Shown here: positions 1 to 64,000 of the stretch, piece by piece
How positions within the stretch are numbered: the first letter of the stretch is position 1
Layout of the letters: every line of letters begins with the position of its first letter
NCBI GenBank assembly: GCA_030295235.1
Contig: AP026136.1
Location: forward strand, 1,116,001 to 1,180,000
DNA: 64,000 nt
Direction of reading: 5' to 3'
Origin: Fistulifera solaris
Lineage: Eukaryota
Translations under genes and position numbers: made by a program
The notes under the pieces: generated by a model
Seen by the model: only the letters and a program-made list of their open reading frames with translations
What the model was told of the DNA's origin: nothing
Database searches by the model: none

Positions 1-1
1 A

Positions 2-1213
2 AAGAATGGCCCCAAACCCCCCAAAGTTGAAGTTTCGACAGAGGTGGTAAATGATAACCGTGACGAATTTGGAACGACGCTTGTTTCCCTCTACGACAAG
101 TACGACTTGGATTGGGCTACTCTTTCCGACGCTGAATCCCCTCAAAGCAAATCGCTACTTTCTGTGACTGGTGCAGCGACATACGAAGGTATGGCGACTG
201 CCAAGAAGGTTCAGCGTTACGCTCTGGGTGTTTTCTACTATTCGACATTCATGCGCGCACATGCCGAGTGGACCGACCCTACCGATTGGGTGTCTTCTCA
301 TGGGTGGTTGACTTCCGCAGATGAGTGCGAATGGGAGGGTATTGTTTGCGATAGTGCAACTGGAAAAGTCACCGGTATTCTACTGTCCAAACATGCGCTC
401 TCTGGTTATCTTCCTCTCGAGCTTGCTCTTTTGGACCAATTGCAGGAGCTCGATCTCGCAAGTAACTTTATTCATATGACTGAAAGTGAGCACCATGGAC
501 TCCGTGTCTTTGGCATGCTCCCGAAGCTTGTCAAACTTCAAATGGACGACAACTACGTAATGACGGAAGGAACTGGTCTCCCCTCTAGCTTTTCGAAATT
601 GACCAATCTGGAGCGCCTGTCTATGTCTTACAATCTTTTACAGGGAAACATCGATGGTGCTGTCGTGTCACAGATGCAAAAGTTGACTCATTTGGAGATT
701 GAATCAAACTATCTTTCGGGAGAAATCCCTGTCGAGCTTGGTCAGCTTCCGAATCTCTTCTACCTTTACTTGCGCCGCAACGCACTCACTATCGACCTGA
801 CTGAACTTTTTGTAAACCAGGTCGGTTCGTACAAGGAGATCTTCTCTCTCTGGCTTGATGACAACATCATTTCTGGCACTATTCCACCGGCCATCGGCCG
901 CTTGACCGGACTAGCGAGTTTGAGCATTACGAACACGACACTTGGCGGTTCTATCCCTTCCGAGATCGGGAACCTCTTTGACTTGCAAAGGCTCTGGCTT
1001 TATTCGAATGATCTCACAGGCAAGCTTCCGGATACACTTTCAAGCTTGGTGAACCTTCAAGTCCTCGAGATCTATAACAATGAAATAACGGGAAAAGTAC
1101 CAGAAGCAGTCTGTAATGCCGTTCAAACCGCCGATTACGATTTCCGTTCGATGATGGTGGATTGCAGTATGATCGAGTGCCCCGTGGGTACTTGCTGTAC
1201 AGAGTGTTACTAA
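2..1213 (+). CDS. Leucine-rich repeat (LRR) protein, 5'-truncated by the window edge
   Basis: Frame is open from base 2. It has a Cys cap (ECEWEGIVC), many LxxLxLxxNxLxGxIP repeats and a C-terminal CxxxxCCxxC. Confidence 0.9.
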   Translation, partial: KNGPKPPKVEVSTEVVNDNRDEFGTTLVSLYDKYDLDWATLSDAESPQSKSLLSVTGAATYEGMATAKKVQRYALGVFYYSTFMRAHAEWTDPTDWVSSHGWLTSADECEWEGIVCDSATGKVTGILLSKHALSGYLPLELALLDQLQELDLASNFIHMTESEHHGLRVFGMLPKLVKLQMDDNYVMTEGTGLPSSFSKLTNLERLSMSYNLLQGNIDGAVVSQMQKLTHLEIESNYLSGEIPVELGQLPNLFYLYLRRNALTIDLTELFVNQVGSYKEIFSLWLDDNIISGTIPPAIGRLTGLASLSITNTTLGGSIPSEIGNLFDLQRLWLYSNDLTGKLPDTLSSLVNLQVLEIYNNEITGKVPEAVCNAVQTADYDFRSMMVDCSMIECPVGTCCTECY

Positions 1214-1334
1214 ATCGGCTCTGTTTGAAAAGCATATCAAATTTTAGTTTTTCTTTATAAACAATAAACTAATTATCAGGAAACAGCTGCTTGCTTTTGT
1301 TAGCTAGCGTGGACAGCTATCTCTTTGTTGCGAG

Positions 1335-2705
1335 CTAGAAAATGTTGTGTGTTGGTGTATGCAAGAAACGTCTACAACCATGACGCATCTGGTACCGGTA
1401 CTTCCTCTGGTGGAATCTCTCCGCGCCGCTGACTCTGTCCTCCTTTTGACGCCGAACAATGGGATACAAAATGTCTTTTGCAAATCGCTGTAAAATATAC
1501 CCGGAAAGACCCCAAACGACATCCGGACCACCCGTAAATATAGGGGCAAATCCATCTCGGTGGATCCACAAAGATCGATCTAATAAATTTGAAAGAGGCA
1601 CTGTGAATACTTGCGCTACTTCCTCTGCATTTGGCAGTAAATGCTCGGGCAGCTCACCCCAATAGCATACCACCGGAGTGACCTGGAGGTACCATTAAAG
1701 TGTGAGAATCGCCTTTTCACACGTTGTTATCTTGTATGACGCACGATTAATACAGCAGTGAATACTCACCGCAATGTTCACAAGATGTTGTATATCGCCC
1801 CAGTTACACCGTAAAACACCCAATACATCGACAGGTTCATCCGGTAATCCATTGATTTCTTCTTTCATCTCACGTAGGCACGTACTCACAATACTCGGAT
1901 CTTGAACATCACACACCATTCCACCCGGCAGAGCAACTTCATCGGGATATGATCGTAAATGCGACGCCCGCTTCTCCAATAAAATACAAGGGACTCCATC
2001 AACCGTGCAAAGCGCAATAACCACACCCGCTCGTTTATCATGCGCTTGCGTTACAGTACGCGGCATTCGCATAAGCGCCTTCCGTATCAACTCCAAGTTG
2101 TTCCGATGCAGCGATTGTGTAAGATCGAGAATCGGCGGTGATGGTGCCCCTTTGGATGGCGTTTTCGGTCCATATCTTCGCTCTAACACATACCTGGGAT
2201 GATAAACTCGTAAAAAGTCACGCAAAGCATCCCACTTTTCTTCATCACACAGCATGGCGGCATATTGAAGAGCATCTTCTCTATCACGGAGCGCCGAAGC
2301 AATCGCCTTGACGGTATAGTTTTCACACATAATGAGCATATCGGTGGCGGGATCGGCATGTAGCACCCCCAATCGCTGTTGCGGCATACTTCCTTGCAAC
2401 TCCTGAGCCTCCATTCGCTTGAAAAGACGAGGCAGCTCATCGCCGTCCTTCTTGACATTATCAACAACTCGTTCTTTCCAAAATTCGTAATTTCTTTTGT
2501 CTGTAGAGAGATGGGCCAGTTGATCCGGCCACACACCTTTCCATAATCTTTGTGCGGTGGGTGTAGAGTTGGAAACTTCCGGAGGTTTGTCGAGAGAGTG
2601 CGGAGTGTAACTGGTCGAAGAAGAACACCGGACGAATCTTGTGACAATTCGTTCCGGCAAAGCAAGCCGCCACATCGCGTGCGAACGTCGCATGAAAGGC
2701 ATCAT
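1335..2705 (-). CDS. Nudix hydrolase (CoA-diphosphatase NUDT7/NUDT8/PCD1-like) with long N-terminal extension; 2 exons
   Basis: LLEKRASHLRSYPDEVALPGG motif and Nudix box (CLREMKEEI). GT-AG intron 1683-1769 joins VNIA to VTPVVC in frame. C-terminal EVAQVFTVPL and VWGLSG motifs. N-terminus resembles a mitochondrial presequence. Confidence 0.85.
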
Positions 2706-3246
2706 GATGACTCAAACTATTTGATTGTGTTTCTTATCTTGTTCCTGACGATTGAGTGTCTATAAAATGTATTCGGTTGATCAACAACAACGCAGCACCA
2801 TGCAATCAGAAATAAAATAAAATTAGTGCGAGCGCATTATAAAGAAGCCGTTGTGAGTTGTGAGAAAAAGACATGTCTATGTCGTCATCAATCACAATGT
2901 ACAATGTCGACCCACTCATGACAGATTTATCTAGGAAGGTGCGGGAAAAAGTGTACATTCACGTAGGCCCACGAAGAGAAATGTACCAAGCAGAGGTGCG
3001 TTCCCGTGTCTCCCAGTCGTGGGTAAACACTGATCTTTGTTTGTGTTTTGGCTATTCTTCTACACTATTCAAGCTAGCGGTATCCACAAATTATGTGAGA
3101 AACGTGCTACTTGGTTCGTGACTCGACTCAAAGCGGAGCACGACCCTTTTCAATAAAAAAAAAAAGCACGAAACATTTTATAATTTGCTGCTTTGATTGC
3201 TCTTGTCGTTCAACATTTTTCAGCTTGACTGCGATAGATATACGCA

Positions 3247-4039
3247 ATGACTTTACCTTTCCTTCTTTTTTCTCTCGCATGGATAGCGCCAACGGCGTTG
3301 TCGACGTATATGCTGGAACTGACTCCCGGAACGCGAGAATGCTTTTACACCAAGTTACCCGGGAGAGCGACCATTGTTAGGTACGTAAAATGGTTCCCTT
3401 TCGCATCGCATCGACGCATAGAGACTCTTTTACTAGATAAAAAGATTGAGACGTGATATGTAATGACGTTCATCCTTACGTCTGCCTGTGTGATATTTTA
3501 TTACTTTTTTGCAGCGGTAATTACGATATCATCGATGACGACATACCGGGAGATTATTTGAGTGTCACATTGCAAAATACACTGGCCGAAGACGGCAAGC
3601 GATTGTGGCACAATGAACCGGGATCGACGGAGGGGATTTTTAGTTTAACGGTCGATCGTGGCCTTCGATTGGCCTTTTGTTTTGAATTTCGAGAAATCAG
3701 TGATGATGAAACAGAAACGATCGTCGAACAATTGTTGATTGGATGGAATATTCGAGTGCACGCAATACCAAGAGAGTTACCCGATGGGGAAAGTGGCCCT
3801 GATACTGAGCGGGCCCGGCGGTTGTTGGAGAAGGCAGTGAATATTGAAATGGATTGGTCCAACTTGATGGATCATTTTGCCTTTTGAGGAGTCGAGAAGC
3901 GGTGCACATGAAACTTACCTCCGACATATTAAATCGCATTATGGGATGGACACTCGTAGAAGCCTTTGTGGTGATGGCCATGGCTTTCTTGCAAGTCATG
4001 TACTGGAAAAAGTTCTTCGAGCAGAGGCGGTATCTTTAG
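3247..4039 (+). CDS. p24/emp24/TMED family GOLD-domain cargo receptor; 2 exons, one apparent indel
   Basis: Signal peptide and ELTPGTRECFY start of GOLD domain; intron 3381-3514; C-terminal TM then QVMYWKKFFEQRRYL. Frame break at the T-run 3882-3885. Confidence 0.9.
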
Positions 4040-4638
4040 ATAATGACTCCAAAGAGCAGAAGTATTATCAGTGTCAAACAGTTGGCCAATACAACTAGAA
4101 TTTATTCTAATGCGCTAATAACATTGTAAAAACTCCTGAATAGTCTCGCCTTCGAACAAAGGGTCGCGATGCACGATCTGCCCCGCGCACATTGGGCTCG
4201 AACTCTAGGGAACTCCTAGAGAGCCTTGCCTTGAGAAAGATTCGACACAAGTTAGCAAGGATAACGCCGCTTTTTTTTCAAATAATTTGTCTGTAATGGG
4301 TCACGACAATCGCTTATGCATAAAATCTACCTCGTGACTGAATCCAGTCTTGATAAAAAGCGGTCAACACTTTTGGACTATAGTCGAAATTGTAAAGTGC
4401 ACGAGCTCACGAAGAGGTTTCAGTGTCATTTCACAATTAACAAATGTGGATCTGCAGATTCATAACCAGATACTAATGAAAGGAAAAATCATTTCAGCAG
4501 CGAGAAAGACAACGTTAAAATTCTGGAGCAGGATGCTCATGACTCGCCGCTAATCCAGTCTGGAAAAGGTCGCTTACAGACAGAGGCTATAGTGAAAACT
4601 GAGGTGTTGCACGGAACATCGCATTATATTACTACGTA

Positions 4639-4768
4639 GGGAGACTTCCGTTAGGTCTCCAACCAGGGTGAACCTCTTCCGATAGCTCTCCCGTTAGGAG
4701 AGACGTTAACTGACTACATTCAACTTTACAGTAGAGTACGCGCCATTGGATGTGGTACTAATTACTTA
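4639..4768 (+). repeat. Left terminal inverted repeat of the MULE
   Basis: GGGAGACTTCCGTTAGG...GTACTAATTACTTA, compared base by base with the reverse complement of 10362-10491: no mismatch. Confidence 0.98.
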
Positions 4769-4937
4769 AAGGCCTTCCATCCATCATTAGTTCTACTTAG
4801 GTCACGCACAATAACCGCACAATCGTTCGCGTTGTGCGTTTGTTCCGTTCCGACTGCCGACAAGATGATCAGAACGCTGCATTCCTTATTGTCATAGTTG
4901 CCCTTCCGTTCCTACTGTTGCTCTTTTACAACATTAA

Positions 4938-7810
4938 CATGTCGATCATTGAAACGAAGGAGCGACGATCATTCGTCACGATTATGCAAAAATATGGGGC
5001 ACTTCCTCCAACCGGTCCGTATGATTTTGAAAAGTTTCTCTATGACAAACCGATCCCTGAGGATGATCACGAGGAGCTTCTCCGCAGCATCGCTTTTGTA
5101 ATGCGATCGAAAGCTCTTACGAGATGTCAGCAAGCACGGAGAAAGCCCTTGCTACGTGTGCACTTGCTGCAAAACGTTCTCACTTAAGTTCAAGGAAGAA
5201 AACGGCGAACTTCGATTGCTACACGACCATCCTAGTACTAACTTCAGGCACAGTTTGTTTTGCACTCCAACAAACGACCTCCCAAAGGACTGCCGCAGAA
5301 AATCAATGATAGTGCAGAACATTCCTGCTGTTCAAGACTTCTTCAAAACATGCTTCCAGGCACCAAACTTCGACAGTCATGCTACTCGCAAGAATCTCAA
5401 CGCCGTCCTCAGGAAAGAGGGTTTCGACATCGAAGTTGGCCCGACAATGCATTCAAATCTCAAGAAACACTTCCGTGAGGTCTACCCGAAAGGATTTGTT
5501 GATGTACAATGAGCTGTTGGCCCAGTATCTTCGGAAATATGTCGAGCTAAATCCAAATGCCTCCGTCAATTTAGAAACTGACCAGAACTCATGCTTTTTT
5601 CGGTCAACTGTGTTCATTGAGAATGCCGCGCACTTCTTTAGAAATGCCTGCATTCCTGCAATCTTTTAGACGGAACACACATCCGTATACCCCGAACACG
5701 ATGGAATTGGAGTCCCGATCATAGGGGTCGATGGAAATGGAAGTAACATTCCACTTGGTTTTGGGTTGATTCCCTCGGAAAACAAGCAAGGGATGATATA
5801 TATCCTTCTCATGATGTATCAAGCTGGGTTCAATTTCGAAGAGTTTCCAGTATTCACTGACCGAGGACACATTCTCGCCGCTGTCCGAGCGTTGGCAGAA
5901 CATTATGGACTGGTTGTTTCCGTGAAGTATTGCTTGATTCATATTCTTCAAACATTTACCATCTATTCAATATCAATCAACGATCGCTGAGAGGGCAGAG
6001 CGGTCGCTTGGTTTATGCGCGAGATGCAAAGCTCCAGATGTTAACGCCTTCTTGGATGCTGCGAAGAAGCTTGTCAAAGCGCTTCCACAAATTGAAGAAA
6101 ACGAAACTCTTAGTACCGGTGCGCGAATTGTTATCTATGTTCTTGGGACAATTCATCCTACTCATTGGACTGTGTTTGGAAATACACCGAGTCAACATGA
6201 ATCTATGTGGGAGCCCCTATATTTTACCTATCTAGCTGAAGTGAATGGCTTCACAGAGATAAGTGGAGACGTCGGCGAATGGAGGTGGTTGCTCAACGAT
6301 CACGTGCCAGTTGGAAACAAGTTCCCTTTATATGGTTTCTGTTCAACAAATCATGTCGAATCGGCCCAGCAGTGGCTTCTACATCATGAAGTGAGGACTA
6401 ATACCCCTCCACTAGCCATTTCTAACTTTTTGATGGCGGCTGCCGAATCTCTTCGACAATTTCGAGATGAAATAACAACCAAATCTGCTAGGTTCCTCAC
6501 CATATACTTTCGAAGCTTGCAAGATACAGGCAATGAAGATCTAGATTTTGTAATAGAGGATGCTGAAGGATGCCCCGATGGCAGTTTGAAATTCAAATTG
6601 TACGCTGAAAAGCACAAGAAGACGGAGTATGTTACTTATGAACCCACGAGCACTCCGTCCCTGTACTGCTCCTGCAGTAGAACAGCGATGCGGGAAATCT
6701 ACTGCGGCCACATCAACCTTGTTTCACGCATTACAAGATCCTCAACTTGGCCCTCAATCCCACCCTCTGTGTTTTCGCAATTCTACGAAGAGTTTGGAAA
6801 AGTTCCGACAAGTGGTGATCGCCGGCTTCCTTACAGAGTTTCTTAACAACTATCCGCTGACTTGACGTCCCGGGATTTGGGGATATCAAGCTTGCTTATC
6901 AATCAGAAAACATTTATCCATCACCAACTTACACTGACAAGCTTAACTCGGGGAACAGAATAATCAGTAATGGTGAACCGGGACCACGTAAGTCAAAGAA
7001 AAAGAAGCAATCGGGCGCTGGAATCAGCACGAATGACAAAGGAGTATGAGCCAAGTTCAAAGAACAAGCTCAGTCGAAATAACGATGCAATAGCAGAAGC
7101 GATTGCCGCCGATGGTCTGTTTGATTTTGGGACCAAACCAAAGGCGGAACACATGCAACAGCTAGAATCAACTCTTGGACGAACGAGACGGCAAGCCCTT
7201 ACCTCGGCACTGCTTTCACTGCAGATCACCGAATCACACAATTCGACAGTGTCTGGACTACCTCAAAGATGATCGAAGGTACATGGATCCTGCATTACTT
7301 GAAACTGGCGCAATTCTGGTCAACCATTTCCCAACATGCGTCATTGACATGGATGCAGGAATTACTTCTGAAGATTTGGACAACGATGATACCTCCGGAG
7401 GACATGGCCTTCACAATATTGACAAGATTGGCTTAGTAGAAGACTCTGATGCAGCCAATGCCATTGTCCAGTCACGGATTTTAAAGCTTACTGGAGAAGA
7501 CGCTGCAGAAATTCACGCTGAAGACGACAACGAAAATAACTATCTTCTGGATATGGACCTTGCTCCGTCAGGTAGTAACCGAGATATTGTAGTAATTATT
7601 CGTGACAAGGATTACACGGAAAGAAGAAGTCACGAACAAGAATTGACCATGGTTGATGATGTCGAGGTAGGCATCCATGACGATTCCCGTCTGAACAGTG
7701 CACACTCGGGTCATCTGTCGACAATTCTAGAGGATGAAGATGTGGAACCAAGCACCGCACATAATGCTTTTGCCTCAAGTCCCGCGAACAACAGAATATT
7801 CAGTAAATGA
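4938..7810 (+). CDS. MULE DDE transposase with SWIM finger and CCHC knuckle (split over several frames)
   Basis: LDGTH (D at 5669), GVDGNGSNIPLGFGLIPSEN, FTDRG (D at 5859), CLIH (CxxH), STNHVES (E at 6358), SWIM CSC...CGH (~6667-6711), knuckle CFHCRSPNHTIRQC (~7211-7252). End coordinate is arbitrary: the frame may run on into the protease. Confidence 0.92.
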
Positions 7811-9329
7811 AATGCCAACAACTAGAACAAAGAGGAGATCCAAACAAGTAACGAATTTAAAAGCGCAGAAGGCAAGTCCATCTACCGCAAAGTCATCGAT
7901 ATTGAAGACAGCGACCGCATCCAGACCGAATTTGAAACCACCGCCGACCACAACAGCTTGTGCTTCCAGTCCAGCAACAACAGATTTTTCATTAGTCAAA
8001 ATGGCAACGAGAAAGAGGAAAACGGCCGAAACAGCCACCAAATCAAAAAGCTGAAGGAACAAGTCCCGCCACAACTGATTCGTCAATCTTTGAGAGGCCG
8101 ACCATGAAGAGTCAAAATCTGAAGCCACCACCTGATATCAGAGCTCATGCCTTGACTATCGAGTCTTCAATGAATGAGAATACAACACAAAAAGGAAAAG
8201 ATCGAAACTGACAGCAAATTCCAGAGCCAAAGGCCCGACTCATGCCCGTGAAAAAGAAGTTGAAACCGCCACCGATTGCAGAAGCAAAAGCAGGAAGTCC
8301 CGCCACAGCAGTTTCTTCCATAGTTGAGATGCCAACTATGAAGAGGGGTAATCTGAGAGCACTGCCAAGATCTCATTCAAACAGTCCAACAACCGAAGTA
8401 TCACGATTCCTGAAGATATGATTATAAAGATACCGAAGACAGAACCCACTAATGCAAGTCCCGCCCACGTCTGCTAGTGACGATTCATCACATGTATTTA
8501 AAAGGCGATTAGACATCCAAAAGAAGAATGCAAGTCCCGCCAAATCCGGTAATCTCAGTGACGATTCGTCGCATTTCCTGAAAATGCCGCTAGATCTGCG
8601 AAGAAAGAACTTGGCACAAAATGAAGCGCTCTCAAGTTCATTTTCAGTGGGTATTCCGAAAACCAGAAGAACTCAGAGCTATAACAAGTCCCGCTACTGC
8701 CACTAGTGGGACCTCATCACAATTCTTGAGAACACCCTTCGACCTGAGACGTAAGATTGTAGATCCCAGAAATGAAAATCAATTTTCATTACGTCGACAA
8801 CAAGTAAGGCAAATTGGAGTAGCCCCTTTGCAACCCCCAGTCATTACTGATGAACCATCAAAGATCGTATCCTATTTTTACGACACAGCTTATCCATTTG
8901 TGGGAACCATTGAGCAATTAAATTGTTTGGTTCAAGAACACGAGTTTGATATTCCAGAATCATTTACGGAAACGGAAACAAATGATTTAACGATGAAAAG
9001 AAGGGCTTCAACCCGAAAACGCAAGGGCGCAAACCAGCGAGGACTTGTGAGTGAGAACAATATTGCAATCCACGCAGCGGAATACTCTTGCAGAGACAGC
9101 AAAAGGAAAGAAGTGGAATAGAATCATTTATCACTGTAGGGACAAGAAAGAATGGAAACGATCTGATTTACAACAAAGAAGATGCCAGGGGATCTCTTCG
9201 GTCACTCCTTTTTGCAATCCAGTGCAAAGGGCGTTGATAAAGGTCGCTGAGTCGTCACGACCTGAAGAGGGAAAGAAGCATCATATCAAGGTGCTAGAGT
9301 GGTGCCACGGCATCCATAACCAGTGAATG

Positions 9330-9994
9330 CCTTGAAATTATGAACTCGCAATGTTATTTCAATGACGATTGTGAACAGTTTCCTTGAAAGCATAACAAGC
9401 AAGACCGTGAACGGATGAGGGAGTTATTGCACACCCGTCGTATGTCATGAGTAATCTGTGGGATTCCGCCAACCAAAATATTAAGAGAGAGGGTAGACTG
9501 CAGCTTAGTTCAGCGTTTGTGGCATTGAATTCTATGACAAAATCGAACAATTTGGGCATTCATTTATTCCCTATGTGCAAGGAGAGGCACTGGTGGTTGA
9601 TGGTGGTTGATGCCGATAATCGAGTTATTTATTCGCTCGACTCCCTCGAAGATCCGGACGATCACTACTCTAATGCTGTCTGGCTTTCAGGTTTATTTAA
9701 ATTGCGTGCGGTGAGGCAGCAATTAGAATGCCGTCAACAAGCGAGCAGCAGGAATCAACATTACCCGATTTAGCTCCGTGGGAATACCAAGAAATGCGTC
9801 TTCCCAATAAACTATTGCAACATGATGGCCATAGTTGCGGACCATATGTATGTTTTTATGCGGCGACAATTCTGAAACATGGTCGACGTGCCCTCAATGA
9901 GAGGACATGGTTCCTTGACTCTATTTCGGAGATTGGAGTCGGAGATGATCTCCGACCTTTTGTATTTGATGTTATGTTTCAATTGGCTGAATGA
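9330..9994 (+). CDS. Ulp1/SENP-like (peptidase C48) cysteine protease domain inside the MULE
   Basis: LFPMCKERHWWLMVVD (His), YSLDSL (Asp) and QHDGHSCGPYV (oxyanion Gln, catalytic Cys) occur in family order. One frame break near 9770. Start approximate. Confidence 0.88.
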
Positions 9995-10109
9995 CACGTA
10001 TAGAGTAATGTGTGATATTAATCAACCAAGTCTAGTTTGAAACTGAAATTGTGTAGATTGGGTTTTGATTATTTACACGAAGTAGTTTTCGACGAAAGCC
10101 TTGATCGGT

Positions 10110-10268
10110 GGAAGGTCACGTAGGCTGGGTTTTTTCTTTATTGGAAGGTCGCGCTCGCTGCATCAGGGTCACGTAGGCTGGTTTTTCTTTATTGACAATT
10201 GAGAGCGGTCGCGCTCGCTGACTTTTTCTTTATCAAGAGCGGTCGCGCTCGCTGACTATTGTTTATTG
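10110..10268 (+). repeat. Subterminal direct repeats of the MULE
   Basis: GGTCACGTAGGCTGG at 10114 and 10167; GGTCGCGCTCGCTG at 10147, 10207 and 10241; most followed by a TTTTTCTTTAT-like tract. Confidence 0.9.
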
Positions 10269-10361
10269 AGGATTTGGTTATCTTAGAGGGGTGATTCATG
10301 AATCATCCGGGACTGTCATTCATAAGGCTTTGTTACTTTATCGAGCAACCTAAGTAGATTC

Positions 10362-10491
10362 TAAGTAATTAGTACCACATCCAATGGCGCGTACTCTACT
10401 GTAAAGTTGAATGTAGTCAGTTAACGTCTCTCCTAACGGGAGAGCTATCGGAAGAGGTTCACCCTGGTTGGAGACCTAACGGAAGTCTCCC
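10362..10491 (-). repeat. Right terminal inverted repeat of the MULE
   Basis: Exact reverse complement of 4639-4768, followed immediately by the TSD. Confidence 0.98.
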
Positions 10492-10564
10492 TACTACGTA
10501 TTTGATATGATTCGACGACAACAAAAAGAGCATTATATTATACTTGAAACAGACCATCGCACAA

Positions 10565-11047
10565 ATGGATGATTCGACAACCACCAACGAACCACAGTGG
10601 ATTCAGCATCTACCAGAAGCTCTGGGCATCCGCAAAGCCGTGCAACAGAGTAAATATCGATGGTGTGTACGAGAATCGGCCATGTGGGGGATTGCCACCG
10701 GTACGGCCATGTCGTTGCACCGACTTCGCATGCGATCGCCGTGGGCTATTAACGCCGGCTTTCTCAGTTTCTTTACCGTATATACTGGGTCGTATTATTT
10801 TTGTGTGAAACGACGCGACTATAAAGAACAAGTTATTGAAATGATGATGAAATTGAATTCGTTTCAAACTGCAGCGGATATGCCCGAGCCCGTGCCTGTC
10901 GATGAGAATCATCCGTTTGTTTCTCCCGAAGGTGATATCCCTGGAGAGCGACAATATGTCGCTAATTTACCGGAGCGAAAGGAATGGCAAAAGCAGCTTC
11001 CTACACAAGATGCGGCATCGATATTTGTAGAAGATAAAAGGAAATAG
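10565..11047 (+). CDS. COX20: Cytochrome c oxidase assembly factor COX20-like
   Basis: CVRESAMWGIATG...HRL, second TM ending YYFCVKRR: the two-TM, two-Cys layout of the Cox20/FAM36A family. Confidence 0.7.
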   Translation: MDDSTTTNEPQWIQHLPEALGIRKAVQQSKYRWCVRESAMWGIATGTAMSLHRLRMRSPWAINAGFLSFFTVYTGSYYFCVKRRDYKEQVIEMMMKLNSFQTAADMPEPVPVDENHPFVSPEGDIPGERQYVANLPERKEWQKQLPTQDAASIFVEDKRK

Positions 11048-11132
11048 TCGTTAAATGTGAGCGTGCAATCAAAAGGACGCAACAAGGCGAAATCTATTGT
11101 ACATAAGCATAGTGCTATCCTTTCTTCTTCCA

Positions 11133-12496
11133 TCACCTTGTGTTGGCGACAGCCACATCGAAATCTCGAGCATTCTGTGCGTAGCGTGCTTTTCGTTCCA
11201 TCCGTCGGGACAAATCGTAACGATAATTGACCATGACACCGAAACTGTTTTGTTGTCCGCGTGTAGAAAGATCCGCTTGTGTCACAATACGAAGGACTTC
11301 CGCTCCATTGCTCAAATGAAACCGTGCAACTGGATCCAGTGGCTTGTAGCTTTCGTCTGGCGTCGTTTCGTCAACAATATACTGTGTGGCGAGTTGATGA
11401 AGTCGTGTCTCTCGTTCATTCACGATACTCTCTGTAGCTGTACTTTCCTCGTCGTCTATGCTTTGATCGAGCTGTATTGTCAATTCGTGTTCGAAGGCAG
11501 GATGCTTCGCCTTGAGCCACTTTCGAAAATGGGGCATGGGGGATAGCGTCACAAATTCTTGCAAGCAAGGAAACTCCCCTCGCAACAAATTGACCGTCTC
11601 TGATATTAGCACTTCTCCGAGTCCAATCCCCGCCAAACCGCGTTCCAAGTTGCTTATTGAATAAAAAGCCGCTACCGTGGGTTGCTCGGTGGGTGGTGCC
11701 TCATGAATTGCACGCATACTGTTGGGAATGTCGGTCGCTTGGAGCGAGACATGAATGACCACGAGCGGCCGATCGAGCAAAAAGGGATGCACAAGAGCAT
11801 ACACTCGTCGATGTGGACCAAAGCGGTTGTGTAAATCCTTCCAACCTTGTACCGGATGAACTGCTTCTTTTCGTACAATCCGTTCAATGACGGCGGCCGG
11901 TGTCTGATCGTAGCGAATGCGTTGCGCAAGCAAGACGGACGGAGAGAACCACATGTTCAGGACGCGTCGCCAGTGTTGATCGAGTCTCGTAATGCGCTCC
12001 TGGAGGGTATAGAAATCGCTGTCATTGTTCGACTGTGATCGTTTTAGAAATGCCAAGTACGTTTGCATATCAGCACGGGAAGCCAAAAGAAAGCGTAAGG
12101 CATCCGCCGTGGCCGTTTCCAAAAAGCGATCGATCAGATTGGAATAGGGAGGCGCGGAAATTTCACTTTCAAAACTTTCGTTTGCCAAAAATGAATAATC
12201 TCCCGTCGTTGACAAATATCATGTATTTGGGACAAGAGTGCCGGCAATTCTGTGTATTGTCGAGTTACGAATGTAATATTGTCCCGCTGATGATCCGAGG
12301 GTTTCGACGGATGGTAACGAGAGTCTTCAATTAGCTTCTGAAACGACCGCAAGAGTTGTGTTGACGATGATTCATTCGTCGCACTTTGCCAAGTTTTGTC
12401 GTCGTGAGAAGATATGAACCGGAAAAGAGGCTTCGTTCGAACGACTTTGTGGTTGCTACACCTTCGCAAAAGAAAACGTCTAAAACTGGAAATCAT
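11133..12496 (-). CDS. MLYCD: Malonyl-CoA decarboxylase, mitochondrial presequence; one apparent indel
   Basis: EAVHP, FYSISN, GIGLG, FVTLSPMPHFRKWL, DPVARFHLSNGA and GVMVNYRY motifs. The two ORFs join if one base is restored in the run at 12187-12191. Confidence 0.93.
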
Positions 12497-12619
12497 TCTC
12501 TAGTATGAATCGATGCAATTTTCTATTTGAAAACATCTCAGCATTTTTAAGCCAACAAAGTTTGGCCTAGGTGAAATAATGTGAAATACCGGTAGCCTCG
12601 GAATTGTGCGTAATGGTCG

Positions 12620-12830
12620 CGTTCCAGAAATTCTGGAGATCGCCTCTTTGTTTCCAGAAATCTGGAAAAGGTTTTGTCATCGCACCGACACTGTACTCTA
12701 TCTAACTTACAGAAAATCTGGACAAAGTGCTTACATCGTACAGAAATGCTGTATAGTTTCCAAAAAATCTGCTGGAAACCGCGATTTCTTCCTGCAGAAA
12801 TTCTGTTCGAATGGTCCAGATATTCTGGAC
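12620..12830. repeat. Cluster of ~7 CAGAAA(A/T)TCTG-type palindromes in a divergent promoter
   Basis: Copies near 12624, 12654, 12709, 12740, 12760, 12794 and 12816, between divergent MLYCD and ARMT1-like genes. Confidence 0.8.
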
Positions 12831-12961
12831 CAAATACTACGGAGTACATCATATAAAAAGGCGGGAACGCATGAAACATGAATGCAATAAAATAATTACA
12901 AACGCAAATACTCTCTTCGTTGTGAATCCTTTTATTTTATTGTTGGTTCATTCGCATCAGA

Positions 12962-14499
12962 ATGAAAATAAGTTACATCTTTCGTTTTTGCATATTCGTT
13001 TTTATTGCAGAAACCGCATCTGCTTGGCTTTCCCTGACCACGAGGCAGAAACGTCATTTTCTTGCCTCCTCCACGCCTTCTTCTTCTTCTTCTTCTTCTT
13101 CTTCAACTCCCATGTTCCCATCTATTACTAATAACAATAATCCGCTTCCCAATCTACCCATTCCACCGTCCATTTGTTCGACAGAACCAGGTACATGGGC
13201 GTATGATACCATGAGTCGTCGAGTCGACGCAGAAATTTTGCAACGGACCTGGGACGACAATCAACATCATTGGAGGCAATGGAGTACGGAGCATATCGAT
13301 GTCATAAAACGATTTGAGTTATTACGAAATGAGTTGCAGAATGCCGCGACGACTCCTTTACAGCATTTGGAAAAACCCGTAATTACTTCATCCCAACGAG
13401 AAAAGGAATATCAGGAATGGCAACAAATCTTGGAGCCCTACGTCTCCAACAAAGATACCTGGCTGACGGCACCGTGGATGGTGACGGAATTTTTGGTCTA
13501 TCGGAAACTCATGCAGGCCATCGGATACTGGGATCCCCAATCTCCAGGATATCAGCAGGATCCCTTTCGAGCACAGAAACAAGCTGGATTGCATTCGTCC
13601 ATTGCTTCGGCGGAATCCGTTTTGGCCAAATTGTTTTACCAAACACCGGAAGTGTTCCACGAGGAATCACTAGAAGCTGGTTTGGCACTCGCCACAAGTA
13701 TTGCTTTATGGGGTAACAAGATGGATTTGTCGTTATGGCCCGCTGACAAAGAACATCGCAACAGTGATATCTTTTCCAAGATACTCGACCAGGCCAGTCA
13801 GAATTTATTGCACGATGATACACAAGTCCTCCGTCATCATTGTCAGATGTTAAAGGAACGAGGAGGAGGACAAGTGGATATCATTGTTGACAATGCCGGA
13901 TTTGAATTGGTGACAGATTTAGCGCTCGCTCATTATTTGATCGAATCGGGAATTGCGACGACGGTTACTTTTCAACTCAAATCGCATCCGACATTTGTGT
14001 CGGATGCCTTGGAAAAAAGGATTTGCTGGAAACCCTGGCCTATTACGAACAGTTGGATGCCGCAGAATTTCCGGCTTGTCACGCGGCTGGTCAAAAATGG
14101 CGTCATTTTTTGAAAGAGGGACAATGGAAGTGTCACGAAGACAACTTTTGGGCGCAACCCTATGCCATGTGGGATATGACCGAACCGTTGCGATCGGATC
14201 TGGTCCAGCGGTGTGATTTAGCGTTTGTCAAGGGCGATGCCAATTATCGTCGTCTTCTGGGGGATCGGATCTGGGATTATACGGCGCCTTTCCAAGATGT
14301 AGTGGGCGCGTATTTTCCTTGTCCAGTGTGTGCCTTGCGAACACTCAAAGCCGAAATCGGATGCGGTATGGATGCGGAGCAAGTGAACCGGGCACAAGAA
14401 TTGGATGATCAGTGGATGGTGAATGGACGATTTGGTGTGGTGCACTTTGGTACGGGCACCCATGAAAGGGAAGAGCATTCTAAGGCGAGAAATAATTAA
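12962..14499 (+). CDS. DUF89/ARMT1-like damage-control phosphatase, probable bipartite plastid presequence; one apparent indel
   Basis: LWGNKMDLSL, IIVDNAGFELVTDL, KSHPTFVSD, FVKGDANYRRL and LRTLKAE motifs. Signal peptide ends ASA-W, then a Ser-rich tract. Frame break at A-run 14013-14018. Confidence 0.92.
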
Positions 14500-14502
14500 C
14501 AG

Positions 14503-15456
14503 TTAATGAATTACTTTATTGCGATAATAACACAACCCCCAAGCACAGACAGACTTGCTCTTGAGTATAGCAGCAAACGCATCGATATCGATTTCATCGT
14601 CCTGATTACCCTTCCAATCCACAAGTTCCTTTGCCGCCGCACATTCGTATTGCTGCAAAGGATACTTTTGCGAGGGAACGGGTAAAATTTGACTATCGGG
14701 TACGAGCTGACATGTATCCTGCAAGTAATCGACGATTCGCGTCACATCCTGTAACGTCACGCGCTCGCGTCGTTCCTTGAGAGCTTGATAGAGTATTTGA
14801 ATACGTTCGGGAGTGGATGAATTCAAAGCAAGCGAAAGTGCCACCCACCAAAATTCAACCGGCATAGCATCCAGTGTAGTACGATTGTGTTTTTGTAAGG
14901 CAGCGACGATGACGCGATCGATGAGATGGCCCAGTTCTACGGTAAAAGAGGGTCCTTTCATGCTGGACAAGACACGACGTACGGCTTCGACAAAGGCTAA
15001 ATAGGTCATTTCTTCGTCGGCGACTTCGGTAATCAATTTCCGAAATACGTCTGGTGTCAATTGTGCATTCGCAAAGCGTAAATCGTCAATTTCTAGAGGA
15101 TCCAATGCGGCTTGTTTTTCTATTTCGTCACGGACCGCGTTGCGTTTGTTGGTGTTCATGTAAGATCGGACGAGATAGGCAATCAATAAACCGATCGAGG
15201 ACAAGAAAATAGCACCGAGATTATCGAGAAATACGTTGCTTTTGACGGGTGTTTTGTTGAGTGTCGTGGCTTTGGCTTCTTCGGCGGAACTTGTAGTTGA
15301 TGCGATGGGTGAAGAAGACGAGCAGCGCACGGCGGAGGCACTAAGAAAGGGTCGGGAGAACGAAAAATGAGGTGCGGCTGCTCTCTCCACCGACAAGCCT
15401 ACTCGTCTTAACAAATAAAGCTTTGTTTTTGTGAAAAGTAATGGACGAGATGTCAT
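14503..15456 (-). CDS. Hypothetical protein, mitochondrial-type presequence plus one TM segment
   Basis: Uninterrupted 317-aa ORF; Arg/Ser-rich N-terminus; hydrophobic AIFLSSIGLLIAYLV. Confidence 0.75.
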   Translation of the reverse strand: MTSRPLLFTKTKLYLLRRVGLSVERAAAPHFSFSRPFLSASAVRCSSSSPIASTTSSAEEAKATTLNKTPVKSNVFLDNLGAIFLSSIGLLIAYLVRSYMNTNKRNAVRDEIEKQAALDPLEIDDLRFANAQLTPDVFRKLITEVADEEMTYLAFVEAVRRVLSSMKGPSFTVELGHLIDRVIVAALQKHNRTTLDAMPVEFWWVALSLALNSSTPERIQILYQALKERRERVTLQDVTRIVDYLQDTCQLVPDSQILPVPSQKYPLQQYECAAAKELVDWKGNQDDEIDIDAFAAILKSKSVCAWGLCYYRNKVIH

Positions 15457-15479
15457 CGTGAAAGTTATGGCTTATTACT

Positions 15480-15915
15480 AAAGCCCAGCACAATAACGTT
15501 CAAAGGCGGCTCGGAGGAAGTTTGACTTTGATTCATGACTGAAATGCAGTCGTGAAAAAGGTCGCCTTCAGTTAAGCCTATAGTTCATACGGAAAACGAC
15601 AATGTCGCGAGAATTTCTAACACAGAGAACACAAGCGTGCGTTGTAGATGCTACTACTAGTAAAAATCATTGAATAGTATCAATTTTACCAACCTACCTG
15701 GTACAAGTAGCACCGACAACAAACTCTTGCTCAAAAGAAGATTGATTCATGACTGAAATACAGTCGTGGATATTTTCGGACTACCCTTTGGGTTTATAGT
15801 TATTATTAAAACGATGGTTTCGTAAGGATCGCATTCGCAGAGATTTGAGGCGCGTATTGCAAATGCTGCTAGTAGTAACTTTATGGTTTACCAATCTAGC
15901 AGAACGCACTAACCT
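15480..15915 (+). repeat. Two degenerate tandem ~215-bp units of a dispersed intergenic repeat family
   Basis: TTGATTCATGACTGAAAT(G/A)CAGTCGTG at 15528 and 15742. Each is followed by matching blocks (TATAGTT, ATGCT.CTA.TAGTAA, TTTACCAA.CTA). Confidence 0.85.
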
Positions 15916-16365
15916 GTAATAGGAAACTGGCCCGGAAAGATCATAATTCATTCATTTAGGACTCTTGACTGATCGTACTTACTCTCAATTTTATTACTAT
16001 TACTGATCAGATCATTTCGGAAGAATAAGTGCTTATTTAGGATCCTGGATACATCACGCAACGCAAATAATAAAACACAATACAGCTTTCTAGGATTTGC
16101 GATATCACTGTTCAAGCATTACGTGACACTTGTCTCGAATAACTTGGCATCTCTATTCATTCTTTTGTTCTTTGTTGTGCATTACAATTTGAGACTTGTT
16201 GAGAATGATTTCGACACGAAATTTGCGTACTATTTGACATGATTGCGCTGGGTGTCCTCATTGTAGATATGAATTCAACATGTAGTAGAATATCTAATCA
16301 ATTAGTGACCTTATGATAATACTGACACAAATCAATAGCAATCTGGATTACGCAACATGATGACT

Positions 16366-17784
16366 TCAATCTTGCCGTGCCAAAGCATCACCAATCCGAG
16401 CGAAGGCCCATGAAGGCACCATCGACTCACTGGAGTCATCACCGTCGGGACACGCATCTTTCTTGCACGTAGGACACCCTGTCGTAAAGCAATCATCAAA
16501 GGAATGAGATCCGGAGAGCCATTGATCAATGCAACCCACATGGAAGCTGTGGCTGCATGGAAGGACTCTCAAGCGATCTCCATCCGCAAACTGCTCCAAG
16601 CAGATGACACATACATCGTCATCCTCTGTATAATCCGGCAACCCCTTTTGATAGGATGGGAAGTTACGTGACCGATGCCTCTTGTCCTTGTGCTGAATCT
16701 CTTTCGATCCATAACCTCCCTCTTGTACCAGCATCCAGCTCCATTCTTCAGGCTTTCCCGTCGAATCCGAGTGATCATCTTCGTCGTCACTGGACGTTTC
16801 CTCCGGAATACGTGTCGCGGTGAGCCGCGACTGGTACGTAATTGTGGGCAGTCGAAAAATACTTTCCACGTCGAGGTGCCGACTGGCACTGCGAGCCATT
16901 CGCACAATGTCCATTTGTGAAATATCGTAATCGAGACGCCCAAATCCGCTGGTATCCGACGGACCGGCGGATCGAGAACCCGCAACGGCGTTGTGGACGT
17001 AATAGGCTTCGGCTTGGCTACTAAGCATGGCGGAAGAGCCATACAGTGAAGAAGAGTGCCTTTGCATCTGAACGGAACAGGCATCGAATTCATCCACCGA
17101 GACCGCCATTGACGGAATGGAGGATGATGAAGAGGAAGAAGAACAAGACGCCGAATCATTTTGACTTGCCGATGCTTCGACAGTAGCGAGTTCTTGACCT
17201 TTCTTGTTATTTTTAGCCTCCAAAGTAGCCTCCCATATCTTGCTATGATGCAGCACAACGTCATCGTCCTGGAAAAGCCAGCACGCTAAGATATTCAAGA
17301 CGCTACCCGAAAACGACGGGCTCTCCTTGTTCTTCAGAAACAACTGAGGACTTCCACCATACAATTGACCCGAGCAGAGCAAGTCCTCGAGTCGATGAGT
17401 TCCCGAATGATGCTCTATCGAGCGAAGAATTGCCGGCAAGTCCTGTTGGAGATACTCAGCAAAATGACAGGGCGCCTTTTGGAGAAGAGTGAAATCCATT
17501 TTACAGCAAGTGGGCGGTGCGTGACGAAACCAGCCAACATACGGAGATGATTTATTTTGCGGTTCTTGCGGATATGAATGAGCGGTGTATCCGCTGTTCT
17601 GTGTACTTGAAGAATGATGGTGCGAAGTCAGCGGAGGTGAGTGACGAAACCAGCCGACGTAGGGATTTGACTTGAGAGAAAGATTAGAGCATTTCCGGTA
17701 AGTAACTTTCATCAGTGTCGGCCTAGCTCTGCTAGAAGGCAGAGAGTTGTGGCGACGTAAATTTGAATTGGGATTATCAAGCAT
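16366..17784 (-). CDS. RING-H2 E3 ubiquitin ligase
   Basis: CVICLEQFADGDRLRVLPCSHSFHVGCIDQWL...CPTCK. Confidence 0.9.
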   Translation of the reverse strand: MLDNPNSNLRRHNSLPSSRARPTLMKVTYRKCSNLSLKSNPYVGWFRHSPPLTSHHHSSSTQNSGYTAHSYPQEPQNKSSPYVGWFRHAPPTCCKMDFTLLQKAPCHFAEYLQQDLPAILRSIEHHSGTHRLEDLLCSGQLYGGSPQLFLKNKESPSFSGSVLNILACWLFQDDDVVLHHSKIWEATLEAKNNKKGQELATVEASASQNDSASCSSSSSSSSIPSMAVSVDEFDACSVQMQRHSSSLYGSSAMLSSQAEAYYVHNAVAGSRSAGPSDTSGFGRLDYDISQMDIVRMARSASRHLDVESIFRLPTITYQSRLTATRIPEETSSDDEDDHSDSTGKPEEWSWMLVQEGGYGSKEIQHKDKRHRSRNFPSYQKGLPDYTEDDDVCVICLEQFADGDRLRVLPCSHSFHVGCIDQWLSGSHSFDDCFTTGCPTCKKDACPDGDDSSESMVPSWAFARIGDALARQD

Positions 17785-18648
17785 TTTCTTTCTCGCGACA
17801 ACGAGAATTTCGGCAAGGTATTCGCAAAGTAACGATAGTAGCTACTTCTTTAAGATAACAGATAGTTGCTCAACGAGGCAGCGTAATCAAGGATCTTCTT
17901 CTTCAAATGACTTTCTGGTGCAAATTCGAATTTCAGAAGTCAATTGTTGTATGCGGCAGATCCTTGCTGCACAACAGTGACACCTCGTCGTTTCAGATCA
18001 AAGAACAACTTGCGTCGAATTCGTCCTTTTGCATGCGATCATTCGTCACGTTCTCTCATCTCGGGAATGTCTTTTGCATTTGCAATAAAGCCAAATGGTA
18101 CTCGCGAACGGTTATTTACTTATTGTGCGGACGCGAGCTCACGGTTTGTATTTATTAACCAGTGTCATAGAAATCGTACAAATATATTGTGTTCTTGTAG
18201 AGAGTCCGCAAAAGTAGCGCGTTCGGAACGCACGCACTGCACCCAAACACGCACGGCAGACGTGAGTTCAAACTGCGGGAAGATTTTGACACGTGTCGCA
18301 TTCAACATTTAAAACGTGCGTACAGTACTCTTTTTGCGATCCACGTCGATTCGAATTTCGTGCCGAAATTCGTGCAATGGCTGACTCGTGACAACTCATG
18401 ACTTATAATAGTGACGGTAAGATCATCATACTGGAAGGTCTCCTTCGGCATCATCAGGTAAGAAGGAGCTAGGAGGGAAATCACTCAAAACGATTATCGG
18501 GGTACTATTACTATCAATGTCTATCAGATGTGGGAGTGGAGGAAGAAAAGCCAAGCTGCATCGCTTTTGTTCTTCGAATTGCTGGTTAAGCTTGAAGCGC
18601 TTCGTGTCTTACGGTGTCAAGTGCATCACTTCGACATTGTATCATAAG

Positions 18649-19306
18649 TTATGATTCGAACGAAATCATAAAGAAGGATTCCGAAATAAATCCGCGATGG
18701 GAATTAACTCTGTTCGTCCAAATCCACCTCCAGGAGGATCAGGAGACGTTGGGTCACCGTTTGCGTCGTTCGGGTAGCACCACAACAGCAGTCGCCGTGA
18801 GAGTTTGTGAAGTGGCACAAAGCTTGTCTCTGTTTCATCTTTGAAAAGACAAGCGTTTCAGTTCGTTTGTCTTTGATAATGTGGAGTCGGTAGGTGATCA
18901 TCATATTGTCGGTGAACGCGTAATGAATATCTAACTCCTTCTTCTGTCGTTTCTTGTCTTCTTCCTCTAGACGTTGCAGTTCCAGAGCGGCTTCTTTACG
19001 ATTGAATCGCTTTCGTTTTTTGAGGATTTCGTTCTTCTCTGCTATTGGGATACCGCCGGGTCCCAAAGGCGGCGGTACTTTCTCATGGTTCAATTCAGCG
19101 CGTTTCTGCTCCAATTCATCGTCGAACATTCGCGGAATCACTTTTTCTTCCAGTAGTTTGAGTAGTTCATTAAATTTCGAGTTTCCTGGAGTTTTATCCT
19201 CATTGAACCACGAAATATCCGCTCGTCGGATGTGTAAAACAACATCGACGCACTGTTGTTGCCCCACTTTGATTTCCAGAAAAGTACGCGGGTGAGCTAT
19301 CTTCAT
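18649..19306 (-). CDS. Hypothetical protein; C-terminus probably in another frame after an indel near 18840
   Basis: 200-aa ORF. The alternative frame gives a more protein-like tail (VPLHKLSRRLLLWCYP...IPIADLFRNP). 3' end is inferred. Confidence 0.6.
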
Positions 19307-19791
19307 GGGTCCCGCTTTTCCGCTGACTAGTGATGGAAAGTCGACTTGATGTCGTTCATGAAACGATTTAGTTTACTTCCTTTTGCTCGTTCTGAAGGTT
19401 GAGTTCGTTGGCATTTTGGGAGATGTCGAAAAAATTCTGTTGGCTTGTGGATCAATCCCGCAAACACGTGACTCAAAACATTATTACGAAGTCTAGGTTT
19501 AACTTCAACCTCTCATTGGGTTTAACTCCAATTCACACAGCCATAAAATATGCCGAAGTAGCTTAGCGCCACGTTGGTTGCTGAAAACTTTTATCCGTTA
19601 GTTGCCAGAAAAAGTACTCAGGTTAAGCTACAAAACCAGTGATGTAACTGGTGAATTTTAATATACAGTACAACTACTTAAAATTTAAACGACGATTACC
19701 ATTCTGAAGAGACATCTCCTTCAATCACACGTGGCTTACAAAAATGAGGTGAAGCAGATTCAATCTGAGCAAAATCTTTGCTTGTGGATTG

Positions 19792-20474
19792 CTACTCTGA
19801 TTGGGTGCCTGGAATTTCTTCGACAGCGCGCGTAGCAATAATGCAAGAGGCGGAGAGATCGGGCAGTTGAGGTAGTGCTTTGATTTCATTTCTTTGCAAT
19901 TGTTTGGCACTGTGATATGGATCCGTAAGCGAACGCGTCACTACAGAATTTGGGGATTTCCTTCCTCCAGGTGTTATGACAATGGGTCTACCATCGTAGT
20001 CATTCGCATATTTGAACCCAGCGGCCACAGCCAAAGGTTTGTTTCGTCTTTTACGCGATCTCTCAGATGAAGAAATCGGTTTAGTGCTTGCAATTGAGGC
20101 TACGTCGCCGTATGGATTGACGGAGGAAGATAGGCCCACCAAGTCGGCTCCACCAGGGAAGAAACCCTCCGTACTGCAGCAAGTCACCTAAAGATTCGGG
20201 TTGGTGTGAGTGCAATTTTGCAGAAGCGTAATTGCGATTCAAATATACGTACATTATTACACCCATCAGAAAAGGCTGCAAGAAAGAAGTCTCGATAGAT
20301 GGATACTTCCCCGAACAAGGAGCGAAATGAGTTCCTTGTTCGCTCAGATTCAGTGTATTTATTGTCATCAATTTTCGAATCTTCCATCCCGTCGTAGTCT
20401 TCATCATCCATTATCCGATGAATTTCAGCGACACCCCTGACATTGTTCGTTTCCTCGTCACAAAGAATGGACAT
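19792..20474 (-). CDS. Hypothetical protein, 2 exons
   Basis: GTACGT...TTTAG intron 20188-20252 joins the two ORFs in phase 0 (GCNN/VTCC). Start codon uncertain. Confidence 0.6.
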
Positions 20475-21262
20475 TTGTTGCAATGCAATGTAGTTGCTCC
20501 TTTCACTTCTTGAGAAGTCTTGAGAAGATTTCAAAAAGTGCAAGACCCAAAAAGAAATTTCGCTGAATGCGTTTTGCGAATTGGGGGGAAGAGGGGAGCG
20601 ATGTCTGGGTTCTAACATCACCAGGTATTATTGATAGGTATTTCTTATTTCAGTTTCCAACGTATAAAGATCACAGTACTAGCTAGTATCCGCGTAAAGA
20701 AAGGGGGAAGTGAGATTATTTTGCATTTAATTTTATGACCGTTAATTGGCGTTACACGAAATGGATTTCCTTTAAGTAGAAGCGTTGGCATTAGTTTTGG
20801 GGCGTGTCACGAGGATTATTATGACGTTCTACGCTTCTTGAAATCTTAATGCCACGCAGGATTGGAAGGATTTTTGCAAGGTGACCGTAACCTTTAGTTG
20901 TAGGAAGCAACAACTTAATTTCGTACAAAGAGAGATGCATCTTTTTAGTATTGCACGTCACACAATGCCAATAACATCAAAACGATGGTAAAGTGTATTT
21001 GTCTCAAGCAATCTATGAAAGCAACCATCACTGGTTCAGCAAGTGGAGTAATGAATCCTTCTGATAAAGACCGAGTCGTCCATTTTTTACAACGCCTCTT
21101 ACCTAGACAATAAAGAAAGAAGCAAGATTATCTTCTGGTTGAACCAATACTTTGTATGCTCATTGCTATAGGATCAGTGAGACTATTACATGACGCTACA
21201 GTTCTAGCAAGAGAATCGTAGAAGGAAGATCGAGTTCTCTCACATTCGACGATGTATCTCCA

Positions 21263-21793
21263 TTACCGCTTTCGTGTTGCCATATATCGCCACGTCAATA
21301 AAGAGATCACAGCGACTGCTGCGGCAACGTGAGCACCTTTTCTCCAGTTCTCTTCCTTCACGTTTGCAGCTTTGCCACCATGCTCGAAAAGACTTCGCAT
21401 AGGAGTCAACACTTGCTCCGCCTCTTGAATGAGGGCTTTATCAATATTAAGCTCTTCAAAGGTCCTTCTCAAGTGCTTCATCATCAAATCAAAGTGACTT
21501 TCGTTCAGCCCCATTTCGAATAATTTGGCGTGTTTGTTGAGAACAAGATGTTCGACATCCAAGTCTTTCGGCATGGTCGTAAAGGCAATCGACATGAAAT
21601 TAAACTGATGCCATTTGAGGACCGAAATGTTATTTCCGTGGAAAAAGCGATTTAGTTCCGGATCCTGCAGCAGCCGATCGTAGAATTGATCCACGGCCGC
21701 ATTCAGAACTTGTTTGCCTCCGAGTTTGGCCAAGAGTTCGTCCTTGCGGGCACTCTGGCTGCTGTGTAAGACTTCGGCACTCGCTAATGTCAT
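21263..21793 (-). CDS. Group I truncated (2/2) hemoglobin with C-terminal hydrophobic tail
   Basis: KLGG, AVDQFYDRLLQDPELNRFF, HQFNFM, proximal His in KHAKL, and GLNESHFD motifs. Confidence 0.92.
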   Translation of the reverse strand: MTLASAEVLHSSQSARKDELLAKLGGKQVLNAAVDQFYDRLLQDPELNRFFHGNNISVLKWHQFNFMSIAFTTMPKDLDVEHLVLNKHAKLFEMGLNESHFDLMMKHLRRTFEELNIDKALIQEAEQVLTPMRSLFEHGGKAANVKEENWRKGAHVAAAVAVISLLTWRYMATRKR

Positions 21794-22141
21794 GGTGAAG
21801 AGTAAGAAAGGAAAAGAGAATGTGACGAGTAATGCAAGTCAACAAAGAAGGCGAAGAAAAAAGGATATTGCGGTTTTAATAAGAAGTGTCATTTCAATGT
21901 GACGCGTCGACGCGTCGGAGGAAAAAAAATTACGTGCAGAATTGTGCGCGAAGGGTTCAAACGCGAATTGTTCGCCGTAAAAAAAGCGAACCAGCGAAAT
22001 GTCGCACCGCGTTGTTGCGATGGAGAGACACACAGCGCAGAAAATTAAACAAAAGAGAGAAAATGAAATCTCTCTTTCTTTCATCTAATCTTCGAAGTAT
22101 GAAAGACCACTGCTAACACATCTTTACGGCTATCACTAATC

Positions 22142-23143
22142 ATGAGCTGGTTGGTGGGAAGAGCAATCGGAGGCGTGGTGAATCCGGTCGTCAGCAATGT
22201 TGATTTCAATGACATTCTATTGCGCATCGACTTGAATGAGGTCATTGATCGCATTGATGTAGACAGAATTATGGAACGTGTTGATATAAATTTTTTGCTC
22301 GAAAGAATCAACTTTGATCGAGTCGTCGAACGTCTGCCGATTGAAGAAATTGTCGATCGATCCAACATTGGGGAGATTGTCGCTCGATCCTCTTCGGGTA
22401 TCTTTTCTCAACTTCTCGACGCTATACGAGCTCAAGCAGCCAAGTATGATTACATCTTTCAAGGAATGGGTCGATGTCGCTGCTACTGGAGAAAACGCTT
22501 TGTTGATTGGGAGCTTCCACCGAAGCCTGGAAAATACGATCGGGTTGCTGACGGAAAGATTCGATGTCCTCGAAATGCTGGAGGTCTAGCGTACGCCATG
22601 CAAGGACGGAATGCTGGAATCGTGTCGAGGACTTGCTCTTACTGGATCGATGAATTGTTCATCATTCTCTCATTTGCGGGCTGCATCGCCCTCGCTCGAC
22701 AAGCCTACGGCGTTGTCCAGAACGAAGCGCTCCACACTCCCGAATGGCTTTACGTGCTCATGTATATCTCTTACGGAGTTTCCTACGATTTTCTCTCTTA
22801 CTACTTGGTTGGAAGAACTCTTGGTATGGCTGTTATGGGTCTCAAACTAGTCAGTCAGAGAAACGGAAAATGGCTAGGCCCTATTCGTTGTTTTGTACGA
22901 GCGCTATTTGTGTCGATAAGACTACTGGCTTTACCTAGTCTGATCATCGGTTTGATTCGCAAGGACAGGAGGCATTTTCTGGACTTGGTGTGCGGATCAT
23001 GTGTCATATATTCCTGGGACGCCCGTCCCCCAAGAAAGTGTGACAGTCATGCGAAGAATTCCATCAGGGACAACGATCCGTACTTCAGACCGTTGGAAGA
23101 TGACGACGACGATCAAGAGCTTGAGTGCTTTCATGAGCCCTGA
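22142..23143 (+). CDS. RDD-family membrane protein with N-terminal 9-residue (I/V)D-x repeats
   Basis: AGIVSRTCSYWIDE, GRTLGMAVMGLKLV and RRHFLDLVCGSCVIY motifs; intronless. Confidence 0.85.
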   Translation: MSWLVGRAIGGVVNPVVSNVDFNDILLRIDLNEVIDRIDVDRIMERVDINFLLERINFDRVVERLPIEEIVDRSNIGEIVARSSSGIFSQLLDAIRAQAAKYDYIFQGMGRCRCYWRKRFVDWELPPKPGKYDRVADGKIRCPRNAGGLAYAMQGRNAGIVSRTCSYWIDELFIILSFAGCIALARQAYGVVQNEALHTPEWLYVLMYISYGVSYDFLSYYLVGRTLGMAVMGLKLVSQRNGKWLGPIRCFVRALFVSIRLLALPSLIIGLIRKDRRHFLDLVCGSCVIYSWDARPPRKCDSHAKNSIRDNDPYFRPLEDDDDDQELECFHEP

Positions 23144-23515
23144 CTTGACTCTGAAAGTTGATTGGCAAAAAAAAAATTTTGCTAAAGTTTACTCCCAGCG
23201 TTTCATCTTTCAGTCACGAATACTTTGTAGTGAGATCGTAAATGACGAGAACAGTCATTTTGGCACCATGACCAATGTACACTTTGTTCGATAGAGTTTG
23301 ACCTCTACCCCTATGCGTCGTATTCGCGGGCAAAGGGCAGGCACAGCGACTATGGCCCAAAAGGTAGAATGGGACTATCCGATTCGCTAATTTTTGTTCG
23401 AGACGTTGCGACGATGATTATTACATTATTTGTTTCTCTTGTCGCGATCAATGAAAAGGAATTAGTTTAATCAAGACCGCGATACTCTAAGACCCACAAA
23501 CAGCAGAATAATCAA

Positions 23516-24529
23516 ATGAAAGAAGACATGAGTGAGAATAGCTACAGTGAAAGCAGTGAAGAAAGTACGGCCGTGCTTAAGCTTGTTGACGATACACCAT
23601 CGGACGTTAAAGACGTTGAGACCACTCAAATGACTCATCCAGAGTCGGAAGAGGAGTCTAATCAAGGTTCGGAAGATGATTTAGAAGAGGAATCGGAGGG
23701 CGACGCTCAAGCGGCTCAAAAGAAGTACAGTGAGCCATCGGTCGAGTCGGACGACGAGTCCTCCGCCTCGGAGCAGCAGCCAGAGAAAGAAAGCGGAGAC
23801 GAACCGGCATCAGAGGCCGAATCCGAGAATGAGGCTGATGGCCACGAAGAACAAGTCACTTCTGACCTTTCTGCGACACCCGAAAATGAAGACAAGGAGG
23901 ATAAGAAGGAAGGTGTGGCGGTTACTGAAGACGATGTACCAGCTATTGTCTCCGAAAACGGCTTGGAACCAGAAGCCGAGGCAAAAGACGAAAAGCAAGT
24001 GGATAGTGCAACTGAGATTGACAAAGACGCAGAACCAAAATCCGAGGTAAAGAAAGAAAAGCCTGCAAATACCGCTGCCATTGAAGCGTCGTTTTCTCAG
24101 GGAAGCGCAGCGCCTTCCCAGAGTAACGCGAGTGCTGACAGATTCAGAGAGCCGGTACTGAAGGAAAAGATCAAAAATCCTGTTTTGCTAGAGAACGCGG
24201 GACAAAAGCACGGAGCGGGCATCGATAAGTTCCATGAACCTGTTCTCAAGACAAAGATCAAGAATCCTGTGTCGTTTAGCGGGCAGAAGCACTCGGCCGG
24301 AGCTGCCACTTTTGAAAGCAAGGTCGCCCTCGAGAAAGGTCTCCGAAACCCGACTTTCGGCTATCTCAAGTCCTCCTTTACAGGTATCTCTAAATTCACG
24401 GAACCTATTGCTGTTTCAAGCGGCAAAACTGACAGCCTGAAGCGTAGTGAGTGGGGAAAAGGCGGACCGAAGGGCAGCTTCAAATGGGTACAAGTCGGTG
24501 GCTCTTGGAAGAAGCAGTACGATGCATAG
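23516..24529 (+). CDS. Acidic low-complexity protein with internal repeats
   Basis: 337-aa ORF; Glu/Ser/Asp-rich N-half; repeated F(R/H)EPVLKxKIKNPV...GQKH. Confidence 0.8.
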   Translation: MKEDMSENSYSESSEESTAVLKLVDDTPSDVKDVETTQMTHPESEEESNQGSEDDLEEESEGDAQAAQKKYSEPSVESDDESSASEQQPEKESGDEPASEAESENEADGHEEQVTSDLSATPENEDKEDKKEGVAVTEDDVPAIVSENGLEPEAEAKDEKQVDSATEIDKDAEPKSEVKKEKPANTAAIEASFSQGSAAPSQSNASADRFREPVLKEKIKNPVLLENAGQKHGAGIDKFHEPVLKTKIKNPVSFSGQKHSAGAATFESKVALEKGLRNPTFGYLKSSFTGISKFTEPIAVSSGKTDSLKRSEWGKGGPKGSFKWVQVGGSWKKQYDA

Positions 24530-24769
24530 ACATTAAAGGAAGCTTCACATTGAAGCGTTTGCTATCACTTCTGCATACAGATGCATACAATACATACACA
24601 CATTTCAAACGACGCAACAGTTTGAATAGAATAATAATAAAGAAAAATCTCTCGCATAAGAATGTCTTGGCTTCTCGATGAATAGGCGCATGATTAAACT
24701 GTAAACGCATAGAGACGACAGCTGCATTGCGTAGTAAAGAAAAAATTGTTAAAGTTGGGAAAATAAAAT

Positions 24770-27035
24770 CTATCTACGAATCGGTTGGCCTTTGCACCAT
24801 TCACCGTCATGTCTGATCGAACCGTCAGGCCGGATCTCCTTACCACTACCGTGCATTTCTCCATTCCACCATTCTCCCTCGTACCAACCGCCATCACTCC
24901 AACTCATCTTGCCGAGACCACAAAATTCGCCTTCACGGAACTCGCCTTCGTAAATAGAATCATCGGTGAATACGCATTTACCCCTTCCATGGCGCATTCC
25001 ATCGACCCAACTTCCGGAGTACGTAGAACCGTCTTGATAGGTCATTTTGCCTGCAATCATTTGGCCATTGATGTACTCTCCCTCAAACGTTCGACCGTCT
25101 GCAAACTTCATTATTCCGTGTCCATCTGTAAAAACGTTTGAGTCATACTGAAGGCGCAAATAATCATTTGCTGGCCACGATGGACTTACGTTTGTGGTCA
25201 TTCTTGAGCCCGCCTTCGTAGTAATCGCCATCACCGTTCGATAACCGGCCGTGTCCTGTCCACCGTCCATGCTTCCAATCACCCTCATACCATCTTCCTG
25301 CTCGGTCATATTCGAGACGGCCATAGCCATGGGGCATTCCTGTGCTGTTACTGATCGACCCTGTATAAGTTCCTTTTTCACCGTAAGGGTCAGTCACATC
25401 CATTGCTGCTACTTCATAGGTTCCACCTCCTGTTCCTGTCGACCTCGCCGATCGTGAGGATCGCTGTGAACTTTCTCCAATGCTCCCTCGACGCGACGGC
25501 TTCTTCGTGTTCATGTGGTCTTGCGGACCCACGTCCTGTCTCGACGAATTCCGCTTACTGCTGTGGTAACTTTGCTCGTCGTCGTGGCTCCTCCGGGAAG
25601 CCGTACCTCGCGAATGAATGGACATGGATCTGGATTGGCGACTGTGTGCTGCGCTTGCAAAACTGCGGTTGTCAAAAGCCTCTTCTTCAAGCGAGTCGTG
25701 ACTTTCGCTGTCATCTTCGTCTTCGTCTAGCTCCAGCTCACGGGGAAGCGTCTTGACTGACTTGCTGGCACTGACAATAGAAGCTGCTCCCATTGTAGCT
25801 TGCGTACCAGTGCTGTTGCGACGAGATGCCTTGTACGTAACTTGAAAAGTATTTGTCGTTTGTTCATCTTCATCTTCATACTCGTAATGATGCCGCAACT
25901 CTTGGCTTCCGTAACCTTCCGATGTTAAGTCTTCACCTTCTTCGCGCCACGTTTCGTGTTCGTCATTTACTGTGCGTCGGTCCGAGTCGTCATCAACGTG
26001 ATCATCATCATCATCATCGTCGCCAAGATTGATTTCACGTGGAACTCCAGACCGCCCTGAGCGTCCGCTACCTTGTTGTTGTCGATTGCTTGTGGAACGA
26101 CTTCGATAAGATCGCCCGGATCTCACACTTTGGTGATCACCCGCGACTGTTGTTCCCCCACCGCCCCCAAAGTGCTCCTCTTGCAGTTTACGAACCATAT
26201 CATGAAGAAATGTGAGTTGCGATTTCATCATTTCTAATTCATCTTTGAGTTTCTTATTTTCTTCTTCTTTCGTCTTGAGCTGTTGTCGTTGATGATATGA
26301 GCCACTACGAGTTGTTGAGACGGTCAAACTGTCTTTCTTGTCCCCGATAACTTGCTTGGGAGCATGTTGCGGAGAGTGTGTCACTGGGGCGTGGTGCCTG
26401 TTTTTGGGAGCAGGCGGCGGAGGCGGGGCCGGAGCGTCTTCTTCGACAGGTTCACCTCGTAACCTTTGATACTCTGCTTTCACAACCTCCTTTGGAACAT
26501 TCGGAGTTTGCAAGTAGAGAGGTTCTGCGTTTGGATCGGCATTTGGAAGCTGAAATGTCTCATTCGGATCAACAGAATATAAATACTTCTTTGCACCGTG
26601 CACAGAAAACGGCTTTAAAAACGAGAACCCCTTTTGATCCTGAAGGAATTTTTGAATATGTTTCTCCGTGTAATGATGACGCGCAATATAATATCGGATC
26701 ACGTATTGTCCCTCCTTTCTTCCCGGCTTCCAATCATCCGCCTTGTCTGGTGCCACTCGTAAGACTCTATCAATCGAGTCTTTGAGCGCCTGCGACGCAG
26801 GATGATCCTTTACAAACTTCAGTTTAATAACGCCGTCAAACACTGGATGATTCGAATCTCTGAATTGTTTTTGAAAAGTTCTACAATGTCTCCATGAACA
26901 AATACATTTCGGAACAGCATTAGTGCCGTGCTGTGAAGAACCGTTCATCATGGTTTCACGGTCATCAACGCTCGTTGAAGCTTTCGGAGGAATGATTGCG
27001 AGATTGAACTGCACTGAAGCAGGAGATTTATTCAA
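24770..27035 (-). CDS. MORN-repeat protein with long disordered N-terminal region; 2 exons
   Basis: Seven or more YEGxW/FxxGxxHGxG repeats. Intron 25126-25189 restores HKHGHG. Start uncertain (first ATG ~26951). Confidence 0.9.
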
Positions 27036-27763
27036 TCGAGCACTAATTAGCTACAATAGACAAGTTGTTGAGTCTCCAACGATTGCGGCAATTCGCTGCA
27101 CCTCGATCAACCCCCGCAACTGCTTTTGCTTTCACCGTCCGGCGTCACGCAACCCCGCTCTGCAAACGGGAGTTTGGGACGAGCGAAAACAGCGGGCATT
27201 CGTAATTCGTACGAGACAACAAAGAAACCACAACTCTTTCTACTCTCTACTATAATGTCGACTTGGCTCGCTATAACTTTGTCCGACGGCATTCGAAAGA
27301 GTACACAGTACACAGCGATACCATCGTGCACAGTTTAGTTGAGAGAGCAATCCATGATCATTATTTATTCGTCGAAAATACTCCGTGTTCAATAAGAAAG
27401 CAGTACATTCGTCATTATAGTAAAACGCGATGACGATGACCGATAACTTGTGACCTTTTCCAGTTAAGCCCGATCATTTGGGTCATTCGTCATCTTCATT
27501 GTTTGGCGCATTAAAGGTAGGGATAGAGCTTTCTGCTTAACGTCTGTCCTTATGCCGATCACTTGATGGCGACGTACGTATGCCGATTTCCGTGTCACAG
27601 CAGGATTTGTGATTGGCAACCACGCAAACGCAAAACGGCAGATTGACGGCTGGGAGCGTTTACGTTCTTCGTCGTCAACTCAGCACGGCCCATCAACTCG
27701 AAAGCAAGGTGCCTTAACAGGACTTTTCCTTTCATCCTGGCCTTGTTATTGAAAAGTTTTATC

Positions 27764-28528
27764 ATGAAGTCGTTCATATCTGTCTTTGCTGCATTGCTTA
27801 GCTTTTCGGCTAGCTTGCACGTATCTGGTGAGTGATCGCGAGACTTCTTTGTCATAACTGAAAATAATCAACAAGTCGCCTCACTTGTGCTTCTTCTTGC
27901 AGACGCTTACGCGTTTGTTCATCGCTCCAATGGCCTTTCTAGCGTCCCTAAATCCTCTTCCTGCCTGAAAATGAAAATTTTCGACTGGAAGCGTAGAACA
28001 GCGGACGAATCGCTTTTGAACGATGTTGAAAAGACTGAGTTCACTCTCGACAATCTCAAGCCTGCCCCGGGCAGTCGCCACCGTAAAAGCCGCAAGGGTC
28101 GCGGTATCGCAGCTGGTCAAGGAGCATCTTGCGGTTTCGGTATGCGTGGTCAAAAGTCTCGTGCCGGTTCACCTACTCGTCCGGGTTTCGAGGGAGGACA
28201 GATTCCTCTCTACCGTCGACTCCCCAAATTCGTAGGCAAGCCAACTGGACCGGGACATGAGAAAACGATCTACAATGTTATTTCCACGGATGCTTTGGAG
28301 AAAGCCGCGGCCGGATCGACCGTTACCTTCGACTCTTTGTATGAGAGCAAGATTGTCACCAAGTCGAAATTCGATTTGCACAAGGTTGTGATGGGCAAGG
28401 GTACCCCTGCGTCGAACTTGACTGTTCAGGCTCATGCTTTCACCAAGTCCGCACGCCAAGCCATTGAGGCAGCTGGAGGAAAGTGCGAATTGTTGAGCCC
28501 CACAACGAACGCAGTCATTTCAGAATAA
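27764..28528 (+). CDS. rpl15: Plastid ribosomal protein uL15c, nuclear-encoded; 2 exons
   Basis: [24 protein letters not shown] and [15 protein letters not shown]. Exon 1 is a signal peptide ([14 protein letters not shown]); intron 27828-27902; AYA-F cleavage motif. Confidence 0.96.
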
Positions 28529-28794
28529 ATTAATTTATGTCTGCGATTTCCTCGTTATTTCTAGATGTTGGAGCGTGGTCGCTGAGTACAGCGACTATTC
28601 TATCTATTAGGATTTTTCTCGTTACATAAGCTTTCCCTGCTCTTTCGTAGCTAGAGTCTTTGTTTAGAAATAGAAAGCAAGATGGTCGGCGAATATGAAA
28701 CAAAATAATTGATGTAAAACTACGCTAGCATTAATATTTCACCACAAAATCATTGCAAGCCGTCAGGATTCATGGTAAAGGATCAGTATCGCTT

Positions 28795-29460
28795 TCATGC
28801 AGCGCGTGCTGACATGATTGTCTTATTTGAGATATTCATAGCATTGAATATTAGCTCATTCATCACCCCGCTGAGAATACATTCACAGTTCTCCCCGCAG
28901 GTATTGATAATTGGGACCATTTGGCGCAATTTAACGTAAGCACAGAAGAGGTCACCTAGCTCATAGTGGCAACTGGCCAGATTGTTCATTAACATGATCT
29001 GAACAGCGCACGTAGTCGTGTCCGAAAATTCTCGTAACAACACGGTGCAATTCTTATAAAGAAACAGAGCTTTGCGTATCTCTTTCGTTTGCCCCAAAAG
29101 ACCTTCGCTGTGATGGCATAATGCGATGTTGTAGAGTATGACTACACTGCTCAATGTAATTATGCGTTCACACAATGTATCAGTGTCGGATATATCGATG
29201 AGAAGCGGCAGAGGACAAATGAAGCAGTCGCTTTGCACATAGCTCGGAAGGGTGTTGGTCTCTTTGCTCTTATTGCACAGACGAATCACGTTAAGATTCG
29301 ATTGCGATGAATACTTTGCTCCAGATTGACTAGAGTTCAGTGTGTCTCTGATGAGACTGAGAGCCTGAACGAAGAAGGAGCGTGCCTCCTTGGGCTTGCC
29401 AGAGACGAGCTGGAACGCTCCGGCGCTATTGAGACACGATGCTTCCATGATACCGTTCAT
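28795..29460 (-). CDS. Hypothetical TPR-like helical protein of a type common in diatoms
   Basis: LNSAG...FVQAL, VILYNIALCHH, KALFLY, NNLASCHY and terminal ARAA. Confidence 0.7.
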   Translation of the reverse strand: MNGIMEASCLNSAGAFQLVSGKPKEARSFFVQALSLIRDTLNSSQSGAKYSSQSNLNVIRLCNKSKETNTLPSYVQSDCFICPLPLLIDISDTDTLCERIITLSSVVILYNIALCHHSEGLLGQTKEIRKALFLYKNCTVLLREFSDTTTCAVQIMLMNNLASCHYELGDLFCAYVKLRQMVPIINTCGENCECILSGVMNELIFNAMNISNKTIMSARAA

Positions 29461-30266
29461 CGGAGGATGATAATTAGCGTAGACGCCTGCAAAAGGATGT
29501 TGTTTGTTGAAAGCTGCAGGCTCTCGCGCGTACGGTAGTAAGATGATTGAGAAAATGATTGATCGCTGAGCGTCGCTGATCAGAGCGGATCTTGATGGAT
29601 TTCAGATTTATGTTCGATGCAAAGGTTCGGGAAGCAAATTGAGAGGGTGCGTGTGAAATGCGAACCAAATTCTGAGTAGCCCGTGATCTGGGGTGCTTGA
29701 ATCACCAACAGCATTCTTAGAATTTTGTACTCAACTTCAGAAAGCAAAAAGAAGAGACAATTTACACTTATCGTCCCTGTGCATCATCGTCATCCGCAGC
29801 CATACATGTTACTCAGAAACAACAACGCTCAGCAGCATTCTACGCGTGATGCGTCATTCGTCAGTAATTACTACTGGAGCAATGAAGTACGTCATGCAAC
29901 ATGTGTTTTAGCTTATGATTTATTTTTGATCTAATTTCTACACTAATGTCTAATGTCACCTAAGCCTGAAACCTGGTTAAGCTAAGTCATTTGCCATTTG
30001 GCAGTTTGCAGTTTGGCAGTAACGAGTAACGAGGATGCGAAGTGCGAAGGTAGTGCGTTAGAGTCTTGGAGTCTCTAAAAAGGGTCTCTAAGGTCTAGGG
30101 TGGACAAATCACGAAACCGTACAAAAGCGAAGAACTTCAAGTAAATAGGGCCGTTGCGTCGTTGCAAGTCTTGGAGACACTAAAACAGTCTTTGCTGAGC
30201 AGATAGGAAGAAGAACAACGGTAGCAATAGAATGTGCTGTAGTGGCCAACTTTAGACTCTAGATCC

Positions 30267-32740
30267 TTATTCTCCGACTCTTTGATTGCTCCTCGTTTCG
30301 CCGTTTGAAGGACGCGATGTGCAAGCAGATTCTGGATCCCTCTTCCGGCTCCTTTTTGCAGTCTTATTTTCAAATGCTCTTGATCCATCAAGAGAATTTG
30401 TCGCTGGCATCAGCGGATCGCTTTCACTAAAAGGACTCCGGTCCTCAGACGACGCGCTTGTACTATCGCTGTAACGGCCTGTCACGTCGGTTTGCTTCAT
30501 TACAAAGTCATCGTCGTCGTCGATCTCCGCCGCCTCGTCTTGACTGAGATCGCCGAAAATCGATCTATTCAACAAAATGTAGTCGACAGGAGCCCGGCCT
30601 CGCTTTCCAACTATTATATTTGACTCGTCTAATTTTCCGATGTCTTCAACTTTGTGCCCAACCGTATTATCGTAGAGGCGCTTGCTCCGAAGTCGCATGC
30701 CATTTGCATTGCGCTCGGTGATATCTTTTTCAAAAAACTGATTTTCGTCGGCGCCGTCGGCCTCACCGTCGGAAAGGGCAGCCAGTTCATCTCGATGGAT
30801 CTCAAGTTCCACACTTGAAATCTCCTCTAGTGTAGCGGCACTACTAACCGTAATGTTTTCGTTCGAAGAATCATTATCTACCCGTTTCGCATTTTGTCGC
30901 TCCACTTTCTTTCGCCGTTCATAAGAATTTAGGTCAAACTTTTCATCGTCATCACTGCCGTCTTCATCTCCGCCCGACACTTCGCCGTTCGTGTCTTCCT
31001 CAAGGCCGAGAATACGGTTTACAAGTGCGATACTTGCTGCATTCTTTTTTCCTTTGCGAAGCATGATCGCTGCGGGGTAGTCAACTTCAGCATTCGGGAA
31101 AACGTCGTTTACATCCGCCCAAGACCGTAATGAAGTGGAATCGTCAATAACGTCAGACGTCTTCTTCTTGCTTTTCCCGGCATTCCTGCCTTCGGCCATA
31201 AGTTGACGCTGTATGCGCCTTTGTTCCCACTCGTCGCCCATATACTCGGACTGAACATGATGCAGCAGTTCTGCTTGTCCTGCACAAAGAGGACAAAACC
31301 AATCATCTTCTTCATGTTCAGTTAAACGGATAACCGGTTTCACGCAATGCTGGTGATATGCTCTAAAGCAGCCGTTTCCATCGCAGAGGACCAAATCGTT
31401 CTCGTCAGTAGCATAACCTTCCAAGCAAATACAACATACTAGCTCATCCAGCGTTATGCCACTATCGTCGTCAGTCTGCTTGTTATTGATTTTCCGTGTT
31501 TCTTTCGCTAATTGCACATTATCGTTTACGTCTCCTTTCGATAGCAATGCCTTCTCACTAATGTCGGCTTCATCGAGAATCGACCTTGGAGCTTCCTCTC
31601 CATGAAAGCGGTATTCGGGAGTCTTCGGCTCCATTCTCCGAGGGTTCATTCTTCCAAATGGAAACAAGACTCGTTTAACAAACTCAGTATGAAATTGTTC
31701 GTGTTTCTGTGTCCATTCCAGCAGAGTTCGCCACATCTTCTCGCCCGGCCATGTCGACCGGCAAGTTTCAATGGCCAACAACCAACCTCGAATTCGATAT
31801 TCCGCTCCGAACATTTTAATTAGAGTATCATGCAGTTCTTGTGAATTTTGAAAGAAATGAAAGTTGTGAGACGTACTGGTCCACGTTTGCAAACCAGCCT
31901 GAGCCAATCGATGGGTGGCGAGTTGCCCCGATATGGCGTTGCGCAGTTGTGAAAATGCGCCATGCCAAGTCGCCGCTTTGAGTAAACGGCTGGCCGCTTC
32001 CCATCGACGTTCCCAATCCACGACTTCCGGTATAGGTGGACTCACAAACAACAAGTCTCGATTCGAAGCAGGTTTTGAATTGTTGTTTTTGCTCGCAGTG
32101 GACGGTAGAGCAACGTCGGCCGCGTCTAGCTCCATGAAAAAGTCTGGCAACGGGTCCGCAATTCGCTTTTGGTTCCCAGTCACATCTAGGGACTTTTTTG
32201 AATTCTTTTTGGATTGAATATGCTTTTGCGAGATGCAGTAGAGGCAATGCCATGCACCTCGTGGGACCGAAAAGATGGGGACGAAATGGCATTTTTGATG
32301 AAACATCCGTTCGCAAGAATCGCAATACACCAGTGCATTGTTTGGGTCCCATAGACTTTCTGGTAAATAGGGATCGTTTTTGTTAAAGAAATAGGAAGAT
32401 TCCGATGATGCGTCTTCTTCTTTCTCCTCTTTGTAATCTTCCTCTCGATCGCTTTGGAAAAAAGCCGCGCGGTCGCTAAAGTCCAACGCGCAATGACATA
32501 GACTGCAAGCCCCAATATCTATCGATCCTTCTTCCGTTGCATCATCTTTAACTAACTGATTGTTGTGTCTCGTCGCTTTTTTCGAAACGGAAAGAACGGT
32601 AGCGTAAGAGAGAATTTTGCAAATGTCAGATTCCGAAACAAAGCTATATAAATATGCACAAGACAATCGAGGAGAGCATTACCTTCAGAAGATCCGACAG
32701 AGGCGCTTTTCTCCGGTGCAGCAGCTACCTTCTTGGCCAT
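30267..32740 (-). CDS. Double PHD-finger chromatin protein
   Basis: Two C4HC3 fingers (LVYCDSCERMFHQKC...WHCLYC; LVLCDGNGCFRAYHQHC...WFCPLC). Short first exon MAKKV... with donor at 32682; acceptor uncertain. Confidence 0.88.
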
Positions 32741-33169
32741 GTTGACAAAAAAGCTACTGCTTCCTTCTGGTGAAGAGTGAAAATTAGTATGCAGCCAATC
32801 GGAACGACGACACAAAGTAATGCTTCCGAGAAGTACCACAAAGCAACCTCAGTTTCTCCTTTTCTACACTTCGATTCTTTCCTAACGGAAAAAGGGATGA
32901 TCAAGTTATGAAATTATGTATTGACCAAGAAAGGAAGACGGAAATAACTTCAACAATCCCTTTTGGGAGCGACGCAACGTGTTTTGTGACTTCATCGCCC
33001 ATTCTGTTTTCGTCGTCCGATGAAGGTGAGGAGAGAAGTTTTACCTGATTTCAAGTACAAGTACCCTTATACAAGTACCCTTGTATACGATAAAAGAGAA
33101 CGCTTGCCCAAAGTTCGTGGCGCGAAGACGATGCGCGATGTGACATCCGGGATAATTGTGAAAAATACA

Positions 33170-33600
33170 GTGGGCGACCTTTCTTGACTGCATTTCAGTC
33201 ATGAATCAAAATTCTCTCAAGCCCGACTGCGATTGAACCTGCGTTCTTTCTGCTAGCTTAATGAGATATATTTTGTCTTTGTTACAAAGGTATTATCTTT
33301 TTCAGCATGTGCAATGCGCGCCACGATTCGTCACGTCGAAAATTGTTTTGCCTGTTCACTATACACCAATGTGTTCCACGACTGCATTTCAGTCACGAAC
33401 ATGACATCTAACGACAATGCGAAGTCTTATTAACGTTCATTCTGCTAACTTGGTAAGCTGCATTTTTCTCTGGTAAAATGCAATATCGTCAGCGGTATTG
33501 GCATAGCACGCTTCGATTCTTTATAGCCTTGCGAAATGTTGTCTTCCTTACAAAGTATGTATATTGGACGTTATGGACCCGACGACTTTTCATCACGAAA
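33170..33600 (-). repeat. Two to three tandem ~200-bp units of the same dispersed repeat family, inverted
   Basis: Reverse complement of 33172-33210 is TTTGATTCATGACTGAAATGCAGTCAAGAAAGGTCGCCC, nearly identical to 15527-15566. Second core ~33376-33400; degenerate third ~33581-33600. Confidence 0.85.
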
Positions 33601-33844
33601 CACCAACCATTCTTGTCTATAACGGTACCAGGTGAGGAATAAATTAAAAAATGTCCTATCCACGTTGTAGGGATTTATTCTCGTGACCTAAACCACTAGA
33701 AACTGTGTAAGGAATACATGTTCGAAACCTACCCAGTCTTTCTTTACCGATTGGCTGCTGAACTCATTAGTTGTCATCTGCGACAGATGTGCGATACGTA
33801 TTTCGACTCACATTCAATTATGATACTTGAGCATTAAAGTTCAG

Positions 33845-35059
33845 CTAAGATACTTGAGCATTTCCCATGCCATTAATTGCTTTCACGAGGCCGCCTGTTG
33901 CGCTACATAGAGCTCCTTTGAACACCACCTGCCCGTCACCGTTCGTCTTTAGATCAGGAGCCAGCGTCTCAAATATTTTTTTCTTGGCAATCTTGTTTTC
34001 GGGTTCAGGTTCCACGTCGGTTCGACCTGCAAATTTGACTCGCTCTCCCAGCGGCGCCTCGGCCGGAGGAATCACAAGTTCGACAGATCTCTTTTCTCCA
34101 TCATCTTTACTAGCACACAGAACCATCCCGTGGGAAGGGAAACCCACTAAGTTTCGTTTCTTGAGATTGCACAAAACCAGAACACGCGCATTCAGTAGAT
34201 CACTGTCTTGATAATACGGACGGAGGCCCGATGCGATTTGTCGTACTTCACCATTTCCTAAATCGATTTCTTCGCAGAAGAGCTTGTCGGCTTCCGGATG
34301 GTTCCACACTTTGACAATTTGGCCGACGCGAATATCCAGTGCCGTTATGTCAACCTCGCCTCCGTCTGACGATTCGGTCTGTTTTTCCTTGGCTGTCTTA
34401 GTCTCATCTTTCGGTGCCTTGGCGGGTTTCTCCTTGTTTGCATTTGCCTCTTTTGCGACTGTTTTCTTTTCATCTTGTTGTTGAGGTTTTCCTTTGGTAG
34501 CTTGTTTTGTCGTGGCTACTTCCTTTGCTGCTAAAATAGTTTCAATCGATTCAGTGCCATCAGCAAACCACCAACCTGACGGAGGAATGGATGCCGAGGC
34601 CAACCATGTCTGAAGGCTCGCAGGGACGGGGACTTCCACTTGCGCAGCTTGCTCAATCAAAATGGAAATACAAGCACGCATCCAGCGATCTACAGCCGTC
34701 GCTGAAACATCCGCCTTCTGTTCAATCAATGCCACCGCCAAGTCAAAGTCCGCCACGGACGGCACCGAACTCCCCGGCAACAAGAACGAATGTGTGATCA
34801 AATGCGACTGCAAAGAATCATCCATTGGTGTTCCCGCACGAATACTCGCCGCTACACTCATCCAGGCGGTCAAAGAGGCGCGTTGCAAAGCCGCCGGTGG
34901 ATTGGCTCCCGAAATGGTGGCGGCAAACATGCCTCCCGCCAAATAAAGAGGGGCGCGATCGAGGATTCCGTGCAATGCCGTAGTCACTAGCGCTCGTAAA
35001 ATAGCATTACGCTGCGTAATTGTAACAGCAGGTGTTGCATTTGTTGTTGAGAGTTGCAT
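33845..35059 (-). CDS. tRNA-binding OB-fold protein (Arc1p/AIMP1/MetRS C-terminal like)
   Basis: LDIRVGQIV, HPEADKLFCEEIDLG, RQIASGL, LCNLK and SHGMVLCAS; Lys-rich linker; possible GST-like N-domain. Start uncertain. Confidence 0.9.
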   Translation of the reverse strand: MQLSTTNATPAVTITQRNAILRALVTTALHGILDRAPLYLAGGMFAATISGANPPAALQRASLTAWMSVAASIRAGTPMDDSLQSHLITHSFLLPGSSVPSVADFDLAVALIEQKADVSATAVDRWMRACISILIEQAAQVEVPVPASLQTWLASASIPPSGWWFADGTESIETILAAKEVATTKQATKGKPQQQDEKKTVAKEANANKEKPAKAPKDETKTAKEKQTESSDGGEVDITALDIRVGQIVKVWNHPEADKLFCEEIDLGNGEVRQIASGLRPYYQDSDLLNARVLVLCNLKKRNLVGFPSHGMVLCASKDDGEKRSVELVIPPAEAPLGERVKFAGRTDVEPEPENKIAKKKIFETLAPDLKTNGDGQVVFKGALCSATGGLVKAINGMGNAQVS

Positions 35060-35569
35060 GACGTTGCTATTCTTCTTCTTGTCGACGGTAAATTTGCAGC
35101 AAGATCGCGATTTGAGTGCGGCGGTTTGAGCGATGAGATATAAAACAACATCTTTCTGGAGGATGCTTTCCGCAATAGTCAGCTCGCAAAGAGATGCTCC
35201 GGTCATTTATACTAGAGGAATATTCCAAAAGCTATGATAATCTGATAAGAGATACGGAGTATTGTTTATGCTTCAATGATGAGTGCAATACCAGGTACAA
35301 GTACTTGTAATGCAAAATGAATCCGCTCATCGTCGATCGTCGTATCAAAAAGCAAAACGAACGAACGGTGAAGAGCAATGCAAGTTTACTATAAATGCAA
35401 AATGTTGGCTGTTGGCTCCTTTTCTCACGACTCACCTGATCTTCAGTCCCGTCCAGCACGCATGTTTTTCACTTTATCCATTCGTCGTGTTTGAAGACGC
35501 AGAAAGCGACTATTTTCATTGACTCGTTATTATACGACTTTTTCCACCAACCCTTCAAATAAGAAGAAA

Positions 35570-36211
35570 ATGACGACACGAGCGGCGTCTGCTGCATTCA
35601 ATCTCCAAGCCAAACAGGAACTGGTGAAATTATTATTCGGAAAACAGTACTGTCGAAAAGGCCCCGTGGCCCATCGTATGCTCGATCATTCGATTTACTC
35701 GTACGAAGATTTGCGGTCGGCTTATTTGAAGCGTGTACAAGAAATTCATCCCGACAAGCACCATCACCACCACAATGAGAGTCAGAATCGTCTCGAACGG
35801 CAACAACAATTTATTCAGTTACAAGATGCTTGGAGTCGTTTTGAAGAATTGGCCAAAGTCATGAGAACAGTCCACCAACATCACCGGGAGAAAACACATC
35901 ACAATTTTACTCTATTCGGTGTAGGATGTTCTTTTGCCGATTCGGAACAGGAACGCAACCTGAGAAACCACTTTACCGATCAAGCCTGTCGGGGATGGTT
36001 TAGTGCGGGGGCACTGAGCCCCGACAATTCGATGGATGATTCGTTAAGAAATAATGACACTGTATCGACTTATGAACCTTTATTTGTGCAGGACGAAGAA
36101 GAAACTATAAGAGAAGAAGATATGGAAACTGGCCGGGATACTATCGGTACGGCCAATCACAATGAACAACCACAGGCTGCGATGGAATTTTTGCGTCGAT
36201 CTCAAAGATAG
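35570..36211 (+). CDS. J-domain (DnaJ) protein
   Basis: DLRSAYLKRVQEIHPDK...FIQLQDAW. Confidence 0.82.
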   Translation: MTTRAASAAFNLQAKQELVKLLFGKQYCRKGPVAHRMLDHSIYSYEDLRSAYLKRVQEIHPDKHHHHHNESQNRLERQQQFIQLQDAWSRFEELAKVMRTVHQHHREKTHHNFTLFGVGCSFADSEQERNLRNHFTDQACRGWFSAGALSPDNSMDDSLRNNDTVSTYEPLFVQDEEETIREEDMETGRDTIGTANHNEQPQAAMEFLRRSQR

Positions 36212-36763
36212 TATAATTCTTGACAAAACCATAGTTTTAAAGAGGTTAGAGTGACTTGCTTTTGTCGTGTACTGGTAAGGTTGTAAAAAAAATAAACTAG
36301 GTCTATGGGTCTGATTATTTTCTCTAGAAGAATCTAGAACGAAATCGTATTAGAGTTAAAGGTGCACATTCGTCGCGACGTGCATTTTCATCTAGTACTA
36401 CTGCATTTTCATTGAGGGTTAAGGTCAAAAGAAGTTGACGTTGGCTGGAGCTGGAGGTTCCTGACTCCTGACTTCTTGACGTCGCCAGTTTGAAACGAAT
36501 GGATTTTACACTATTACCGAGAGTAATTTAGTCGTAGTACTGGTGTCTGACGTGGGATGAACTTTCATGTGACGTTTTGAAGTCCAATCTGGGGTCGATC
36601 TTTCGTTTGGAACTGGAAACTTCGCTTTTCTCGATGACAAGAAAGAAAGAGGGCCGAGCAACTTCTTGTTCTCTTTTTTTTTACCTCAAGTGGTTTTAGC
36701 ACAATGGTAACGAGCGATCTTTCACACTCCTCTACTTCTTCTTTTCTCTCTCAGTATACAAGC

Positions 36764-37962
36764 ATGTTGTTTCGATCCGTCACTTCCGCTGTATTCCGTA
36801 GCTCAACGATGACGGCGGGTCGCACGAAACTCTCGCAACATGTGCCGCGCGCCAGTTTCTCGGTCATGTCCGATGCCATTCAGTCGTTGAAGGGTGTGCA
36901 CTTTGTCTCAACGGATCAATTAAGGTGAGTCAAATCTGTTTATCTTCTTTAGGAGAGCTGAATGAGCTGAGGAGCTCGCCGCTAATAACCGACATTTTGC
37001 ATTCGAATGAACCGTCGCATGTCTGACACTTTTCTCGAATCTTGTCTTCTGATTCTCACAGCAAAGAAGAATTGCAAGGCTTGCTAGATCTTTCTAAATA
37101 TTACAAAGAAACGTACAAGGCCAAGGGAGGATTAAAACCGAAGCCACTCGAAGGCGATTCGATGGCCATGATCTTTCAAAAGCGTTCGACACGAACCCGT
37201 GTTTCGACCGAGACGGGCATCGCCATGATGGGCGGGCACGCTCTATTCTTGGGTCCTTCCGATATTCAGCTCGGAGTCAACGAAAGTATGCGCGATACTG
37301 CCTTGGTTCTCTCGCGATTCAACTCCATCATTCTGGCTCGTGTGTACAGTCACAATGATATCGCCGAATTAGCCAAATACGCGACCGTCCCCGTCATCAA
37401 CGCCCTATCGGATCTGCACCATCCGTTACAGTCGCTGGCCGATCTGATGACTCTACAAGAACACTTTGGAAAGGACTTGTCGGGAAAGACAGTCGCGTGG
37501 GTCGGTGACGGTAACAATGTATTGCACGACTTGGCACTCGGTTCGGCGATTCTGGGCATGAATGTCAATATTGCCACTCCGGCGGGCTTTGAATGCAACC
37601 CGACAATCTTGGCCAAGGTCAAAGAACTAGCTGCCAAGCACGGAGGAAAAGTCATGACGACTTCGGTGGCTGCCGATGCGGTGGCGAATGCGGATGTCGT
37701 AGTGACCGACACGTGGGTCAGCATGGGACAGGAAGCTGAATATGCGGCCCGCTTAAAAGCGTTCGATGGATACCAAGTCAACAAAGAGCTTATGAGCAAG
37801 GCCAACCCGAACGCTGTATTCTTGCACTGCCTTCCTCGTCATCCGGAGGAAGTGGCGGATGAAGTCTTTTACTCTCCTCAGTCCTTGGTCTTTGATGAAG
37901 CCGAAAACCGAATGTGGACCGTCATGGCGGTGGCGGCGGCTCAGTTGGGTAAAGTCGAATGA
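36764..37962 (+). CDS. OTC: Ornithine carbamoyltransferase, mitochondrial (urea-cycle type); 2 exons
   Basis: STRTR, HPLQ, DGNNV, DTWVSMG and HCLP motifs; intron 36925-37061; presequence MLFRSVTSAVFRS. Confidence 0.97.
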
Positions 37963-38143
37963 AAAAGGAACGATTCTATTCTGTCGACGCCCTTGTAGCT
38001 TGTAGAACACTTGTTAGTCATTTCATTAGAACTATAACAACATAAAGGATTCCATATTCTACTTATTATAGTCTCAATAGTGGAATAAGGATTCGACGAG
38101 AGACACTCTTACTGCCATTAGGGACTTCTTACAATTAAGACTT

Positions 38144-39516
38144 TCAAATTTCCAACAAGAGCTTGGCAGGATCACTAATCTTCTCGGCAATGCTTTTCAA
38201 GAAAGTGACACCCTCTCGTCCGTCAATTAAACGATGATCGTACGTCAACGCCAGGTACATCATCGGTCTCGCAATAATTTCACCGGTTTTCGGGTCAACC
38301 ACGGGCCGCATTTTCGTGGCATGCATACCCAAAATGGCCGATTGTGGCGGATTGAGGATCGGCGTTCCCATGAGTGACCCAAAGACACCACCATTGCTGA
38401 TCGTAAAAGTACCACCCGCCATATCGTCCAAGCTCAATGTTCCGTTCTTGGCTTTTTCCGCGTACATGGCAATGTTGCGTTCAACGTCCGCGAATCCCAT
38501 GGTTTCAGTATTACGCAAGACGGGAACGACCAAGCCCGCTGGACTGGCAACCGCTACGCTGATATCGACATACTCACGGTAAACAATTTCCTTGTTTTCA
38601 TCGTCCATGTACGCATTGACAGCCGGCAATTCTTGCAAGGCGGCCGTCGCAGCCTTGACGAACGCACTCATAAAGCCGAGTTTGACATCATGCTTTTTGA
38701 AGAACTCATCTTTGTATTTGTTGCGCATTTCCATGAGATTTCCCATGTCACATTCTTGAAAGGTCGTCAACATGGCGGCGGTGTTTTGAGCGTCCTTCAA
38801 CCGAGCGGCGACACGCTGACGCATTCGACTCATCTTGGTGCGACGTTCCGTGCGCTGTCCCAAAAACAAAGTTTGTTCGGAAATGGGAGCTGCCGGAGGC
38901 GACGATTTCGCTGCCGAGGAAGTTTGCTTGGCGGGAGCGGGGGGAGCTGAAGAAGAAGAAGCAGCAGCCGGTGGAGGTTGAGGTGCGGCGGCTGGTGGTG
39001 CTGCCTTGGGCGCCGGTGGTGCTTCTTCAATGCTATGAGCAACCTCTTCCGGAACAGGTGGTTGAGAGCTGCTTTCCGGTGCGTCAGCATCTGTATCGAT
39101 ACGGAAGAGAGCGCTACCGACCTCTACGACATCATCTACTTCTCCCAAAACTTCGACCAGTGCACCGGCAACAGGAGCTCGGACATCTACCGAGACTTTA
39201 TCTGTCTCTAGAACCACAACTACGTCATCCACTTGCAAGAAATCTCCCGGTCCTACAGGGATATCGACAATTGTTCCTTCGGTAATCGAATCTCCCATAG
39301 TCGGAACCTGGTTGCATGTCAAACATGAGAAGAAGTTTATCACAGAGTCAATGCAACTATTCACACATTGTGACGTACCTCGATCGTTTTGACGGGCATA
39401 TTCCAAGCTGCTGTTGGTGATACGAAATGCCTTCGAATGACGGGAAGAACTGCCGTCGTTCGCTGCAGTATTGCTAGCCGATGATTCGACACGATAAATT
39501 TTGCTCGTCCCAACAT
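38144..39516 (-). CDS. DLST: 2-oxoglutarate dehydrogenase E2 (dihydrolipoamide succinyltransferase); 2 exons
   Basis: Lipoyl domain ETDKVSV and catalytic DHRLIDG. Exon 1 (39379-39516) encodes the presequence MLGRAK...; intron 39308-39378, phase 0. Confidence 0.97.
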
Positions 39517-40602
39517 GATAGTGAATGAAATGCTGCGCCAATGTCTTTCAATGCCTCTTATGAACCTTCGCTTATCGATTTTTTGATGCTCGCCTTCTCA
39601 GCAGATGGTCCAAGGCTATGGTCAATCTGCAATGATGCTCAGCTAATGTTGAGTTGATGTTAAAAGATGTTACAATGGACGTGAAGGGTGAAAGAGGCGA
39701 AAGCGAGAGAAGGCGAACCTCTGCGATCCAAAAAAATCTTCTTCCGGTCTTTCCGTTCGAGTTCGGTAACATTCTACATCATACTAGAGACGATCGTAAG
39801 ATATCGTACAGTGTCTCAACTAGTGGCTCAGGACTGAAAATCTAGTCGTATACGAGTAAGATATACTCCGATGTTTCCTAAGAGCCGAAGTTAACGCACT
39901 CTATCCAGCCCTAATATACAAACTAGATTAAAAAAAGCTAGAGGGGACCCTATTCGATGTTGGGCTACTGGATTATAAACGCGTGTCGAAGAATAGAACA
40001 AGCCCGTCATAGAGGGTTATGTTGGTTGCAGGATTTTAATCATACCAAACAACGATCAAAGGATAATAACTTTTGCATCGATTGAACAGATAATGCAGCG
40101 GAAGACTTGGACCCTGAAAGTGTCTCAACTGCCATAGTTTTATCGGTTGTGCTTTTGTGAGGCGGTTCTGGCTGTCTGGTCCATGCTCGTCAAAAGATTC
40201 TTATCGCATGTTGTAACTGAATTCGGAAACGAGGAAGAGCAGCTATTTTGAAAAAATCTTCATCATCGTTTCGATCACATCCTATCAAATGAGAGCTTTA
40301 AGTCGTTTTATTTGTCTCACCGTGTACTACCTGGTACTGACTAATCCCAAATATTGTTGAATCATCACGGTCATTAAGAACGTTAACAAAAAACCTGCTC
40401 AACGATCAACGATGTCTCCCATACAAAGTACAGTGGAGTGCAGTGCAGTGGTAAGGTTACGAAATGTGCCAACTGTCCGTCCATCCGTCCTATTGCAGCA
40501 AAACGCGACGAAAACCGAACGCGCTGCTTTTTATTCATGTCGATAGTCTCTGTTGCTTTCCATAACGAACTGTTCTATTTGCTTGCAATCATTCCATCCA
40601 TT

Positions 40603-41000
40603 ATGCTTAATACTAGCAAAGCGTTTGCTCCCCTTGCGCGGGGATCTATGCAACAACGTCGGACATTTATCAATTGGATGACCAACTATCCCGACAAGGT
40701 GAGTTTGCTTTTTTAAAAGGACAAAACGCCGTTATCATCGAAATTGAAAACGTCGCATTTTAATTGAGATTTTCAATTATCTATGTAAATAAAACTGACG
40801 ATTTTCTTGTCTCTTCTGATGCGCAGATTGTGGAACTGAAGCGAGCACACCAAGTCGGTGGTCGATCGACCTTCACTTGGCTCAAGCAACCGCAAGACAA
40901 GATGGTCACGGCGGTAGGTGCGACTCTTATGACAATCGGATTTCTTCAGCTCATTCCGGGATATTACCGTTTGGCGTCTGGAAAAGGAAAGCTTGAGTAA
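40603..41000 (+). CDS. Small mitochondrial membrane protein, cytochrome c oxidase subunit VII(a)-like; 2 exons
   Basis: Presequence ending RRTF; intron 40699-40826; DKIVELKRAHQ...TWLK..QD followed by a single TM. Confidence 0.65.
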
Positions 41001-41286
41001 GAAGAGAAAGGAGCACCAGAATACTTTTGCCGAAATTGTAGTACAACAGTAGGATAGAGAGAGAGGGTAACGTGTTGCTCGAAAGAACTAACAGTAAACA
41101 TTTTCTTTTTCTTGGAGTTGAAGCTTTGTTATTTCTGATTATAATAATACCGTGAAATGAATCAAGTGCTGGGAAGTCTGTAAAAATGGAAAAAAATACG
41201 GTTACGGATAGAAGAAATCTTCTTATAGCATTCTTTACTCCTTTCGAGCTTCATTATCTCCTTCTCCGAATGTGCGGCTAGCGCGT

Positions 41287-42258
41287 TTATTCCTTGGGTT
41301 TACTGGCAATCTTCTTGTAATCCCACTGGACTCGAACCGGCGGAAACTGTCCTGATCGTATGGCCCGAATCGTTTCGGTGATTTCATCATGTGTATTCAA
41401 GACAATAGGACCATGCCAGGAAATAGGTTGACGCAACTTGCGACCAGCAAAGACCATGACATGTGCTCCTTTGGTACTTGCTTTCAATTCAATGTGTCGC
41501 TTGTCAGGCATCGACGCGTCCATGAGAATGACAGAACCCCGAGGGATTGCACTCGATTGTGAATGACTACCCGTTTGGTGATTCAAGTGAGTTAATTCTC
41601 CGTCATACACATACAAGATGGTTGTATCGAAATCGCCCCCAATGGGAAACGAGACTTCATCTGAGGGCTGTAATTCGAAATCCATCATTTGAACTGGTTG
41701 CACCGTATCAAACGGCCCTTTCGTTCCAAATGCTTCTCCTGCCAGTACACGGACCGTGCTCTTTCCTCCATTCAATGGCAAAGCGGGAAGATCAGGAGTC
41801 GGAACCGTGCCGTAGCGCGGATCCAATTGTTTTTTATTCGCCGGCACATTGATCCATATTTGAAAGCCTTCCACCTCTTGCCCTGCCGGTGTAGCCCCTC
41901 CTTCCGCATGCTCTACACCGGAACCCGTCGAGATCCACTGCATACCCGGCGCCTCAAAAGTTTCACGATTTCCCAGTGAATCCCCGTGGCGTCCGAAACC
42001 TTTCTTCAAATAGGAACAAATATCGAAACCCGAGTGGGGATGCCAGTTGATTGGGAAATCGTCCGGATGTTGAGCCACACCCGTGGAAGGTGAATCAAAG
42101 TAGTCACACATAAGAAACGGATCCGACTGCTCTGAAGGTATCGGGTTGGGAAAAGCTTGTTTGACCGTCCGTTTATCGCCAAATGGATGTGACACGCCTT
42201 GACGTGTGATGATCTGAATGGGCATGAGTGTTGCGAGTGCAGCTTGTGGGTCGGTCAT
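41287..42258 (-). CDS. Pirin-family bicupin
   Basis: DPFLMCD, HPHSGF, HGDSLGN, GSGVEHAE, FQIWIN and HGPIV motifs. Confidence 0.95.
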   Translation of the reverse strand: MTDPQAALATLMPIQIITRQGVSHPFGDKRTVKQAFPNPIPSEQSDPFLMCDYFDSPSTGVAQHPDDFPINWHPHSGFDICSYLKKGFGRHGDSLGNRETFEAPGMQWISTGSGVEHAEGGATPAGQEVEGFQIWINVPANKKQLDPRYGTVPTPDLPALPLNGGKSTVRVLAGEAFGTKGPFDTVQPVQMMDFELQPSDEVSFPIGGDFDTTILYVYDGELTHLNHQTGSHSQSSAIPRGSVILMDASMPDKRHIELKASTKGAHVMVFAGRKLRQPISWHGPIVLNTHDEITETIRAIRSGQFPPVRVQWDYKKIASKPKE

Positions 42259-42681
42259 GGTTTATTATGACTGCTCTTTCTAGTTACCAGGTACGGCGTT
42301 TTCACTAAAGGATGTATCAATGTTATGATGAAAAGAAACAGATAGTATTGTGACCATTCTTCAACATGATTTGAAAGAATAAAAGGAATGAAACGAATGA
42401 AAAAGCTGGTTGACCCGAAGATCGAAGAACTTCCGACGATCGCATCGCGTCACAAGTAAAAAGTCTATTCGTGTCGCACCGGTTTTATTATCATTGTCCG
42501 CGCCGCCATCAGAAAGAAGCGTCCGCCGCGAGAAACTGGAAAAACTGCAAAAATGATGCGAAAGTCAGCTCGTACCTTAGCAGGGTGCATTGTATCTCAT
42601 AATACTCTTTATCATTCAATTACCGCGATAGATTGTCTCATTACTTTCTAAGAACCCATCAGTTTGATAGGAGGACGCGGA

Positions 42682-44121
42682 ATGACGACTAAAACACAAC
42701 AACATATGGATGATGATTATTTATCAAATGCTTCCCCATCGAAGCGAACTCGCCTCGAACTGTCACCTCTCTACAATCCCGAATTACTTCCCGACGAACT
42801 CAAGAATGTTGACTTTACACAACGCATCACGTGGGGAAAATATGCTCCCTATACTGAAGAAGTCTTGCCGCTGAAAGCTCTGGATGCACCCGCGACTCCG
42901 CAGCACCGACTGGAATTGCATATACACAATTTGTCGAATCGAGCACGCGCGGGCACCATTCATTTACAGCGACCATCATCACGGCCTATTCCTACACCCA
43001 TGTTCATGCCGGTGGGTACGAAAGGATGTTTGAAAGGTGTCACTATTGATGAATTGATGCATTGTTTGGATTGTCCCATCATTTTAGGGAATACGTATCA
43101 TCTCGCCATTCAACCGGGGACAGAACTTATTCGTGAGCAAGGTCAATTGCGAAAGTTTCAAGGAAATGGGAACCACAATCTTCTCACGGATTCGGGAGGG
43201 TTTCAAATGGTATCGCTTTCGAAGTTATCGAATGTTACGGAAGAGGGTGTCACCTTTGAGAATCCATTCGCCAAAGGCGAAACGATGTTACTCAAACCAG
43301 AAGATTCCATCCGTCATCAGACCAACATTGGGGCAGATATTATTATGGCCCTGGATGATGTTGTCAGCAGTGTGATTGCCGATGATGATCGGTTTCGAGA
43401 GGCAACGTACCGTACTTTGCGATGGTACGATCGATGCTTACAGGCCAAGGACGAAGGTGATCCGGATCATCAACAAAATCTCTTTCCCATCGTTCAAGGT
43501 GGACTGGATACGGGGTTGGGTGGGTTACGAGAACAATGCCTTGCTGGATTCCGGAACCGCGATCAAGATATAGCTGGATTTGCCATTGGAGGATTGGCCG
43601 GAGGCGAGTCCAAGGATGACTTCTGGAGAGTCGTCAATCAGTGTTGCAAGTCACTGCCCGATGACCGACCACGCTATTTGATGGGAGTGGGTTATCCACT
43701 CGACTTGGTTGTTTGTACCGCACTCGGTGTTGACATGTACGATTGTGTTTATCCGACGCGCACGGCGCGCTTTGGTGTGGCTTTAATCAATGGTGGAACT
43801 TGTAAACTCAAAGCACAAGCGTGCGCGACGGATTTTCGAATCATTCAGGAGAACTGTAAATGTCAAGCCTGTCAACGAGGAATCACTCGATCGCGGTTGC
43901 ACTTCATGTACAAAACGGGGAATCCGGTTGCGGTGCAGTTGTTGACGCAACACAATCTGGCTTACATGATGCAACTGGTGGGTGATATGCGAAACGCTAT
44001 ACTGGAGAACCGATATCCGGAATATGCACGAGCATTTGTGAAAAACATGTTTGTCGAAGAAGCAATACCTGGTTGGGTGGTGGATGCATTGAATGAAGCT
44101 GGCGTTTCGATGCATGAGTGA
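42682..44121 (+). CDS. QTRT1: Queuine tRNA-ribosyltransferase catalytic subunit
   Basis: FMPVGT, LGNTYHL, LTDSGGFQMVSL, PRYLMGVG, DCVYPTR and the CxCxxC...H zinc site. Confidence 0.97.
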   Translation: MTTKTQQHMDDDYLSNASPSKRTRLELSPLYNPELLPDELKNVDFTQRITWGKYAPYTEEVLPLKALDAPATPQHRLELHIHNLSNRARAGTIHLQRPSSRPIPTPMFMPVGTKGCLKGVTIDELMHCLDCPIILGNTYHLAIQPGTELIREQGQLRKFQGNGNHNLLTDSGGFQMVSLSKLSNVTEEGVTFENPFAKGETMLLKPEDSIRHQTNIGADIIMALDDVVSSVIADDDRFREATYRTLRWYDRCLQAKDEGDPDHQQNLFPIVQGGLDTGLGGLREQCLAGFRNRDQDIAGFAIGGLAGGESKDDFWRVVNQCCKSLPDDRPRYLMGVGYPLDLVVCTALGVDMYDCVYPTRTARFGVALINGGTCKLKAQACATDFRIIQENCKCQACQRGITRSRLHFMYKTGNPVAVQLLTQHNLAYMMQLVGDMRNAILENRYPEYARAFVKNMFVEEAIPGWVVDALNEAGVSMHE

Positions 44122-44217
44122 ACGACTGATCGTCGACTTCTTTGTGGAATTACAGCGTTCACCGGATAAGAGCTCATTATAAAAACTAAATGTCTACTGA
44201 TAGGATTATAGATCAAT

Positions 44218-45447
44218 CTATTGACTTTCGGCTTCGACTGCCTTGTGCGGGCCATCGTATACTGAGAAATCAGTGTATCCTTTGGCTCCAGTTGGCGCAT
44301 ACCAGGTCTCGTAAGCGGCCTCGGGCTCCAAAGGCCAATTGTGCGTGAAACGCTCCACGAGGTCAGGGTTCGAAATGTACAAGCGACCAAACGCGCAGAG
44401 ATCCGCAGCACCCGAGCGGACCATTCCCTCGGCCGTGTCTTTGTTCAAACCGACGTTGCACATAATGGGGCCGTCGAATACTTTACGAAAGTCGGCGACA
44501 GTGACGACCTTGCATTTGTTGTGGAATCCAAAACCGAGTCCATCCATGACGTGCAAGTAGGCCGGCTTGTATTCGTTCATGACCTTGGCGAAATAGGGGA
44601 ACGCAACATCGTTGTCTTCACTGCCCATGTCTCCAAAGACACCATTGGGCGAAAAGCGGAAACCAATACGGTTGGCTGCGTACGCACCACTTTCCACAAT
44701 GGCCTCGAAGATTTCCTTCAAGATACGAATTCGGTTGTCAAGACTGCCTCCATAGTTGTCCGTGCGTTTGTTCGTGGAAGACTGAAGGAACGTATCAATA
44801 AGGTAACCATTGGCCGCATGAATCTCAATTCCGTCGAAACCGGCTTCTTTCGCGAGCTTGGCGGCATTGACGTAGTCGGCAATCGTCGCCTTGATCTCGT
44901 CGACGGTCAACTCCGAAGGGACTTCGGCTTCCGCATCTTCACCATTAATGGTTCGTACCTTGACACCAGACATGGCGATAGGCGAGGGAGCGAAAGTCTT
45001 GTTGGTAGACGGATGGTGAGAAGAATGTGACTGACGACCCATATGCCAAAATTGCATAAAGATGATTCCTTCCTTCGCATGAACGGCGTCAACTACCTTC
45101 TTCCATCCTTCCACATTCTCCGGAAAACGAATGTGGGGGCGTTGCGCCAGCCACAACCGGCCTCCGAAATGGCCGTAGCTTCGGTGATGAGCAAACCGCC
45201 CGAAGCCCGCTGGGTGTAGTATTCGACCATGAGATCATTGGGAGTAGTGCACACAACGTCAAAAGGATCCTCGGTAGGAGTGCATCTGCAAGATTCACAA
45301 GATCACGAGCGAGTTAGTTTGATGCAGGCTCCTTCACATAATGGAAACGACTATTCACTTGACCTACCGACCACGAGTCAAAGGAGCAAGAACAACACGG
45401 TTCTTGAGCTCAAGATCTCCGATAGTGAATTTGGATAGAAGCTGCAT
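44218..45447 (-). CDS. Old yellow enzyme family NADH:flavin oxidoreductase; 2 exons, one apparent indel
   Basis: NRVVLAPLTRGR, EIHAANGYL, NKRTDNYGGS and FGRLYISNPDL; intron 45286-45367; frame break at G-run 45135-45139. Confidence 0.95.
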
Positions 45448-46435
45448 GTCGCAAAGTTCTTTTATTAATATTAGAAAAGAAGAAACGAGAATTAATAGGC
45501 AATTGAGTGGTCGATAGAATTTATGTTTCGTGTGATGAGTGATGACGATGATGATGTGGCTGCGATCGGAATGACATACTTCGCCGATCGCCGCCACTCT
45601 GTTCTTTTTTCTTCGAATTTGTTCCGATTTTCCGTCGTAATTCGAAAACGTTCAATTTTGTTCATGGTGACGATGCTGTCGGAACGGTATACAAGATGAA
45701 GACTGAGTTCTTGTCACGTGTCATCAATGGTCGTTTGATTAATTTACATTGATCACGTTGTGTCTCTCGCATTCGCAGCTTTTTCATCCTAGCCTCTTAA
45801 TGCAGCAAAAATTACCAATGTTCTTTTGGAATGCGTTATCAATCATTTTCGTCGAAACTCTTCTTGTATTCTGCAATTCAGGACGCATTATAGAAGAAAT
45901 TTTTGGTTTTACGAAGTCACGACTGGTTCTAGCTACAAGTCATGGAAGATTTTCCATTTACGTAGAGGCTGCCGAGCTGAAGTTGTATTTTTAGCAAAGA
46001 TGTGCTTTATACATAACTCTCGGAAGGATTACATGATGTAACCACAATACACAGGTCCTCTGGTCTCAAAGTGTTGACGACCGATAGTATCATTAGTATG
46101 CAGACTTCAGTTTCTAGTGCTTATGAGTAGGTCTATTTATAACCTCAGTCTGATGGAAACAGTTGAAAGCTTCATGCGATTATGTTGTAATTTCACCGAA
46201 GACATGTTTTCAGAGTCAGCACTCACTTCTTCTCATGAAGTTAATCAGATCACGTCCTAATCGTGCTGGCACCTGTCGGAATTGTTTTATCTTGCTTATT
46301 CTAATTTCGACACATGTGGTCGAGTCTTTCCGGGGGGTCAATTCAAGTTACTTAGAGGTTCTTGCGTAACAAGTCCAGCTTTCCAGTTCTCACGCGTGTG
46401 CATTACTTTCACTAACATACTTTTCTGCATTGCAG

Positions 46436-46999
46436 CTAGAACCAGTTCGTGTATTCCATACTCCTCGCTGTCAGCACGGATGGGCTGACAGTCTCGGATC
46501 TCTTTTTTCTGGAAGTAGCGTTTGTCCTGCTGTTTAATTTCGTGCTCTTCATTGATAGTTGCCGAGAGTTTTGAATGCACAATACTTCCTCCTCAAAGTC
46601 TTCCAGGAACGACTTTGAGCGATTGTCACCCGTGATCGATGCTCTCTCCAAAGCGGAAAGTCGACGGACTTGCTTGTCCGCAGCGGTAAGCTTTTCGTAG
46701 GTGTCGATGTCGAAAGTCTGTGAATTATTTTTGTTCCAGTCCAACTGAAGAGGCAAGCCACCACTCACGGACGGGTTGTCACCGCAAATGAGATCGTGGT
46801 GATGAACCTTTACTGTGGAAAAAGATATGCGGGACGATCGAGTATTTCTTCGACTGGTGTTCGTTGTGCTGCTCGAGTCAGATGAGTTTCTACGCAACTG
46901 GATGGCGGATAGTGACGCCGTTAAAGGCTGAATTGACTCGCCGCTGTCAGTCATTTGATGGTAATTCATCGCTGTTAAATTGTAAGAAAATGGTTTCAC
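46436..46999 (-). CDS. Hypothetical protein of a diatom-type family
   Basis: ISFSTVKV...GDNPSVSGGLPLQLDW...DIDTYE motif. Boundaries uncertain. Confidence 0.65.
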   Translation of the reverse strand: MKPFSYNLTAMNYHQMTDSGESIQPLTASLSAIQLRRNSSDSSSTTNTSRRNTRSSRISFSTVKVHHHDLICGDNPSVSGGLPLQLDWNKNNSQTFDIDTYEKLTAADKQVRRLSALERASITGDNRSKSFLEDFEEEVLCIQNSRQLSMKSTKLNSRTNATSRKKRSETVSPSVLTARSMEYTNWF

Positions 47000-47084
47000 C
47001 TATTTGTGTTGACTGGGCTGCGATGTTTGTTTCGCCTTTCCTTTGACAATGACACAACGAGATACAAGACAAGATGTTTGGCTG

Positions 47085-47220
47085 GATTATTTTGTTTTTT
47101 CCATTTCTCTCCACTCTCCACTTATCGAAGTTCAACCAGAAAGAACACAACTGGTTCCATTATTTTGCATTTTCCATTTCTTTCCACTTAATCGAAGTTC
47201 AACCAAAAGAATACAACTGG
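47085..47220 (+). repeat. Tandem ~70-bp duplication
   Basis: ATTATTTTG...TTTTCCATTTCT.TCCACT...ATCGAAGTTCAACCA.AAAGAA.ACAACTGG occurs twice (~47085-47153, ~47159-47220). Confidence 0.9.
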
Positions 47221-47763
47221 AGAAGTTGTCTTGGGAAAGCCGCTTACATAGTGGATGATACTCAATCCTCAATTTTGGCATTGATACTGATGAACTGGTG
47301 AACTGGTGAACGACAGACCGGAGACCGGACATAAAATTGGCACTTGGCATGATTTTCAATATTACGTAGTAAATTGTGAGAAGTGAGAAGAGAGAAGACC
47401 ATGTTCTACTTATCCCAATAGACTTGCTCACTTCTCACCACTCCGCCGTAGGCACGGGTTCGGCGAATTTGTTCTCTCCGCACTGTTTCTCCGCCGACCA
47501 GTAGTGTACCGGAAACGTCCTTCAATGAAAATGACCATTCGGGATTCTGGATTTTGGATTCTGGACCAATCATTTGACAGTATTCCGCGCCCTTATTGTC
47601 CGTCCTCCATCCGTATGATTGTTCTACATGGGACTTCCATCAGTCACGCTTTTAAGATCACAAAAAAAGAGACACAATGCGACCATGGCGGCTCCAAGCG
47701 GCGGAGCAACGCTACACACACGACGTCAAGTGATCCTAAAAAGAAATAACCAAGAATGCAACA

Positions 47764-49984
47764 ATGACCGAGCCGAATCCCAAGCGACCCAAAACAACGT
47801 CTCAGTCGTCACTATCGTCTTTCTTTACGATAAAATCAACCGTACAAAAGGAGACACAAGCAGACGACAATGACGTATCTTCGTTTCAAAAAATAGATAC
47901 ATCGTCCAATGAACCCATTATCCCACGGACTGTCCCTGCCTCGTTAAAGGCAACATGGAACGTTTATCAGAATTCTTGTATCTACCGAAAAGTGAGAGGA
48001 GAGGTGACTGAGAGAACCAAAGTAGCTGCGTTTGATTTAGATGGTACTCTGTTGACGTGGCGAATTGAAGGCTGGCCGAGTAAGTTCGAACACTACGAAC
48101 TTTGGAATGCTAATGTCATTGACAAGCTTCGTCGATTGTATGATGAAGAAGATTATCGGCTGGTTGTGTTCAGTAATCAAGGATTGATACGACAAGCTTT
48201 CACGGGTGTAAAAGCGACATTTGTCAAGTCGTTACTCGAGTGGTTCGCGAACCTGCTCGATCGTCCTCTCTCCGTGGTCTTGTCGACAAGCAAAAGAACG
48301 GATTCCATAAGCCTTCTCACAAGATGTGGAATGTTGCGGAACAGTGCTGTTTTGGTGGACGAACTATGGATGTTTCTTCCAGTTTCTTCGTCGGGGACAG
48401 TATTGGAGGCGACGATGATCCACAAGGAGGAGTGGACATCGGCTTTGCTCGTGCAGTCGGAGAACACAGAAATGCGAGCTTACGCTTCTACAGTCCGACT
48501 GAATTCTTCGGACCGAGTTCGAAGCATATACGCGACAAAGGGAAGGTTGCATTGACGTACGAGATGCCACCAGATGCAGTGCTTAAGGCGAGGGCTGCAC
48601 TTGTGAGTGGCTATCTAGAAGGGCCGATTATGCTTATTCTATGTGGAGCACAAGGCTCTGGCAAAAGTACATTTTGTGACAAGTTGCTTGGGAAGAATGA
48701 TGCATGGGTCCATCTATCACAAGACACCATCAACAATGGGAAACCGGGAAAACGAGAAATGGTAGAAGAAGAAGCCGAGAAAGGACTTCGTGAAGGACGT
48801 TGTGTTGTTGTGGATCGCATGCATCTGGATGAGGCACAGCGCTCGGTGTTCGTAAACATTGCGAAGCAAGTGGATGTACCGGTTCATGCTTTGGTCCTAT
48901 CAACTTCAACGAGGATCCTAGCGTCACGAATAAAACTCAGATCAAATCATCCTGCCGGTGTTGAGGGCGAAAAGGGAGTTAAAGTTGCGATGATATCAGC
49001 ATCCAAAATGGTTTTACCGACGTATGCGGAAGGCTTCGCATTGATTAGCATTACGGCGACAGAGCAAGGTGTAGATCGATTTGTTGACCAATACAGCAAA
49101 CTTTCATCGGCAAAACCGAATACCACTACAATACTGAAACAGATTGACCTTCAGCAAATGAATATCCCATCCGTTATTTTAGGAACGATGAAATTGGGTA
49201 AGAAAACGGCTGCGGACATTGTATCGAAGGCTAAGTAATAGGGATTCGCAGGCGTTGATACTGCGCCAACTTACAACAACGAGATAGAGGTTGGTCGAGG
49301 AATGGATGATGATATGTTTTGTGTGGTCAAAGTGCCTAAAAGCGCATTGACCGCTGAGGATGTGAAAAAGAGCTAACCACGAGTCTTTCAAACTTGGGGC
49401 GAAAGCAAGGCGACCTTCTTTTACTGCACTGGCCATCAAACCTTGAAACGTTAATATCTGTGTGGCAAGGCATGGAGCTTTGTGTCAAAGAAGGACTTGT
49501 CAAAACCCTTGGTGTCTGCAACTTCAGTGCTAGGGCGTTGGCAGGACTGCTACCTTTATGCTCGATTACTCCTTACGTCAACCAAGTAGAGCGCCATCCT
49601 TTACTTCCACAATGGGACCTTGTCGATTTTTGTGCACAGAACGACATTTTGCTGCAGGCTCACACACCCCTGGGTCAAGGTAAAAGTGAGCTCTGGGAAG
49701 AACCAAGTTTGCAACAAGTGGTGGCATCGACGGGTCTCTCGCCTGCAAAGGTTTTGCTTCTCTGGAATCTTCAACAAGGGGTAGCCGTGGTGCCAAAATG
49801 TAGCTCAGAAGAACATTTGGTTGATGTTATGGAACTTTTCAAATCAGCGGCGTTCAGCGAGGCTGTATTACTCGCTGACGATTTGATGGAGTTGAACGGC
49901 ATTACTCGTACTTGCAGGTTTGTTGCCCCGCCGTTTATGTTCGGTTCTGCGAGTTACTGCTGGGCGTCGAAAGCGAACAAGTAA
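47764..49984 (+). CDS. PNKP-like DNA 3'-phosphatase + P-loop kinase + aldo-keto reductase, apparently one fused gene with three breaks
   Basis: AAFDLDGTL, VFSNQG and FFVGD (HAD phosphatase); GAQGSGKST (P-loop); then LGT...GVDTAPTYNNE, DLLLLHWP, LGVCNF and NQVERHP (AKR). Breaks at 48292-5, 49236-41 and 49365-9. Confidence 0.85.
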
Positions 49985-50759
49985 TTGTCTTGTACGTACT
50001 CGCGTGGTTCACACAATGCTCTTTGACATGAACCTACTACTTTGATGTGGTGGGTTTCCCGAAATAATATAAGGTATCCAAAAACACAACCAATGGGAAT
50101 GAGGTTCGATTGATAAAAATTGGACTTTGTGCAGGCGTTGTGTGATAGCACCGAGGTATCTATGTTGATATGGAGTTTTCGAACGACGGATTGGCCGAAA
50201 CAGCGCGTTATGTCGCGGCAAAGCAAAATCCGGTCACAGCGCTTTAGTATATACATCGACAACGTTTGCAGCGAACTACTTTTTGTTTGAGACAGCTTCG
50301 GCGTTTATCGTCGGCAATTTCTACGTGTGGTTCAAATGGCTTTATTTCTGGAGTTAGTTATGGCGCAACACTTTGAATTTTTCCGAATTTAGATGACACA
50401 GAAAGCGAAGGATCTTTCATGACCTCAATGACACTCGGACGACGACATCCTGAACGCGTCGATACGATTCGAATAGTCTTGAGAGGTAGTGTGTCTGCTC
50501 TGCTGAAGACAAGACAAAGAAGCTTGCAACGTCCTTTACATGCAAAGAGTCATGCTGTTATGCTAACCGATTATCGAGTTACGCGCAAACCGTTTCACCA
50601 CGTTTTATTTCAACAAGGCAGCATCTCTGATATTTTAATTGAAAGCGAAGCAATTTTCGCAACAAGGAGGCATGTTCAAGCGACCCCTGGCCTAGAATGG
50701 ATCACAACGCCATGAACTGACGGTGCATTTTTGCAAGTGTATTGTTTTGAAAAAACTCT

Positions 50760-51110
50760 GCAGCAGTTGCAGTTTTACTTGGTTCCTGCTAGTCGGAGTG
50801 TGCGAGCCCTGGAGAGAGCAGTATCATTCAAGCTGTCTTTGATCAACACGCATTCAAACGATCCAACTAACAGTTAGTGGAGGACTGTATTAATCAACTG
50901 AACAACATCTTCCCTTCGTCACGCAAATTGATGTGCACTTGGAGCTCCGTCGTCAAACTTGAGAAAAGTTTGTACCGCGAAAAGCATGGTCATGACAAGT
51001 TCTGCCAAACAAGCCGTTCCTATCCCGATCTTTTTGCGTTATGGACTCCTATATTATCTTGATTGGGTGGAGGGCGCGACTAGCTCTGGACTCAATGATC
51101 ACCTGCGTGC
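50760..51110 (+). pseudogene. Possible decayed helicase-associated (HA) repeat gene
   Basis: Fragments WREQY, EDCINQLNNIF and LYREKHGH...YPDL resemble the HA repeat pattern; no long ORF. Confidence 0.3.
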
Positions 51111-51900
51111 TATTAAGCAGTATTCAACAGAATAACGAGTTGTCGCAGATGTTTGGGTAGATTTATTTATTTTATTATCCCCATGACAAGGAAAGATCGA
51201 CTTGGATCGAGTTCATGTTCCCATTCGGGAGAGCTTGAGACCTCTAGAGCCGACAGAAATGGGTAGTAGGATTGTGTAAAAAAACGAGATTAAGGTATTT
51301 GGGTGTGAACGAGTTCCAGGGTAACGTAACGGAGATTTTGTCACAATCGACTTGTAAGTCGAGGTCAGGGAAAGCAAAGTTGGGTCTGCTTTAAAGCCCA
51401 GGTGACAAAAGTCATTCAAGCTTCCCTATGGTCTGGATTGTCGCATGTACTTTTGCAGGTCTGCTAGATCAAAACAAAACACATCTTTTTCAACTAAATC
51501 AGGCAATTCGAGCAACGACGGCTAAACGGAAGAAAAGCGAGCAAAATTATGAGGTTCGCGCGCAGGTTATAGTCGTCCCAGATACTTGGTCCAAGCTGCT
51601 GCATTGGTTAATCAAAATCAATGTTGTTAACGGAAAACATCGCACAATTCACTACTTCGATCCGTAGACGCCGTGTTTGACACTGAAACCACGGTGTTGT
51701 GATTAACCAACCTATCGAATCGCCTTATTTTCAATGACGCGAAACGGGCTGTTGATTTGTTATAACCAATTGTTTCGGAAACGGATTATTTAGAATTATC
51801 AGGAAGAGTGTTGAAGCAATGCAATAAAAGAACAACCTTGAAGGCGAATGGAAACATAGTGTTTTATTGTAATGCTTTATGAAGTGCTGAAATATTTGCT

Positions 51901-53515
51901 TTACGTGGCATATTCTTTGCAAAACGATTCGTAGTGCTCTTTAATTTTCTCTACGCACCGTTGCATTTCTTCTTCTGGTGGCAGGAAAGTTGTTCGGAAG
52001 CCAAAGCGTCCATCACGTTGACCAAATCCAGATGCCGGAACAACACAGATTCCTGTGGACTTCAATAAGGATACGCAATAAAGAGCATCCGGTGTTGTAC
52101 CCCTTTCCTTCGCAACTCGAATAGCTCCGGGAGGCATTTCCACACTTGGAAAGCAGTACATGCTACCTTTGCCGGTCGACACGAAAAACCAGGAATGGAA
52201 TCTAATCCTTGACTCACAATTGTGGAGCGACGCTTTAACGAATCATAAATAGCTTTCTTTTCTACCTCGTGGCTTTCGTAAGATACTTCTCCTGGCGAAG
52301 GACCTCGGACCATCAAACTCGTCATAATTTGTCCCGCGACGGTTGCACAGAGAGAAGCCGAGGCCATTTTGTAGAGTTCATCTTGGACCTTCTCATCGAT
52401 TCCTACCAACTCCATGTAACCACCGCGCCTTCCGCATTCTCCGAAAACGCCTTTCGAAACGGAATGGAACGAAATGAGTTCGATTTGATCCAATAGCCCG
52501 CATTCATATGCCGCTCGCTTAGCACTGACAAATTCTCCTTCGTAGACATTCTCTTGGTATACTTCGTCCGCCAACAAAACCAGATTGTGTTTGACACAAA
52601 AGCGAACAATATCGTGCAGGTTCTCTCGACTTAGTACTTGACCCGTGGGATTCCCCGGATTAATGAGAACGAACGAGTTTACCTCGATGCCCTCTTCCTG
52701 AGCTGTAGCTAAGGCACGCTCGAGTTCTTCCAGATTGAGCGCCCAATCCTTTTCTTCGTTCATATAATATCCCACCCGATGACCGTTCAGTAAATCAATT
52801 GTCGCCGAATAAATAGGATACTGAGGAGTCGGGATCATAACACCGGTACGTTCATTGGCAATTAATGCGGTCAAGACCATGTTGATGGCATTCGACGCGC
52901 CGTTGGACAAGAAAATAGCTTCCGGATCCGAAGGAATGCCTCCATCTCTCGCGGCAATGAAATCCGCCACATCCTGTCGAAACGCACGTACGCCCTTGGA
53001 ATGTGTGTAAGCTCCCGATCCGTGTCCCGACAAGGCGTGGTTTTTGATTTCACGTGCGCGATCCACCGCATCTTGCGGAAAGAGCTTGAGCACATCGGGA
53101 TGATCAATTCCGACTTCGTCCGGGAGGTCCACCAACGCCATGACCTGCCTGGGCCATTTGAGAGGCATCTGTCCGATGGATTGAGGATTGCCAATGTTTG
53201 TGTAAACAATGTGGTCAAACGGATATTGTTGAGGATTGGCGGCGAGTTGATCGGCGATCTTATCGGCTTCAATCACGACGGGTCCTCGCACGGCGTATTC
53301 CATTTGCGCAGTGACTGCGACATGCTATCTATTGTGAGACGTTTCTTGTGTTCATAAACTGCATAGAAATAGCACAAGTCAGAATGCATTCGCGAAAAAA
53401 GAACGCAACAAAATTGACGACGATGACCAAATGGGAACTTACAGGATGTTTCAGCAGCAATTGTTTGCGGTGTCGGGGCGACCGATGCGATACTACATCT
53501 CATCCTCATCGTCAT
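51901..53515 (-). CDS. Alanine aminotransferase / glutamate:glyoxylate aminotransferase family; 2 exons, two apparent indels
   Basis: MEYAVRG, NIGNPQ, INPGNPTG, ADEVYQ, SFHSVSKG..GECGRRGGY and FRTTFLP; intron 53359-53442; breaks ~53303-5 and ~52168-70. Confidence 0.95.
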
Positions 53516-54215
53516 GATTGTAAAAAAGTAAGGCTGTGTAGCGGAATAGCATAATCTATTTTTGAAATGTAATTGATTCTCAAATGAAACGGCTCTCTCG
53601 ATCCGATGGCGATTTTTCAACGCACGTATGCGAGCTGTCCCACGAATGAATCAAACCGGGAGCAAGTGAGTATGATGAAAGACACGAGTCTTCTTCTAGC
53701 TGCTAGCAATTGCAACGACTTGATGAAGAAGCCGAACGGACAATAATAAGTTAATGAGTCGCAGTTCCTACTGGTACCAGGATGCCAGGGTATTATTTGA
53801 TCAAAAAGTCGCGATTGACCGATCGATCGGTCTTCGATGAGAGTTCGACACCTCACGTCTCACGTTCTTCAAGCAGGATCTCACAGTCATTAGTCATACG
53901 TCACAACGGCTATTTAAACGTACCAGTACCTGGGACTCCAACGGCCATTTCCACGTGTCACACAAAATTTGCGTCTGTCCGGATACCCGTGTCCGCATTG
54001 TTTCGGGGCGCAACAAATCACCGCAACGCGGCTGCATGTGAAGACAATGATGAAGCGAGAAAAAGAAGAGAGATTCATTCGTCTATTCCTTTCCTGTTGA
54101 CGCATTCATAAGTCCTTATCATCTGAACGAGAATCAGACGGAAAGTAAGGTGGAAGCAGTGACTGAATTGCCGTGATTTGCCTTGCTTTGTCACAAAAAT
54201 TATACTTTCTGCATC

Positions 54216-55379
54216 ATGGTCGAATTCAACAAAATGTTCGTCATGCTTCCCGTCATGTTTCTGGCGCGGAAGCTTGACGCCGAAGATCCCAACATTGTCT
54301 TTTATTTACGCGTAGCGTACGCTTGTATGCAGTTTATCAGTATTCTCGTCGTCATGTATACGTATATTCAAGCATCGGCTGTCAAGGGCGATCAAATTGT
54401 CTATGTACCGGCGGCTGCGACGGTAAGAATCAGAATGGAGGAAGTTGAATACAACGAAATAGGCAGACAACAGTCGTGGAAGATCTCACGAATCGTATTT
54501 TCCTGCCCTCCATTTTCCTCTCTCTCTTAATTCGCTTCGCCCTTCCTCGTCATTCTCTCTCTCTCTGCTGTGTAGCCATTTGCCGACCCCGGCGCGAAAA
54601 AGAAATACACGGAAATTTCCTACGGCGCTCATGTCTATTCGACAGCACGATCGTTACTCGGTTCTACCTTGTTCGGTATTTGCATGACCGTCGGGTTGCA
54701 TTATTATCGTGGAATGGTCATGGGCCTTGCCATCCAAGCCGTTATGGCCCCTCTCAATTTGATCGAAAACCCGTTGATCAAGGCACTCTTCCTCGGTAAC
54801 GGATTGTCGGCGGAAGGGCGTATCTTTGGCGAAAAGACGGTTTCCGAGTTGACCGAGAATGATGAAATCGTCGATGAGCAAGGAAATGCGGTCGTGCGTC
54901 AGGCGGTGCAAACGGAAAGTGCTGCGACTGCCGCTGCTACGACGAAACGAAGCTTGGAAGATATTCTGTTGGATACATGGGACGCTGGCTCAAAAGCAGA
55001 TCTAGCACCACTCATGGCGGCACTCAACAAGAAGAACTGCAATTACCAGACCAGGGAAGATAGCTGGACACCGCTCATGATCTTGGCCGGGTTGGGAGCC
55101 AAGGGCACGGCGAGTGCTATTCGACAACTTTTGGACGGTCTAGGCGCTAATCCTGCCATTTGTGATAAAGAAGGATGGAATGCTTTACACTGGGCCGCCT
55201 TTCACGGAAGTATAGAAGGAGCCAAGGAACTTCGAAAGGAAGTCAAGTTGCTATCCGCCAAAGACAAGGAAGGTCTTACGCCACTGGAGATAGCACGAAA
55301 AGAAAACAATGATCTTGTAGCCGATATTTTCGAAGCGGCAGTAGCAACCACTTCTGGGGAAGGAAAGAAAACAAAATAA
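54216..55379 (+). CDS. Pho88/SND3-like membrane protein fused to C-terminal ankyrin repeats; 2 exons
   Basis: LHYYRGMVMGLAIQAVMAPLNLIENPL (Pho88-like); WTPLM, GWNALHWAA and GLTPLEIA (ANK); intron 54423-54575, phase 0. Confidence 0.85.
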
Positions 55380-56636
55380 GGTGCTTTTTTTGTAAATCTT
55401 TTTCTCTATGTTCTTTGCCACTTTCGTGTCTGATAATTATGTTGCTTGCTACAATTTGTAAACATAGTTAGAGCCATTACTTTGATGTTTATTGAGACAG
55501 AATAACATTCAAAATATCTTTGTTTGGATGTAATGAAACTGTAATGCAACCGCTGACCACCACTATTTTGCGCGCAGTGCCTCATGTCGGTGAGGAGAGA
55601 ATTTTCGACACCAGCTTGTCATTCCAAATGACGATAATTTTCTTGCCCGTCGTTACATTTCACATTAGCTCTTGTTTGCTGTATTTGATTGCAGTGCCTC
55701 GTCCTTGTCAATCTCATTTCGTAACAGGCGAGAAACCCGCGCATCCGCGACATGTCGTTCCGTAAGAAATGCGACCGCCCCGGGAGAATGTTGCATGTAT
55801 ACCTTTCCTGTTTGCACACCAGAGTGCAGTTCTTGTTGAGAGACTCGTAATTCCGCTAAAGAGGGCATATTTGGTCAAAGTTTATGAGATTTATTCTTTC
55901 TCGGAGTAAATGAATGATAGGCGACATCGTTTGTGGCCATTGGCGGAAGATGATTCATCGCGATGTCACACGTCTCGGTGCGGTCTCGGAAGGCCGGAGG
56001 CCGAACGTCCAAGGAGTATATTATGTTGTCCAAAGGAGCATATACTCCGTTGGAACGTCCGATCACGGATGTGACATTCGAACACGGACTGGGTATAAGC
56101 ACAGGAGCAACAGTATCATTCCCATTCCGGCGCGCTTCCCTCTCCACGTGGCCTCCACTGCACCGTGGGTTTTGAACGTTGCCTGTGATTGAGTCGTGAG
56201 TCGTGATGTTCTCCGCTCTCCGAATAACGGCTGCTCTTTTACTTTATAGTCAAAAGGGACTGCATTACATTTTATTAGTCAGACTGGAATTAAAAACAAA
56301 GTACACTGGAAATGAGAGGACACGTACGACTGCTTGGGGGCGGCTAGCGGCGAAAGGTCTTCTCCAGTATGAGACTCGAAGCGATTTACACTGCCCGTTT
56401 GTGTACTCCGGCGATTCTGCCTTACCAACGAACAATCAAGTCAGTCATCACGCGAAGTTCGGGCGACCGGACGGGAATGCGATCGGAAAAAAAACGGCCG
56501 CGCAAAAAGTTTCGCAGCAAGTGAAATTCACAAAAATCGATCGCGTTCCAAATTGACCAGATAGCCTGTTGTTGTCGTATTCCACCAGCGGGCTTTTTTT
56601 GTAGATTGTTTACATATTTACATTATTTGTTTCATC

Positions 56637-57424
56637 ATGAACGATCAATCGCAAACTGCAGCAAACACACCGTCAGAGCCTATTCTCTGCAAAATGGGTT
56701 GCGGATTCTTTGTAAGTAGGAGTTATTCGGTGTCGAAAGTACTGCGTGTCTGCGTTGTTGCGTGAAGTGACGGCGTTTGGCGTTGTTGAGGTAGAGAGTT
56801 GCTTTTGTTTGATTATTCCTTGTCCACACGCAACAAACGTCGCTGCAAGCGCAAACATTAACGGCGAAAGAAGAAGAAGGTTGACGAAGCAGCGGGCCGT
56901 CATGGTGCGAGACGTCATGCGGAACAGATTACTATGGTGTAGAATGTACTAGTTCTTGTTGGCTTGGTCGGAGAAAGTCGTTCTCCGAAAGTCAATTGCA
57001 TATCTGGCGTGTGTTGCAATCATAGCGACCGCTTTGAATGATTCATGTATCTAACAGCTAGGTTCAATTTGATTTTGAAATACAGGGTAATGGAGCGACA
57101 AATGGATGTTGCTCGAAGTGCTGGCGTGACATGCAGAAAAACCAGGCGCCTCCTTCACCATGCAAGCCAGTCGAGCCTGTTGTTGAAGAAGCCCAGCCAA
57201 TGGAAGTAGAAGTTTCAGCTCCATCACCCGTTACTGAGACTGCCTCAAGGGAGGACGCTGCTGCTGGAGCTACTCCTATTAAGAAGAAGAAAAAAGAAGA
57301 CGAGTTATAAGAACTTATTGGCTGACATGATGCATGGATCGACCACTCGTGACATTGAAAAGAGAAAGAGTCTCTTCGGAAAGTTACAGGCGGAGGTGTC
57401 TTTTCGAAGATCGATAAGATTTAA
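56637..57424 (+). CDS. A20-type zinc-finger protein (not in ORF track); 2 exons
   Basis: Exon 1 56637-56711 (...PILCKMGCGFF), GTAAGT intron 56712-57085, exon 2 GNGATNGCCSKCWRD: a complete A20 finger. As written it stops at 57310; the end at 57424 assumes two A-run indels. Confidence 0.88.
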
Positions 57425-58469
57425 GCGCTTCGACATTTCCCGAGAAGATGCTTGCTGTATGCCCAGCTCGAAAGTAATCATTCCGGTGTTGTCCGCCGCT
57501 ACTGTACCATGATCTATAACTAAAAAGTTTTTCCATGAAACGTATAGTGATCTAGTTACTAAAGCATCTTTGCGTCCGCCCTCAAAATGAGCTTAGTTCA
57601 TTTCTTGCAACTGCTCTTTCATATTCAATTGCCAGGAATGATACGCCTAATACGCAACTGCCGAGTAGATGATAGCAATCTCTCTCGAAAGCAACAGTTG
57701 AACACTCTCTTCCACTTTCATTCCATTTTTGTAAAAACAGCGTGCTTGTCACTTTTAGTAGCTTTGCGATATCCAGTACAGTCCATAAAAAAATAGATAG
57801 TTTCCACCGTATTGGTAAGTTGTAACATCCAAGAGCTGTGCACTGCAGTCAGGTCACAGTCTGATTCTGCAGAATTAAGTTCGACCATCTCGCTCAACTA
57901 GCAACTGTTAATGTGTTTACGGGGATGTTGTCGGAATGAATTCATTTTTAGAAATTTGGTTTGAAACGTTTCCGACTCAACTGATTTTCAGTCACGATAT
58001 TTATCTATCGCGTTTAAAAATGGCTAGAATTTATTGAACTTTGTCCTTTCCCTACAAGAGAACCGAAACACTAAGACAAGTTAGCGAATCACAACCGATC
58101 CAGTGGACGAATATTCATTGAACCGAGTTGCCAGGTCACTGGTGAGCAAGGGGGATCCTGTCTGATTCAGACACGACCGGGGACCACCAATCGTCTCAAG
58201 ACTCTCTTCTACGGCGCTGAACGCCAAGAACGAACAACCGCCGTTTTCGACGCAAAAACTTCGGACAAAGTATTCAAACTATCAATTATTCGAATATATC
58301 GGAGGTTGGAAGAAATAATGTGGTGCTGCTATTGTTTTTGATTATATCGTTGGAGTAAATTGCGTCGGTTGCACGCTGAAAATACCAGGGTATCATCACT
58401 TTGAAAGTTTACTGTAGCGTCAAAAGAAGACTTGACAATTTCCGACTCCTCGACTGATTTATCAGCCCC

Positions 58470-58710
58470 GGGCGTTAGATATTTTGACGTGTCCATAAAA
58501 TCTGGGCGTTTTATATTTGGACGTGTCCATAAAATCTGGGCGAGTGATATTTTGACGTCTCCATAAAATCTGGGCGTTTGATATTTTTACACCTGCAGAA
58601 AATCGGGGCATTTGATATTTTGTCGTCTCCAGAAAATCTGGGCATCTGACATTTTAACTCTTCCAGAAATTCTGGGCGATTTACATTATTTGGACACGTC
58701 CATAAAATCT
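58470..58710 (+). repeat. 34-bp minisatellite, 7 units
   Basis: Consensus GGGCGTTTGATATTTTGACGT(G/C)TCCA(T/G)AAAATCT. Units start at 58470, 58504, 58538, 58572, 58606, 58640 and 58674. Confidence 0.97.
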
Positions 58711-58889
58711 AGTCGATTGCGCACACAAATGCTTGCGAGCATTATTGATGAAGTGCTAAGTCAAACAAAGTAGGGAAAAGAACGCCGAGTTGATCATCGA
58801 TTTCTCTCTAACCTTGAAAATCACTTCGCTTTTGAAATAACTGGGCAGGTTGATTTTACGTGGGCAAGTAAAGATCCAAAGCTCTGCTG

Positions 58890-60307
58890 ATGCGACGATT
58901 TTTACTGCTTTATTCGATTCTGCACGTCTGCATGATCCGTCAAACAATGTCTCTAGCGGCGTCGAAATCACCCAAGAATATTGTTGTCATCGGAGGAGGT
59001 ATTCAAGGTACATCGGTGGCCTTTGCTCTAGCGGAACGAGACTTAAAAGTAACCGTTCTTGAAGCCGTCCGACCTGCCTCGGCAGCATCTGGCAAGGGAG
59101 GAGGATTTATGGCTCGATCGTGGGGCGACGGAGGACCTACTGAGGGATTACATCATGTGGCATTTGATTTGTACGAAACATTAGCTCCGAGTCTAGGCTG
59201 CACCTCCTATCGCAAGCTTCCTGTTCTGTCGGTCTCCCCGGGCAAATCTCCCTTAGATTCGGCCACAAAGAAACGCCACGGAAATATGTTACCATCATGG
59301 TTGGATGGAAACTTGGGTCGGGTATCCGTCATGGGCAGTGGCGATGATACGGCGCAGATTACACCCTCCGAGTTTGTCGAGAAAATGTTAGAAAAGCATG
59401 CCGACCGAATTCATGTTGTCAAAGGTACTTGCACGGGTGTAACTTGCACCGAGCAGAATCAAGTGAGCAGCGTCGAGTATAGCGATGAAAACAATAAAGC
59501 ATGTACACTGACTGCGGACACAGTCATCGTGAGTGCAGGGCCCTGGTCTTGTGCGGCGGAGGACTGGTTTGATGGTGCGCTGAAACTCCCGATGGAAGGC
59601 GTCAAGTCAACCAGTATCGTCTGGAAGAAGCCGGAGTCGATCGAAACTGTGGATGCGACGGCACTCTTCTGTGGCGAAGATAGACGATTTGGAACTCATT
59701 GTATGTATGCGTCAAATGTATTGAATATTATTCAAGCAATTTGATATGCTCACTCATTCCTTCATCATCTATTTCAGTGGAAGTGTATCCTCGACCGAAT
59801 GGGGAAATTTACATTTGTGGTATTGGAGGGTCTGACTACATTTCTACGGAAGAATTGAAACAGGGGGCGTTTCGAAACGAATGCAATGCCAAGAATGCGC
59901 GAGTCAAGGCTGCGGTAGCGAGTTTTCAAGAAATGTCTTCCACGTACAGACAAAATGGAGAGTTAGAAAGGCAACAAGCTTGTATGCGACCCTGTCCTCC
60001 CGACGCGATGCCCTATATGGGTGTAGTACCTGGATATTCGGGAGCCTACATTAATGCTGGTCATAATTGCTGGTAAGTCGTGCCATGACTACGTCGTGTG
60101 TTGCTACTGCCGGTAACTCAATTGGTTGACGGCAGGGGTATTGCCTGGGCACCAGCATGCGGACAAGCGATTGCAGAATTAATCCTTGATGGTGAGAGCA
60201 AATGCGTTGACCTTTCTCCTTTTGACCCTGCTAGATTTACACCTGCTGCGCAACGGGGTGAACGAGGACGAAAACGACAAGGGACAAGTGTTGGAGAGCA
60301 ATGGTAA
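58890..60307 (+). CDS. FAD-dependent oxidoreductase (DAO/glycine-oxidase family, TDA3-like); 3 exons
   Basis: VVIGGGIQG, ASGKGGGF, EVYPRP, QACMRP and AGHNCWGI; introns 59701-59777 and 60073-60135. Confidence 0.93.
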
Positions 60308-60414
60308 CTACTCGGCTCATGATTCTCTTTCTGATAGTCGCTCTAAACACCATTTCTGAAAGTAGTGAGCTAGTAAAAGTTGCAAAAACTGCTTTTTTTC
60401 GATGCATTCTTTTC

Positions 60415-61782
60415 TTAAACAATACCTCCACCATAGCCACGGTCAGGTGCATAGATATCTGGGTAATCGCGGGAACTGATAGGTCTTCGCTTAATCAAAG
60501 ACGGTCCTTCCTTTTTCAAGGCGGCTACAGTAGGCGTTCCCAGAAGACCCATCGCTCGATCCAGTTCCTTCTTTAAAATGTCATAAGCCTTGATGACACC
60601 TTCTGTGCCTCCTGCGGCAAGACCCCAAAGGTATGGCTTTCCGACACCCACCGAATCAGCGCCCAATGCGATAGCTTTGGCAATATCAGTACCACGCTGA
60701 ACACCACCGTCTAGAATGATTTCTACATCAGGTCCAACCGCTTCACGGATCGACGGCAATACATCGATGGTGGCAGGAGATGTCTCTAGCTGTCGTGCAC
60801 CGTGATTCGAAACCCAAATCGTGCTGAATCCGATCTCAATCGCCTTTTTAGCATCCTCCGGTCGTACGACACCCTTTGGAGCCGCCGGGCCATTCCATTC
60901 ACCCAAAAGCCATTCGGCGTCTTTCCAGCTGAATTCCGGCATAATCTGACTATTCACAAAGGCCGCAAGAGAGTCGGCAGGGACTTCTGTATTGATGCAG
61001 GCATACGTGTAGGGTTCGTGAGATAAAAAATCCCAAGTCCAGGCGGGCTTCTTTAAAGCCTCTATCGTCTGTTTCAAGTTGTACTTGGGAGGGATCGAAA
61101 AGTCGTTACGAATATCGCGTTCACGGTTTCCATACCAAGTGAAATCAACCGTTAAAGCTAGAGCGTTAAAACCTCCCTCTTTGGCTTTGGCCAACACTTC
61201 TTTGACGAGTTCACGATCTTTCCAGACATACAGCTGAAAAACTTTCGGACCATTGTGAATTTTTCCGATTTCTGTAATGCCCGTGGTCGCCAAACTACTC
61301 AATCCGTACATAGTACCGTGATGTTCGGCGGCTTTGGCCGCGGCCGTCTCTCCTTCCCAGTGAAACATGCGATTTCCGGCCGTCGGGCAACCGAAGAACG
61401 GGAGATTGACATCCTGGCCAAAGATTTTAGTGCGCAAGTCGAGAGGAGGTTTGATTCCAGCAAGAATCTTGTAATGCATCTCCAATTGTGAGTAGGCGTC
61501 CTTACCGCGTCGCAAACTGATCTCATCATCGGCACCGGAATCCAAATAATCAAAGACCATCTAAAAATGTGATGTATTGTGAGGCGATGGTGAATTCGAC
61601 AATTCATTCAAAGCTGCTCTTTCTTTACTTACCTTATGAGCTCGTGATTTGGCAATCAAACGAAGATCCGCAATGTTCACGGCCTTCTTCAGCCGGGCCT
61701 TGTAAGGCGCATCAAAGACAGCGCCCAAAGGGATCTTTTGAAGAAACTTGTGAACTCCGTACTTATGAGGATTGAAAATCAT
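60415..61782 (-). CDS. FMN-dependent alpha-hydroxy acid oxidase/dehydrogenase (glycolate oxidase / L-lactate dehydrogenase family); 2 exons
   Basis: FDYLDSGADDE, FQLY, LTVD, GNRERD, SNHGARQL and DGGVQRGTD; intron 61561-61632; no C-terminal PTS1. Confidence 0.95.
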
Positions 61783-62228
61783 CTTGGTAGCAGCAAAAGG
61801 TAATCAATGTGAATGTACAAACTGAATAGGAACGAAACAAAGAACTACGGAGTATTTTGTTCTCGTTTATCGTCAAAGACAAGTTGTTTGTGTCCATGCC
61901 GTTGGCTTGGCAAGGGGCGAAATTTCTTGATGGAGTGCTTTTGCGACGAGGAAATGCAATGTTTACGTCATCGTACTTTTTATGAGTATCTTCGGTCGCG
62001 TGGCTTGGCGATCTTCGTGTTCAATGACGTGGAAAAACGATGACATCAATGACGTCATCATCAGCACTTGTAACTCAAACGCTAGTGCGGCTACCGGTAC
62101 AGGTAATGTTGGTAAAGTTTGGCTTCTTTACAACATCATTGCAATGCCAAGCATGCCCATGGTTATAAATTACGAATATTATGAAAATTACACAAGTACA
62201 AAACACAAAACAAAATGAAGGATTGTCT

Positions 62229-63868
62229 TTATCGCACGTAAACCGGCATGTCGGCCATTATCTCGGAATAATCTTCACTCTCGGAGTACTCGGAGTCGTA
62301 CTCGGAATCATCTTCACTGCCCGATGATGATTCATCCTCGTCACAGTTTTCGGTTGATGGATCGGTTACAGCAGTGCCCATGGAGGAGCGCTTGGATAGT
62401 TTTGAGACCAATGGCTGAGGAGACGTCTGGACAACGATGGGTTCCGATGGTGGAGGCTTGATTTGACGTTGAGGAGACAAGGGCGGCATCGTCGCTAAAC
62501 CAGCCAACAATTCGTTCATTTCGTCGGCATCCATGATATCATCATCGGAACTGTACTCCGAATCAGAGTCTTCGTCACTATCCGAGTCTTCTTCGGAGCT
62601 TTCGCTCAGAAGCTCGTGCATCCTGGTATGATTACTTTGGCTCATTTTCGCCATGGGTACTTCTTGAATCGGCTCGATTTCTAACTCATGCAGTGTTTCG
62701 AGCTCTGCCTTGGTGGGTCCTGCCAGTGTGGCCAAGATATCATCCATATCATTCATATCAAAGGAACGCTCGGTGAGATTCAGCATAGTGGCCGTAAACA
62801 CTCGTTCGGAGATTTCGCGCTCTGTCTCTTCAACGTCATCTAAGTTTTCGTGGCGCAGCAACAGAGCTTCTTCGGGCTCCATCGTGCCACACACTACCAG
62901 CTGGGCAAGTTCAGTTGTCAAAGCATGTTTTGGATTGGCGATTGGACAGGAATTAGCAGGGGATCGAAGAAGTGCCGACTGGGGTCGTACACTGTTCGGC
63001 GATCGTTGCGGCCAAAAGATGTCTTTCTTTTTTCGAAGAACTCGATCCATTCCTTCCAGTGCTCTTTGCGAGCACAAGCGAGCGGAGGGTTCTGCCGGCT
63101 GTCATTCATGAAAATCATGTCAATGTCTTCTCGCAACAATAGTTCGACGGTGTCAAACGCTGGCTGACTGGCCCAGAAAGCGTCGTGGAGTAAATTTCTC
63201 CCCAACATGTCAGCAACCTCAAAGCGGCAGCCATATTTCTTGAACAAGTTCAACATTTCCGTGTCTCCGCGTCTGGCAATCATGTGGATTAGTGATTCTC
63301 CTTCTTTGCTGCAAGGATTCGCGCTGATTCCTGCTTTGAGCATGGCTTCAATCTCGTTCAAACGGCGATTACGGACCAAGTTCACGAGATTAACATCGAA
63401 GCTGGCAATCTGAAAGGCGGTGGGTTTGTTGAAATACCCACAACTACTTGAATCGTGACGGTTTGTAGAGTATCCACGGGAAGTCAACAACCGATCAAGA
63501 TACGTCTGCGGCGACTCGGTCTCGAATATCTACGGGAATGAGTCTCGTGAGTTTCTTTTCGAGTATTGAGGGATGATGAGCTATCGAAAAGGCATTCTTA
63601 CCTGAACAGGAGGCGTCATTACCAGACTTTCTCTTTCGCTACTTTCTTCCTTCATTGCAGTTAAACGACCGATCCTTCGGGTTGCTTTCACTGCCCTGTC
63701 GAGCGATACTTGTTCAGTCTTTCCACCAGCCTGACGGTTCTTGAACCATTTGGTGAAAAAGTTTTTGTTGCTTCCTTTTCTCATTGATTCGTTCGAAGGA
63801 AGCATCAAAGCAGATTCCAGTGTCTCCGAAATCTCTGGCGGAAGAGTCTCAATAGTAAGCGGGTTCAT
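62229..63868 (-). CDS. Ankyrin-repeat protein with acidic C-terminal region; 2 exons, one apparent indel
   Basis: NPCSKEGESLIHMIARRG, GRNLLHDAFW and PPLAC; intron 63530-63601; frame break in T-run ~63028-63033 (FFEK/KKDIFWP). Confidence 0.85.
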
Positions 63869-64000
63869 TGCGGAAGCAAGGCTTGCGTTGCTGCTGCTTA
63901 TAGTTGCAAAGAATGGTGTTTTTGCGTCTGATTGAAAAGATAATGGCGAGGCAAACGACGATGATAGCCCGACGCTCGATGTCGAATGAATGTCAATGAT

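Follow-up and report, generated by a model that had tools for sequence, protein, structure and literature searches.

A Mutator-like element encoding a single transposase–C48 protease protein, probably in a stramenopile genome

The window (the whole stretch of DNA analysed, 64,000 nucleotides) contains at 4639-10491 what we read, with a probability of roughly 0.75, as a copy of an autonomous Mutator-like element (MULE), a cut-and-paste DNA transposon, that belongs to a recently amplified family, encodes a single transposase–C48 protein and resides in a probably stramenopile genome. The leads on the host, Atlas clusters commonest in Oomycota, point only as far as stramenopiles and do not establish the diatom-like host of the first-pass annotation. 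The family encodes a single, predicted intron-less protein of 1,685 residues. Its Cys/His-rich, putative DNA-binding part comes first, followed by the DDE/CxxH Mutator core, a SWIM motif, a CCHC knuckle, a repeat-rich and fast-evolving linker of about 500 residues, and, at the C-terminal end, a putative Ulp1/SENP-type C48 cysteine protease with the full catalytic set. The features are located as follows.

4630-4638, no strand: target site duplication (TSD), left copy, 9 bp, TACTACGTA; identical nine bases at 10492-10500
4639-4768, + strand: left terminal inverted repeat (TIR), 130 nt, starting GGGAGACTTCC; repeat finder, and contig departures at 4635-4639
4769-4938, + strand: 5′ subterminal region and leader upstream of the ATG
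4939-9994, + strand: single transposase–protease ORF; 1,685 codons in intact copies; the window copy has 25 frame-shifting indels plus a 3-nt gap
5141-5270, + strand: N-terminal Cys/His-rich stretch, about residues 68-110; C..C...C...FRHS..C pattern kept in P0001 and P0003
5660-6360, + strand: Mutator DDE core; Pfam MULE match below the cut-off (16.2 bits) and invariant residues
6667-6711, + strand: SWIM-type motif CxCx9CxH (C577, C579, C589, H591); invariant in alignment A2
7211-7252, + strand: CCHC zinc knuckle CX2CX4HX4C (C758, C761, H766, C771); invariant in A2
7790-8800, + strand: linker, repeat-rich, basic and Ser/Pro/Thr-rich; direct repeats D1 and D2
9300-9916, + strand: Peptidase_C48 (Ulp1/SENP-like); Pfam 28 bits, profile against structures, invariant His and Cys
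10114-10260, + strand: 3′ subterminal short repeats, GGTCGCGCTCGCTG three times and GGTCACGTAGGCTGG twice; 0 of 100 shuffles reach three matches
10362-10491, − strand: right TIR, 130 nt; repeat finder
10492-10500, no strand: TSD, right copy, 9 bp, TACTACGTA; perfect match to the left copy

The single element is 5,853 bp long. Mutator elements have long TIRs and TSDs of 9-11 bp. The first-pass annotation had claimed a Mutator-type element with identical 130-bp TIRs and a perfect 9-bp TSD, and the boundaries, together with the DDE/CxxH signature, agree with it on all of these points. The repeat finder reports inverted arms of 133 nt (4636-4768 and 10362-10494) that are 100% complementary, but three of the arm bases are part of the partly palindromic TSD, and the TIR length is therefore taken as 130 nt. 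The terminal 30-mer has exactly two occurrences in the window, compared to none expected from 100 shuffles. At the left end, contigs from three runs (X1, X2 and X3) diverge into unrelated flanks at positions 4635, 4638 and 4639; these three different foreign flanks represent other insertion junctions. The short repeats in the 3′ subterminal region might, we infer, be binding sites or a 3′ end signal.

The ORF pieces are on the + strand throughout, as had been described; the reading begins with ATG 4939 and ends with the stop codon at 9992-9994. The public gene call P0001 (1,685 residues) is uninterrupted and 99% identical to the window, as is P0002 (1,720 residues, also 99%), which has an upstream GTG start. 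The region is stop-free from 4801 to the ATG, which is why one public gene call starts at GTG 4834. The proposal of one polyprotein of about 1,700 residues, carrying transposase, SWIM, CCHC and C48, is thus borne out by a continuous 1,685-residue ORF in other copies. In the window itself, the span from ATG to stop is 5,056 nt (5,058 expected), and comparison with P0001 gives 25 frame-shifting events, one 3-nt gap and mismatches at only 6 of the 1,685 residues. The first Asp of the DDE triad lies behind one of the frameshifts, with IF*TEHT in the window and IFLDGTH in the intact protein. Motifs were read on the intact P0001 and then mapped back to the window.

The Mutator signature consists of a DDE triad whose second Asp and Glu enclose a CxxH motif. 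The corresponding residues are D244 (5668-5670), D307 (5859-5861), C331 and H334 (5931-5942), and E474 (6358-6360), and all of them are invariant in the 13 aligned fusion proteins, confirming the triad and CxxH that had been noted from the letters. The Pfam MULE profile (PF10551) matches P0001 over positions 2-99 of 99 with 16.2 bits (E 0.014), below the cut-off of 27.6. Among the 41 long homologues, 10 match it at E ≤0.001 and four score above the cut-off, the highest being P0112 (45.7 bits) in the equivalent region. Because P0001 is below this cut-off, membership in Mutator rests on the motifs and on the homologues that pass it.

The SWIM motif and the zinc knuckle of the earlier annotation are likewise present, at the motif level. 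The Pfam SWIM profile (PF04434) gives no match in P0001 at E up to 1 and matches 6 of the 41 long homologues. The Pfam zf-CCHC profile also gives no match in P0001 at E up to 1, and a profile of alignment A1 has a weak match to the RBBP6 knuckle chain 2ysa (E 0.014). The N-terminal Cys/His-rich stretch is a candidate DNA-binding zinc finger, judging from its sequence. The linker does not align between P0001 and its 43% relative P0003, and is not conserved.

The protease domain is recognized by Peptidase_C48 (PF02902) in residues 1541-1645 of P0001, with 28 bits and a cut-off of 20.7, in keeping with the C48 assignment made earlier; the ORF pieces of the window alone score 18.9 and 14.5 bits. 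The Ulp1 layout has a catalytic His, an Asp 17 residues further on, a Gln and a Cys. All four residues named by the first-pass annotation are in place, as H1551 (9588-9590), D1568 (9639-9641), Q1628 and C1634 (9836-9838), and they align with the HW...LDS...Q..G.DCG pattern of SENP2. The four residues are invariant in A2, and H1551 and C1634 are invariant in the 13 fusion proteins of A1. A profile of these 13 proteins finds, among solved structures, SENP2 (1.6e-24), SENP1 (4e-24) and Ulp1 (1.3e-20), and SENP8 only at 2e-6, while P0001 alone reaches SENP2 only with an E value of 0.96. The Atlas feature score toward SENP-like and Ulp1 clusters is 0.95. The preference of the family profile for SENP1/2 and Ulp1 over SENP8 is an indirect hint of SUMO specificity. 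SUMO proteases usually have the motif WLND, which includes the clamp Trp. The element protein has YFND at this position, with Tyr for the usual Trp, and substrate specificity is left uncertain for this reason.

The fusion is found in distant relatives of the protein. P0003 has its parts in the identical order, the N-terminal part being 43% and the C-terminal part 35% identical. C48 is present (E ≤0.001) in 11 of the 41 transposase homologues of at least 600 residues, with 10 above the cut-off; the homologues that reach 1,000 residues or more number 20, and these 11 are among them. Across 13 sequences that share only about 20% identity, residues from both enzymes (D244, D307, E474, C331, H334, H1551 and C1634) do not vary. 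In two relatives, a Tudor-type chromatin-reader domain is inserted between the two enzymes.

The family is multi-copy and nearly identical, and looks recently amplified. In run X1, contig depth is 397-459 over the element and 21-29 over the flank (14-22 times), and in X2 it is 84 over the element and 8-13 over the flank. Overall, the depth of element contigs is about 15-20 times that of the flank, although, as the tool warns, contig depths added together cannot be read as the number of copies. The window copy differs from the multi-copy consensus by about 0.15% in substitutions and has an intact TSD, and the family is considered young on these grounds. Identical TIRs, on the other hand, do not serve as an insertion clock, as a new copy takes its two ends from the parent element, unlike the LTRs of LTR elements. 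The description 'very young' is therefore kept as far as recent amplification is concerned, and its dating by identical TIRs is set aside.

The frame breaks bear on whether the window copy is the complete element that had been claimed, or a dead relic, immobile or mobilised in trans, in which the indels are real mutations. This relic would account directly for the 25 breaks within the ORF and for the high indel density of the element, with one indel in about every 150 nt where unique flank has at most about one in 800 nt; a rare variant copy would also be invisible to contigs. In natural decay, however, substitutions outnumber indels, and the window shows the opposite, with 8 substitutions and 36 gaps against the X2 contig (5,421 nt) and 8 substitutions and 33 gaps against four X1 contigs. 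The 12 indels listed are identical between the X1 and X2 contigs, but X1 is possibly the very sample behind the window assembly and so provides no independent check. The indels cluster at CpG and at runs of T or A, which also speaks against decay; 13 of the 25 frame events are within 3 nt of a CpG, a modest enrichment over the 29% background (binomial p 0.014). Breaks of this kind are not confined to the element: unique-flank contigs with no substitutions still have one gap each, and a single-copy host gene (ARMT1-like) changes frame at an A run with no room for an intron. With the perfect TIRs and TSD, this makes the relic unlikely. The excess of indels over substitutions and the uninterrupted public ORF lead us to read most of the 25 breaks as errors of the assembly consensus, and the copy may well be intact. 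Real frameshifts may nonetheless be present, as contigs drop rare variants, and completeness is uncertain for the window copy to this extent.

The other alternatives concern the protease. It could be aimed at a different modifier of the ubiquitin type, such as NEDD8, ubiquitin itself or one specific to the lineage, or could have lost SUMO specificity, as argued for the plant Kaonashi proteins. The Tyr in place of the clamp Trp and the distance of P0001 alone from solved SUMO proteases are consistent with this, and plant transposon ULPs are judged, in the available part of PMC6117577, to be farther from true ULPs than the deneddylase DEN1. The family profile nevertheless favours SENP1/2 and Ulp1 over SENP8 by about 18 orders of magnitude, and we consider this reading unlikely. 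A lower probability still is assigned to a processing protease that frees the transposase from the 1,685-residue precursor and does not act on host SUMO conjugates. Viral proteases of the same clan process polyproteins at Gly-Gly, and here a single long ORF encodes two enzymes that are separated by a disordered linker. But the sole Gly-Gly (TSGGH) in the aligned part of the linker is absent from the 43% relative, and the comparison with solved structures places cellular SUMO proteases, namely SENP1/2 and Ulp1, first among its relatives. It is extremely improbable that the unit is not one element, but the ends of two elements around a host gene, or a Pack-MULE-like unit with a captured, passive host Ulp1. 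Gene capture is common for plant MULEs (PMC13317346, in the portion available), but here a perfect TSD surrounds the whole unit, a single contig of another run spans 4971-10391 at uniformly high depth, transposase and protease share one reading frame, and the fusion recurs in distant homologues with the catalytic His and Cys invariant.

The boundaries, the TSD, the uninterrupted ORF of other copies, the domain make-up and the retention of both active centres in distant relatives are observed, and the mechanism is a proposal built on them. For the autonomous element with a fused protease, the transposase would bind the 130-bp TIRs, excise the element and insert it by 9-bp staggered cuts. The tethered protease may then strip proteins that sit on the element or at the break of their SUMO, or of a closely related modifier. 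Candidate targets are chromatin silencing factors, repair factors and the transposase itself, and loss of SUMO near the element would favour transposition. That the tethered protease is a counter-defence which the transposase brings to the element's own DNA and which there strips SUMO from silencing or repair machinery of the host, and that the fusion is an ancestral, conserved strategy of a whole protist Mutator clade, is a speculative proposal that we hold to be doubtful. If it is true, the question why transposons carry SUMO proteases could be approached conveniently with this family, whose copies are nearly identical and apparently active.

The combination of a Mutator element with a SUMO-type protease is already known in plants and animals, and the element is therefore a new example only. 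The novelty assumed at first is lowered, as Bao, Kapitonov and Jurka (2010, PMC2836005, as far as the accessible text goes) already list Ulp1-domain Mutators of hydra, lancelet, maize, Arabidopsis, rice and melon. A figure legend of that paper aligns 'Mutator TPases' with Ulp1, so a protease inside the transposase protein has also been described.

Kaonashi (KI-MULE or KIU), which occurs in Arabidopsis and further eudicots (Hoen et al. 2006, as described in excerpts of PMC13317346 and PMC6117577), is likewise a MULE with an intact Peptidase_C48, long conserved and of unknown role, which its authors link to escape from silencing. However, Kaonashi is a non-TIR MULE in which Ulp1 is in a separate VANC-like gene, one of three, according to these excerpts. 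The present element has perfect 130-bp TIRs, and its transposase ORF ends in the protease as its C-terminus. By these two features it is not of the Kaonashi type as there described. Ginger1 of Hydra also has a C-terminal Ulp1 (or OTU) fused to the transposase, in elements of 3-7 kb with TIRs of 44-270 bp, but the Ginger transposase has a Gypsy-integrase-like DDE (PMC2836005, same text), compared to the Mutator DDE/CxxH/SWIM and 9-bp TSD here. The oomycete CryptonF and CryptonS also bring an Ulp1-related C48 peptidase onto stramenopile mobile elements; in contrast, they rely on a tyrosine recombinase and often encode the peptidase as an additional protein (PMC3212892, in the text available).

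Dupeyron et al. (2019, PMC6446971) describe two stramenopile MULE groups that resemble the present element in having a single ORF, TIRs of similar length and a SWIM motif, alone or together with CCHC: 'MULE-Diatoms', with SWIM, one ORF and TIRs of 123-124 bp, and 'MULE-Phytophthora_2', with SWIM and CCHC. The accessible part of the paper lists a protease for neither, and the word 'protease' is absent from its text (0 occurrences). In Phaeodactylum tricornutum, likewise a stramenopile, a mobilised and thus active MULE (3.7 kb) also makes 9-bp TSDs, has long TIRs (about 200 bp), encodes a transposase with MULE and SWIM domains, and brings along an extra gene that resembles the ubiquitin pathway; but the portion of the preprint available describes this gene as a separate ORF for a UBR-type E3 ligase, and no fused C48 protease (Abbriano et al., bioRxiv 10.1101/2023.01.02.522487). 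From the Mutator superfamily elements of PMC2836005 that likewise bear C48/Ulp1, the present element is set apart, by their description in the accessible text, by its other, probably stramenopile, host group, its SWIM and CCHC motifs and its linker of about 500 residues.

A single perfect pair of inverted repeats was found by the repeat finder, and the end sequences contain TACTACGTA on both sides of this pair, as a perfect 9-bp target-site duplication.

Features of the element and its surroundings (window positions)
4630-4638 and 10492-10500: target-site duplication
4636-4768 and 10362-10494: inverted-repeat pair as called, 133 nt, 100% complementary
4639-10491: the element proper, 5,853 bp, with terminal inverted repeats (TIRs) of 130 nt that start with GGGAGACTTCC
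4939-9994, + strand: coding region, from the ATG at 4939 to the stop at 9992-9994
10501-11044: COX20-like open reading frame (ORF)
12926-14496: ARMT1-like single-copy host gene

The repeat call is three bases too long, because TACGTA of the duplication is palindromic and was partly included in it; the limits of the element proper are therefore those listed. The unit with identical 130-bp TIRs and a 9-bp duplication, as described in the first-pass annotation, is borne out by both the repeat finder and the end sequences. The left boundary is fixed independently by contigs of three public sequencing runs, which follow the element to its left end and leave it at 4635, 4638 and 4639 for unrelated sequences, all three different. 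These divergent flanks also show that other insertion sites exist. The 64 kb contain exactly two occurrences of the terminal 30-mer (0 expected, 100 shuffles), and no second copy of the element was found in the window by self-BLAST and the terminal 30-mer search. No contig of the public runs joins 4638 to 10501 as an empty site, although, with loose ends of 30 letters, the second haplotype may still lack the element.

A second contig form, present in two of the runs (X1 and X2), shares the left end (window 4739-5000) and diverges after position 5000, and its continuation is absent from the window. This form probably represents a sister family with common termini, or else a non-autonomous derivative. 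The depth of the contigs roughly doubles close to both ends of the element. The 3′ subterminal region (10114-10260) contains three copies of GGTCGCGCTCGCTG and two of GGTCACGTAGGCTGG, with a T-rich run after each; no such array is found at the left end of the element.

In the window, the coding region is split into overlapping ORF pieces that use all three frames. The longest of these pieces, used as a query, identified P0001, an uninterrupted gene call of 1,685 aa on a 9,217-nt contig, with 99% identity. P0002, in the 90% cluster of P0001, is the same protein from an upstream GTG (1,720 aa). Its NCBI-sourced record is 5,853 nt long, exactly the length of the element, which may therefore already be deposited as a record of its own. 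The single, continuous polyprotein of about 1,700 aa that had been proposed is thus found uninterrupted in both proteins.

The C-terminal region of P0001 (residues 1541-1645) matches the Pfam Peptidase_C48 profile with 28 bits (cut-off 20.7), so that the protease noted in the first-pass annotation is recognized by its HMM. The MULE profile is covered in its entirety by residues 241-338, with 16.2 bits (cut-off 27.6). The Pfam SWIM and zf-CCHC models give no match in P0001 at E up to 1; the corresponding motifs are C577-x-C579-x9-C589-x-H591 and C758-x2-C761-x4-H766-x4-C771, respectively. In the protease, H1551 and D1568 are 17 residues apart, as are the catalytic His and Asp residues of Ulp1. 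The linker (7790-8800, residues ~950-1290) has about eight degenerate repeats, each with a SPAT... segment, a hydrophobic patch and then a basic cluster. No alignment is obtained between this linker and P0003, a 43%-identical relative; the linker is therefore a fast-evolving tether that is probably disordered, and it has NLS-like runs.

A frameshift-aware alignment of P0001 with the window has 25 frame-shifting events and one 3-nt gap, with mismatches at 6 of the 1,685 residues. Introns were rejected as an explanation of these frame changes, since the ATG-to-stop span is colinear with the intact protein (5,056 nt compared to 5,058 expected). Nor does the TAG at 5667 call for an alternative genetic code, as a 1-nt indel accounts for it. 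Logan contigs of four runs were compared with window 3800-11300. Relative to the window, a 5,421-nt contig of X2 (4971-10391) has 8 substitutions and 36 gaps, and four contigs of X1 (possibly the very sample behind the window, and so perhaps not independent) show 8 substitutions and 33 gaps over 5,049 nt. Among the indels listed, 12 of 12 are identical in X1 and X2, with a further 22 beyond those listed. An excess of indels over substitutions of four to one is the opposite of natural decay and typical of long-read consensus error. The contigs with 0 substitutions in the unique flank (records 1 and 18) have one gap each. The ARMT1-like gene has a frame change at an A run near 14015-14023, where the Pfam profile positions are contiguous across the break (207 then 210) and leave no room for an intron; an indel error of the assembly is the probable cause of this break, which calls for caution with the assembly as a whole. 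Moreover, 13 of the 25 frame-shifting events in 4939-9994 are located within 3 nt of a CpG, compared to a background of 29% (p 0.014), and several of the others are in T or A runs.

Because indels outnumber substitutions, and the flank gaps, the ARMT1-like break and the CpG and homopolymer siting agree, we consider the frame breaks in the window copy to be mostly an assembly artefact, with a probability of about 0.75-0.8. The rival explanation is that this copy is truly dead, and one genuinely broken copy would escape the contig comparison. If the breaks are mostly artefact, their positions carry a further suggestion. Base-calling errors at methylated CpG are a known nanopore pattern, and if the CpG-adjacent indels are of this origin, the element would be CpG-methylated in the host. 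For annotation, the element resembles a stop-riddled relic in this assembly, though the ORF of the family is intact.

The word depth in X1 is 397-459 for contigs of the element and 21-29 for those of the flanks; the corresponding values in X2 are 84 and 8-13. On a rough reading this would fit some 15-20 near-identical copies, contig depth itself not being a copy number. In X1, two haplotypes of the flanks (3863-4080 and 10838-11300) are present at similar depth. The window form, with 0 substitutions, is that of record 1, and 218 nt of record 2 contain 17 differences. The alleles of this second version reappear in X2, a wetland run, which suggests that the genome is highly heterozygous or hybrid. 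The element differs from the consensus by only ~0.15%, so that it was amplified recently when measured against the divergence of the flank haplotypes. The description of the element as very young holds on this comparison. The identity of the TIRs, however, is no evidence of youth, because both TIRs of a DNA transposon come together from the parent copy.

The COX20-like ORF matches Pfam Cox20 with 24.3 bits, just below the cut-off of 25. The first in-frame ATG of this ORF (10565) follows the right end of the element by 65-73 bp, and the element is thus likely located in the promoter or leader of this gene. The remainder of the window contains compact, ordinary eukaryotic genes, and Pfam assigns ordinary eukaryotic enzymes among 41 host ORFs, with no marker of diatoms or plastids. 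As leads on the host taxon there are only Atlas clusters, those for a host queuine tRNA-ribosyltransferase and those for the protease, and both are commonest in Oomycota. A DAO-family oxidoreductase gene has a GT...AG intron of ~77 nt (59703-59779); the host therefore has short spliceosomal introns, and the transposon ORF is without any.

P0003 (1,434 aa, from a 4,774-nt record) is a single ORF with its parts in the same order as in P0001, and the two share 43% identity over residues 16-851 and 35% over 1294-1685. It was the only protein of similar length to P0001 in a word-index search; a search for short protease-like proteins in the same index, for a stand-alone protease, gave one 74-aa fragment only. 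The protein-cluster annotations of the relatives go no further than 'Ulp1 family protease' and 'hypothetical protein'. With residues 1-797 as the query, 1.84 billion representatives were searched exhaustively by phmmer, which gave 306 proteins at E ≤0.001, 126 at ≤1e-10 and 22 at ≤1e-30. The Pfam scan covered the 41 listed matches of at least 600 aa, beside which 109 shorter ones are listed. Carriers of C48 make up 11 of the 20 listed matches of at least 1,000 aa.

Pfam domains in the 41 listed phmmer matches of at least 600 aa
Peptidase_C48: 11 of 41 at E up to 0.001; 10 above cut-off
MULE: 10 of 41 at E up to 0.001; 4 above cut-off
SWIM: 6 of 41 at E up to 0.001

Thirteen fusion proteins align with ~20% identity, and the invariant columns include D244, D307 and E474 (the DDE triad), C331 and H334 (CxxH), C577 and C589, as well as H1551 and C1634 of the protease. 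Neither active site has therefore been lost, in spite of the deep divergence. On its own, P0001 reaches no better than E 0.96 against solved structures, compared to the values below for the 13-protein profile.

Solved structures matched by the 13-protein profile
SENP2: E 1.6e-24
SENP1: E 4e-24
Ulp1: E 1.3e-20
SENP7: E 3e-19
SENP8 (NEDD8-specific): E 2e-6

In the Atlas, the C-terminal 286 aa group at 0.95 with clusters of SENP-like and Ulp1 proteins, and the clusters matching the protease are commonest in Oomycota. The alignment of the 13 fusions found no relative in the viral contig collection, nor did P0001 in the metagenome contig collection. A smaller alignment recovered three distant loci from metagenome contigs, and no TIRs are present on these three contigs. 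One locus (L003:62-5968) has a MULE-like part and a C48 domain spanning a single in-frame stop at 3245-3247, with at least 850 in-frame codons after it. The element belongs to a clade of Mutator-Ulp1 fusions that is visible in environmental assemblies.

By analogy with these enzyme families, the DDE enzyme would bind the TIRs, possibly via its N-terminal Cys/His-rich part, excise the element and, by staggered cuts of 9 bp, reinsert it. Kept near the element by the transposase, the C48 domain would strip SUMO, or a closely related modifier, from proteins there or at the double-strand break. In two fusion relatives of ~2,000 aa, P0023 and P0025, the two enzymes are separated by a PTM/DIR17-like Tudor domain (P0023 and P0025: 34 and 37 bits), with which a chromatin-directed function would fit. 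A deSUMOylase role in favour of transposition, taken in general, is a tentative proposal to which we give somewhat less than even odds, and an anti-silencing role specifically appears unlikely. Candidate effects are anti-silencing, control of repair and self-regulation.

The protease could instead be captured cargo. Conservation of both active sites across such divergence speaks against this, and argues from sequence for a working part of the transposase protein. Among rival functions, the C48 domain could be a self-processing protease, or could act on another ubiquitin-like substrate. P0001 has YFND at the usual WLND motif, and with Trp replaced by Tyr the protease may act on SUMO or on another modifier. 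The function of transposon-borne Ulp1-type proteases is still called unknown in the available part of a 2026 review (PMC13317346). This family has near-identical copies, apparent recent mobility, a single intron-less ORF and two clearly conserved catalytic centres; being young and having an intact ORF, it could make the role of transposon-borne SUMO proteases directly testable, if the host is culturable.

MULE groups of diatoms and Phytophthora that have SWIM and/or CCHC motifs and TIRs of 67-124 bp are described without a protease in the accessible text of Dupeyron et al. 2019 (PMC6446971). A mobilised MULE of P. tricornutum, as far as its preprint is available (bioRxiv 10.1101/2023.01.02.522487), is 3.7 kb long with TIRs of ~200 bp and a separate E3-ligase-like ORF; it was rejected as the same element, since the size, TIRs and second ORF differ. 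A full-text literature search found no paper on a diatom or stramenopile MULE joined with Ulp1/C48. In plant Kaonashi, according to the portions consulted of PMC13317346 and PMC6117577, the domain is encoded by a VANC-like gene of its own, within non-TIR MULEs. In the accessible sections of Bao, Kapitonov and Jurka 2010 (PMC2836005), Mutator transposons encoding a Ulp1 domain are described from hydra, lancelet, Arabidopsis, maize, rice and melon, the Ulp1 domains of 'Mutator TPases' are aligned, and Ginger1 transposases have a C-terminal Ulp1. C48 peptidases are also carried by oomycete Cryptons, in the available part of PMC3212892. The element is a Mutator with a fused Ulp1-type protease, a kind already known but absent for this host group from the papers searched, and such proteases recur in unrelated transposons (Mutator, Ginger and Crypton).

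What the first reader, a model, noticed from the sequence alone, without database searches (positions are those of the whole stretch)
47764..49984. PCNA-tethered DNA end-healing enzyme apparently fused to an aldo-keto reductase
Seen: NLS-like PKRPK, canonical PIP box QSSLSSFF (47803-47826), HAD 3'-phosphatase, P-loop kinase, then the AKR N-terminus (IPSVILGT) inside the same ORF with no intergenic gap. Known: PNKP heals 3'-P/5'-OH ends and AKRs reduce aldehydes. I do not know this combination as a characterised architecture. Inference: it could reduce aldehydic 3'-blocks or abasic sites, or detoxify reactive aldehydes at repair sites.
Basis: partly seen in the sequence, partly recalled or inferred. 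Interest (0 to 1): 0.7.

Follow-up and report, generated by a model that had tools for sequence, protein, structure and literature searches.

The report
Diatom DNA-end healer with aldehyde reductase
Diatoms join an aldehyde-reducing enzyme onto their DNA-break-cleaning enzyme, which may let them repair oxidised DNA ends directly (untested), although the copy in this window has lost its reductase part to a premature stop.

Summary
The fusion is real, but it is not one ORF here. Two frame breaks are assembly errors (short-read contigs add an A). TAA-TAG at 49236-49241 is real, so this allele gives a 491-aa phosphatase-kinase with a 26-residue reductase stub. The homeolog on C11 reads through as 740 aa. 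PNK3P-kinase-AKR occurs in 110 of 120 listed homologues, named ones being diatoms. Catalytic residues are nearly invariant; a PIP box occurs in 65 of 82 N-tails, 0.09 expected. It is the only PNK3P locus pair found in this genome. The kinase is not the canonical PNKP kinase: it groups with aprataxin- and TDP1-linked kinases. Bacteria carry a reverse-order AKR-kinase-HAD fusion built from a different AKR (one clade rejected, p=0.0135). Best reading (inferred, 0.38): the AKR reduces the nucleoside 5'-aldehyde of C5'-oxidation breaks to 5'-OH, the kinase phosphorylates it and the HAD removes the 3'-phosphate. The reviews read list no direct repair of that end. The scan had already noted the homeolog and the bacterial form. 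No activity was tested.

The parts
47764..49984 (+). No intron needed: PIP-HAD-kinase-AKR gene of 740 codons; this allele yields 491 aa because of a premature stop
47779..47793 (+). NLS-like basic motif PKRPK
   Evidence: K[KR]x[KR] before the PIP in 51 of 65 vs 7.0 shuffled
47803..47826 (+). PIP box QSSLSSFF in a low-confidence (likely disordered) tail
   Evidence: 65 of 82 vs 0.09 shuffled; pLDDT about 45 for residues 1-40
48016..48527 (+). HAD 3'-phosphatase (PNK3P): DLDGT at 48034, FSNQ, HKP, GDS...D
   Evidence: Pfam; D91 85/89, D93 79/89, T95, K183, D225 89/89; aligns to mouse PNKP 3ZVL
48288..48292 (+). A-run short by one base: assembly error
   Evidence: table 4 (X1, X3); P0002 reads through
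48624..49097 (+). P-loop 5'-OH polynucleotide kinase of the aprataxin-linked / Mucorales-KIN type: GAQGSGKST at 48645, SQD321, lid R389 and R393
   Evidence: K301, D321, R389, R393 89/89
49158..49981 (+). Aldo-keto reductase domain (AKR5-like); tetrad D499 (49257), Y504, K523, H556 intact in sequence but behind the stop in this allele
   Evidence: tetrad 89/89
49236..49241 (+). Premature TAA TAG (codons 492-493); the homeolog has TCG TTG
   Evidence: P0002 ends here
49360..49368 (+). A-run short by one base: assembly error
   Evidence: table 4 (X1, X2, X4)

Best explanation
A nuclear, probably PCNA-tethered end-healing enzyme that serves as the diatom PNKP and carries a third active site. Shown: three intact, conserved catalytic domains in one chain across diatoms; the C11 copy here is whole, the window copy (C12) is cut after the kinase. 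Inferred from family knowledge: the HAD removes 3'-phosphates and the kinase phosphorylates 5'-OH ends. Inferred and untested: the AKR reduces, with NAD(P)H, the nucleoside 5'-aldehyde left by C5' oxidation of deoxyribose back to a 5'-OH. The adjoining kinase then phosphorylates it while the HAD clears the 3'-phosphate on the other side, giving a ligatable nick without excision.
For: Architecture: 110 of 120 listed homologues HAD-kinase-AKR, 8 kinase-AKR fragments, 2 HAD-kinase. The fused AKRs form one clade (100/99). 14 of 39 shorter hits keep kinase remnants and most others start at or inside the AKR. Only PNK3P locus pair found in the genome. PIP and basic motif conserved; no FHA in P0001's Pfam list; no XRCC1_N hit in the genome. 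Slot argument: this kinase clade is also fused to other end-deblocking modules: aprataxin-type HIT in 14 of 17 kinase-only hits scanned, Macro in 4, TDP1 in P0120 and P0199. Convergence: bacterial AKR-kinase-HAD proteins use an AKR13-like reductase against AKR5-like here, in reverse order; AU test rejects one AKR clade (p=0.0135). In bacterial Atlas clusters AKR goes with AAA_33 in 97-100% of members but PNK3P in only 19-42%, and the HAD of L050/L051 lacks DxD, so the constant partner is the 5'-kinase. Lesion: neocarzinostatin/calicheamicin break ends bear 5'-aldehyde and 3'-phosphate, and resolution is 'essentially unknown' (PMC3825254, passages); 5'-aldehyde is abundant, lasts days, and only long-patch BER is listed (PMC12564780 section 2.5). 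Basic residues are conserved in loops after the AKR's first and third strands (K/R480 85/86, K/R526 86/89); at 526-527 they appear in 1 of 9 related stand-alone AKRs (by eye).
Against: No activity data. The AKR's closest solved relatives reduce small carbonyls. The bacterial fusions have no conserved ligase or repair neighbour: no partner recurs in more than 6 of 80 loci, and 13 scanned partner representatives were regulators, transporters, other enzymes or unassigned. The AU test did not reject a single origin of the fused kinases (p=0.0595), and the bacterial kinase branch is long (2.41). The closest characterised kinase is a tRNA-splicing RNA/DNA kinase. This allele has lost the AKR, and some representatives lack it (P0162, P0167, P0187, P0189, P0190; not checked on DNA). 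Whether a nick-internal 5'-aldehyde, largely hydrated in water (own knowledge), can enter an AKR pocket is unknown.
Confidence: 0.38

Rival explanations
1. The AKR is a tethered scavenger of free reactive aldehydes (methylglyoxal, base propenals, furfural, lipid-derived alkenals) at replication and repair sites and does not act on DNA.
For: Closest structures and families are DkgA/YvgN-type small-carbonyl reductases. The PIP box would supply localisation without DNA specificity. No conserved repair neighbours in bacteria.
Against: The genome has 48 AKR-family matches, and a localisation tag would not need a kinase partner. Two different AKR subfamilies are fused specifically to a polynucleotide kinase, and bacteria have no nucleus to target.
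Confidence: 0.25
2. One reading: the AKR reduces 3'-alpha,beta-unsaturated aldehyde ends, 5'-dRP or abasic sites, preventing cross-links before other enzymes remove them.
For: 3'-PUA forms DNA-protein cross-links and thiol adducts (PMC12564780 passages). AKRs reduce hydroxy-alkenals (own knowledge). TDP1, a 3'-deblocker, fills the same slot in P0120 and P0199.
Against: The reduced 3' remnant is still a block and is a substrate for neither the HAD nor the kinase (own knowledge). The bacterial forms keep the 5'-kinase and often lose HAD catalytic residues.
Confidence: 0.17
3. An RNA end-healing enzyme (tRNA splicing or oxidised-RNA repair), with the AKR acting on oxidised RNA ends.
For: Best PDB kinase matches are 9DRZ (E 1.2e-15) and Rhizopus KIN 9D8A (E 3.1e-12) against 0.16 for mouse PNKP. 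Mucorales KIN phosphorylates RNA and DNA and complements tRNA splicing (PMC11571804). No RtcB hit in this genome, control 10 of 14.
Against: Conserved PIP box; DNA-type PNK3P phosphatase. The genome has separate stand-alone kinases of this type on C9 and C10. Trl1 homologues are reported in diatoms (PMC4090602, one passage).
Confidence: 0.1
4. The fusions are functionally incidental or serve small-metabolite (sugar-phosphate or nucleoside) salvage.
For: One homeolog lost the AKR. The bacterial HAD has a CPH..CxC motif of the GmhB/HisB kind (seen; label recalled).
Against: Tetrad invariant in 89 of 89 and the fusion kept across pennate and centric diatoms by source names; dN/dS about 0.2 between alleles in the AKR.
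Confidence: 0.1

Closest known systems
Mammalian PNKP (PDB 3ZVL, 1YJ5, 3U7E; TIGR01663)
   Same: HAD 3'-phosphatase followed by a P-loop 5'-kinase, collinear over residues 80-426 (E 1.7e-19); DxDGT, NQ, KP, GD motifs kept
   Different: No FHA; PIP box instead; kinase from a different clade; C-terminal AKR; 96.9 bits vs cut-off 502.8
Mucorales stand-alone 5'-OH RNA/DNA kinase (RazKIN 9D8A, 9DRZ; PMC11571804)
   Same: Closest solved kinase; P-loop, catalytic QD aspartate, lid arginines, HP..V.G motif
   Different: Stand-alone, GTP-preferring, tRNA splicing; the G-loop serine lies beyond the aligned part and was not tested
Aprataxin proteins with an N-terminal kinase (AAA_33 +/- Macro + HIT + zf-C2HE) and PNK3P-kinase-TDP1 fusions
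   Same: Same kinase clade (95/91) coupled to an end-deblocking domain
   Different: The deblocking domain is a hydrolase; here the slot holds an oxidoreductase
AKR5-type reductases (2,5-DKG reductase A/DkgA, YvgN, mycobacterial 2WZM)
   Same: TIM barrel, D-Y-K-H tetrad, about 30% identity
   Different: Fused; KVPKR after the catalytic Lys; His (80 of 81) where these have the Arg of the PKS..R motif; own clade; below the DkgA cut-off
Uncharacterised bacterial AKR-kinase-HAD fusion (L050, L051, P0287 family; Atlas clusters in Myxococcota, Acidobacteriota)
   Same: AKR and polynucleotide-kinase-like domain in one chain, with a HAD
   Different: Reverse order, AKR13-like reductase, kinase placed with canonical PNKP, HAD lacking DxD in the members seen

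Membership tests
PNKP (bifunctional polynucleotide phosphatase/kinase) | HAD-IIIA 3'-phosphatase with DxDxT, S/T, K and distal D motifs | tested here: met
PNKP (bifunctional polynucleotide phosphatase/kinase) | C-terminal P-loop kinase with catalytic Asp | tested here: met
   GAQGSGKST, D321 89/89
PNKP (bifunctional polynucleotide phosphatase/kinase) | Kinase grouped with canonical PNKP kinases; TIGR01663 cut-off | tested here: not met
   Groups with aprataxin/TDP1-linked kinases; 96.9 vs 502.8 bits
PNKP (bifunctional polynucleotide phosphatase/kinase) | N-terminal FHA domain (animal form) | tested here: not met
   No FHA in Pfam results; PIP box instead
PNKP (bifunctional polynucleotide phosphatase/kinase) | 3'-phosphatase and 5'-kinase activity on DNA breaks | not testable with these tools
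   needs an assay
Aldo-keto reductase superfamily | TIM barrel with Asp-Tyr-Lys-His tetrad | tested here: met
   D499, Y504, K523, H556 89/89; Foldseek target TM about 0.72-0.89 to AKRs
Aldo-keto reductase superfamily | Arg of the cofactor loop that holds the NADPH 2'-phosphate (role recalled) | tested here: not met
   His in 80 of 81, aligned to Arg in 2WZM/1MZR. R276H shifts a yeast xylose reductase to NADH (PMC5655348 passages); equivalence of the positions is recalled, so cofactor use is open
DkgA/DkgB equivalogs | NCBIfam cut-off | tested here: not met
   133 vs 425 and 106 vs 327 bits
Mucorales-type tRNA-splicing kinase | Catalytic Asp and lid arginines | tested here: met
Mucorales-type tRNA-splicing kinase | G-loop serine, GTP preference | tested here: inconclusive
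   alignment to 9D8A ends at residue 121, before Ser146
PCNA-interacting (PIP-box) proteins | QxxLxxFF in a disordered tail, conserved | tested here: met
PCNA-interacting (PIP-box) proteins | Physical binding to PCNA | not tested
   no experiment or model made
Intact full-length fusion gene (this allele) | Open frame through the AKR | tested here: not met
   TAA TAG at 49236-49241; met by the C11 copy

The most novel reading that the evidence does not exclude
The AKR is a dedicated DNA 5'-aldehyde reductase, and AKR plus kinase plus phosphatase is an excision-free direct-reversal pathway for C5'-oxidation strand breaks that arose independently in diatoms (with some haptophyte-like relatives) and in soil bacteria.
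Probability: 0.33. Interest if true: 0.9.

Novelty: new variant of a known kind. Interest (0 to 1): 0.7.

Why it matters
C5' is described as the most oxidisable deoxyribose position, and its 5'-aldehyde end lasts days. The two reviews read give no dedicated enzyme for it, only strand displacement plus FEN1, or 'essentially unknown'. A one-chain reductase-kinase-phosphatase would be a new repair chemistry (redox reversal of a sugar lesion) that three oligonucleotide assays can test. It is also the only PNKP-like locus found in this diatom, with a PIP box where animals use FHA. The natural AKR-less allele beside an intact homeolog gives a ready-made comparison.

Tried and rejected
No RNA holder listed among public runs; runs X1 and X3 are only guessed to be RNA, so nothing is concluded on expression or on a transcript across the junction. 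An intron removing the stops: 13 in-frame GT..AG pairs exist, the best-looking being 49198-49251 (54 nt), which would delete 18 AKR residues; no such joint was seen in the contigs and none is needed by the homeolog; rejected. Faster decay of the AKR behind the stop: not shown (window-unique changes 28 of 247 vs 35 of 491, p=0.069; dN/dS 0.205 vs 0.159; conserved columns no worse than in the intact copies), so the stop looks recent. Complex prediction of the HAD-kinase part with the AKR part: no verdict. Cluster membership and source names for ten proteins could not be obtained, so the taxonomic range rests on names and Atlas taxa. Searches for the bacterial fusion that led nowhere: plasmids, genome contigs with the diatom profile (26 loci, none fused), five fetched stretches of which two were read, and phylum samples. 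PF09511 ligase search of the own genome was uninformative, control silent. Paper searches finding no description of the fusion: (listings and abstract starts only); addressed cofactor use and tRNA ligases. The library lacks most subscription papers, and no supplements were read; a domain-architecture table there could list it.

Full report
OBSERVATION. Short-read contigs add one A behind 48291 and one behind 49364 at full depth. One-base homopolymer losses relative to the homeolog also fall in two neighbouring genes. These two breaks are assembly errors. TAA TAG at 49236-49241 is different. P0002, a 491-aa model that its source labels Fistulifera solaris, matches the window and ends there, and the change tally of run X3 fits window-type letters over the stops (an inference from one possibly chimeric contig). 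P0002 and the runs may be the same strain as the window, so they are independent of the assembly, not of the organism.

SECOND COPY. The genome holds a copy on C11 at 89% identity, and the whole window is collinear with C11 at 79-90%: homeologous chromosomes. That copy reads KARSLGF through the stop position and gives 740 aa once its three A-run slips are allowed for; the two slips it shares with the window are read-supported, the third is inferred from P0001. P0001 is an intact 740-aa database relative. Behind the stop the window allele keeps the whole tetrad and shows no significant excess change, so the loss is recent. These two loci are the only PNK3P matches in the genome (a lower bound).

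FAMILY. Of 127 longer homologues 120 were listed: 110 are HAD-kinase-AKR, 8 kinase-AKR and 2 HAD-kinase (the window allele and a TDP1 fusion). Source names include pennate and centric diatoms and three MMETSP transcripts marked complete. Two Pavlovales AKR fragments and a small Haptophyta-labelled Atlas cluster suggest a wider range. In a 90-sequence alignment (90 of the 120, chosen as near full length) the HAD, kinase and AKR catalytic residues are invariant or nearly so. A PIP box sits in 65 of 82 N-tails (0.09 expected) with a basic motif before it in 51 of 65 (7.0 expected); the long-tailed centric forms tend to lack it. AlphaFold gives pLDDT 91, pTM 0.79 and a low-confidence first 40 residues; Foldseek returns AKRs and mouse PNKP. 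Against: a few representatives end after the kinase (P0162, P0167, P0187, P0189, P0190); three of them drift off at what looks like the AKR start, and none was checked on DNA.

THE KINASE IS NOT THE USUAL ONE. A profile of it scores aprataxin-linked kinases at about 120-140 bits and canonical PNKP kinases at about 20-60. 14 of 17 kinase-only hits scanned carry an aprataxin-type HIT domain. In a 63-row tree (my selection; P0247 and P0266 dropped for lack of the P-loop pattern) it falls with aprataxin-, TDP1- and UBA-linked kinases (95/91), apart from canonical PNKP. The closest solved kinases are 9DRZ and the Rhizopus enzyme 9D8A. The Mucorales enzymes phosphorylate 5'-OH RNA and DNA, prefer GTP and use the same QD aspartate (PMC11571804, parts 1-4 of 6 read). 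This supports real 5'-OH kinase activity and raises an RNA rival, since no RtcB was found. However, the genome has separate stand-alone kinases of this type, and the PIP box and PNK3P point to DNA.

CONVERGENCE. The Atlas showed bacterial clusters with AKR plus AAA_33 in 97-100% of members and PNK3P in 19-42%. Using a lead from earlier scan notes I found such genes in 2 of 81 genomes of the class of G002 (L050, L051) and their family (120 of 120 listed carry PF00248 and PF13671). Their order is AKR-kinase-HAD, the HAD lacks DxD in these members, and the AKR is nearest AKR13B2 and perakine reductase, against AKR5-type here. In a 42-row AKR tree (P0057 and P0205 dropped) the diatom clade nests among stand-alone AKRs away from the bacterial clade, and one clade is rejected (p=0.0135). 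For the kinases it is not rejected (p=0.0595), and the bacterial branch is long. The bacterial rows are close relatives of one lineage. Their neighbourhoods are not conserved and show no ligase among the 13 partners scanned.

MECHANISM. Shown: anatomy, conservation, allele status. Inferred from family knowledge: 3'-phosphatase, 5'-kinase, NAD(P)H carbonyl reductase, PCNA tether. Inferred: the substrate. The aldehyde end whose reduction makes a kinase substrate is the nucleoside 5'-aldehyde (own reasoning). Radical breaks of the neocarzinostatin kind carry 5'-aldehyde and 3'-phosphate ends, and the 2012 review calls resolution of the 5'-aldehyde essentially unknown (PMC3825254, passages). The 2025 review calls the lesion abundant and stable for days and lists only long-patch BER (PMC12564780, passages and section 2.5). 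That one lesion would use all three domains, and it explains why the AKR follows the kinase. Conserved basic loop residues fit an anionic substrate (weak). His685 replaces the cofactor-loop Arg in 80 of 81; a similar change favours NADH in a yeast reductase (PMC5655348, passages), but the equivalence is recalled and some stand-alone AKRs also have His nearby. Odds: 5'-aldehyde reversal 0.38, free-aldehyde scavenger 0.25, 3'-PUA or abasic 0.17, RNA 0.10, incidental or metabolic 0.10.

COMPARISON AND NOVELTY. It works like PNKP but fails membership on FHA, kinase clade and family cut-off. It is an AKR by fold and tetrad but not DkgA/B. No paper describing the fusion appeared in the searches (listings only, no supplements, mostly open-access library). 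Databases carry the domain set under automatic names. The scan had noted the homeolog and two bacterial cases; my 5'-aldehyde idea was written down before that look-up. Verdict: new variant of a known kind, interest 0.7; the window allele itself is a truncated copy.

Noticed in passing
window 44218-45500 (-) and 51901-53324 (-): Genes resembling an old yellow enzyme and an alanine aminotransferase (labels recalled from the translations) have frame breaks; one-base homopolymer losses against the homeolog at 44635, 52168 and 53303. Likely assembly errors.
   Followed up: partly
G000:C9:565709-567223 and C10:565415-565747: Stand-alone kinases of the Mucorales-KIN type, tandem on C9; no RtcB hit in the genome. 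Candidates for the diatom RNA 5'-kinase.
   Followed up: partly
P0120, P0199: PNK3P-kinase-TDP1 fusions using the same kinase clade.
   Followed up: partly
P0183, P0200, P0203: Relatives with an N-terminal WWE or NADAR domain before the HAD, linking the family to ADP-ribose signals.
   Followed up: no
L017-L039 (most Solirubrobacteraceae and Actinomycetes loci): A small AAA_33 kinase gene lies tail-to-tail with an AKR gene of another subfamily; may be plain inheritance.
   Followed up: no
P0001 vs L002: P0001 matches L002 at 299 of 300 residues in the N-terminal half but only 89-93% in kinase and AKR, hinting at a recombinant or third allele.
   Followed up: no
window 47089-47216: A 64-base stretch absent from the homeolog, looking like a local tandem duplication upstream of the gene.
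   Followed up: no
window 46436-46999 (-): Divergently oriented ORF of about 177 aa kept in both homeologs, no Pfam match.
   Followed up: no
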